A stretch of 63,390 nucleotides of DNA, the filler included, from Rhabdomonas costata (taxonomy: Eukaryota), in the NCBI GenBank assembly GCA_019059605.1. It is 45 parts of 45 records of this genome, joined end to end, with 100 filler letters (N's around TTAATTAATTAA, not from the genome) between each part and the next. Parts side by side here need not be neighbours in the genome. Positions count along the whole stretch, not along the records: positions 26,825 to 28,135 come from JAHMHO010019796.1; 44 more parts are not named here. One strand, 5' to 3'. Each line of letters opens with the position of its first letter. Within the stretch, counting starts at the first letter, position 1. The notes below the pieces were generated by a model. It was not told the DNA's origin and searched no databases. It saw nothing but the letters and a program-made list of their open reading frames with translations. Shown here piece after piece: positions 1 to 63,390 of this stretch. Both the position numbers and the translations under genes were made by a program.

Positions 1-303
1 GGGTGTGTGGGGCATAAATGCACTTACGCCTGTCATTATCTATACCAATACTCTATTCTTAAAAGAAGGTTTCATACATTTGTGTATGAAAGATGTGATG
101 ATGAATACGCAGATTTTAATATATATATGACGAGAACCTAACACAGTGTAACACAGTGAACTCTGATTATTGTCACGTGTGTCGTAAAAAAATTCAATGT
201 TCACAATAATAAATGAAATTTATCGGACCATAGAGAAATTACAGGACTAGATTTCCCGCTTCCAACGGTATTACAGAAGGGCTTGCGAAGACGACGACGT
301 TAC

Positions 304-1303
304 TTGTCAAAGCTCCCCGTGACCAGCTCCATCCCCGTGGGGGAGTAGTCCACCGCCAGTACGGCCGCGGTGTGGCCGGCGTAGGCCTTGCGGGGGCGGC
401 TGAGGGAGCGGGCATCACATAGATAGAGGTTGGTATCCTCGTTGGCCAACCCCAGCTCCATCGGCCGCATCGGGTTCCACACCACGGCGTTGGTGATGTT
501 GCGGAGGTAGAGCTTCACCACCGCCCGCTGGGCCCGGCTGGGGTGAGGGGTGAGTTTGGGGGAATGAAAGAACAATGGGTCACTGCAAGAAGTGTATCAC
601 GGGAACTGCAAGTATCTGGATGTGTTTGGACGCGTCATCTCAAAGAACAAAAACCCACAGAATGCAAACGTTTTGCCGAAAAGAAGCGAAGCGGAAATTA
701 GTGCCGTACAAAAATGCCCAAGACACCGTTCCTAAAGTTTAGCTTCAGACCAGCGCTGGGTGGAACACGTCCTTTCTTCATCCTTTCTCCATGGAGTAAC
801 CCATCCTAGTTTAAAAGCACGCTTTGACCAAGCAGTCAACAATTTTCTGGCGTAGGTGCATGATGGGTCCATCCGTCCATTTTCGGAGCATTTTACGGAT
901 GGATTTTACGCATGGATGCATTGGGCACGACGGGGGGCTCCGCACCCACCAAAAAGCAAATATGCCTGTAGGGACACATGCATCGTTCCCTAACCCCGAG
1001 CGAGACCTTCAGTCATGTCCTAGGGCACACGTATATGGGCACCTAACCCCATGCGAGTCCTACTATCATGTTATAATAGGTAGACGAAACCAAATGCACT
1101 TGATGAGCAAATGCAATAACATGAAGGGTAACCGACTTTTCGACTTTTGCAGACTCCTCTGACCTGTCAAAGAGGCAGACGGCGCGGTCCCGCATGCAGC
1201 AGGCCAGAAGGTGTGTTTCGGAGCGGTTGTAGGCCGCTGTGGAAATGGGGTCATCGCCCCAGTTAAAGCTGTGCACGGGCCTCGTGCGGTTGACGTCCCA
1301 CAG
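304..1303 (-). CDS. DCAF13: DCAF13/SOF1 WD40 protein (U3 snoRNP/SSU processome), two internal exons 1303-1164 and 537-304
   Basis: Spliced translation LWDVNRTRPVHSFNWGDDPISTAAYNRSETHLLACCMRDRAVCLFD|SRAQRAVVKLYLRNITNAVVWNPM...ANEDTNLY...GHTAAVLAVDYSPTGMELVTGSFDK matches Sof1; GT-AG borders keep the frame. Confidence 0.9.
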
Positions 1304-1312
1304 CTGTGGAAG

Positions 1313-1412
1313 NNNNNNNNNNNNNNNNNNNNNNNNNNNNNNNNNNNNNNNNNNNNTTAATTAATTAANNNNNNNNNNNNNNNNNNNNNNNNNNNNNNNN
1401 NNNNNNNNNNNN
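1313..1412. other. Artificial contig spacer (44 N + TTAATTAATTAA six-frame stop linker + 44 N); first of ~44 recurring every ~1.41 kb, the last ending at 62080
   Basis: The identical N-flanked TTAATTAATTAA linker recurs throughout the window and separates unrelated sequences. Confidence 0.99.
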
Positions 1413-1606
1413 GGTGTGGGTGGTGTCCTGCGGCAAAATGCTGGGGGCATCGATGGGGGCTGCGGAGTGGCGCGCTTGCAACATCCTGGGTGGTCCCGTG
1501 GGAACCGCAGCGGCACTGTGCCGCCTGTGCACCACTGCTGAGGTGGATGTTTTGGTGGAAGAGGAAGTCATGGAAAAGGCCCGGTTCGCCTTCCTCTTTA
1601 CTCCGG
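1413..1606 (+). CDS. Partial exon, class III adenylate/guanylate cyclase-like C-terminal part (possibly degenerate)
   Basis: GASMGAAEWRACNILGGPVGTAAALCRLC...VLVEEEV resembles the cyclase GNxG..R.F.VxG.xVNxAxRL....ILVS pattern; GTATGT donor at 1607. Confidence 0.45.
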
Positions 1607-2581
1607 TATGTGTGAGCGCAAGTGTCGGTTCAGGTCGTCGTGGATTGGCTGAGAGTGTTGTCGTGGTCCGCATGCTCATTAATTACCACAAAAATAAAAC
1701 ACACGTAGAGAATTCACGAAGTGATTGGGGTGGCCGAGTGACACATCTGCCTTGAATTTGTTCGTAAATGCACGCTGATGTGGAAAATGCGCTCTCGTGT
1801 TGGCTTTCAAGCACGTCAGATGTTCTTGTTTTCTAGTGTCTATCGCTCGCTGACTGGCAGCCTGGACTTGTGCCAACAGTTGTATCGAAGTGCCACTTTC
1901 CCCACACAACCACATCAGCCGGGGGGGGGGGGCACTTTTTCTGCGAAACGCCTGGCATTGCGACAGAGAGCGCAAGTGAGTCAGCACGGTTGCACCTGTG
2001 CATCAAAACGATGGCGAGCGACTGCGATGGCGTATGATGATGATGGCAGCTCTGTTGCGAGTTGGGGGGTGGCTCTGTTGCGTTGAGAGTGTAAAATTCC
2101 ACGAGAGAGACGGAGATTCGAGAAGAAAGGGAAAAGAGACCACATTTCCTCCCAGTACGTTCGTTAGTATGCGAAGAACTGCAACGGGACTCTTCTTCAA
2201 GCTCGTTTCTGGAAGAACTCACTGTCGAGGCAGTGGACGGAGACAATGCCAAGCTGTCAAAGAAACTGGGGTCCCGTAACACAGGAAAAACTTTCCGAAC
2301 AATGCTCAACGTCAGTGTAAAATAAACTTTTGGTGCTTCATCATAACTTATGGAGTTGAATATTCGCGGAGATTCAATTGAAAAAGTTAGCTTTCGCAAG
2401 GTTCGCAAACTTCCGCAGTGGTTGAAGAGGGACGACAAGAAACACTTCTACTTGGGAATAACAAAATCAGCAAAATTTCGTATCGCTGGTTGCATCAAGC
2501 GCCAACTGCACACAGAAAACAAACTTGCTGCTCTTTCACGTCACTTTGTGGTGGAGACGCTGACGTTTTCCGCTTGGGGGT

Positions 2582-2718
2582 TTGGAAACAAGACAAAGAA
2601 GTTGGTCTGCTCGGAGAACAGGTAGAATCGTGGCGCTTTAAAAACGTACCAAACGTCTTGGAAGAGGCGGGCTTCTACCTGTTCTCCGAGCAGACCAACT
2701 TCTTTGTCTTGTTTCCAA
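2582..2718. repeat. Perfect 46-bp inverted repeat (2582-2627 / 2673-2718) at a contig end
   Basis: ttggaaacaagacaaagaagttggtctgctcggagaacaggtagaa is followed 45 nt later by its exact reverse complement. Confidence 0.9.
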
Positions 2719-3488
2719 CCCCACNNNNNNNNNNNNNNNNNNNNNNNNNNNNNNNNNNNNNNNNNNNNTTAATTAATTAANNNNNNNNNNNNNNNNNNNN
2801 NNNNNNNNNNNNNNNNNNNNNNNNAAAAAGATTGAGAAGAAAGAAAGAGGGGGCCGTCAAAAGAGAAGAGAATGTTCAGGAAGGTGATGAGAAGCAAGAG
2901 ACATGGGGGAAACGTCAGTAATTTTACCATAATATATGTTGTAGCAGGGACGCAAGCAACAGTTGCAGTACGTAATTTAACACGTTCTAATTGTGAAGGG
3001 AAATCTTGGGGCCGTTTATCAGTTACATAGGGAGGGGGGGGGTGATTTGCCTCGGTTGGTGCGCATGTACCGCGAAATTTGGTCCCAGAAAAAACACTGT
3101 GCAACGCCATTCTCTCTTTTATTTGTTCTAAGCCGTGCACGTTCTAAAAGAAGGGTCCTGCCCTAAGCCAAGTTCACACACGTGCTTGGAAACCCAAAAT
3201 TAGCGTTCGTATTTTGTTTAACTTTAATTTTACCATTTAACTTTAACTTTAATTTTTGGAATCGGCGTTATCGACTTTGATCATCTCACATAATGCGAAC
3301 AACAATTAAAAATCTCATCTCCTCAGGGCGTGCTTCACGAATCAAGAAACGTTCCACTGTTTTCATGCTGCTCTATTCGGGCTATTTTTACGTAACAATA
3401 TTCGTTTTATTTTTTTTTTCATAAGCGCAATTCTGTCAGGCCCACAGGAGGACATGAAGTGTTCTCCACACGCGTGCACAAGGCAAAC

Positions 3489-3787
3489 CTGTGACCAGGT
3501 CAACCTCCACCACCGAGGTGACGGTGGCATCATCAAAGTGCACCCGCTTGCAGAATTGCTTACACTTCCACCACGGGCCAAGGTCCCGCTCCGACTTGCA
3601 GACTTTCACCCGTGGCTTCCCAGGCCGCATCCAGCTGGTCAGCACCCGGTTCCCAGAGGGGAAATATCCATGCACAACAGTAATGTAAGACCGCACGACC
3701 TGCCGTGACTGGAAAGCCGCGCGGAATTCATCGTAGACCTCAGGGTCCAGCGCCACAAGCACCGCTCCGGACGCAAGCGTGTCGATC
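3489..3787 (-). CDS. RluA-family RNA pseudouridine synthase, internal exon
   Basis: (H)RIDTLASGAVLVA matches the catalytic HRLDxxTSG motif; FQSRQVVRSYITVVHG; ends VEVDLVTG just before the expected GRTHQ; AG/GT borders. Confidence 0.85.
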
Positions 3788-4587
3788 CTGAAGCAAGCGA
3801 GCCAACGCTATGCTACGCAGGGCAATCGTACCAAATTTGAGAAGAACATTGAGAATAGAGATTTGAGGATCATCTTCGTAGAACTGAAGTTTCCCTCGTG
3901 TCCCTTCCTTCTCATTCTTAGACATTCTCTTTTCTTTTGACGGCCCTCCTCTGTCTTTCTTCTCTGCTTCTTTTTGACGGGTTAGCAGTCTCTGAACTGC
4001 CACGGCCCCAACGCTGTACACAACTCACTTTGGTTGTGAAACTGAAAGGAGTTGTATGCCTTTCCTCCCGCTGCATTCTCCTGGACACCGGGAAAAGAAT
4101 CCGAGGAAAAAATGCTTTTCGGTCAACCCCACCACCNNNNNNNNNNNNNNNNNNNNNNNNNNNNNNNNNNNNNNNNNNNNTTAATTAATTAANNNNNNNN
4201 NNNNNNNNNNNNNNNNNNNNNNNNNNNNNNNNNNNNGTGGTTTTTTCCTATTTCCCTAACTTTCCAGGAGTAGAAAACAGGTTTAGAAACAAAAAATATA
4301 ATGTAAGTTATAAATAAAACGAGCCGCCAGAAGGGCCACCACCAGGGGGTGCAAGGAAGGCCTCGCAGCTTTTTCTTTTGCCCTATACAGTCAAAAATGG
4401 AGACGCTTCGGCTTCCGCCCCCAAGAGAGGTTTACATCAAGGAGTTCTTCTCTATTTTGAGGAAATTTCTTGAGCGACTTGAAATCCTGAAACCCAGTCG
4501 TACGCGGCATGCAAGCTGTTGATACTTCTGCCGCTGCTTTTCTGCAACAGTGTTACTTATTGCCTCTGTCACAATCGCTGCACACAG

Positions 4588-4746
4588 GTTCTCAAGTGGT
4601 GGTCCACACAGCGCCGCAAGCCCCCATTCCCCGTGTTGGATTACATCCAGAGGTACCAGCACTTCTACGACCATCCCTTGGTGCCCTACGACCAGGCCAA
4701 CCGTACGGCGCCCGATCAGGATCCCACCCCACCGAAGCAGTTCTGA
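4588..4746 (+). CDS. Probable terminal exon of an unknown protein
   Basis: CAG acceptor, GC3-rich codons VLKWWSTQRRKPPFPVLDYIQRYQHFYDHPLVPY...KQF* followed by UTR-like sequence. Confidence 0.4.
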   Translation, partial: VLKWWSTQRRKPPFPVLDYIQRYQHFYDHPLVPYDQANRTAPDQDPTPPKQF

Positions 4747-5689
4747 AACTCCGGCCTGTGACATTGCCGAGTTTGCTGCGAACAGGGATGGTGGTGGGAG
4801 AGCTGTCACTACCCTTCGAAATACGTGCGTTTGGGTGCTTGTGGGTTTCGGCAGTCAGCACTTTTGTCGGGGCAGAATATCGGCCTTGTCCCCAATCAGG
4901 ACGCCCCCAACGATGCAATGGTCATAACCGGTTAATAGTATAGACCAGTCATATGTCCCTCACTGCTCGCTACTTTCCAACCGAATTGAACCAATCGGCA
5001 CCTGACGAAAGGCTGCCACTCATATTGACTGCTTTTATCTGCACATCGCACATTCTTGTCGAATGTTTTTTGTACTATTCGCTCGGGTTCTTGGAGAGCT
5101 GGTGACAGTGATTGGATGTATTGGGGGTAAGGGTTTCGAGTCGGAGACGGGGTGTAACCGCCATCAGACCAGCTTACAATGCAGGGTGAGAATCTGCGCG
5201 CCGCACACCAGAGCAGACGAAGACTGCAGAAAATCCCTATTCGTTAGGTTAGGTATTATTCAGTCGCTTTCATTCCCCTTGTAATGTGCCTGTCTCTTCC
5301 TCCTTTCCCTCCCTCTTCCTCTGCAATGTAAATGTACAAATTCTTGGTCCTCAGGAGTCCTTTCCCCCGCATTCACCTCTTCGATCCTTCTCTATCAGTG
5401 TTGCCGTCTTTTTGTTGAACACTTGGCTACCTGCTGCTGCATTCTGGCTCATCATCTCTTTCATTCTGGCTCATCATCTCTTTTGCTCCGCCACACCTTG
5501 CTTCGCTTTTGCTCTGCTCTGGTCCTTCCACCCCACAACCCAACACAANNNNNNNNNNNNNNNNNNNNNNNNNNNNNNNNNNNNNNNNNNNNTTAATTAA
5601 TTAANNNNNNNNNNNNNNNNNNNNNNNNNNNNNNNNNNNNNNNNNNNNCTTCTCCACGGTGAGGGGGACCAGGGCTGAGGGCGTAGAGG

Positions 5690-5967
5690 GCCAATCGGTG
5701 GCAATTGCTCCAGGAGCTGCTTTCCTCTGATTGAAATCACCGCAGCGGAGCAGCTCAGCCAGATGCTCAGGGACACACATTCTTTGTATTCTTTGAATTG
5801 TGCGGGTCCTCTAATGCCAAAGGGAGGCGGAGCACGACCTTCCACTCCGGCGCGAGGAACACATCAACCAGCGCACGGAACTGCTGGCATACCTGCCGCA
5901 GGATTAGCTGAATCAGTAAATTAGTGCAACGAAATATGCAAACCAGCACGTCGTAAAGGGGGGACAT
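5690..5967 (-). pseudogene. F-box protein N-terminus, frameshifted paralog of the F-box/LRR gene at 28236-29438
   Basis: LYDVLVCIFRC...QLILRQVCQQFRALVDVFLAPEWKVVLRLP, then in another frame SIWLSCSAAVISI; both segments match the 29-kb gene. Confidence 0.65.
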
Positions 5968-7069
5968 CGCCAGCGTGGAGGCAAAAGATTATAGAATGCC
6001 TTTTCGTAGCCAGGAGGGACGAAAACATGACACACTTTCTTAGCTAGCACACCGATGCAATGCAACTTTCATCCCAAGAAATAAGTTCTCTGATGCTGCA
6101 GATGCGCATAACGGAGGTGAAGGATCGAGTTTGAAAGCGCCTTGCTGTTTCGCAATGCATAAATATTCTCCCCAGTCTGCACATTTCTGGTCTCAAACGC
6201 TGCTTGATTCATTCATTCATGCACGTTCAGCCCCCCTCCCCCTCAAGGCAAGACCAGCTAAGATAACGCACACATATAAGCACACACATCACATCAACCT
6301 CCCTCCTTGAGAAAGCGATGCAAGGACCTAGTGAGCAAAGAACCAGTGTCACGCCGGACGATTAAAGCAGTTGAAAAAGGAGACGCATTGCCCGGGTCAC
6401 CTCAAAAGTGAGAATTTTTCTCGTTGTACGTGAAAGTTTACGATTCGGATGACTTTTGGAGCGAAAAAAAAAGGGTAAAAAAACCTCACTGTTTCGCTGC
6501 CTAACAGTCCAAAGGGCCCTTTTTTCTTGCATGTTTTGGGCTTTTCACTGAGTTCTCATTTTTGACCCGACGCGGAGCATTCGTCCACTGCGGTGAACCA
6601 GAGGCAGCCCCACAAGTAACAAAAGAGATACACCACACTGTTACATCGAATAAAGATCAGAGCAGACAGTCGCAATAGAACTCGGCACCTGTGTCAGAGA
6701 AATGCCAAGCAAATGCAAATAAACGCGTCCACACACGAACGCGGATAAAAGCATCACAGGGCTGGCAGAAAAACGCGCCAGCTATCAGGAAAAGGACCCG
6801 AACGGAACCTTAAAAACCCCTTTGGGGCTGCCGGTCAGCAGCCCTGTCCTTCAATCGGAAATGTAGAAGGCCAAAACAAAAGAGTCTGCTGAATATAAGC
6901 AGCAGGTCTTTCCGTTTCCGTTTCCCTTCGCTGTTTCCTCAGCTCTTGCGGGCAACCCANNNNNNNNNNNNNNNNNNNNNNNNNNNNNNNNNNNNNNNNN
7001 NNNTTAATTAATTAANNNNNNNNNNNNNNNNNNNNNNNNNNNNNNNNNNNNNNNNNNNNGTGTGTGTGC

Positions 7070-7116
7070 TCACACACACACACACACACACACACACTCT
7101 CTCTCTCTCTCTCTCT
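7070..7116. repeat. (CA)n(CT)n microsatellite
   Basis: Read directly; similar tracts at ~14225-14260, 35850-35880, 49693-49721 and 59274-59320. Confidence 0.95.
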
Positions 7117-7731
7117 CCTGATGTTCTCTTTCCGCACACTCTCTGTTGCAGGTGAGAGTTCCGTTAAGGACTCTCTTCTGCAGCCATTTACTCGCCCATT
7201 TCCGATGAAGAGGTGTGGGTCACAAGTATCTGCCTGGGATGAGAGGTGAAATGAGTTACCAAAAGGTCTTACAAAAGGACTACTTCCTTGCTTTGGAAGC
7301 ACCTCAGTATTCCTTCCGCTTTCCTTTTTTATTTTTCATTTGCAATATGCAGACATTTCCTGATTCCTGCGTGTGGTTGTAGATGTAACTTTGATCCTCC
7401 ACTTTCAACATGCCTGTACCTGTACCTGTTGCTTGAAACCAAGTGAGTTTTGTGTGTTACGCTCATGAGCTCGCTCCACAACACTGCAAAGCCCTGCAGA
7501 CTTCCCCTTTTCTGACACTCGTGAGAGTTAATCACCCCAAGAAGCGACCCCATGCACCTCCCATGGCCATCCATGTGAATGTTAAAGCGTACTTCTCCAT
7601 AAGAAACAATATTTGGCTCCCTACCGAAGACTTTCACTGTTGCGCAGATCGAATGAGGAATTAGGCGCACGTGCGCTGGCAATACGGCACAAAAGGCAAG
7701 GTGACATCCGAGGGGGGGGGTGAGCACGTAC

Positions 7732-7877
7732 GCTGTGCATATTGAGGGAGGTGATGAGGTAGTAGGCTGAGTAGCCCAGGAGGTACAGCCCCGTGCTTGT
7801 GGGGGACAGAAAGGCCCTCCACCACCAGTGGTAGTCCTCGCGGCAGAGCTGAAGGTAGGCCAGCACCACGGAGACCT
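7732..7877 (-). CDS. TM9SF: TM9SF/EMP70 nonaspanin, internal exon
   Basis: EVSVVLAYLQLCREDYHWWWRAFL is the nonaspanin signature; CAG acceptor and GTACGT donor. Confidence 0.92.
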
Positions 7878-10657
7878 CTGAGCAGCACAGCGCTCGTAAT
7901 CAAGTACAACAGCAAGGAAAGGGAAGGAAAAAGAAAGCCTTTTAGCATGGGAAAAATGGCCGCTGCTCGCCCTGGGAAAAAACGCGGACTTCCCTCAACT
8001 TTTTTTTTCCGAGGTAGCTCTTTCATCCCACCTTACACAAAGAGCAAAAGAGGACGTCTTCAGGCGAAACAAAACCTGCACATGACGGACATTTCACCTC
8101 CACTACGGGGTAATTTCTGGAACGGAAAAAACTGGATGGAGGTCAGGAGGTCAGCAATGATAAAGTTGGAGAAAGGAGGGCCTTTGTCCATTTTCTCGGA
8201 AACCGCAGATGACCTCCTTGAGAACCGCGCGTCACCCCTCCTGGACATATTGGCTCGGGACAACACACACTGACCCTTTGTGAAACCCTCACGCTGACCC
8301 TTTGTGCATGCTATCCCGAGGGAGCTTGAAGAGAGCAGAAATGATAATAGAGAGAGTCTTGGCACAAAAACCNNNNNNNNNNNNNNNNNNNNNNNNNNNN
8401 NNNNNNNNNNNNNNNNTTAATTAATTAANNNNNNNNNNNNNNNNNNNNNNNNNNNNNNNNNNNNNNNNNNNNGCTTCCTGAACACGCCTCGGAGAGCAGT
8501 GCTGGAGGCTGTGGAATACTGGCTTCAGACATCTCAGTGCTGCACATGCAGACAGCCGTCCTTCGCGATCTCCAAGGATGGAAAGGCGGGCGATCATCGC
8601 GGGCGCCCGTCTTCTATCCATTACTGGGAGATCACGGCTGTGCAGCTGCTCACAGTTTGCGCGTGGGACCTCAAGCATGACGACCTCTTTGAGGCGCAGG
8701 CTGGGACTGGTGTGAAGGTGCTGCGGCAGAGGAAGGGGTTGCTCATTGAGGGGCACCTCTCCGCTGCATACGTGGAACTGGTTGCACTTAAGAGGGAACA
8801 TGTGTGGCCACCCTCCGTTCGTGGGCTTCCCAGCCCGCTATCGGGACAACTTCTTTGTGGTGGTTTCGGCGGAGAGAACTGCTGCTGAGCGGGAGGGGAA
8901 TGCGGCTGAGCTGAGTGAGTTGCTGCTGTTGGATTTGAGCGGGCAGGCAGGGTTGCGCGGTGCCTGGCTGCGGCTGGTCTGAGGAGCGAAGCCGCGGTGA
9001 AAGCCACCTTGGCGTATCGGACGGACGCCGACCGCCAGGGCGAAAGCGGCGACATGAGAACCTGACCGGAGTGGCAGGATCCACGTGCGCCTGCTTAACT
9101 GCGCGGGGTGCTGGCCGGGCTGGCCTCCAAACTGTTGCGGTACGTGGATCCTGGCATTGGAGGCCTTCCGGCCTCCATCCGCCAGGCTATCGGCAGGGTC
9201 CCACAAGGTCTTCTCCCAACAAACCGCAGTTGCTTCTACAGTGACGACAAACTGCGGCGCCCGCCGAACAAGTGGCAAGCCCGTCATCGATGCCTTCACC
9301 TCCGCGCGGAGCTGATTGAGCACCTTCGCAGACACGGGGCAGGGGAACACCAGCCGCGGCACAGTGCACAGCTTGCTCAGCCGCGGATGAAGCTGCCAGC
9401 TTGCCGCGCAACCTTAGCTGCCAGTTCACAGTCCCTAGTTCACAGCACCTGTGCCACCAGCACTGGCCGCAGCAGCTGGAGGCCACAAGCCGCACACGAA
9501 GCTTCAACACCCAGCAGTCTCACCACTGCACCCTCCGACACACCGTTCACATTGTTTACCGGTGAGAGCCACCGGAAGGACCACCAGCCCCCAGCCCAGC
9601 CTTCTCCAGCGCCCTGTAGAGGTCTGGGGCTCCTGGTACCGCCTTCCAGAGGCGCGCGATTCCAGAGCGTCACCAGACTCAGATGCTCCCTCAGCCTTGA
9701 GTACGGTGCACGTGGTTTTAAAACCAACAGCACTTACATACACCTTCGCAAGAACGTGAGAGAGAAGAAAGTACACTAAATGCNNNNNNNNNNNNNNNNN
9801 NNNNNNNNNNNNNNNNNNNNNNNNNNNTTAATTAATTAANNNNNNNNNNNNNNNNNNNNNNNNNNNNNNNNNNNNNNNNNNNNTACGCTGTCTACACTCT
9901 TTAATACAACCAGCTCCCTTTTCTACCGCCAGTTTCGTGTTCTCGGTTACCTTCAGTGACTTTCCCATCCTGCGTCCCAGACAGTAATCTTCCTTGCTCC
10001 TGGGTACCACCTCACGTAACCACGTAACGGCATACACTCCCTCGGTTTCTTCCTCTCCGCCAGTGGAAAACTGTCCTTCACAGTCCAATTCTCGTTCAAC
10101 TTCCAGCCAGACCGACCCGTAGGGTGTGCAATTATTATAAAACGTTCATTGTGCGTTTCTCGTTTTTTTTCCTGCGGGACCGAGAAACAAAAGTTTCCGA
10201 AAAAACCATTGATGAAACAAAAGCGGCGGTCCCGTCTATTTTTTTTTGGGGGGGGGGTCGTTGTGATTGTATAACAGCGTTGTACAGGCATGTAACCCTT
10301 CTCTGCCTTTCCGCGGTCTTTCACGTTGGTGGGAACTCATTCCTTGCTAAGCTTTAGCCAACCAGTGCTGGGACAGACTTATTTTAGGGCGTCCTACGCG
10401 TGGTGACGCATGTCAATCGAAGCAATTACACTGATGATAGGGGGTCACGGATACCCTTCGTTTAGTAACTGGCTTCGCCGCCTGACGGTGATATTTCATT
10501 TACCCCGCCCCACTCCAAGTAGGTAGAGCCCACTGAGGGTACCTGGCAGCTGTGCCCCAAAAATGAGAATGCAACCATCTGTCATCAGAGATACGGGGTA
10601 CTCGTGCGGAAAACTAACACAGATACAGGAAAATATTAGAAAAGAGACATCAAGAAC

Positions 10658-11194
10658 CTGCTTGTAGGTGATGCCCCAGCGGATGCGCAGTTCCTCCCAT
10701 CCAGTCGTCCCAGTGGGGTGCACAAACGAACATCCCGGGTGTTGGCACAGCCCGGACAGGAAGCACAGACAGACCTGCCCGAAGGTCTCGTGCTCCTGAA
10801 AAAACAGGTAGGGAGGCACACCACACACAACCTCTGATACGAGTGTACCAGAAGTCAGTACCGTTCATAGGAGCACACACACAGTTCAGCATTTGACAGC
10901 TTGCCGAAAAGGTAAACCCGCCAACAACGCGGAAAGGTCTGACTACAAATGCCCCCTTGCCCTACCTTTACAATGCTGTTGAGGTACGCCGAGAGGTTCT
11001 TCACGCGCTGCAGGTCGATCGCCGCAAGGCTGAGCAGGACTTGCGTCTGGAACTTCCACGGACGTGCCGCCAGCGCGGCCACCGAGGCGGCGTCCAGGTC
11101 CGCCTCGGAGACCCCCCAAATCTCGCCCAGGACTTCCCAGCCCAGCCGCGGCGACACCCCGGAGGCCTCCTCCGAGGTCCGCTCCCACACCACC
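10658..11194 (-). CDS. Putative RNA-binding protein: hnRNP-Q acidic-domain-like region plus CCCH zinc finger (exons 11194-10966 and 10795-10658)
   Basis: LDAASVAALAARP...IDLQRVKNLSAYLNSIVK resembles hnRNP Q AcD (LDERAIEAL...DLSHVQNKSAFL); CLCFLSGLCQHPGCSFVH fits C-x7-C-x4-C-x3-H; GT-AG intron in phase 0. Confidence 0.6.
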
Positions 11195-11435
11195 NNNNNN
11201 NNNNNNNNNNNNNNNNNNNNNNNNNNNNNNNNNNNNNNTTAATTAATTAANNNNNNNNNNNNNNNNNNNNNNNNNNNNNNNNNNNNNNNNNNNNGGGTGG
11301 GGGGGGGTTTTTTCGTGGACTCGTTGGCAGTCGAAGTGAAGATTCCGCTCTGGCACTTTCGCGCTTCCCCAATCAGGGTTGAAATTATGTGTAACGCTTG
11401 TCGTGTGTCCTTTCCCCTGCGAAAAAATGCAACAG

Positions 11436-12377
11436 GAGTATGGCGGGGCCTCCCCGCTGATGCTGGCCTGCCAATACGGGCTGTGGGGCAAGGCCTACCA
11501 GCTTACCCGGGCAGGGGTGCACCAGCTGCAGGCCCGGGACCGCCAGGGCAACACTGCCCTGCACCACGCCGCGCGATACGGCCGCGCGGACATCGCATAC
11601 TGGCTGCTGCAGTGTGGGGCGGATGTGTGTGGCCCCTCCCGCAGCTTCATCCCCCCTCATGCCCCCATGCAAGTGTTCCAGCTTCGTTGACGTCTTGCCC
11701 GCGCACGCTCCGTTCCGAGCTGTGGATGTGTTGTCTGCGTCACCTTTCAGAATGCGCACGTCAGATTTGGTGGATTTGTGACCTTATCTTGGTCTTTTGT
11801 GCAGTGGTCCGAGATTTCCAGTCTGCTTAGAAAGCGTTCGCTAAGTTTTCTTTGAAACAATGGGCAATGAACAATTTAGTTTTGACCCTTCAATGCTTCT
11901 CTTGTATTGTCGAATTTAACTTTAAATTTAAATTTCGTCTTTCCTCCTGTTTTCCGAGGTACGCCGGCAATAGAGAGGACCCCACACCCACTATTGTTTT
12001 CATCAGCAAGGGAATGCGTGTACAATTGTCTCAGCATTCCAATTTTAGCTAAAGTTCCCGGTATTCTTGTTCAGTGTTTTGTGCCGATGGTACTCATATT
12101 AATCAAATTCAGCGTTGGACAGGCGGGGGGAGGGGGCCTACGTTCCTTGTCCCGATGACCTCATTTAGCTCGAGGCTCGCAACGAGAGTGGGCTGACCCC
12201 CCGCGAGGTGGCCACTCCTTGGGTGCGGGAAGTTCTGGACCCGCACGCCCGTCTTAGCTTCGGCCTGCTAGCCGCGGTGAAGGCCACGAGGGACCTCCGG
12301 AAGCTCATCCTGAGGGCCAAGGAGCTCACCTTGGAGGCCGCCGCGCTGCCTCTGGACACCATTGGGGAGCCGATCAA
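11436..12377 (+). CDS. Ankyrin-repeat protein (exons 11436-11624 and 12169-~12377)
   Basis: SPLMLACQYG...DRQGNTALHHAARYGRADIAYWLLQCGAD|LEARNESGLTPREVA; splicing restores the ankyrin consensus. Confidence 0.88.
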
Positions 12378-14221
12378 GTGCGTCTTTCTTGGAAAGAAAC
12401 TGCAATCGCAGGGTGGGAGTGGTGAACTGAGTGATTTGGTGATTGGTGATGGGTCCGGACAGGGTGTTGCTTCAGCATATTTATTTCGGCATCTCTCTTC
12501 CACAATCTGATCTGCAATGATCGAGTGGGGTTTCTTCGCCGCCAACCTTCGGGCCTCTTGCAATTTTCGGGTCTCGTGCACAAAAGAGGAATAATCCCAA
12601 AAAACNNNNNNNNNNNNNNNNNNNNNNNNNNNNNNNNNNNNNNNNNNNNTTAATTAATTAANNNNNNNNNNNNNNNNNNNNNNNNNNNNNNNNNNNNNNN
12701 NNNNNGGGGTGGGGGGGTGGCAAAACCCCGGAGAGGTTAAATCGAACACTCAATTCACGAGAAAGAAATATTATTCGAAATTCAATTTCCCCACATCTCG
12801 AATACCTTGGCTCTTTTGGCTAGACTTTTTGTACCGCTTCTTGAACGCAGGGGATTTGAAAAAATACTGCTGGAAGTCTCAATAAATGAGAGTGAAGGGA
12901 GGACAGACGGGCTTTACTCCACCCCGACTTTGTTGTTAAAAAATTAACTCCCGCCTCCGAGCAAATTGAACCAGGGCGTCGCGTTGGAAGCACTATTTGG
13001 TTGAAGTTTCGTTTGCGGAGGCAAAGTTGACTGACTTGCATGACGACGTCATTTGCGTCATGCATTGCCACGATGTCTAGTTTTCGAAGCCCGCATGGAA
13101 GGAGGATGGATAGTGGCCAACATAGAACCATTCATACATTTTTAATCGAATAACCAATATCTGCATCAATGTCGCTGTGAAACACCGTTGCCTTGGCGAC
13201 ACCGTGATCATTCAAAAGACGTGACCTCAAGCACAACGAGTGGGAGATGGGTACTATTTTTGCTTCGTATTACTGAAACAACCTTATTTGGCCAATCTTT
13301 GAAGGATCCCTTTGCCTTCTCTTATCCAAACCACTGTGAACCAGCACATTTTAATTCCAAATGAGGGAAACAGGTGCGAAGAAAAACCTTTCAGCGCGGC
13401 ATCGTATGCTCGTGCGGTGCGGCGCCAGTTTTCAAATGCCGTTCGACCGGGAGCATAAAGTCAAATGAGGAAAGCAGTGCTCCCCCCAAGGAAACACGGC
13501 CCACGCAAATAAAGAGAAACACAACCACCAGCACTGCGAATAAAACAATAATCAGCATCACCCAGGCCTCCCAGTGGCCCGACTCACCAGATATTCCACT
13601 GGTGGTTGTGCGTGTCCTTTAGAATCACAGTGTCATGGTCAAAGGCAGAGGTGGTGGTCAGCTCCAGCAGCCTTTGATACCGGGACTGGTTCAGGAACAG
13701 CGGCCTGTGGACCAACCGAGAAAGGAACCAGCGGAGCCCGAAATATTCTTGAGTTCTCCTGCTTCAGAAGTGAAAAGAAAGGATTTGCGCGAAACAAAAA
13801 ACCACCTTTCGTTCGAAAATCAATGAAATGCTGGCTGAGAACAGACAGCTTTGGGGGCCTTTTTGTTTCGTCCCTAAAGGGTTCTGAAGGAGCCTGCTTT
13901 CACAGTATACGGGCACCCGCAACGAAAAGCTCACCTGTGAATTTTATCATTCTTTGAAAATATACTTCATCCAAGAGCTGTGCTCCGCACCTTATTTTTT
14001 CTTGCTAACAAACAACNNNNNNNNNNNNNNNNNNNNNNNNNNNNNNNNNNNNNNNNNNNNTTAATTAATTAANNNNNNNNNNNNNNNNNNNNNNNNNNNN
14101 NNNNNNNNNNNNNNNNTGTGGTTTGGCTACCGCGATGGATTGTGAGGTATGCTTTTGCCTATCGATGTCATTGTTTTTTGTTTGGGCAATTCCATAATTC
14201 GCGTGGATGCGCGTGCCTTCT

Positions 14222-14266
<45 letters not shown>

Positions 14267-14300
14267 GCTTGCGTGCGTTTCTGCTTATGTGTGTTCGCAG

Positions 14301-14972
14301 TCTCTACTGAAGTTCATGGTGGACAAGATCAAGGACAATGGATCAGACGTGGTTAACATCGTCAATGGCAAGCCGGTGACCCTGATCGAGGTCCTCAAGA
14401 AGTCCGGCATCCACGACCCAGAGTCCCTGACTGTTGAGGGCTTGGGACTGCAACCCGGGTAGGGAAGCTCTTCCCAGCCTTTGAGAGTCTTTTGCTGCAA
14501 GTTGGCGGTGCTGTGTCTTCATTTTTCTTTGGTTCTAGTCTTCAGTGGCCTGCAACCGCATCCGCTCCCGCGATCGAAACAGCCACTGGCACGGGTCGAT
14601 CTAGGGACAAACCGTTCAACTATTGCTTGCCAACAAGAAGAATTTTTGTCCTGGGTAAACCTTTCCTCACTGAAAAACCACACTGAATAGAGGTCTTCGA
14701 CAGGTGCACAACCTGCCAGGGGCGAAAATACCACATAGAGAGTTCGGTTTCAGGCTTTTTTTTCTGTGCACCAATGCACCAATGGCAAGTAAACAAAGCA
14801 ACTCCAGGGACAGCCGAACCTTTTTGCCCGTGCCATTATTTGGCTTGTCCATCAGGCCCTTCAAGCGGTTCCACCGCTTTGACATCTTCTCCAAGAAGCA
14901 CTCCCGAGGGGACGCTGCCTCCGTCGAGTTGCTGCACATCTTCCTAAAGTTTTCTAACCACACACAGGGCAG
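14301..14972 (+). CDS. AMPD: AMP deaminase(-like), exons 14301-14458 and 14856-14972
   Basis: SLLKFMVDKIKD..DVV...GKPVTLIEVL...LTVEGLGLQ..FHRFDIF...LLHIFLKFSNHTQGR parallels AMPD LLRFIK..K..P.EVV...LTL.EVF...FHRFDKFN...LREIFLK.DN.I.GR. Confidence 0.8.
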
Positions 14973-16401
14973 GTTTTGGCGGGCTGCTCTTCTTTTCCCC
15001 GGGCACTCCCGATGACTCTGTTTTTCCTTTTGGTTTGCTCGCACGGGAGTAGCGCGAGCTGTGGTCTGAGCCTGCTTCTTGGGGGCAGCACAAGAGATAC
15101 CGTCCCGCACGATTGTTTACATACTTTTGTGGCTTTGGGGGACAGGATAGAGGGTTGACTTCCACAGCTGGGGTTGGCTTCCAGACCTTTTTCTGGGGGC
15201 GTTGCAGTTATAGTGGAGGTAAATAGAGTTGAGCAAAGCGGTTTGTCGACAGCTGGATACATACGGAATTACGCAGAGCTGAATGAGATAAAAGGACACA
15301 AATGGATTTGTCGGTCATCGGGTCTCGATTTCGTTTTGACTGGAGTAAGCGTTCACCACAGTGCCCTAAGCCACCCGCTTCCCACGCGCAAACCCCGTTT
15401 CCCCAGAGCCCAGAGCCCCCCCACACCACACACACCCACCACNNNNNNNNNNNNNNNNNNNNNNNNNNNNNNNNNNNNNNNNNNNNTTAATTAATTAANN
15501 NNNNNNNNNNNNNNNNNNNNNNNNNNNNNNNNNNNNNNNNNNTGTGGTTTGGAATTCCATGCGCTGCCTGGCCAAGGTTTACGAGCGAAAAGTATTTCTT
15601 TCCCGATGTAATTACCAGCTGGGGGAGTGACACAGAAAAATGGGGTTTGAAGCGAACATCTGAAAAAGGGCCGTGCATAAGCCGCAAAAGGGGTAACAAA
15701 ACACGACTGAAGGGCAGCACATCACAAAAACTTTCCATCTTGGAATACTTTGCCTGCAAAGCTGCGACATTGGAAAACTTGGACAGGTCACGTTGTTCAC
15801 CCGTTCCACGAATAGGTGAAGCAAACGTCACCTTGACGACATTTCAGCGAGGTGCGGTGAGCCGTGCGAACTCAGTGGATCCACTTGACAGGTTAAATCA
15901 GCTCAAGCTTATTCACTTAAATCCGACTAGTATATGATAGGGCACATCTCCCACAGCCATACTTCAATTCCAAAGGCGCGCAAAGACGCGCGCGCAGACA
16001 CACACATAGTGAAAAAGCACAGGCACACCACGGCAACAATCAGCGTGCGGTTGGTTTCATCATCGACTCCTCGCTGCTTGGCAAGGAGAGACTGTCAGAG
16101 ATAAGGAGGACCCATAACCGGGAAAGCGGAGTAGAGCGCAAGAATGGCAAAAAAGGGGCGAATCTTAGATGGAGCATTCACACTCGGGACCAATGTGTTA
16201 TAATTTGCATGTGTGTGGTCATTGTTGTTCTCCTTAACCTAAACTATTCATTTGATTCTGAACCCATTACAGCCAAGGCGATGATTCAGCTCCTTTTTCG
16301 AGTAGCTGAAATGTGGTCAGGTGCAATCTCCCGCCGTTTCCGCCGCACATTTCACCAAAGGACATCGGGCAAAGATCCGAAGGCATGGAAGGGAAGTGGA
16401 C

Positions 16402-16537
16402 CTGGATAATATCCCGCTCGCAGTTGAAGGCCCTCAGCACCTTGATGTTCTGCAGAACCATGTACAGGTCCATCATTGCGGGGACAATGGCCTTGGGACC
16501 CTCGGGCTCGGCGACTTCCTCCTCTTCGGCCGCAGCA
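16402..16537 (-). CDS. Internal exon of an unknown protein
   Basis: CAG/GT borders; GC3-rich AAAEEEEVAEPEGPKAIVPAMMDLYMVLQNIKVLRAFNCERDIIQ. Confidence 0.5.
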
Positions 16538-19500
16538 CTGATCCAAAAGGAGTATTACAATCTTTGGACGTAGCATCACGTAACCGTTGGTGTTAAAGTC
16601 TCTATACCCCCCCCCAAAAAAAACTGAACTCTTGTCAATTCCCATGCTAATCACGAAGATCACGAAGAAACAGCTCACCAGGAATGCCAGGTGTTGAGCA
16701 GCAGAGAACCAAAAACATATGGAAAAAGAGGGGAAAAATCATCACAAAGATACTGGAGAGAGAGGAGGCAGGGAGACAAACGTGATTACAGAGGGAGAGC
16801 AGGAACATGAATGGGGCAGCACAAGGCACATGGGAGGACAGGACAAAGNNNNNNNNNNNNNNNNNNNNNNNNNNNNNNNNNNNNNNNNNNNNTTAATTAA
16901 TTAANNNNNNNNNNNNNNNNNNNNNNNNNNNNNNNNNNNNNNNNNNNNGAGGTTGTTTGACTAAACATGTCGACCCTAAGTAAAGTAAAACATCAGGAAA
17001 CCAGTTGCCCAGCCAAAACAGTGAAAAAAATGCAAATCAACTTCTAACAGGCAGAGAATGTCAATTCGACCGGGTCCTCTTTCCGTCTTATACGCGAGGA
17101 CTTTCTGCGTTCATTCATGTTGCGGTCTTTGCATCCGCAGATTTCGGCGGCAAACAAGCTGTTCCACGCGCCTCAGAGGTCAATCAATTGCACGAAGACG
17201 GGCAAAACTGAAAATGTTCGCTTGTGTTGGGAAGAAGGGGGGCACCTTTAGTGTACGGGACTGAGAGCGGGAGAGCGTGGCCCCCCTACCAAACGAGGAG
17301 GAATCCTCGGCAAAGGAGACCATCGCCTCGCGGAAGCTGTCCTGCCCACCACCGGAGGCTCGGCTTGGGGTACCTGCGGTCACGGCTCGGGCAGAGCCCG
17401 TCGAAAGCTGCAACCAAAAACCCATAATCTCATCCCCATGTCCCCTGACTCACGCAGACAAACAAGGGTCGGAACAGCGCACCGCACCCACCGAGCCGCA
17501 TCAGAACAAATTCAAACATAGAATTCCAAGAGCACTCGTGCTACGATCGCACTGGTGCACCTAAATCTTCGGTTACGGAGAAGACTGGCAGTGATGAAGT
17601 AACTTGCACAGCCTATTTTGGAAACAAGAGGGGCACCCAAACATCACCTCTGCCTCCGTGCCACCACGGGAGCCGCCATACGAAGGAGCGGGCTTCTGGG
17701 TGCTCGCTCGTTTGGATGGTGTAGCCTGCGAAAAGCACATTGGAAATGATGATCAAACAATGCATACACAAAGGTATGGGCCTTACCTCAAAATATCTTT
17801 CTGGCGGCAGAGGTTGTCCTTGCGTGGCATATGGGGGAACGAAAATTCCACACAACAATCGACGGTCAGGGGACAAAGCTGAGTGGAATGGATTTGTACA
17901 GTTTCAATTGGCACCGAAAACCACAGGAAGGAAATGATCAGAAGAAATCAGCGGACCCCTTTCCGCCCCGATCTGTTCAGCCCAGAGTCCAGCTCCGGCA
18001 GCTCCAGGCTGGAAGACATGGTACTACAATTAAAGGTGAGAGCTAAGATAAAAGCTTGCTACATCTAAGATTCTGCAAACATGAAAAGAATTAACGAAAC
18101 ACCCCATCGACTCACCGAAAGGCAGTCACGAGGTTCCCCGCAGGAAATCCTCCTCAGAACATCAGAACAAGTAGCGCAATAAGAAGCACCCCCCCTCGAA
18201 ACGCTCCAGGGCCCACGGATGTCACCGAATTACACCAACCACCCACACACACCCACCACNNNNNNNNNNNNNNNNNNNNNNNNNNNNNNNNNNNNNNNNN
18301 NNNTTAATTAATTAANNNNNNNNNNNNNNNNNNNNNNNNNNNNNNNNNNNNNNNNNNNNGTTTTGTTTTAGAAACCACTGTTCCAGTAATCAAACGGCAC
18401 ATACAATTGTGCACGATAGAATAATAGAATGTGCAATCGAATGTGCTTCTGATTTTGGTGGTGGCGTATACTTATTACGTTTTTCATATCAAGCCATTCC
18501 CACTATGTTCTTTCGTGAAGTCTCAAACCTTTGATTCCAGCTTTGGTCCAAGCAAATGTTTGCACATCCTTTTCGTAGACTCAATTTTGATACATTCGTT
18601 AGTTTTCTAATTAGACTTCCTAGCGTAGGTACTTCACATTGAACTTTGCAAATTTCTTGACTGCAGGCTAACTGTAGCGGTTTGAAAGCTGATTCCACGG
18701 CGCCCTGTTGTACAGCACCGGATTCGATGTTCGGCAACATAAAAAACTCCACTTGGATTGGGTAGGCGTCTTGCTCATGAGCTCGATAAGGTGTGGATTT
18801 TCATTTTGCGCAACATTACCGATCCTCTTGGAAACATTTAATTTTAGCGATAAGTTGTGTTCTTGAGGATGGAGATTGATGGTTGGTAATTTTCGGCTAT
18901 TCTATCGGAGATGCTTCAGTGTGTGCAGCAGGGCCTTGTCTATTCCGCAAGCCATACCATTACCAATGAAGCTTTGGATGACAAATTGCCTGAAACTCTG
19001 AATTGAAGATGTTTACATTTGCGTTGCTGAGCACGTAAGTCTTTATCACAGCGCGCCATTGCGATCCGATGGGGTCGTTTCTGTTATTTTTTCTTTTTTC
19101 TTGCTCATTTCAGATTTGTGTATTTTCAAAAGTGCTGGTTCACAGAGGCGCTGCCGTTATCGGATTACTCCAACATGGCCTTTGGCAGGTGTGAGCACTT
19201 TCTGATGCTTTTTTTCATTAACGCCATGCTCTGTTATTGTCCTTCGTTTTTACGTGTTGGTCGCCCCTCACGTTCAGTTCCTGTTAACATTTCTGTCCCT
19301 TCTTTTTTCTTTTATTATGCTTATAATCGCTTTGTTTCGTTTTGTTTTGGCCTTGCTGTTCCGTTTTGTGCTTGCCATTTTCCATGCGGTCGGATACTGG
19401 GTCTAAACTAAAGCCAATTTTCCTTGCTTTTACATTTTGCGTTTGTGTACATTAAGCCCGGGCGGATCCCATAAACCACCACTTCATGCGCGGCCATTTT

Positions 19501-21181
19501 TGTACGGAACACCGTCAGTCATCTTGACTACCAACGGGCCCCGCACGAGGTCCAACGCACACTTCTTGCATGACCCCAACTTTTTTCAGGAGAAGCGGAG
19601 GACGGTGAAACCACCTCTTGGCGGCTCTTTTTTTGTTTTATAGCACGTAGATCATTTCCACAGCTCGGCGNNNNNNNNNNNNNNNNNNNNNNNNNNNNNN
19701 NNNNNNNNNNNNNNTTAATTAATTAANNNNNNNNNNNNNNNNNNNNNNNNNNNNNNNNNNNNNNNNNNNNCTTTTCGTTTTCCTCGCCTGTTTTGGGGTC
19801 CTTCTTCGGAGCCTATCTCCATCCTGCAGTTAGCTGAAGGTCTGCTCGGGAGGCCCTCTGCTGTCTTGTTTTTAGCGATGAAAGCGGTGACAGCCAAGTT
19901 GCGAGGGTGGTGTTCTTTGACACCGACGCTTCCTCCACAGCAGTTTTGCTGAGGTATCGCCCCCTCCCCCGAGCTACCGCACGTGTCTGTCTTTTCTCAT
20001 CTTTTTCTATGCAGCTATTTCATTTTTCTTGATGCAATTGCACGATAAGAGGAAGTGTGGTTGTGGTGCTATTCTTTCAATGGAGCTTCCACGTGCTGGG
20101 TCGTTGACCCCGACTTGATGAATTGTGCCTGAAGGAAAGGGTAAATTCCGCTCTTCCAGTGCAAACTCGGATGAAGTCTGATTTCGCTGCATGCTTTCCC
20201 GAAAGTTGGGGGAGAGGGGGAGGGGGCAATATTCGAACCTGCCTTGAGACACAGGCTCATTGCAAACCTTTGTTTGTCTCTTCCTTTTCCCAGCGGAGCT
20301 CTGATTGGCCAGCGCGCCATCCAGGTTAGTGCTGCGGATGGGGCTGCACCAGGACCACAGGACTCTGCTCCGCGGTCGTCCAGCCCTTCACATCTTGCCG
20401 CCGAACAGCCTCAGACCTTCACCCCAGTTGCCCCCCGGGTATCAACCCTGATGCACACATCGTCGTTGGCCTCTGGTGCCCTCGATCAGCTCCCATGTTG
20501 TTTTCCACCCTGATTGCCGAATGCTGTTTCTAACATGTAACGTTTTGTGGATTGTGTTGTCATCCATCATTATCTTTCATTGCTTTGAAACGATGTGCGT
20601 TGTACGAAACCCGTATCTCCAACTATTTATGGCTTAATGTTTGCTGCATATAGTGCTTGATTGATGACCCACAAAGATGTTTGTATATCAGCATGTCAGG
20701 TCCGTTGCGTTTGGCTTTGTCTGCCAGGGGAGAGGTACGTACTGTCACTGCCGTTTCCTTTCACACAGAGAACGGCTTCCGATGCTGTTGCCAACGCGGT
20801 AGTTGCAGGTTACTTCAAAGGTCTGTGTTGTTCTGCTTAATTGTGAATGCTACTTTTTGGCCGGAAGGGGATGTTCAGAATAGACAGCAAACGTTCGGCA
20901 TATGTCAGGAATTGATTTACATGCAGGCACAAGCCGCGCTAACTTACTGTGTGTGTGCGCGTTTCTTTTGTCTTTACATCGCACAAACATACACAAACAC
21001 AAACAATCACACACAGACACAACTGTCCCTAAGTCAAAGAAAATTACAGGGAGATACGGTGAAACAGAAGAGGCTTTGGGGNNNNNNNNNNNNNNNNNNN
21101 NNNNNNNNNNNNNNNNNNNNNNNNNTTAATTAATTAANNNNNNNNNNNNNNNNNNNNNNNNNNNNNNNNNNNNNNNNNNNN

Positions 21182-21527
21182 GGGTGGGGGGGGAACAGTC
21201 CCGCCATCCTCGGACTCCCCCACGGCGGTCACGCAGCCCCCGGTGAAACCCTCCAACACGCGACCCCCGATCTCGCCCTCAATGCGGAGGCACTCTATGG
21301 ACGAGCCGGAGATGACGCGACCCATGGTATGGAGCGATGCCCCCACCCCGCCCTCCGCCTCGCTCCTTTTGCCTGCGCGAGCTATGATGGGCATCCCGCG
21401 TCCACGCTTGGCTCTCTCAGGACCGAACCGGGGCGGGGGGGGTGTTCGTGTTCCGTCGGTGCCCGCACCGTGGTTTCGTCTAAAGACAAGCAATGTCCTC
21501 CCTTTTGATACCCCAAGCAGTACGGCG
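21182..21527 (+). CDS. Pro/Ser-rich low-complexity exon, unknown protein
   Basis: Open GC-rich frame ending at a GTGAGT donor. Confidence 0.4.
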
Positions 21528-22963
21528 GTGAGTGAATCGCAACTGGGGACTAGCTTCGGTTAGAGTGTGGCAGGCCAAGTGGATTTTCCGTTGGTGTTGT
21601 CATCATCAGTGTATGTATGAGTTTGGGGGTTGTGTTTTCCGCAGAGGTCGGCGAACTCACCCCATTATCATCCGTTCACTCGCGTGGTATGTGGTCCTTG
21701 CTCCTTCCCCCTCCCCCCTTTCCGCTCGCCATCACTACCTAGGTTTGCTCTCCTGGGGATGTTTTTCCTAGATGAGGCTGTAGGGGCCATAGTTCCCGAT
21801 GTTCTGGGCCTATTGTGGCATTTTTCCATCACACTTGCTCATATTGCTCCATCATTGCGTTGACCCTGTCGAAGGCTGCCCCCTCTCGTGCGGTGGCGAA
21901 ACTGAAGCAGTACTGGGCAGCCTTTCCTGCAGCGGTCTGGACCCACCCATTTGTTTAGAAAGGTGCGGTGTGCATTTGCATCTGTGCAGCATTCTGGTTT
22001 CGCTGGATCCTCTTTCCAGCTGTTTTCAAAATGGTTGGGCTTAAACCTGAATGCTGACCGATGTCCATCCCCACTGTCACACAGCTCTTCGGCATCAAAT
22101 TGAAAGGGGAGAGTGGGGGCATCTTCTTGGCGTCCTGCCACCTCCGCACTGCTTCCAGGGATCCTTTTCCCCATCGGGCCACAACCTTGCGCCACCTTCC
22201 GGAGGCAGCGTATCCGCCGCAGTTGCCTTGGTGTGGTGCCCTCAAGTAAACTCAATTTCCATCGCTTTCCTTCCGGGGCACACAGACAAGATTCTACGGA
22301 TCGCATTCTCCACGGGTGCAAGCATCTGCGTTCTTCACTGGCGACACTTCCTTTGCGCTTAGCGCTTTATCCCCATGTAAAACCTTTTGAGAGGGTAATG
22401 AAGCGGGCTACCAGATCACCTTGATGTGGTTTCCTCGTGGGCTGAGTCGAGAAAGCCACTTTTGGCCCACCCCCCCCACACACACCCACCACNNNNNNNN
22501 NNNNNNNNNNNNNNNNNNNNNNNNNNNNNNNNNNNNTTAATTAATTAANNNNNNNNNNNNNNNNNNNNNNNNNNNNNNNNNNNNNNNNNNNNGGGGGTTG
22601 GGTTGAAAAATTTAGTTTCCGAGTTTAAGGAGTTTGAGGTCTCACCAATGACGTAATTTGAAACTGGTTTCCTCTTTGTCTCGGCCGTCGGCTTCGAGAC
22701 CCGTGGTGCTCACCAATATCAGTATCAAATGCAATTAGCTGAGCAATGCTAACGGCTAAAGGGACGGGACTAACCGCTAACGGTATTAAAGCGTTACGCA
22801 CCGTAAAATAATGACTTATGGTATATCGGCTCCTCCTATCGCCTTCCCAGGTCACGTTCCTGCCAGCCGCCCCGCAGTACCCGAGTATGCGGGTGCAGTA
22901 CACAATGCACGACGCACGATGCAATGGAAGAAGAAGAAGCAGAGCAACGAAACAGCAACATAC

Positions 22964-23649
22964 CGGGCGGTGCCTCCGAGGTCTGAGGGCACGTTGGGTG
23001 TGGCGCCACTGTTCATCAGCAGCTGAACGGCGGCGAGGTGGCCACGGGCAACGGCAAGATGCAGAGCGGTCACCTTGTCCTGCAGCGTGCGGCCTGAGAG
23101 AGACGAGCGAGAGAGCGAGCAAGCGAGAGAGAGCGAGGAAGGGCTACACAGGGGCTTGGAGATGAACCCGAAAAGTGATGCACCGGTGGCGGCACATCGC
23201 TTCCACAGTTACGCTGGTGCCTGTTCAAGCCGTCTCTCGCCGGACCAAGGCAATTGGTAGACGCGGGAGTCTCGTTGTTTGTAGCTTTCTGACTGCTGAG
23301 TCGGTAGTGGTGGTGGGGATGACACACTGCTCCCTCAACGTTGAGTCTGCCCCCAGATGGCAGCTGCTGTTGCTGGTTGCTGACCAAGTTATCGCTCTCC
23401 GCATTTCCATGGGTGCATCAGTGGAAGTGGGTTGGTGTGAAGGCCATGGACAGGAGGACAGGAGGGAACTTGGATGGGAGGGGGAGTCGTACCCAGCCCC
23501 AGGCGGCTGTACTCGGCCTGGTCCACGCTGCGGGGAACGCCCAAGCGGTTGACGCGGCTGGGGTTCCGCGGCATCCCCCGCAGGCACGCACCGAGCTCCT
23601 CGGGGATGCCCCGGTAGGCGCAGTCGAAGTACTCCGACTCTTCGTCCAC
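22964..23649 (-). CDS. Ankyrin-repeat protein (exons ~23649-23490 and ~23079-22964)
   Basis: DKVTALHLAVARGHLAAVQLLMNSGATPNVPSDLGGTA fits the ankyrin consensus, with AG/GT borders. Confidence 0.75.
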
Positions 23650-24003
23650 CTGACACCATCCCCCCCCCCCGAGTACCATACAGGAATACACACGGGTGTG
23701 GCTGTAAATGTCATGTCAGCACACTGATACGAGAGCGATGCCTCAATCTGCGTCAGCGGGGGCAATGGAACCGACAAGTTGCGTTGGCCACAAAAAAATC
23801 GACCTGAGCGGAATTCCGCGGAGCTTTTTTTATTGGATTTCTGACAATCCCCGGCCATCACAAATATACGTGCAATGGTAAAGAACAATTAGTCCACACA
23901 ACANNNNNNNNNNNNNNNNNNNNNNNNNNNNNNNNNNNNNNNNNNNNTTAATTAATTAANNNNNNNNNNNNNNNNNNNNNNNNNNNNNNNNNNNNNNNNN
24001 NNN

Positions 24004-25314
24004 GTTGTTGGGGGCGTAGCGACCGTCGGTAAATGGTGGAGGCATGGCCGGAACGCAGTGGAGGACATGCCGACAGGATAGCATGAGCGTAGCGAATAGC
24101 ATAGAAGGAGCATGAGCCCTGAACGCAGTAAAGGGATCATGCGACTAGAATACCCCTCTACCTTGTCGGCCCTCACATCAGTTCGTGCCTCCTCTCTTTA
24201 ACCCATACCTGTCACTTCTCTCCACTCCCCCACCATAAGGTGCGTACGTGAAGATCCGTCCGGGCGTAGACACAGGAACACCAATACGGGTTAAGGTGAT
24301 GGGTTAAGGGTACGGAGCATGGGTCTGAGCGTAGCGAGGGAGCCATGCGGAGTAGGATGTAAGACAGAGGGACGGAGCGGTAGCGGAGTAGGATAGACAA
24401 AGCTGGTTGGATGCTTACACCCTTTAGCCCTTACCATCACGGAGGCATGAGTGCGTAGCGATCATGCCGTAGTAGGGAGAGGGCATGTGGATAGAAGGCA
24501 TGAGCGTAGCGAATAGGATAGGAAGGATGAGCTCTGAACGCAGTGAATGGCATCATCCTGACAAGTAAAGGCCTTTAACCCCCACGTGTCACTCCTCTCC
24601 ACTCCCCCACCATAAGGTGCGTACGTGGAGATTTGTCCGGGCGTAGCCACAGAGGAATACCTCAGGGTAAGGGTTAAGGTTACGTTCTCACTCAAGGATG
24701 CGTAGAGGGTGGTAGAACGAAGGATGGGTCACGCAGTGGAGCCATCCGTAGTAGTGAGTCGGAGTAGGGTGTCAGAGGGTGCGTCGGAGGGCATAGCGAT
24801 AGAAGGTTAGGGTTCAGCTTCTCACTCTTCGCACCTTCCACTCTCACAGCTGGTAGGAGGGGTTGTCAGCACGATGCCTACACTCTATTCCACTGGACAC
24901 CCTACTACAGCCATGCACCATGACACCTTACGCTCACTCTCACTACCTCTATTCGTTGACAAACACACCCTCAACCTCACACCTTGGCCTCAACCCCACC
25001 ATCGCACACACAACAGTACGACACAAGCACTAACAACGTGAGACCACACACAACGCTACCACCAACAACATCCTGACCTCCTGACCCCAACCACACCGCA
25101 ACATCCGACTCCCTGACCACCAACAACCCTTCGCCATGACATCACTCTACAAGCACTACAGCCAACATGCACGAACCCAAGACAAACACACCATGACCCT
25201 GACCCTCCACGCAACGACCCTCCGACCATGCCAACACCACGACATCCTGACAGCCCACTCCAACCATAGCACTACAGACACAACACGTAACCATGACAAC
25301 CTGACACCACACAC
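24004..25314. repeat. Repeat family member with internal duplication and degenerate TTAGGG-like motifs; 24308-25310 matches the reverse complement of ~42670-43650
   Basis: Near-identical ORF translations on opposite strands (MSENVTLTLTLR.../MSESVTLTLTLR...; MTSLYKHYSQH.../MTPLYKHYSQH...). Confidence 0.9.
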
Positions 25315-25427
25315 NNNNNNNNNNNNNNNNNNNNNNNNNNNNNNNNNNNNNNNNNNNNTTAATTAATTAANNNNNNNNNNNNNNNNNNNNNNNNNNNNNN
25401 NNNNNNNNNNNNNNTTTTTTGGGGCGT

Positions 25428-26706
25428 TCACGGTGCTGCTGTTTGTGCTGGACGACACGACGGGCATCGGGGTGAGAGTGTGCGCCTTGCCCATCCAAAC
25501 ACACACACACGTGGAGCCGTGTGCTTTCTTGGAGGCCGGATGTCGCCCCGAGGATTGCGCGGTGGGGTTGTGGATGGGCGACGGCTCACGGCGTCCGCGA
25601 AGCTGCGTGTAGGGGTTACTAGCTGAGTGGGACGTGGATTGGTGCCCGCGCGCCCGGGAGGTGGAGTCATCTGTGACGCACGGGGTGGGAACCGTGTGTT
25701 CAGGCGTGAGCCGTCATGTGCGGTTCCCCCGCAGAGCTCAGGGGTGTGGCGGTGGGCGTTGGTGTTGGCTGGTCGTGGGGGCTGGTTCCCGCAGAAGTGT
25801 CAGAACCTCCACAGACCTGCACAAAGGGGAGGTCGCGCAGCCCCTAAGCTCGAGGTGGGCAGGCTCTGTGTACCACGGCTTGTCGAGCCTTGTGGTTGGG
25901 CCTGGGTCCTCGCGGGTGAGAACGGGGACCGGCGCAGGGGAGGAGTCCCCCGCGACACCCGGGTGGGTTGCTCGCTCTTCTCGCTCTCGTTCTCGCTGCT
26001 CTCGCTCTCGTTGTCCCCCTCAGCGTTGCTGCCATCCACACCGCACCACATCTCGGTCCTGTCCGAAAGGTGCATCAGCTGCGTGTTCTACTCGATTCTC
26101 CGCCTGACCGCCTTGCTGACCGTGCGGAGGAGGAGGCCTCCGGGAGGGACGGGTCTTCTTGATCTTCCTCTCGTCACTGTCCGCTTCCCGGGCGCGCCGC
26201 GTTGCATGCTTGATCTGCCCCTTCCAGCGCAGCTGCAGTTGGCGAGACCGCAGCCTGCTGGCGAGGTAGATCAATTGGCGCTCCTCATTGGACCAGCCCG
26301 ACCAGATCTCGTACCGGCGGTTACCCCGAGCGGCTTTGAAGGCCTCGTACTCATGCCGGAACTGCGGGTCCCAGGCTTAATTCGTGGTATAAGACCGCCG
26401 GCTAGTACCCACACACTGGCTCGACGATATAGTGGTCTGAGTCAGGGTGAGCTGCTCGGAAGTGCCTTCCTCCTCGATCATCTCGCCAGCTTCGGCTGTT
26501 GAATGCCCTTCCGAGGGGTTGATCCGTTCTTTGAGGAGAAGCACGCTGCTAGTGGGCAGCTGCGGAACCGGAGAGCCGGTCATCCCGGGCCGGACGTGCC
26601 ACTCCAGGCCATCCATGGGGCACTGGCTGCTCGGCCCCTCGCCTGGCTGCGACAGGGTTTCACCCATCGGATCCCAAGCCTCGGGTTCCGGGCCTTCCTG
26701 CACCAC
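25428..26706 (-). pseudogene. Decayed intronless ORF, possibly a retroelement ORF1/gag-like region
   Basis: ORFs 26706-26377 and 26274-26020 share a frame across a single TAA; RE-rich segment and RSFADAV motif downstream. Confidence 0.35.
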
Positions 26707-26824
26707 CCGGTCTGCAACCCAACCNNNNNNNNNNNNNNNNNNNNNNNNNNNNNNNNNNNNNNNNNNNNTTAATTAATTAANNNNNNNNNNNNNNNNNNNN
26801 NNNNNNNNNNNNNNNNNNNNNNNN

Positions 26825-28136
26825 TTTGTGGTGTACCACCAGTGGCGACTCAGGGGGAACATACTTAAAGTGAAAAAGGTTTCTGATATCCTCGACCCGG
26901 GAGTTGTTACAGGGTTTCTCAGCTTTCTGATAAAGGTAGAGCTCAATAAAGGCATCACTGATATTTGAGGACGACAACGGACACAGCGGCAAGATGGACA
27001 ACTCTTCCCGGTATGCCTGAACAATTCTTTCGCGCAAATTTGCGAAACGACATCCCGGTCTAAAGGATGGGTTTGGAAGAGGAGCCGGCAACGTGGCAAT
27101 TCTGTGCCACACAGTCTTGGCCTGCTCCACAAGCACATCGACAGCACGTCGTACAGCGTCGCGAAGATCCTCCGCATACCTGCGCACTTGGTTCACGGAG
27201 TACGCATCGGTAAAGGTAGAATGCTGAGTCAGACCAATAAAATAAATGATAATCGGAGAGGAACACCCAGGCCGAGGGTGAAAGACGCGGAAGGTCTCGT
27301 CTGGAGCAAAGGGAGTAGCAACATCACCTTCAAGCTGAAAAAAGGAGCCTCTTTCGCACTCTCTTGCAAGCTCTGTTGCTCCCTCGGCACCCATCCCAGC
27401 ATCGACGACGAAAAGGATGTCCACAAAATATCCAAATCGAGGGTCAGAAAACAGCCGGAACGGCACGTTTATATCGATACCTGCATCCCGGAGTCGGTAG
27501 AAAGGCGCCAGATTAGGCTCTTCGTGCACCAAACCTGTAGCAATGGGCCCCAAAGTGGGCTCCAGGCCACCAAAAGCGAGCCCAAAAAGCCTCGCCATAT
27601 GACACCCTTGGTTTCCTTGGGTGAAAGAGAACGCAGAACCACAAGTGGCCATTAGTCGGGGAACGCGATTTAGTTCCAGGTCCTGAGTTGCGTATTCTTC
27701 ACCGGTCTGCACAGCGACTTTGGTAAGGTTGGGAGAGCAAGAAACCCAGTGGAAGTCGTCCTCCGGCTTCTCGGGGTCATCAGCTATGCAGGCGCAAAGT
27801 GTCAGAGGAATGCGACCACCATGACAATGAACATCTGAATAATGTCCAGGCGCGGCCCTTCCAAGCGTTTGGAAAACGCAACGATCCCGAAGGTATTCCT
27901 CCCAGGCTTGGATAATGGAGTGCCCATGTAGGACCGCGGGAAGAAGAACAAAACGGCAAAAACTTTCCCGGTCAAGAGCATCGATGGTGGAGCAATCCAA
28001 ACCGGAAAGTTGAGCAACGCGGGTTACCACGTCCTCACCCAGTGTTCCAGTGCACATTCGACAAAACTTCCGGTAATCCTTGACTTCTACATTCTCATGG
28101 AAGGCACTTGGTTGCTTGAATTGCTTGGCTACACAN
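26825..28136 (-). CDS. Intronless cytosolic phospholipase A2 / lysophospholipase (PLAC)-domain protein; partial, open at both contig ends
   Basis: LMATCGSAFS matches cPLA2 LMGxWGSAFS; RLRDAGIDINVPF...VDILFVVDA matches the catalytic-Asp motif LVDxGLxxNxP...VDLIISFD; the frame has no stop across the ~1.3-kb contig. Confidence 0.75.
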
Positions 28137-28235
28137 NNNNNNNNNNNNNNNNNNNNNNNNNNNNNNNNNNNNNNNNNNNTTAATTAATTAANNNNNNNNN
28201 NNNNNNNNNNNNNNNNNNNNNNNNNNNNNNNNNNN

Positions 28236-29438
28236 ACCATGGTTGCCATGCATATTCAGCAAGGTGAGGTTGGGAAAGGTAGGCGAAGCTGCAAGCGCCT
28301 GCAGTTCTTCATTTCCGAAGGAGTTGCCGCTCACATCCAAGGACGTAAGGTTGGGGAAAAACGAGGACGCCGCAAGGACTCGAATCCCCACCGCCCCCAT
28401 GCTGATGTAGTGCACATTTAAAGACCGCAAGTTGGGGAACAAGCAGGATGCTGCGAGCGCTCGCATTCCAGCGTCACCGATCCAATTCCCGCTCAGGTCC
28501 AGCGAGGTGAGGTTGGAGAAGAAAGGCGAAGCCGCAAACGCTTGTATTCCCGCAGTCCCAATACGATTTCCACAAACATTCAAGTACGCAAGATTGGGGA
28601 GGCAAGAGGACCCGGCAAGCGATCGAAGTCCCCCAGCGCGGATTTGATTTCCAGCGAGGTTCAAGGACCTTAGATTGGTAAACAAAGTAGATGACGCAAG
28701 CGCTCGGACCCCTTCAACACCAATTTGATTGTCCCGCAGATCCAAGATCGTGAGGTGGGGAAAGAGGGACGAAACCGCAAGAGCTTGCAGTCCTGCATCG
28801 CCGATATGGTTGTGCTGCACATTCAAAAACCTCAGGTTGGGAAAGGAAGAAGACCCACAGGCCACACCTGAGGACGTGGAGCTGGAAAGGTTTGGAGAAG
28901 CCACATGCGCGCGCCTTCCGCGCGCGCAGATCTGGTTGCTGGCAACATCCAAGTAGGAAAGGGTAGCAAAGGAAGGCACAGCCGTGAGTGCCTGCATTCC
29001 GGCAAAACCGATCTGATTGCGGGATGCATCCAGAGACGTGAGGTTGGCAAAGAAAGGAGCCGCGGCCAGCGCTCGAATGGCCAATGCCCCAATCTCGTTG
29101 CGGGACACATCCAAGGACCTGAGGTTCGGGAAAAGTGAGGAGGCGCGTTCAGCACTCATTTCGAGCATAAGCCCCAGGAGATTCCAGTCTTTGATTGAGA
29201 TCTCTGCGGCCGAGCATCCCAGCCACATGCTTTCGCATGGAATTTCCACTTCGCAACGCCCTCGTAGTATCCTTGGAACGCGAAGAGCAACCTTTCCCTG
29301 AGGGACCAGGAACCCATCCACAAGCGACCGAAACTGCTGGCACACCAGCCGCAGGATCAGCTGTGCCCTTAGTCTCAGAAATTGAAAGGTGCAAACAAAA
29401 GTGTCCTCAGGAAGTGCTTGTGCCATCAACACGGACAT
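28236..29438 (-). CDS. Intronless F-box + RI-like leucine-rich-repeat protein (partial)
   Basis: LPEDTFVCTFQFLRLRAQLILRLVCQQFRSLV is an F-box; ~10 repeats of ~28 aa with consensus FPNLTSLDLSGNxIGDAGxRALAAS. Confidence 0.9.
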
Positions 29439-32143
29439 TGGTGCCCTTTTGTAAGAAAATCTGGAAAAAGAAAAAAGACACAATCAGATCCAAAGGTGCA
29501 CCATGTTTCGTTCGGAAATGGCCATTTCCTTCCTACAACACCCACANNNNNNNNNNNNNNNNNNNNNNNNNNNNNNNNNNNNNNNNNNNNTTAATTAATT
29601 AANNNNNNNNNNNNNNNNNNNNNNNNNNNNNNNNNNNNNNNNNNNNTGGGGGGAGGGTGGGGGCGATGGGAGGATAAGTAGAGCAGGACTAGGAGGCCGC
29701 ATCCAGCCAGTAGGGCACCACGCGAGTACGCCATCGGGTGTAAGTGAGTGAGTGCTTCAGAAAAAGAGTCGGGTGGGGAACATTGGATGGAGCCAAGTGA
29801 AGGGTGTCATCAACCTCTACCACTCAATAACTGCAAAGTTGCCTCCGGAATGGCATTTGGGTCGTTCACGATTAAAATGAATATTTATGGTTTCCAATAG
29901 CAGAGACATGGAACAATCTCCGAAAATTGAGTTGAATGCGGAGCATACAAATACTCACATTCCTGGCTGCTTCCAGCGGCCCCACTCTCTCAACGCAAAA
30001 CAGCGCAAGATCGTTTTGAAGGTTAAACAATGAGCAAGGCGAGGGGGCCCTGGGCTTTATGGTAACTTACCAGCAAAGAAGCAAGTTTGCTCACCTCATC
30101 TCTAATATTTCTATGTTTCGGGCAAAACAAGTACAGCAACGTCAGCCACGGTTTCACTACAGAGCAATGTCATTCCACACACCACTCACTGGAAGACGGG
30201 AATCACATTCCCCGTCTGTGAAAGCGAACAGGTGAAGCCAATCGTAGCACACCCATTCAGACTTCCATAGCCATCCATTTGGAGGCTGAACTCAGAAAAC
30301 TACAAAACTCGCGATGTCGAAAGGCATCATGAAGATCAAAATATCGTTTGAATCTCCTCTCGGGAGACGCTCCGCACTCCAGCATATCAGAGAAGAAATG
30401 CTAGAACTGTGTTGGTGTCACTGTGCCATCGGGCCAAGCGGTTGGAATGGCGTAATCCACCAGCAGTTCACAACAGTCTTTGACCCCAGGGGGAGCAGAT
30501 CCAGGCCGCACTACTACACACTCGTGTCTCTTTTGCACAAGGGGGGAGCCTGGTTGCGTGCTCGTCTTTATTTCTCTGCGGTCAAGCCATTCTCGATGAT
30601 GTTCTCGGTCATTCGTCCCCTTTTGTTTGAGGGCTTGCTGGTGTTCCTGTGCATCAGCACACAAGCCAAAGGGGCGACTGCCGCCGCCGGGGCGGCCACC
30701 TCAGTGTGAGGGTCGGATGGTGAATCTTTCACAGACGGAATTGCGGCGGGTACATCGAGGCGTTGCCCGAGCATTGAGTGAAGGTGATGTTCCGAGTTGC
30801 CCTCAGGGCGGCAGGGGCCGTCTTGCTGTGGGTCATCCACCATCCCAGGATGGTGGGGCTGTCGGGGTACCCCGTGCACTCCGAACGGCCCAGAGGCGGG
30901 GGAAGGTTGACACACCTCCGGCCCCGCAGGCGGCGAAGCGTGCAAGCAAACCAACACNNNNNNNNNNNNNNNNNNNNNNNNNNNNNNNNNNNNNNNNNNN
31001 NTTAATTAATTAANNNNNNNNNNNNNNNNNNNNNNNNNNNNNNNNNNNNNNNNNNNNCCCATCCAGAGTGATTAACGATGTGGAACGGAGTTGTTGGTGG
31101 TACGCGGAGAACAACGTTCACCAGTTAATATACAGTCCGGGAGAAGCGGGTACAAAGTTTGGGCAGGATTTGCAGAGATTGAAGCCGGATAAGTTAATGG
31201 TTAAGGGAAATCCAGATGAGGCGGAGTTGCTGAGCAAATATTTCGAGTTGGTATGACTTCCAGACCATCCACCGATAGTGGCATGCCCCAGAGTAAGAGT
31301 GAAGCAGCCAGGTGTGTTGTCTCCAGATGTCCAGAGCAAAGTGTTGCATCCATTCAAGTTTGTTGTGAGGACTACAAACACATGTCACTTGGGACAGCAT
31401 GTGGGGAATTCACGTTTCCAGACAGATGAAAAGGTGGACCACTGTGCCGTGGTCGAGTGCTTGTATTACTCAGTGTATGGGTTGCCGGGTTCCAGAGTGG
31501 GAAGTTTCACAAATGACCAAATGACCGTTACCCTACGTTTATCAGACACTTTGCCCTTGACGAGAGGAGGTCAATTCCACAGAAGCCAGGGAGCGGAGAA
31601 GACTTGCTGAGCAAGTACCTAACATATTTTGGACCCCCACCTGGTTGAGGTTCTGGAGAGTTGCACAGAACCGGAGAGTTTCAGAGATGGAAGATCCTTT
31701 CCACAGATGGTGTTGATCAGAGCTCAGGTTTTGTGACTGATTCCAGAGATGTGCTATGTGGATTGTGATTCCAGATGTGTGTGCGGTTGCGTGTTGTTTC
31801 CAGAGGGTATGTGGCGTGTTTCCAGAACGTGTTGCGTGATGTGACGTCTTTCCAGAGCGTGTGTTGTCTGCGTGTTGCAAAGCGAGTGGAAGGAGGTCTG
31901 GTGCAGAGATGTTCCAGAGGACGAGTTTACACAGGTTATTTTCCACAGTTTTCCAGAGCTGGACCGTCGTGAGTGATCAGCCGTCGCCCGTCTGTTGGGA
32001 CGTTCTCCGTCCTAGTACGGGAGCGTGTAACGGTCCAGGTCACCAATGTTTTCCTCATTTCAGAGGTAGACAGCCAGGACATCAAGGTGTTTCCAGAGAC
32101 TAGTTTCCAGAGGTTTTATACAGATTCCAGAGAGCCGACAAGA

Positions 32144-32239
32144 TGAGCGGAGACTGATCTCAGCCTCTCGTGAACCAGCTCCTGGCCAAACGCTAGGTCA
32201 GGAGCTGGTTCACGAGAGGCTGAGATCAGTCTCCGCTCA
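32144..32239. repeat. Perfect 41-bp inverted repeat with a 14-nt loop
   Basis: tgagcggagactgatctcagcctctcgtgaaccagctcctg ... caggagctggttcacgagaggctgagatcagtctccgctca. Confidence 0.9.
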
Positions 32240-34870
32240 GCTATGGCCTGCGGATCTGCTGTGGTTCTTTTAGGGCACCTCTGTAACAACAAAAGGCGAA
32301 AAGTAACGAGAAAAACACTCTGGAAAACAAAGCGACCTGACGATTTTTGATTTCTTCAACACCTAACGTANNNNNNNNNNNNNNNNNNNNNNNNNNNNNN
32401 NNNNNNNNNNNNNNTTAATTAATTAANNNNNNNNNNNNNNNNNNNNNNNNNNNNNNNNNNNNNNNNNNNNTTTTTGTTTTTTTGATTTTTTGATTTTTTG
32501 AATTTTGTAAGCAATGCAGTGGAAGAAAATAAATTCTGTTCCCAGTCTCATAATCTTTGAGTCAGTCGTCAAATTTAGTGATCCTGCAGATCAGGTCTCT
32601 GGTGGCTGCGTGGATACACTGGGGACACTCCGCATGTCACCACTTCTGGTAAGCATCTGTCAAGTTGACTAAATGCCATTTGCTGAAGCATTTCTCAGAG
32701 AGAAGGATTAGACTCCCTAGCGGTCACTGGAGCATGATTGAGTGATCTCCGCAAGCAACGTGCTAGCAGCGGCAACCGTAGTCAGAGGTTTGGTAAATCC
32801 ATTATCAATCCGCAAGGCTGCCAGTGGTACTGAACCATCTAATTGACCACGTTGACCATCCACTGTCAACGGTTGCTGTTGGAATACCGCAGCCTTTGTT
32901 GGAACTGAAGTGGACGGCTTCGACGCTGCGCACATCTAAAACCACTCTTCCGTCTGCGCTATTGTATCCACTGTCTAGGCTTTTTGAGAGCATGAAAATA
33001 CCAGTCCCAAATGAACATGCCAAATCAAGGAAAGTACTCCACCACTGTTGTGGGAGCGGTACATTTGTGATTGGTTGATAAAGCCAAACTCAACAAAAGC
33101 TCACTTTTTCTGATTGTTTGTATGCCATTCCTGTCTTTAGATCTTCAAAATGGTTCCTTTGCCACTCGTTTGCCAAATTTATGCAGCTGCGCGGAAGAAA
33201 AAGGCTTTTCTGCGGCGTGAACCACGTGGGTGGTGAGGCGCTTGCGAGACCAGCTTGACTCTTTGTGTCTGCGCTTGGACTGCGCTTCTTGTATGCCATA
33301 ATACAACGCTTTTGCTCCTCCGCGTGAATGCTGAATCTGGTAGAGAAGCTCAAAGATGCTGAAGAGCGCCGTCATGAAGCAAAACATTTTCAGGTGGACT
33401 CTTTTTTTTCACGTTTTCTGCTAGGCCGCTTACTGAGATCTTGTGAGTTAGGTCCGCACTTTTTAAATTAAAAGGCTCATAGGGGTGTGGCGCAGGAACT
33501 TGGACTTGAGCTTCTGGAAGGACGATTCCCTCGTCGAGAAGGGCAGGCTGGATTTGTAAAGCGTTGCAAAGCGCACATGGTAGATGACAGATACTGGATT
33601 TGCGCTGGGCAAACCGCGCAACAGCCCTTGCTTGTCGGATGCCATCCGCCGGCAATTCTGTCAACATACACTTGGTGGAACCAGCGCGACACACTTGACC
33701 AATTCAGTGAAAATATACGGGCACCCGGCGAAGCCTGTAAGAGACAAGGGCAAACGTGTCGCTTGTCGAAACCCTGCCCTGNNNNNNNNNNNNNNNNNNN
33801 NNNNNNNNNNNNNNNNNNNNNNNNNTTAATTAATTAANNNNNNNNNNNNNNNNNNNNNNNNNNNNNNNNNNNNNNNNNNNNAATCCAGTGCATATCCGTT
33901 GTGCTTGTAATCAAGCTGATTTTGAGCTTCTACTGTCACCTGTTACTTTTGAGATGACGTGTGCCTTATCATCGCCCCAAAAGACCAATTTGGTTGCTGA
34001 ACAGTTCTAAACGGAGCGTCGCCCACCCAACGTCCCAGCTCAGCGGCCCCCCCCCCTCGAGCCGCTGCCTTTCCCTGAAACGGACCTCTCCCACTCGTCC
34101 AGCAACGCCCAGCAGCAACAGTTTCTGTGACCAGCAACCGTCAAGATGAGGCGTCAGAGGTAAGCACTCTTTATCCAAAAAGCCGGAAATGTTTAGTGGT
34201 GGTGACCCTTGAATACCATGTATCATGTTAAACAAAGCAATTGCCACTGAAAGATGTGAATGGATGAGGGATGAGGGACGTATTGGTTCGCTGTCCCGGG
34301 AGGTTGTTGCCTCCGCCACATGTCCCTCGAGCAGCGGAAGTGTTCGGTCCAAGGGAGTGCCTTGTCCGGCGGAGAGCTCTGATGGTGCCCCGGTCAGACC
34401 GCCACACCCCCCGCCTTCTGTACATGCGCCTAAGCCCTCGCAGAGCATTGCGGGGGTAGTTGGGGCAGCGGTGTCGCCTGTACTCAGCTTAGAGGCCCAG
34501 CTGGCTGAGGCCGCGGCAGCAGCTGAGCGGCGGCTGGCGAAGCTGAAGGCTGAGGTGTATGTCTTGTTGTGCAATGGGACTTGCGTGGGAGGGGTGGGGC
34601 ACTTTGTTTTCTTTTGACCAGCCACAACTCACGTGCGTTTGTGCATCCCACCCACCACCAACAACAACTCCACTGATGTGCTCAAAAGGATTTTTGATCC
34701 TCTGATGAGTATCGGGATTCTGATATCCCCTCCTTCTCCCCCTGTGGTAGTTACTTCAGTTTGTGATACCCCCACCCCCACAAAGGTCGCACCCACGGAA
34801 CAGCACGCTTGAATTCAGAAGATTTCGTGATCCAGCTTGTCCGTGAGTTTGGACATCCTCAGTTTTGCAG

Positions 34871-35160
34871 GTGCAACTTTTGAAAAGGACTCCGGTGTCT
34901 CTTTTGACTGGGATTGGTGTATGCCACAGCTTCTGGGCGGTGGACCGTCTGGGACCTTGCTCGGGCCGGCGGCGCACCTTGCCAGCAGTGGCAGTGTGGG
35001 ATTTGCGGTGGGCGCAGTGGGGCCAGGGTGCCCTCGGGTGGTGTTCAGCGATGCGCTCGACCAGAGGTATCTCCGGCATGGCCTGCTGAGGTTCTGTGGC
35101 GCGGCCTCGGACGAACTGAGGGCGGAGATGGTGCCCGTGCTCTGCGCGCTGCTGTCAGAG
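34871..35160 (+). CDS. Exon containing a GRIP-domain-like segment (golgin-like); probable upstream coiled-coil exon ending at ~34555
   Basis: DQRYLRHGLLRFCGAASDELRAEMVPVLCALL resembles GRIP (EYLKNVLLxF.....ER..LLPVIxxLL); upstream LEAQLAEAAAAAERRLAKLKAE followed by a GT donor. Confidence 0.55.
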
Positions 35161-35846
35161 GTTCGTCGTTAATCTCTGGCCACCCCCCCACNNNNNNNNN
35201 NNNNNNNNNNNNNNNNNNNNNNNNNNNNNNNNNNNTTAATTAATTAANNNNNNNNNNNNNNNNNNNNNNNNNNNNNNNNNNNNNNNNNNNNCTTCCGCCC
35301 ACAATGCCCTCCTTCTTCTTTTCACACCTCCCGATTTGGTTGACAAAAACTTCAGCAAAGGCTAACCACCCAATCTCCCCTCATGACTGAGCTCCCTTGC
35401 TCTCGCACTCTCTGTGGGAAAAAGTTACCAGACGGGGGCATCAGGATGGCGTAGATCGAGTCATTCGAATGCGGGGTGTTTGGCCACAGCGCGGAGGTCA
35501 CGTAAAACTGAGAGGGGCACATACGCGCACACGCACACGCACACGCACGCGCACACGCACTCAGCAACTGTGCTTGCTGAAGCATCTTGATGATGCACAA
35601 TGCCCGCGTACCGGTGAAATGCGGATTGGGGAGGGGTGTTATCCGCAGTGTCCAGCAGGGCGGTGGAGATGTGGGATGCTGGGGCAGCAAAATGAAGCAA
35701 TGCGGTTGAGGGGAGGACAAGTTCCGGAAGGGCTGTCCGATTTGAGTTCTCGTTCGCCCAAATGGACTGCAGCACATTGGGCACGCAATCTGCGGTAGCG
35801 CACCCGCTCCTGAAGGCCTGAAGTCGCTGTCCTCTCAGAAAAAGGC

Positions 35847-35880
<34 letters not shown>

Positions 35881-35887
<7 letters not shown>

Positions 35888-35972
35888 TGTGCACAAGGCA
35901 TGGTTTTGGTGGAGGTCTAATCTGCCTCCAGCGAGATTTCAACTGCTCTACCGCTGACTGGCCGCTGCTCGG
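35881..35972. repeat. Short interspersed intronic repeat; second copy at ~46043-46133
   Basis: cacacta.gtgcacaaggcatggttttggtggaggtct...tgcctccagcg...ccgctg.ctggccgct.ctcgg occurs in both contigs. Confidence 0.8.
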
Positions 35973-36064
35973 GGAACGGATTATTCCTCTGCTGCTGGGC
36001 GAAGGGTTGTTAGGAAACCCCAATGGCGCGCGCACGCGCACACACACACACACACACATATGTA

Positions 36065-36306
36065 TGCCTGCCACTGCCCGCCGACGCTGGGCTGGCCCAC
36101 GTTGATCATGCAGCTGAAGCTGTCGCCTGTCTCCTGCTGCATGTCCACGCAGGCCGGGGAGGCACCCGTGCCCCCGATCAGGAAGATGGAGGTGTTGCGG
36201 ACCGCAACCCCGCCTCCAGTGATGGTGATCCGCACGGCGTGGCCGCAGTACGCCAGGGGCTGCACGTCCAAGGCGGCCTCGATGAAGCACCCGTGGATCC
36301 CCCGCA
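36065..36306 (-). CDS. Internal exon of an unknown, possibly extracellular protein
   Basis: GC3-rich frame GIHGCFIEAALDVQPLAYCGHAVRITITGGG...FSCMINVGQPSVGGQWQ flanked by intron-like sequence. Confidence 0.5.
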
Positions 36307-37349
36307 CTGTGTGCGAAATTAACACATCGTACCCACCCATCCACACACGCCGACATGCCCACCCAACACGCAAAAAAAAAGCTGTTAGCACAGAGCGCCG
36401 GCAGTGCGCCAACTTACATCAATTCCTCGTTTTACCACGGCGGTGAACACTGCGCGCTGCTTCCACGATCTTTTTAAGAAAATTTTATCACGCATGATGA
36501 GATTTCTACTGTGCTTTGCTCAGAATGAGCACTTTGTTCAATGACACATCCGAAGACGATGCTCGATCGGTTACCAAGCATATGTGCACGATGCACACAA
36601 CACANNNNNNNNNNNNNNNNNNNNNNNNNNNNNNNNNNNNNNNNNNNNTTAATTAATTAANNNNNNNNNNNNNNNNNNNNNNNNNNNNNNNNNNNNNNNN
36701 NNNNGTGGGGGGGGTTTAGCGCGATTTGCAGCCATACTTTTTCTCCGCGTTTTAGCACACTGTTAACAAACATGATATCACAGGGTATGCCCGTGTTTTG
36801 TGCTTTTCAACTGTTTCAAGTTTTCTTGGCTTCCCTTCTCTTCCCTTCATATTTTTGTGGCACTGTGCAGTGTTCGAATCCACAGTACTTATAGAGTAAC
36901 ATTCGAGCAGTTCAAGTTCCTCTCGCGACTATCGCTCAGTGTTCACCACAACGACGGGTCTCCAGCTAAGTGGCTCAGGCCCCAGACACCTACAAGGTTG
37001 AAGATTCCTTCCAGTGGGGTACAAACAGCACATATAATGCAGCAGAGATAACGGAATCCACACCATGGTGGTGGCTGTTGCGAAAACATTTGTTTTAACT
37101 GCCTTACGCAGGTCTACTTCTTGACCAATGTTTCATTTCATTTCAATGTTTCATTTCAAAAGAAAAGCTGTATGCCAGCATACCCCACAAACGTTTCTCT
37201 CTCGCTGGCTCGCTCACTCTCTGGGCATGCGTGCAGAGGACAAATTCTCCGCATTGAAACGTACTCCGTAATCGTCTCCGCATCACGCACAATGGGAATT
37301 TACCTCTAATCCAACCCCCTCTAGTCCTCTTCTCTCTCTGGGTACATAC

Positions 37350-37606
37350 GGCTTCTTGGGGAAGACGTGGACCGTGGGGATCCTCCCCACGGTGGGGCTC
37401 AAGCAAGCCCAGCCGTAGTGCACGATCAGCTCGGCCCGGCCGTGCGCCGCGGCGACCTCGTCCACGCAGCAGCCGCTGAATGACGTGTCCCCTAGCACCA
37501 TCACCGACACCCCACTACGGGAAGAGCCACAGCACTCCCCGCCATCGCAGCTACTGCGGGTGCAGCCCCCGCTGCTGCTTGTCTCTGCCTTGAGACACAG
37601 CGAAGC
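37350..37606 (-). CDS. DPH2: Diphthamide biosynthesis protein 2, internal exon
   Basis: [43 protein letters not shown] matches the DPH2 signature ([14 protein letters not shown]...VHYG.ACLSP). Confidence 0.88.
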
Positions 37607-37880
37607 CTATTTGGTGGTCCGCCCATTCCCTCACAAACAAACACACAAACACCAACAAAACAACTGACCAATTCGCAAGCTGTCCAATGGTTTTGTTGCT
37701 TCTTTGTATTTGTCCCGATGTAAAACCTTGACCCATCTTTATCCATGGAAAAGGAGCTGAGACTACCTATTTTTCCCTGCACGCTCGTTGCATTGACGTG
37801 TGCCTTCTTTATCATTGATTTTCTTATATTCTTACTTTTAATGAATCGGGCCAAGCATTTACATAATTTACATAATGTTC

Positions 37881-37917
37881 CCACAGCACAGCACAGCACA
37901 GCACAGCACAGCACAGC
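37881..37917. repeat. (CACAG)n pentanucleotide microsatellite
   Basis: Read directly. Confidence 0.9.
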
Positions 37918-38114
37918 TCAGGCAATCCTACAAAAAGTGTGCCGCCTGCTTGGGTCATAAGCTGTCTGAGCCTCGAGCAGTCGCGAGACTCAATATCTGT
38001 CTCTCCCACAAACCNNNNNNNNNNNNNNNNNNNNNNNNNNNNNNNNNNNNNNNNNNNNTTAATTAATTAANNNNNNNNNNNNNNNNNNNNNNNNNNNNNN
38101 NNNNNNNNNNNNNN

Positions 38115-39425
38115 GGCTCGTCCGCCATCACCTTGGCCTGTATGTCCCCCTCCAACCCTCTTACAAACAAATACTGCAATTGCGCGTCGTTGTCGAACCG
38201 AGTCCTTGCCAAAAGATTTCGTCCCGTGATGAACTGCTGGTAGTAACTCTGAAAATCTCCGTTCACCATTTTCAAGTTCTCCAGCCTCCATACAATGTTG
38301 TAGTCCCACGTCGACGGACAAAATCTTTTTCTCAGCGTACTCGTAAAGTCTACCCAATCGCTGAAAGTCTGATTCGGGGCAATGATTCCCCTTGCAAACG
38401 AGCCCAAAGCTCCCGTCGCATACACAATTGCAACTTGATCCGGCACTCTCCGAAAATCTTTCAATTCTTCCACTGCAACTAACCACGGAAGAAAGTTAGC
38501 TGCATTACCGTCGTACCTTGGAAACTCCGGATCTTTTTCTTGAAGCTTCCGCAAAGCTCCTGCCACTGCCTCTGACGGGCCTGGCACAACTGTGACGGGC
38601 ACTGCCGCTGTCTCTACAACTCATCCACTCGAACCAGACGGCAGCCCCCCTGTAACTCTTAATCTCTGCACCAGACTGTCTGTCAATTCTTGATTCGACT
38701 TCTGCTGCGCTTCCAGCTGCCGAAACAGCGAAGCTGCATGCAACAAGAAAGTCTGGAACGCTTCTGGCGTCTGGGGCGCACTTTCTCCTGACATCTTAAT
38801 TCAGCTCAGCCACAACCAATACACACAAGCTTTTTTTTGCGCTGCCCAAGTGACAAAATCACCTGGAACAGGAACACCACACTCAACCCAACACAGAGCA
38901 CGGGGTCTTGTTTGCAACTCAGCAACCGAGGAGCGCAACAACACTCTTTTCCCACTTGCAAATGCAAGATGGCTGTCCCCCCTCTCTGACTTCGGCTTGA
39001 CTCGCTGAGTTCTGTCCCTCTGACCCTTCATCCTCTGTGCAAACTCGCTAACTTCCGCGACTCCTGTCGCAACTCCTCTGAAACCACTCAGGGAGTTCTC
39101 AACCTTTGGCTTTACTCTGTCACCACGTGTCACGAAGTTGCACGCGGTTCCTCTTCTCAGCTGTGCGCTTCCTCTTCTCCGCGCTGGACACAAATATCTC
39201 TGCTTATGCTCTGCTTCCACGTGTCACACACTGACGCGTGGTTTCTCAACTCAGAGCTGCGCTCTTCCGCACTAATCAGCCTCTGCTACCACGTGTCACG
39301 AAGTGATACGTGGTACTTCAACTTCGAGGTGCGCTCCACCACACAAAGTCGAATTATTCCACCTCTGCTAGCACGTGTCACGCAGTGATACGTGGTATTT
39401 CAACAACGAAGTGCGCCCCACCACA
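38115..39425 (-). mobile_element. Ty3/Gypsy-type LTR retrotransposon 5' part: gag/capsid (~38794-38115, frameshifted near 38610) plus upstream LTR/leader
   Basis: FPRYDGNAANFLPWL...VAIVYATGALGSFAR...WVDFTSTLRKRF...LENLKM..DFQSYYQQF...LFVRGL fits the retrotransposon gag pattern. Confidence 0.85.
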
Positions 39426-39525
39426 NNNNNNNNNNNNNNNNNNNNNNNNNNNNNNNNNNNNNNNNNNNNTTAATTAATTAANNNNNNNNNNNNNNNNNNN
39501 NNNNNNNNNNNNNNNNNNNNNNNNN

Positions 39526-40715
39526 GTTTGGTCTTCCAGGAAGTTGTCAAAACGATGAAGAAGCCAGTGATTGCCGCGGTCAACGGGTTCGCCTTCGGAG
39601 GGGGCTGCGAGCTTGCCATGTGTTGCGACATCATTGTTGCCTCTAAGGCGGCGATGTTTGGGCAGCCTGAGATTAAGATCGGAACCATTCCCGGGTTGGG
39701 GGGCACCCAGAGGTTGGTGCAGGCCATCGGCAAGAGCAAGGCCATGGTGTGGACTTGTGTAGGGACAGATTGCATATTCCTCCGCGCTTCGGGTGAGGGT
39801 GAACTGGAAATTTGTACGAATATAACGGAGCGGTCACCGAATTGCTGGAAATTATGCAAAACAACAAGTTGCAAGAAATGCCACGTTGTGTCTGTGCATG
39901 TATGAGAGTTGATTTTGTTTGGCTCTATGAACCTTTTTGCTGGGGGGAGGGGCTAGTGCAACGGTGACTAGCATAAATCTGCTCAGTTTTATGTGAAGCG
40001 GGCGAAAAATGCAAATGACGATTTTTTCACTTGGGCCAGTCCGGGTTTAGTGCTTGAAACACAATTTTTTTTTTTGCTTTTCTGCCACTGAGAGGGCAAG
40101 TAACTTACTCCCTTTCTGCCCAAAACTTAAGGAGCTTGTGCTGACCGGGGAGCCGATCACGGCGGATCAGGCTGAGAAGGCCGGGCTGGTGAGCCACGTG
40201 GTGGACCCTGACAAGCTGATGCCCAAGGCGATGGAAATTGCCAACCGCATCGCGGCGCTTTCGAAGCCCATTGGTGTGTGTTTGTGTGTGCCATAACATC
40301 TCCTTGGCATTGGTTATCATTAGCAGATGGCGGAAACTATACAACACCGTATTGACTTGAACAATTCTCCCTCCCTCCCTCTCAGACACTTCCAGTGAAG
40401 CACAAAATCTTCTGATGCCCCCCGTGGTGAACAAACCACGGCTGTCCCAATGTTATCTCCACCGATTATCGACACAAAAAGCGCCGCCGCCAACGAAAAA
40501 CCCCAATACCCAGACTGTATTGAGCTCAATTTGTGGGGCTTTCCGCAGTTGCTCTGGCGAAGATTTCCACGCTGAAGTCCTGTGAGGCTGCGGGGCTGAA
40601 CGAGGGGCTGGCCTTCGAGAAGCGATGCTTCCAGTCCACCTTTGCCCTGGGCGACCAGAGGGAGGGCATGACCGCCTTCGCGGAGAAGCGCGCCCCCAAC
40701 TGGAAGGACAGCTAA
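39526..40715 (+). CDS. ECHS1: Short-chain enoyl-CoA hydratase (crotonase), 3' exons ~39526-39746, 40132-40273 and 40549-40715
   Basis: [25 protein letters not shown]...[20 protein letters not shown]...[14 protein letters not shown]...[17 protein letters not shown]. Confidence 0.95.
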
Positions 40716-42010
40716 AGTGGCCCCGTGGAACTAAGGGAGGACTTACCTATTCTCTGAAGGCTGTATTCTTACCTCTTTTTTTCCTTCGTTGCAACTCACC
40801 TTTGAATTCTGGGTTTGGACTTTCGAGTCGTGCTCNNNNNNNNNNNNNNNNNNNNNNNNNNNNNNNNNNNNNNNNNNNNTTAATTAATTAANNNNNNNNN
40901 NNNNNNNNNNNNNNNNNNNNNNNNNNNNNNNNNNNGTGTGGGGGGTAGGGTTGGTGCGGGTCACCGCCAGCTCGGTAAAGATGGGCAGCTTTCGCCACAT
41001 TGTCGGGGTTGAGCTTGGCGATCACACCTTCCGCTCCCAGGTTTCTGTGCCTGTGTTTGTGCAGGTTTCTTTCGCTGAAGATATTTGATTTTTTTGTCTC
41101 TGGACCTGTGCTGGTGTGGAGACCCAGTGTTAGCCTCGAGCCGCAACTTCAGCAAAAACTAAGATCCTTCAGTGGTGGATGATGCTTTCGATGAGGCTGG
41201 GTCGGGAGTTATCAACTGATTTGTAACGCATTCCCTTCGGCACATATATTGGTTGTTGGCATTTTAGGTTTTGCGGTGCACTGGACACGTGACATCTCTG
41301 TGGAATTATACTTGCCCGTGTCGTGCCCGAGCACTGTATCATAACACACACACACAGCCACATCCGAAAGAAAAGCTTCAAGGGTGTTTTCAAAAAAGGC
41401 CCCAGCCCCCCAAGGAAGGAGTGTGGAGTCGCAGAGACCTGAGCAGCAATGGAGCAATGCAGGTAGCCGCTGGAAAAGAGCAGCTGCGCGACAATGGCCC
41501 GGGACCCGTGGGGCAGAAGAGAGGTTACCATATGTGGAACCTTCGGCGGTGAGGCGGTTCCGGTTCCCCACGGCACCGTTCGCTCCAACAGCACCTCTCG
41601 CGAGCACCCGTGGCCACCAGCGCGTGCGCCTGTCAGTCCACAGTGGTCACCAACAACCAGGCAACCAGGCAACCAGGAACAGTAGTCTCTAACATTACGC
41701 ACAGTGTTTGGCTGTGTGATCGTGCAACACCAATGCCTCTGTCGGTTGTGAAGGTGTCGCAATGCCTCGGGTCGCCACCAAATAGGTGAGAGGACAAATG
41801 GACTCCTGTTTGACGTGCAACTTGACGAACGCTGCTTTGCTGGAAGACTGCAGAGGTGTATTTGCGAAACATATGGGGGAATATTGAGGTTTCGGTCTGT
41901 CTGGAAACCCTGGTACTCTGCAAAGCCTCCCGCCAGGGCAGCAATTCCATATCGGCGTCGCCTGCCTTCTACAGTCATCCTCTTGGACACACCGATTGCA
42001 AACGTGCAGG

Positions 42011-42180
42011 TGTTTTACACGGCGAACGAGGAAAACTCATGGGTTGCGATCAGCTTTGGCCGTCATCGGATCTGCCCCACGCACTACACGATGGCCCACC
42101 GGGTGGCGGTGGCGATGTACTTCGCCCGGTGTTGGACCTTCGAGGGCTCCATGAATGGCAAGCAGTGGACTGTCCTGAGG
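42011..42180 (+). CDS. Exon of a galactose-binding-like/F5-8C (HECTD1/BTB-associated) domain
   Basis: YTANEENSWVAISFG..ICPTHYTMAH....ARCWTFEGSMNGKQWTVLR resembles HECTD1 HTNDDKNAWFAIDLG...PSAYTLRH...RNWVFQVSKDGQNWT. Confidence 0.7.
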
Positions 42181-42346
42181 GTCTGCTCATGTGGATGCAG
42201 CTAGAACGTCCCGTTTCCATTAATTAGAACAGCCGCACAAAAACCCNNNNNNNNNNNNNNNNNNNNNNNNNNNNNNNNNNNNNNNNNNNNTTAATTAATT
42301 AANNNNNNNNNNNNNNNNNNNNNNNNNNNNNNNNNNNNNNNNNNNN

Positions 42347-43656
42347 TTTGTGGTGGCTCTCGATCTCTGTCTCTGTCTCAGGTTCTGTCGTGCTACCTGT
42401 TGTTGTTGGTCTCACTGTTGGTCTGTCTCACGTTGTGCTGTCTCACGTTGGTTCCGTTGCTGTGCGTTGCGTTGGTTGTGCTTGGAGTGGGTCTGACGTT
42501 GTGCTTAGGTTGTGCTATTGTGGCCTGCGTTTGTGCTGTCCTGATGTCGTAGGGTGGTTGTGTTGGGCTAATCGGGTGCTGTGCTGTTGGTGTGGGTCAG
42601 GTGTTGCTGTGCTGCTGTGTGCTTGTCCTGTTGGTGCCTGTCCTGGTGTTGGGTTGGAGGGTCGATGCATGGTGTCAGGTTGTCATGGTTACGTGTTGTG
42701 TATGTAGTGCTATGGTTGGCGTGGGCTGTCAGGATGTCGTGGTGTTGGCATGGTCGGAGGGTCGTTGCGTGGAGGTTCAGGGTCATGGTGTGTTTGTCTT
42801 GGGTTCGTGCATGTTGGCTGTAGTGCTTGTAGAGTGGTGTCATGGCGAAGGGTTGTTGGTGGTCAGGGAGTCGTATGTTGCGGTGTGGTTGTTGGTGGTA
42901 GCGTTGTGTGTGGTCTCACATTGTTAGTGCTTGTGTCGTACTGTTGTGTGTGTGTTGGTGGGGTTTAGGGCCAAGGTGTGAGGTTGAGGGTGTGTTTGTC
43001 AACGAATCGATGGAGTAAGAGTGAGCGTAAGGTGTCAGGGTGCATGGCTGTAGTAGGGTGTCCAGGGGAATAGAGTGTAGGCATCGTGCTTACAACCCAC
43101 CCTACCAGCTGTGAGAGTGGAAGGTGCGAAGAGTGAGAAGCTGAACCCTTACCTTCTATCGCGATGCCATCCGGCGCACACTCTGAAACCCTACTCCGAC
43201 TCACTACTACGGATGGCTCCACTGCATGACCCATCCTTCGTTCTACCACCCTCTGCGCATGCTTGAGTGAGAGCGTAACCTTAACCCTTACCCTGAGGTC
43301 TTCCTCTGTGGCTACGCACGGAAGGATCTCCACGTACGCACATTATGGTGGGGGAGTGGAGAGGAGTGACACGTGGTGGTTAAAGGCCTTTACTTGTCAG
43401 GATGATGCCATTCACTGCGTTCAGGGCTCATCCTTCCTATCCTATTCGCTACGCTCATGCCTTCTATCCACATGCCCTCTCACTACTACGGCATGATTGC
43501 TACGCACTCATGCCTCCGTGATGGTAAGGGCTAAAGGGTGTAAGCATCCAACCAGCTTTGTCTATCCTACTCCGCTACCGCTCCGTCACTCTGTCTTACA
43601 TCCTACTCCGCATGGCTCCATCGCTGCGCTCAGACCCATGCTTCGTACCCACAACC
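42347..43656. repeat. Second, inverted copy of the repeat family at 24004-25314, extending into a GT-rich tract
   Basis: Reverse-complement similarity over ~1 kb. Confidence 0.9.
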
Positions 43657-44540
43657 NNNNNNNNNNNNNNNNNNNNNNNNNNNNNNNNNNNNNNNNNNNN
43701 TTAATTAATTAANNNNNNNNNNNNNNNNNNNNNNNNNNNNNNNNNNNNNNNNNNNNCGGTACAACACCGAAGTACAGTGGAGAGTGGAGACATCGAGATG
43801 CATCGGAGGGCCGCAACCGGAACGAGAAGAAGAACACACAGAGAGACGAGCACTCGTAGACACACACAGAGAGATAGTGGTGTGCACTGGGCGAACAGCG
43901 AAAATCCGGAATGGTATTCCATGTCAGCACAGAGAAGAGAAAATCGGATCGGTGCACTGAAATTGTGGGTGTGGGGCAGGCTATTGCCCTGGGTTCAGGC
44001 AGTGAGGTTCCAGTGACGGGTGGGGGGAGCGAGTAAGCAAACCAACCTCTATCACAAGTCTGTCGCATGATGCTGCTGATTCATTTTGGACGGTCACAAA
44101 TCCGGCCAGCGTTGCAATTAAAATGACGGTACTCTTCCTTTGCATATGCATAAGTGATGGAGGGGGGCTTCAGCTTCTTGTAGGGACAAAAAAAAAGGTA
44201 GTGGAGAACAAATACTAATCAGGCCTTATCTGTAAAAAAGGCCTCCTGAGTGACAGCTTGCCGTCTTTCCTGCCCCCCCCCCCTGTTACCTTTCCCCATT
44301 TTGAAAAATAAATGCATTTAGAGGTGGTTGACCCAGTTTTCCAAACTTGCACTAAAATAAACACTGACAAAAAGTGACAAATGACAGACGCTGAGCACCA
44401 GCAAATGCTTAGCGGTGTTTATCATTTAACGTCCCCCCCCCAAAAATACAATAGTGCCAAAGAACATATGCAAAGTCCGCGCGGGGGAGCACACCGCAAC
44501 GGCGATGTAAATCCCCATCACAGACACGGTGGGGCTGAAC

Positions 44541-44709
44541 CGGGGGTACGTCATCAGAGGGCCTGTGGTCCATCGCGGCACTTCGGGCTGCCTCACCGTG
44601 CCCACCTCCAGCCACTCAATGGTGGCTAGCGCTCGGGCAGCAGTGTCCGAGGCCGAGTCCGCGCCCCCCACCACGTAGAGCCTGGAGCCCACGGCGATCA
44701 TCGCATGCC
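44541..44709 (-). CDS. Kelch-repeat protein, internal exon
   Basis: GHAMIAVGSRLYVVGG...IEWL...WTTGPLMTYPR fits the kelch consensus; AG/GT borders. Confidence 0.85.
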
Positions 44710-45597
44710 CTGAAGCAGGTGCCCGAAAATATGGACCAGATGCAGACAGCATATGAAGGGTAAAAAACCAGGGTTGACGCGCAGCGAAAACCCTGCCACC
44801 CGCGTTCTTCTTTCTTAAGGTTCCTTCCCTGAGAAGATCCCTCGCTATTGATGCTGGAAAAGCAACGGCCACGATTACTGAAACAGGTCTTCCTGGGCGG
44901 GTGAATAAAGTCTCTACGAAAAATGCGTGTGCAAATACTGGCATATCAGCTGGCGTCGTCGTGATTCGTCCCTAGAAAGGTATGGGGGCAATATATAAGT
45001 TCGCCTATCATGAATACAACGAAAGAGGAAAAAACGACTGATTTGATGGAAAAGTACAACACCCACNNNNNNNNNNNNNNNNNNNNNNNNNNNNNNNNNN
45101 NNNNNNNNNNTTAATTAATTAANNNNNNNNNNNNNNNNNNNNNNNNNNNNNNNNNNNNNNNNNNNNTGGGTGTGGGTGTGGGTGGGTCCCGATCTCAAGG
45201 CCTGACTCTGGATATCCCTATGACTATGGAGAACCACGGGGAATGTGGCGAAGCAAAACTGAGCGGGCAAGTCAAGCGTAAAACCACACGCAGGTGTACC
45301 TGGATCATTGAGACGTCATTCGCACCTAAAAGAACAGAAGAATAAAAATTAAAGATAAATGAAAGCAGACCCCCAAATGCGACTTTGAAGGTGTTCCGCA
45401 ACCGATTTTCTTCAAGGCATTGGCGCTTTCTGTTCCCTCAGGACAGTTTACGCCAGTGGTCCTCCTGAACAGTGAACATCTTATTTTTTCGGATTTATGA
45501 TGCCTGCTGCTGCCCCCGTGAAGGGCTTCTGGAGAGCTAACGCTGTGAGACACACATGTACACGGACGCAGAGGGACAGAGGGGGGTGCGAGAGTAC

Positions 45598-45762
45598 CGT
45601 CGCCGACGGACACCGCGGTAACCCCGAGGCGCTGGAACAGGGCCACCACACGGGCCTTCTGCATGGGCGTGACGCGGCAGCAGATCGCGCTGGAGACGCG
45701 GAGCCCAAGATCCTGGAACTTCTGCTCGTGCTCATGGCCCAAGACCAGCTCCAGCGCGGCAC
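45598..45762 (-). CDS. P4-type ATPase (phospholipid flippase), internal exon
   Basis: GAALELVL...FQDLGLRVSSAICCRVTPMQKARVV...TAVSVGDG matches the P4-ATPase CCRxxPxQKA...GDG motif. Confidence 0.92.
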
Positions 45763-47986
45763 CTGCGCGGTTTGGAGGGTTGTAGGTGAGTGCAGCTGGG
45801 AGATGATAGTCCTTCTCAACTTTGCGCACGGGCAGTGTGAGCTGTGAATTTTTCTGACACTGGTGTGGATTCTTAGGGTCGCACCCGGCAGGAATGGACA
45901 CACACGGTTTCAAGGGCTGTCCCCCACACAACACTAAATACGCTTCAGGACACTCACAGACACACGGACACAGAGACACAGACACGTCCCCTCCAAGACA
46001 CTGGAATCGGAAAGCTCACCTCTTCACCGATCGAAACGTAATCACACTACGTGCACAAGGCATGGTTTTGGTGGAGGTCTTTGCTGCCTCCAGCGGGCTT
46101 TCGATTCTCCTCCGCTGCCTGGCCGCTTCTCGGATCACCCCTCGGGTGCTGGGAGGAGATTCTTGGGAAACCACAATGACGCATTCCACCGCGGTTCTCG
46201 CGAGCTCCAATCCTCTGCGCTCGCCCAGTCTGCTGAGAGCTCAATGATCTCTCTTAAATTCTTCTTCTGCATGGGATCCTCATCTCATGTTCTTCATTCC
46301 AAGGAGAGCCCCAGCCGTGGCGGTGTCCCACATTAAAATTAAAATTAGCCATACCCAGGGAGTGAATTTGGGTGGTTCAGAAACGTGAATCACTACGGAC
46401 CAACGCGATTGTGGCACAACATTGACACATGCCACGCCACGCATGCACGGCCCTTGTATACCGCACACACAACAACNNNNNNNNNNNNNNNNNNNNNNNN
46501 NNNNNNNNNNNNNNNNNNNNTTAATTAATTAANNNNNNNNNNNNNNNNNNNNNNNNNNNNNNNNNNNNNNNNNNNNGTTTTGGGGTCCTTTCCTTTCCCC
46601 AAAGTACCGCTTCAACATCCTGGACCTGGCGGAGGCCTGTGGGATGCTTGGATTCCTGATACCGTCCGTGACCTTTACCAATTAATTTCCTTTTGGTGGG
46701 TGCCTTCATCTTCTCTGAAGTGCTCAATTCAGTTCGCACCTCTGTCTGGTTCTAACTCTCGAACGGTTGCGCGGAGTTGTGGACATTAAGAAATATCAAC
46801 AACGGCAACGCGCCCCCCGCCTTGGGTTTCAGGTCTCACTATTTTCATCCTGGCTCGGTGGCATCTTCTCCATGCTAACCCCTCACCCAGCCCGACCCTG
46901 CCCTTGCGCTCTCGTTGCAAATTCTGTGCGCAGGCTGCCTCGAAAGTAGGGTCCATGCTGACCCACTACACCGGCCAACGCAAGCGAATTCCTGCCATTC
47001 AAGCTGGACATGTTAAAGTGGGCCGCCGTGAGCGACCGCAACGTGCAGAGGGAGGGGGGTGTGCACGCCTTGGAGAGGAGGAAAATCTCGCAGGGGTATG
47101 TAGTGATGCACGTGAACCTACGTCCATGTGTGCGTGCCCCCTCCTCCGCGCAACACTCCCTCGGGATCTGTGCTTTTTGCGGATGATGTTCTGTTGAGAC
47201 AGCTCGGACCATTGCGTTGATGTATTCCACCTTTCGCCGTTCTGTTTTCCGAAATAATCGGATTGGTATTTTTTTATCGTACACCGCTCCACTTTTCCCA
47301 CCACGCTGCAAGCCCTGGGCTGGGAGACGCGCACTTGCACATTTCCGTCGTTGGGGCACCGCTGCCAGGGGTATCGCGCGGTTGCTGAGTCCGGTGCACG
47401 TGGCCAATCAAAGCCATCAAAGCCCCTTGGTCCCTAGGATGCAGCGTTTGCAAGTCCCAGAAAGGCTAGGTTTACGACCAGCTTCTCAGCCTCTGGCTGC
47501 ATCGCTACACCCTGTTCTGGCATCTGAAAGGAGTGCATATTGGGCCTTTGGAGGGTTTTTTAGGCTTACCTGTATTTTCAAGGGCCTGGGGTGCGCCTTT
47601 TGGACCTTTGCAGGCGTACGGGGAGTGCGTAAGGCTTCGCACACCCAGGAGTTTTTCATGCTGGCACGGGAGTGGGCCGGAAAGTTTGTGTTTGGACTGT
47701 GACTCGCTCAGCAAAGTGCACATGCACTGCAGAGAACTCACTGCGAGCCACTGAGGCCTGAAGATGTTTACTTAGAAATTGGGACAGGTTCTACTGGGTT
47801 CGAGTAGAGCGATGTGCGCTAAATCACGCGTGAGGGGTATCCCTGCTTATCACTAATAGTACCTCTCAGCCCGTTAGCCACCACAANNNNNNNNNNNNNN
47901 NNNNNNNNNNNNNNNNNNNNNNNNNNNNNNTTAATTAATTAANNNNNNNNNNNNNNNNNNNNNNNNNNNNNNNNNNNNNNNNNNNN

Positions 47987-48359
47987 GTTTGGCGGCAATT
48001 TGGGAAGGGCATGAAATCACATTTCCCAGAGAAAAATGTCACAATGGAAAAAAAAAGGCGGGCAGGATGGGTTGCGAGTGGTGAAAATGTTGGCAGGGGC
48101 GATGGTTAGGAAGGGAGTCATGAGGAGGGGGGGGATGAAGATGGGAGTAACGAGCCGCCCGAATATACGAATTTCTCAGAGCAGCTGATGGAATATACAC
48201 GTCACTCGTGAGGGGCTGAGAGGGGTGGTGCACGCACGCTGGGGAGCGAGAGGAATGGAACAGAAAGGGGGGCCGTCCGTTTGGCGGCAATTTGGGAAGG
48301 GCATGAAATCACATTTCCCAGAGAAAAATGTCACAATGGAAAAAAAAAGGCGGGCAGGA
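47987..48359. repeat. 81-bp direct repeat (47987-48067 / 48279-48359)
   Basis: gtttggcggcaatttgggaagggcatgaaatcac...ggcgggcagga occurs twice. Confidence 0.9.
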
Positions 48360-49690
48360 GGGGGTGAGTAAGAAAGAGACTCATACGAAAAAAGAAAAAA
48401 GAAAGAAAAAGGGTTCCGGCCAAACATCTCTCCTCCGTGCCGTGATTCACAAAGTCGTGCCATCCCACGCAGACGCCTTGAACGGGAGTGGCAACGCCTC
48501 AAAGGATACAACATTACAAACCCGAAACCCAAGCCCGCACACAAAGGAGCACTGCAAGGATCCTTGAACTCTGTTAAAGGATTTCGCAATGCCTCAACAC
48601 GCACAAAAACCCCGTGGCATCCCCCTCCCCCAGAAAAGTTCCCGCCTTTCCCCTCCACGCGATATTAATTTGACGTCGCGACGGCGACCTTTGGTCTTTC
48701 ACTCCCACCGGTAATAAACTTCCTCATCAGAATCAGGGCAGCGCGAGCAAAACGAAAGAAAAAATCAAAGAAGGCACTGAAGCGGGGGGGGGGGGTAAAG
48801 CAGACGATGCTCTAGCCCGTTACTTTTCTTATCGGAAAGCATTCCGCAAAGATTGAGCATAGTATGTAGTAATATGCCGAGAACCCCTTCCTTCGAGGTC
48901 GATTTTTTGACAAGGACCTTTCAAGGGGTGGACCATACCAAGCCCCAATCCACAAAATGCCCCAATTCGCCACTATAGCGCGAGTGCTTGCTTCGCCGTC
49001 GGCTTACTTCCCCGTGTGAATGTGACATTTTCGGGACGAAATTAGTGACCCTACCCGTTTTAGATGAGATTTCCGACTATTGGTGAAAGTACAAAGACCG
49101 AGGTCGACCCGTAGGTGCTTCAGCGAAAAGAGGAAACTGAACTGAAGAGAAGCTCATGTGATGAATTGGACATCAAGCAGCCTTTCGGTGCAACCCTGGG
49201 GACTGTGCATGTGGGTATGCAAGGCGTTCTTCTTGACACAGAGCGATAGAAGCGGTGGGCTTCGTTTTTGGATCGCCCATCCCCTTCGCAAAAAAANNNN
49301 NNNNNNNNNNNNNNNNNNNNNNNNNNNNNNNNNNNNNNNNTTAATTAATTAANNNNNNNNNNNNNNNNNNNNNNNNNNNNNNNNNNNNNNNNNNNNGGGT
49401 TGTGTTGAAACCCACCAAAAACAAGATGAGGACCTGGATCAGGACCACTGGGTCTTGGTTGCAGAGTGTGTTCTACGTTTGTCCATTTGTGTGTGCGCGC
49501 GCGCATGTGTGCAAACCTGCACAATAACCGGAAAATGAAAAGCAGACACCATCATCTGACTCCACTCCGAACAAAACCCACCGACGGGAATACACGCTTG
49601 CACATCGTTACGAGGCCACTCCCTCAAAAATTTCGAAATTAACGCTCAAAAGCACAGAACCCTCACCACTTACACTCCTCAGGGCTCAGG

Positions 49691-49724
<34 letters not shown>

Positions 49725-51354
49725 CTGGTGAGGGTCTGACAAGCGAGTGACCTAAAAACAGAGACGTGAAGCAACACGGAGACAGCAAACACGAGGGGCC
49801 AATTCATTACTGGTGCGACTTGAGATTTGCATTTCTAACTTTCGGATGAGTTTCAAGGTCCACCAAAAAGCCAATGCAATGAGACTTTTCCAAACAGAAT
49901 GGCCAGTAAGTTCCAGGGGGAGATGCGAGGTTGGACAGGAAAAGGAGAGGGAAAGAGCCAGAACAGGAGGGGGAATGAACGAGGGAGAGGGAGAAAGAGT
50001 GCTGGACAAAAAAGACGGAGGGAGGCGAAAGGACAGGAGAGAGAGAGATGAGGAAGAGGGAGCACCGGTGACGCCTATAACGAAGAAAGTATGGTCAAAG
50101 ATGGGAAAGGAAGGCAATGATGCTACGGAGGGGTTTCGGTCAGTGTTCATGGATATTGGATCGTGGAAAAAACCCTCAAGCAGAACCCCAAGCACCAAGC
50201 AGGCCTTTTCTAGGCACACGGAGGAGGTGGATCATCACTCCACTCCGTGGAGGCTCTTATATGAATAAAATGTTGTGTGTACTGAAGCACTGGGCCTGTA
50301 GCTCGTTCTGCGATGCACTCCGTTTCCGAGGGGTCGAGGGGCGCGTTTACCCCGCACAGTGTTGTGTGTACGTGTGGGCGGGGGAATGTTAGCAGTGATG
50401 ATATTAAAATCGGGTATGATTCCCTCTTCCCCTCTTTCACAGCTACACTGCTGTGACATTTCCTTGGATTCTTCCAACAGTGTGCATAAAGAGGGGCGCG
50501 GGAGGGAAGAGGAGGGGGCATGGAACTTGGTTATCACACAACACACCTTGCCTCAGCGTCCCCGGGTGCTGGCCTTCCACTTCGCCCCACAGGCTCGGCA
50601 GGAGAAGTACTGGTACCCCTAAACATGGACGAAGGGCATGGTGGTAGCATAATGATATTACAGCATAATGGCCACAGTACCCCATAATACGGGCACCCCC
50701 CACACNNNNNNNNNNNNNNNNNNNNNNNNNNNNNNNNNNNNNNNNNNNNTTAATTAATTAANNNNNNNNNNNNNNNNNNNNNNNNNNNNNNNNNNNNNNN
50801 NNNNNTGTGTTGTGTTACACCGAGTGTCAGTGCGATGACTCGGTTCGGGAATTGGGGCGTTTGCAATTCTTCACATTTCTTCTCTCCTCTGTCTCTCTGT
50901 CTTGGCTCTTTCAGTATCATCGCTCCTTAGTCTTTTCCTTCCTTGGGGTTGAGTTTGCACTATTCACTGCGGAGAAGGGCACAAAGAACAAGTGAAAGGA
51001 TGAGCACAGCAACAGTCAATCGGGGGAAAGCTGTATGAGAGGAGAGTCAGACCAACAGACAGACTGACAGAGAGCGCAGCGCGGTCACTGGAAGAGTGGA
51101 AAGTGTGGACGAGTGAAGGGCGGAAACATGGAGAACGCAGAGAAAGCAACGGGACCCCTGGGTAGAACCCACGCAAATTAGAAGTTCCGAGTCGGTGTGG
51201 TTTGCTTTCGAGGTTTTGCTCAAACATGCGTAAGTGGCAATTTAGAATGCACCAGATGTCATCAGCCCAACGGAAAGTTTGCAGGAAAGAACAGCAGCGG
51301 TGCCATGCGCGCGATTGTGTGCTGTGAGTTGTCCGTTTCTGTATGCCACGGCAG

Positions 51355-51668
51355 GCCTTCCATCTGCACATGTTTCTGGACACCTTCAAGATCAAGAGCG
51401 CGGTGCTCAATTCGGAGCTTCCCGAGAGCTGCCGGTCCTCTTTCTCGCTCTTTTCCTTCCGCCAACTCCCCCCCATACCGGTCACGGCTGAGACCGATTT
51501 TTGACCAGCAATCTTGCGCTAATTTTTACGGTGGAGGTGATGGTGGTGGTAAGTGGCTCGGGGATGGGAATCAGGAATCACACTGTGGGACAGTTCAACA
51601 CGGGCGCGGAAGACATCCTGATCATCACCGATAGTGCGCTGGAGCTGGACGACCAGGCAGCCCGGAAG
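51355..51668 (+). CDS. DDX56: DEAD-box RNA helicase DDX56/DBP9, exons 51355-51434 and 51575-51668
   Basis: AFHLHMFLDTFKIKSAVLNSELPESCR|NHTVGQFNTGAEDILIITD matches DBP9 [25 protein letters not shown].H....FN...YDIIIATD. Confidence 0.88.

Positions 51669-63390: not shown

Follow-up and report, generated by a model that had tools for sequence, protein, structure and literature searches.

The open frame and its surroundings

A single open frame spans the contig at positions 26825..28135 on the minus strand and is cut by the contig borders at both ends; base 28136 is an N and lies outside the contig. The frame (frame 0 of the minus strand) was free of stops over 437 of 437 codons. Given the base composition of the contig, the chance of such a frame is about 1e-8, and about 3e-6 if six frames in each of 45 contigs are considered. 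In each of the 44 other contigs the longest stop-free frame had between 88 and 416 codons. Counted from stop to stop, just four frames in the entire window reach 250 aa or more. The window is the whole stretch of DNA that was analysed, with 63,390 bases in total. It consists of 45 contigs of 1306-1326 bp each, apparently ordered by size and chained by 44 N, TTAATTAATTAA and 44 N. Since the contigs were chained artificially, neighbours in the window are not physically linked and provide no genomic context. The GC content of the single contigs was between 0.43 and 0.64. A search of the entire window against Rfam gave no match.

Residues 1-63 of the predicted protein (27947..28135, minus strand) are coding-like and could not be aligned to relatives. 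They contain the strings AFHE (residues 11-14) and QLSGL (residues 42-46). Residues 64-348 (27092..27946, minus strand) were assigned to a cPLA2-type (PLA2_B-like) lipase domain, of which the part downstream of the nucleophile is present, including the GSAFS block (residues 166-170) and the catalytic-Asp motif. Residues 349-437 (26825..27091, minus strand) form the linker between the lipase domain and an expected NACHT domain. All peptide strings quoted in the original prediction were located at the places claimed. On the minus strand, LMATCGSAFS was found at residues 161-170 (27626..27655), LRDAGIDINVPF at residues 215-226 (27458..27493), VDILFVVDA at residues 238-246 (27398..27424), LRERIV...LYQK at residues 367-404 (26924..27037) and RVEDIRNLF at residues 413-421 (26873..26899). 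None of the motifs GxSxG, GGGxR and GxxGxGK[ST] occurs in canonical form within the 437 residues.

A frame without stop or intron across the whole contig had been predicted. The absence of stops was borne out, and the absence of introns holds for the aligned part, where residues 64-405 were colinear with the relatives in a family HMM built without the protein itself. Residues 1-63 and 406-437 align poorly to relatives. With a codon table derived from the core, the coding frame was favoured over the out-of-frame readings by 12-15 nats for residues 1-63 and by 9-14 nats for residues 406-437. Furthermore, each of the other two frames contains three stops within the first 186 bases. The entire contig looks like a single exon.

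Several other frames of the window were examined. The next contig contains a 416-codon open frame (28236..29483, minus strand) in which LRR_6 repeats of the RNI type extend over a long stretch (E 1.1e-44). At its N-terminus an F-box-like match was detected (E 4.6e-4), with 20.4 bits at a Pfam cut-off of 20.5. Similarity of this frame to the LRR parts of NACHT-bearing relatives is generic, with 25-30% identity and E values of about 1e-5. This LRR contig (28236..29546) is separate, with no evidence for a connection to the lipase gene. Two further open frames, 25627..26502 (plus strand, 291 aa) and 41169..42014 (minus strand, 281 aa), had no Pfam match; the former is located on the most GC-rich contig (0.64) and is of low complexity, rich in Arg, Gly and Pro. 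For 44429..44971 (minus strand, 181 aa) a sub-threshold match to Kelch_6 was obtained (E 5e-4, 20.4 bits, cut-off 25.3). Pfam searches with nine further long frames of the window (ten including the Kelch_6 frame) yielded no match.

Lipase homology and the catalytic residues

The predicted protein alone gave no significant match to Pfam (E<=1), NCBIfam or the sequences of the PDB, and no relative was found by a word-indexed homologue search at near and at longer lengths. When 1.84 billion representative proteins were scanned with HMMER, 43 relatives were identified at E<=1e-3, 13 of them at E<=1e-10. For the best relative, P0001, an E value of 1.1e-29 and 36% identity were obtained, and phmmer aligned residues 63-377 with residues 85-421 of P0001. 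For a family HMM, 20 relatives were trimmed and the protein itself was left out; this HMM recognised residues 64-405 with E 5.8e-62. The protein and 39 relatives were combined in alignment A1. Trimmed local alignments were used for the terminal regions, because the global alignment A1 scatters the ends of the protein.

Searched against the PDB, the profile of A1 matched cPLA2-alpha (1CJY) with 1.5e-38 and cPLA2-delta with 1e-22. The RDAG column was placed on residues 545-549 of 1CJY and the GSAF block on WGSAFS of cPLA2. Asp217, which lies within LRDAGIDINVPF and is encoded at 27485..27487 (minus strand), falls into the column of the catalytic Asp549 and is the counterpart of this residue of human cPLA2-alpha. 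Among the 40 sequences of the alignment D217, G219 and N223 are invariant. An AlphaFold model of the protein, built with A1, reached a mean pLDDT of 66.9, with mostly about 75-94 in the core (residues 210-350) and less than 50 at both ends. In a Foldseek search of the PDB with this model, the top 10 matches were all cPLA2-alpha or cPLA2-delta (best E 1.4e-5, TM 0.47), and beyond cPLA2 chains nothing was found with E below 0.4. A protein atlas yielded clusters of PLA2_B and patatin as weak leads, with scores of 0.76-0.80.

The original prediction of a cPLA2-type lipase is thus confirmed via the relatives and by the predicted fold. A hit to the PLA2_B profile, also expected, was obtained in part: the protein itself stays below the Pfam threshold for PLA2_B (PF01735), and 28 of the 39 relatives match this family. 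When relatives were scanned singly, the PLA2_B matches almost always covered profile positions of about 1-66, which correspond to the part upstream of the contig. Based on transitive homology and modelled fold, with no direct Pfam hit, we consider the assignment of the predicted protein as a lipase to be sound.

According to the original prediction the catalytic Ser lies outside the contig. The distance from this residue to a conserved Trp (W78 of the predicted protein) is 66 residues in P0001, 75 in P0019 and 77 in P0036, and it is larger in most other relatives; in a few rows the SGGG loop was taken for the elbow, and there the distance is overstated. In the predicted protein 77 residues are available before W78. 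By this spacing, the Ser elbow and GGGxR are probably located just upstream of the contig, with the Ser a few codons off, so that the predicted position of the Ser is probable; canonical GxSxG was not among the 437 residues.

Two strings near the N-terminus were considered as remnants of conserved motifs. The NPFH motif of the family follows the Ser by about 17-28 residues. AFHE may be its counterpart and its spacing is plausible, but with 0.7 bits in the NPFH PSSM, a score reached by 931 of 5000 shuffles, the match is not significant. QLSGL was tested as nucleophile elbow. In two MAFFT alignments L43-S44-G45 was matched to the elbow's LSG; despite this placement, the candidate was rejected for lack of support. 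In a PSSM of the elbow with 22 columns, its window scored -9.1 bits, and 281 of 5000 shuffles scored as high. Relatives with an elbow reached at least 48.6 bits, and those in which the region is missing scored between -14 and -9 bits. The family HMM gave no alignment with residues 1-66.

These results bear on the question whether the gene is a decayed or catalytically dead copy that has lost the Ser nucleophile and the oxyanion loop, and would represent a pseudoenzyme adaptor or a young pseudogene. Such a copy would account for the lack of GxSxG and GGGxR, and a Ser spaced as in P0001 or P0019 would be encoded on the contig. The MAFFT placement would then mark QLSGL as a degraded elbow. However, the distance is at least 77 in most relatives, by which the Ser is expected upstream of the contig, and QLSGL scored no better than relatives without the region. 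In the AlphaFold model residues 32-43 form a helix and not the strand-turn-helix of an elbow, albeit at low confidence. The retention of Asp217, GSAFS and 18 near-invariant positions also argues against decay, as do the 437 stop-free codons and the in-frame codon usage, which extends even to residues 1-63. We therefore regard a dead copy as rather unlikely.

The linker and the expected NACHT domain

The original prediction of a fusion to a NACHT domain is not visible on the contig, which contains no Walker A, no NACHT and no LRR; the fusion rests on relatives with at most 36% identity. Nevertheless, it is strongly suggested by these relatives, the tree and the linker. Pfam searches with the 39 relatives revealed NACHT in 14 (best 7.7e-13), LRR_4 in nine and LRR_6 in six. 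For P0004, PLA2_B was found at residues 57-101, NACHT at 627-780 and LRR_6 near 1350; for P0009 the corresponding positions are 42-93, 527-699 and near 1445. P0001 contains NACHT at 474-634 and LRR_5 at 1106-1220. In the relatives the motifs follow each other in the order GGGxR, GLSG[GS] and RDAG[IL]. NACHT-bearing forms then carry GxxGxGK[ST] about 212-241 residues past the Asp. The profile of A1 also reached PDB chains of NLRP1, NLRP3 and NOD2 type with E values of about 4e-4 to 3e-3. In P0004, a protein of Pelomyxa schiedti, residues 1600-1692 at the C-terminal side gave a SKICH-like match (E 1.3e-5) and a weaker one to HECW_N; the SKICH-like region may be an extra targeting module.

The segment that was predicted to precede the Walker A is colinear with NACHT-bearing relatives. 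Their phmmer alignments extend to residue 377 (P0001), 401 (P0004), 406 (P0005) and 369 (P0013) of the predicted protein. With tblastn, P0001 was aligned up to its residue 452, 27 residues short of its Walker A at 479. The linker alone (residues 342-437) gave a weak score of 3.3 bits with a linker HMM, and five of 1000 shuffles scored as high. In 14 relatives the Phe aligned to F396 stands 42-49 residues before the Walker A. In the predicted protein 41 residues follow F396; hence the contig ends about 1-8 residues before the expected Walker A. PLVVHHK at the very end of the frame (residues 431-437, 26825..26845, minus strand) is in register with the strand (e.g. RLVVLEG) that directly precedes GxGK[ST] in the relatives bearing NACHT and LRRs. 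The P-loop had been predicted to lie outside the contig. This agrees with the lack of GxxGxGK[ST] in the 437 residues and with the spacing. A NACHT domain downstream of the contig end is quite likely. An exact match of 40 bases from the contig end was searched in metagenome contigs, and none was found. With 53 relatives as tblastn queries, this contig was the only one of the window matched as a gene piece, apart from generic LRR similarity on the next contig (28236..29546).

A maximum likelihood tree of the lipase domain ('quick' method) was calculated with 36 rows, the predicted protein and 35 relatives. Eight of the 43 hits were omitted, as the RDAG motif was absent or the sequence was too short. 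The predicted protein was placed as sister to the NACHT-bearing P0001 with an SH-aLRT of 89, which is not starred. Mapped onto the tree, the NACHT label required three changes, compared with a mean of 11.5 after shuffling. The tie of the predicted protein to NACHT-bearing forms is good but not conclusive, because both the protein and P0001 have long branches and no starred set contains the protein.

A second clade among P0007-P0042, here called the 'GGGWR' group, comprises 18 relatives, of which 14 are sufficiently complete for an assessment. They contain the same lipase domain, and NACHT is absent at the expected place. These proteins comprise up to about 1260 aa in total, with long C-terminal parts. 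As in animal cPLA2, a C2 domain is present at the N-terminus of one member, P0007.

The predicted protein could instead be a cPLA2-like lipase that stands alone, lacks NACHT and carries an unrelated tail at its C-terminus. There is no NACHT on the contig, the similarity of the linker itself is weak, and 14 of the 35 relatives in the tree extend more than 270 residues past the Asp with no Walker A at the expected place. However, all 14 of these forms are found within the clade of 18 rows (SH-aLRT 94) and the predicted protein is placed outside of it. The phmmer alignments to hits without NACHT end at residue 357 or before, whereas NACHT-bearing ones extend beyond, as described above. Furthermore, the distance from F396 to the contig end suits the NACHT forms. 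A stand-alone lipase is unlikely in view of these data.

The origin of the gene was examined as well. Four NCBI proteins of Pelomyxa schiedti are among the relatives. The other named relatives are transcripts of Mastigella eilhardi and one transcript of Papus ankaliazontas, and the remaining ones were derived from metagenome or run assemblies. Pelomyxa and Mastigella are Amoebozoa, and Papus belongs to Rhizaria. In metagenome contigs the pattern scan with alignment A2 detected one locus of 1.3 kb (L001) with a lipase fragment only. This related fragment (1..348, plus strand; FLRDAGIDVNVPF ... RIFWPPKT) shows 43% identity to residues 215-287 of the predicted protein. After RIFWPPKT its frame no longer follows the family, suggestive of an intron or a break, and the remainder of the contig is of low complexity and rich in Ser, Pro and Asn. 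Two observations would fit contamination of the assembly with bacterial or viral DNA instead of a protist gene: a frame of at least 400 codons exists on just one other contig of the window, and the closest relative, P0001, stems from metagenome contigs. However, the contig ranks ninth of 45 in trinucleotide closeness to the window centroid, its CpG o/e is ordinary (0.86, median 0.77), and the named relatives are eukaryotic. Scans with A2, which see only sequences fitting the few patterns used, were negative both for 185,579 prokaryote species, each represented by one genome, and for 2.9 million viral contigs, and contamination is very improbable in view of these data.

Interpretation and comparison with known systems

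Taken together, we interpret the contig as an internal, intron-free gene piece of an NLR-like STAND protein with a cPLA2-type head, whose NACHT domain is located off the contig. We assign this reading a probability of about 75%. As its N-terminal effector the protein would carry a serine-aspartate phospholipase of cPLA2 type; a NACHT NTPase and then, probably, leucine-rich repeats would follow beyond the contig end. By analogy with NLRs that have an enzyme as head, a ligand would be recognised by the repeats, and nucleotide-dependent oligomerisation of NACHT would gather the lipase heads and activate them by proximity. The heads could then hydrolyse glycerophospholipids of membranes, and cell death or a lipid signal might be the outcome. 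On the same analogy we infer an immune or cell-death role of the gene.

NLR-like receptors with enzymatic heads occur in fungi (patatin, PNP_UDP and others), in bacteria and in plants (TIR). To our knowledge, their use by unicellular protists has been little explored. NLR-like proteins headed by a lipase are of a known kind. Among the papers listed in full-text searches, none on a cPLA2/PLA2_B-NACHT combination was found, although supplementary tables of NLR surveys could list such architectures. A broader search of the literature on NACHT, phospholipases and effectors retrieved only fungal and bacterial work, and in the main text of a preprint on bacterial NACHT proteins the words 'phospholipase' and 'patatin' are absent. 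Full-length members are already present, unremarked, in public databases, where those showing the complete architecture bear the names 'cytosolic phospholipase A2', 'leucine Rich Repeat family protein' or 'hypothetical protein'.

Tentatively, and with slightly less than even confidence, we propose that cPLA2-NACHT-LRR proteins form a distinct NLR-like lineage undescribed in the literature searched. It would occur in at least two protist supergroups and in the organism studied here, and would use a C2-less and mostly lid-less lipase as innate immune or cell-death executioner. A cPLA2-type lipase wired to NACHT-LRR would add a new effector class, suggests that hydrolysis of membrane lipids as NLR output arose more than once, and would connect the cPLA2 family of animals with the context of immune receptors. 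As the contig is a fragment, its value is that of a pointer to this family.

Human cPLA2-alpha and cPLA2-delta (1CJY, 5IXC; PF01735) share the predicted fold, as indicated by the Foldseek matches. They also have the GSAFS block and the dyad Asp (D217 on D549) in common with the predicted protein, and the relatives retain GGGxR and GLSG[GS] as cPLA2 does. Differences were found in the domain composition. Among the relatives scanned singly, a C2 domain was detected only in P0007, which has no NACHT hit; in contrast to cPLA2, no C2 domain was seen in the NACHT-bearing relatives scanned singly. From GSAFS to the Asp the predicted protein comprises about 50 residues, compared with about 145 in 1CJY; thus most of the cap/lid insert is missing. 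Furthermore, the lipase domain is followed by a linker, which in the relatives leads to NACHT and LRRs, unlike in cPLA2.

With animal NLRP1, NLRP3 and NOD2 the relatives share the NACHT domain recognised by Pfam and the C-terminal LRRs, as well as a hydrophobic strand directly before the Walker A. In contrast to these animal proteins, the head is an enzyme and not a PYD or CARD adaptor; for the gene described here, the NACHT-LRR part would lie off the contig.

A similar architecture is found in fungal NLRs with a patatin head, such as PLP-1 of Neurospora. Here, too, a lipase of patatin/cPLA2 kind is N-terminal to a STAND NTPase and C-terminal repeats. In the fungal literature, Patatin (PF01734) is described as 'almost invariably' paired with NB-ARC (PMC4986451), and the starting domains of a fungal effector survey include Patatin without PLA2_B (PMC9815663). 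In contrast to the fungal Patatin-NB-ARC proteins, the head described here is of PLA2_B/cPLA2 type, and the relatives bear NACHT with LRRs. The hosts differ as well, with fungi for PLP-1 and unicellular protists for the present family. For PLP-1, oligomerisation and sensing by the C-terminal domain were reported, and the phospholipase domain was described as essential for cell death (PMC10197012). PLP-1 is the nearest tested analogue of the mechanism proposed for the cPLA2-NACHT-LRR proteins.
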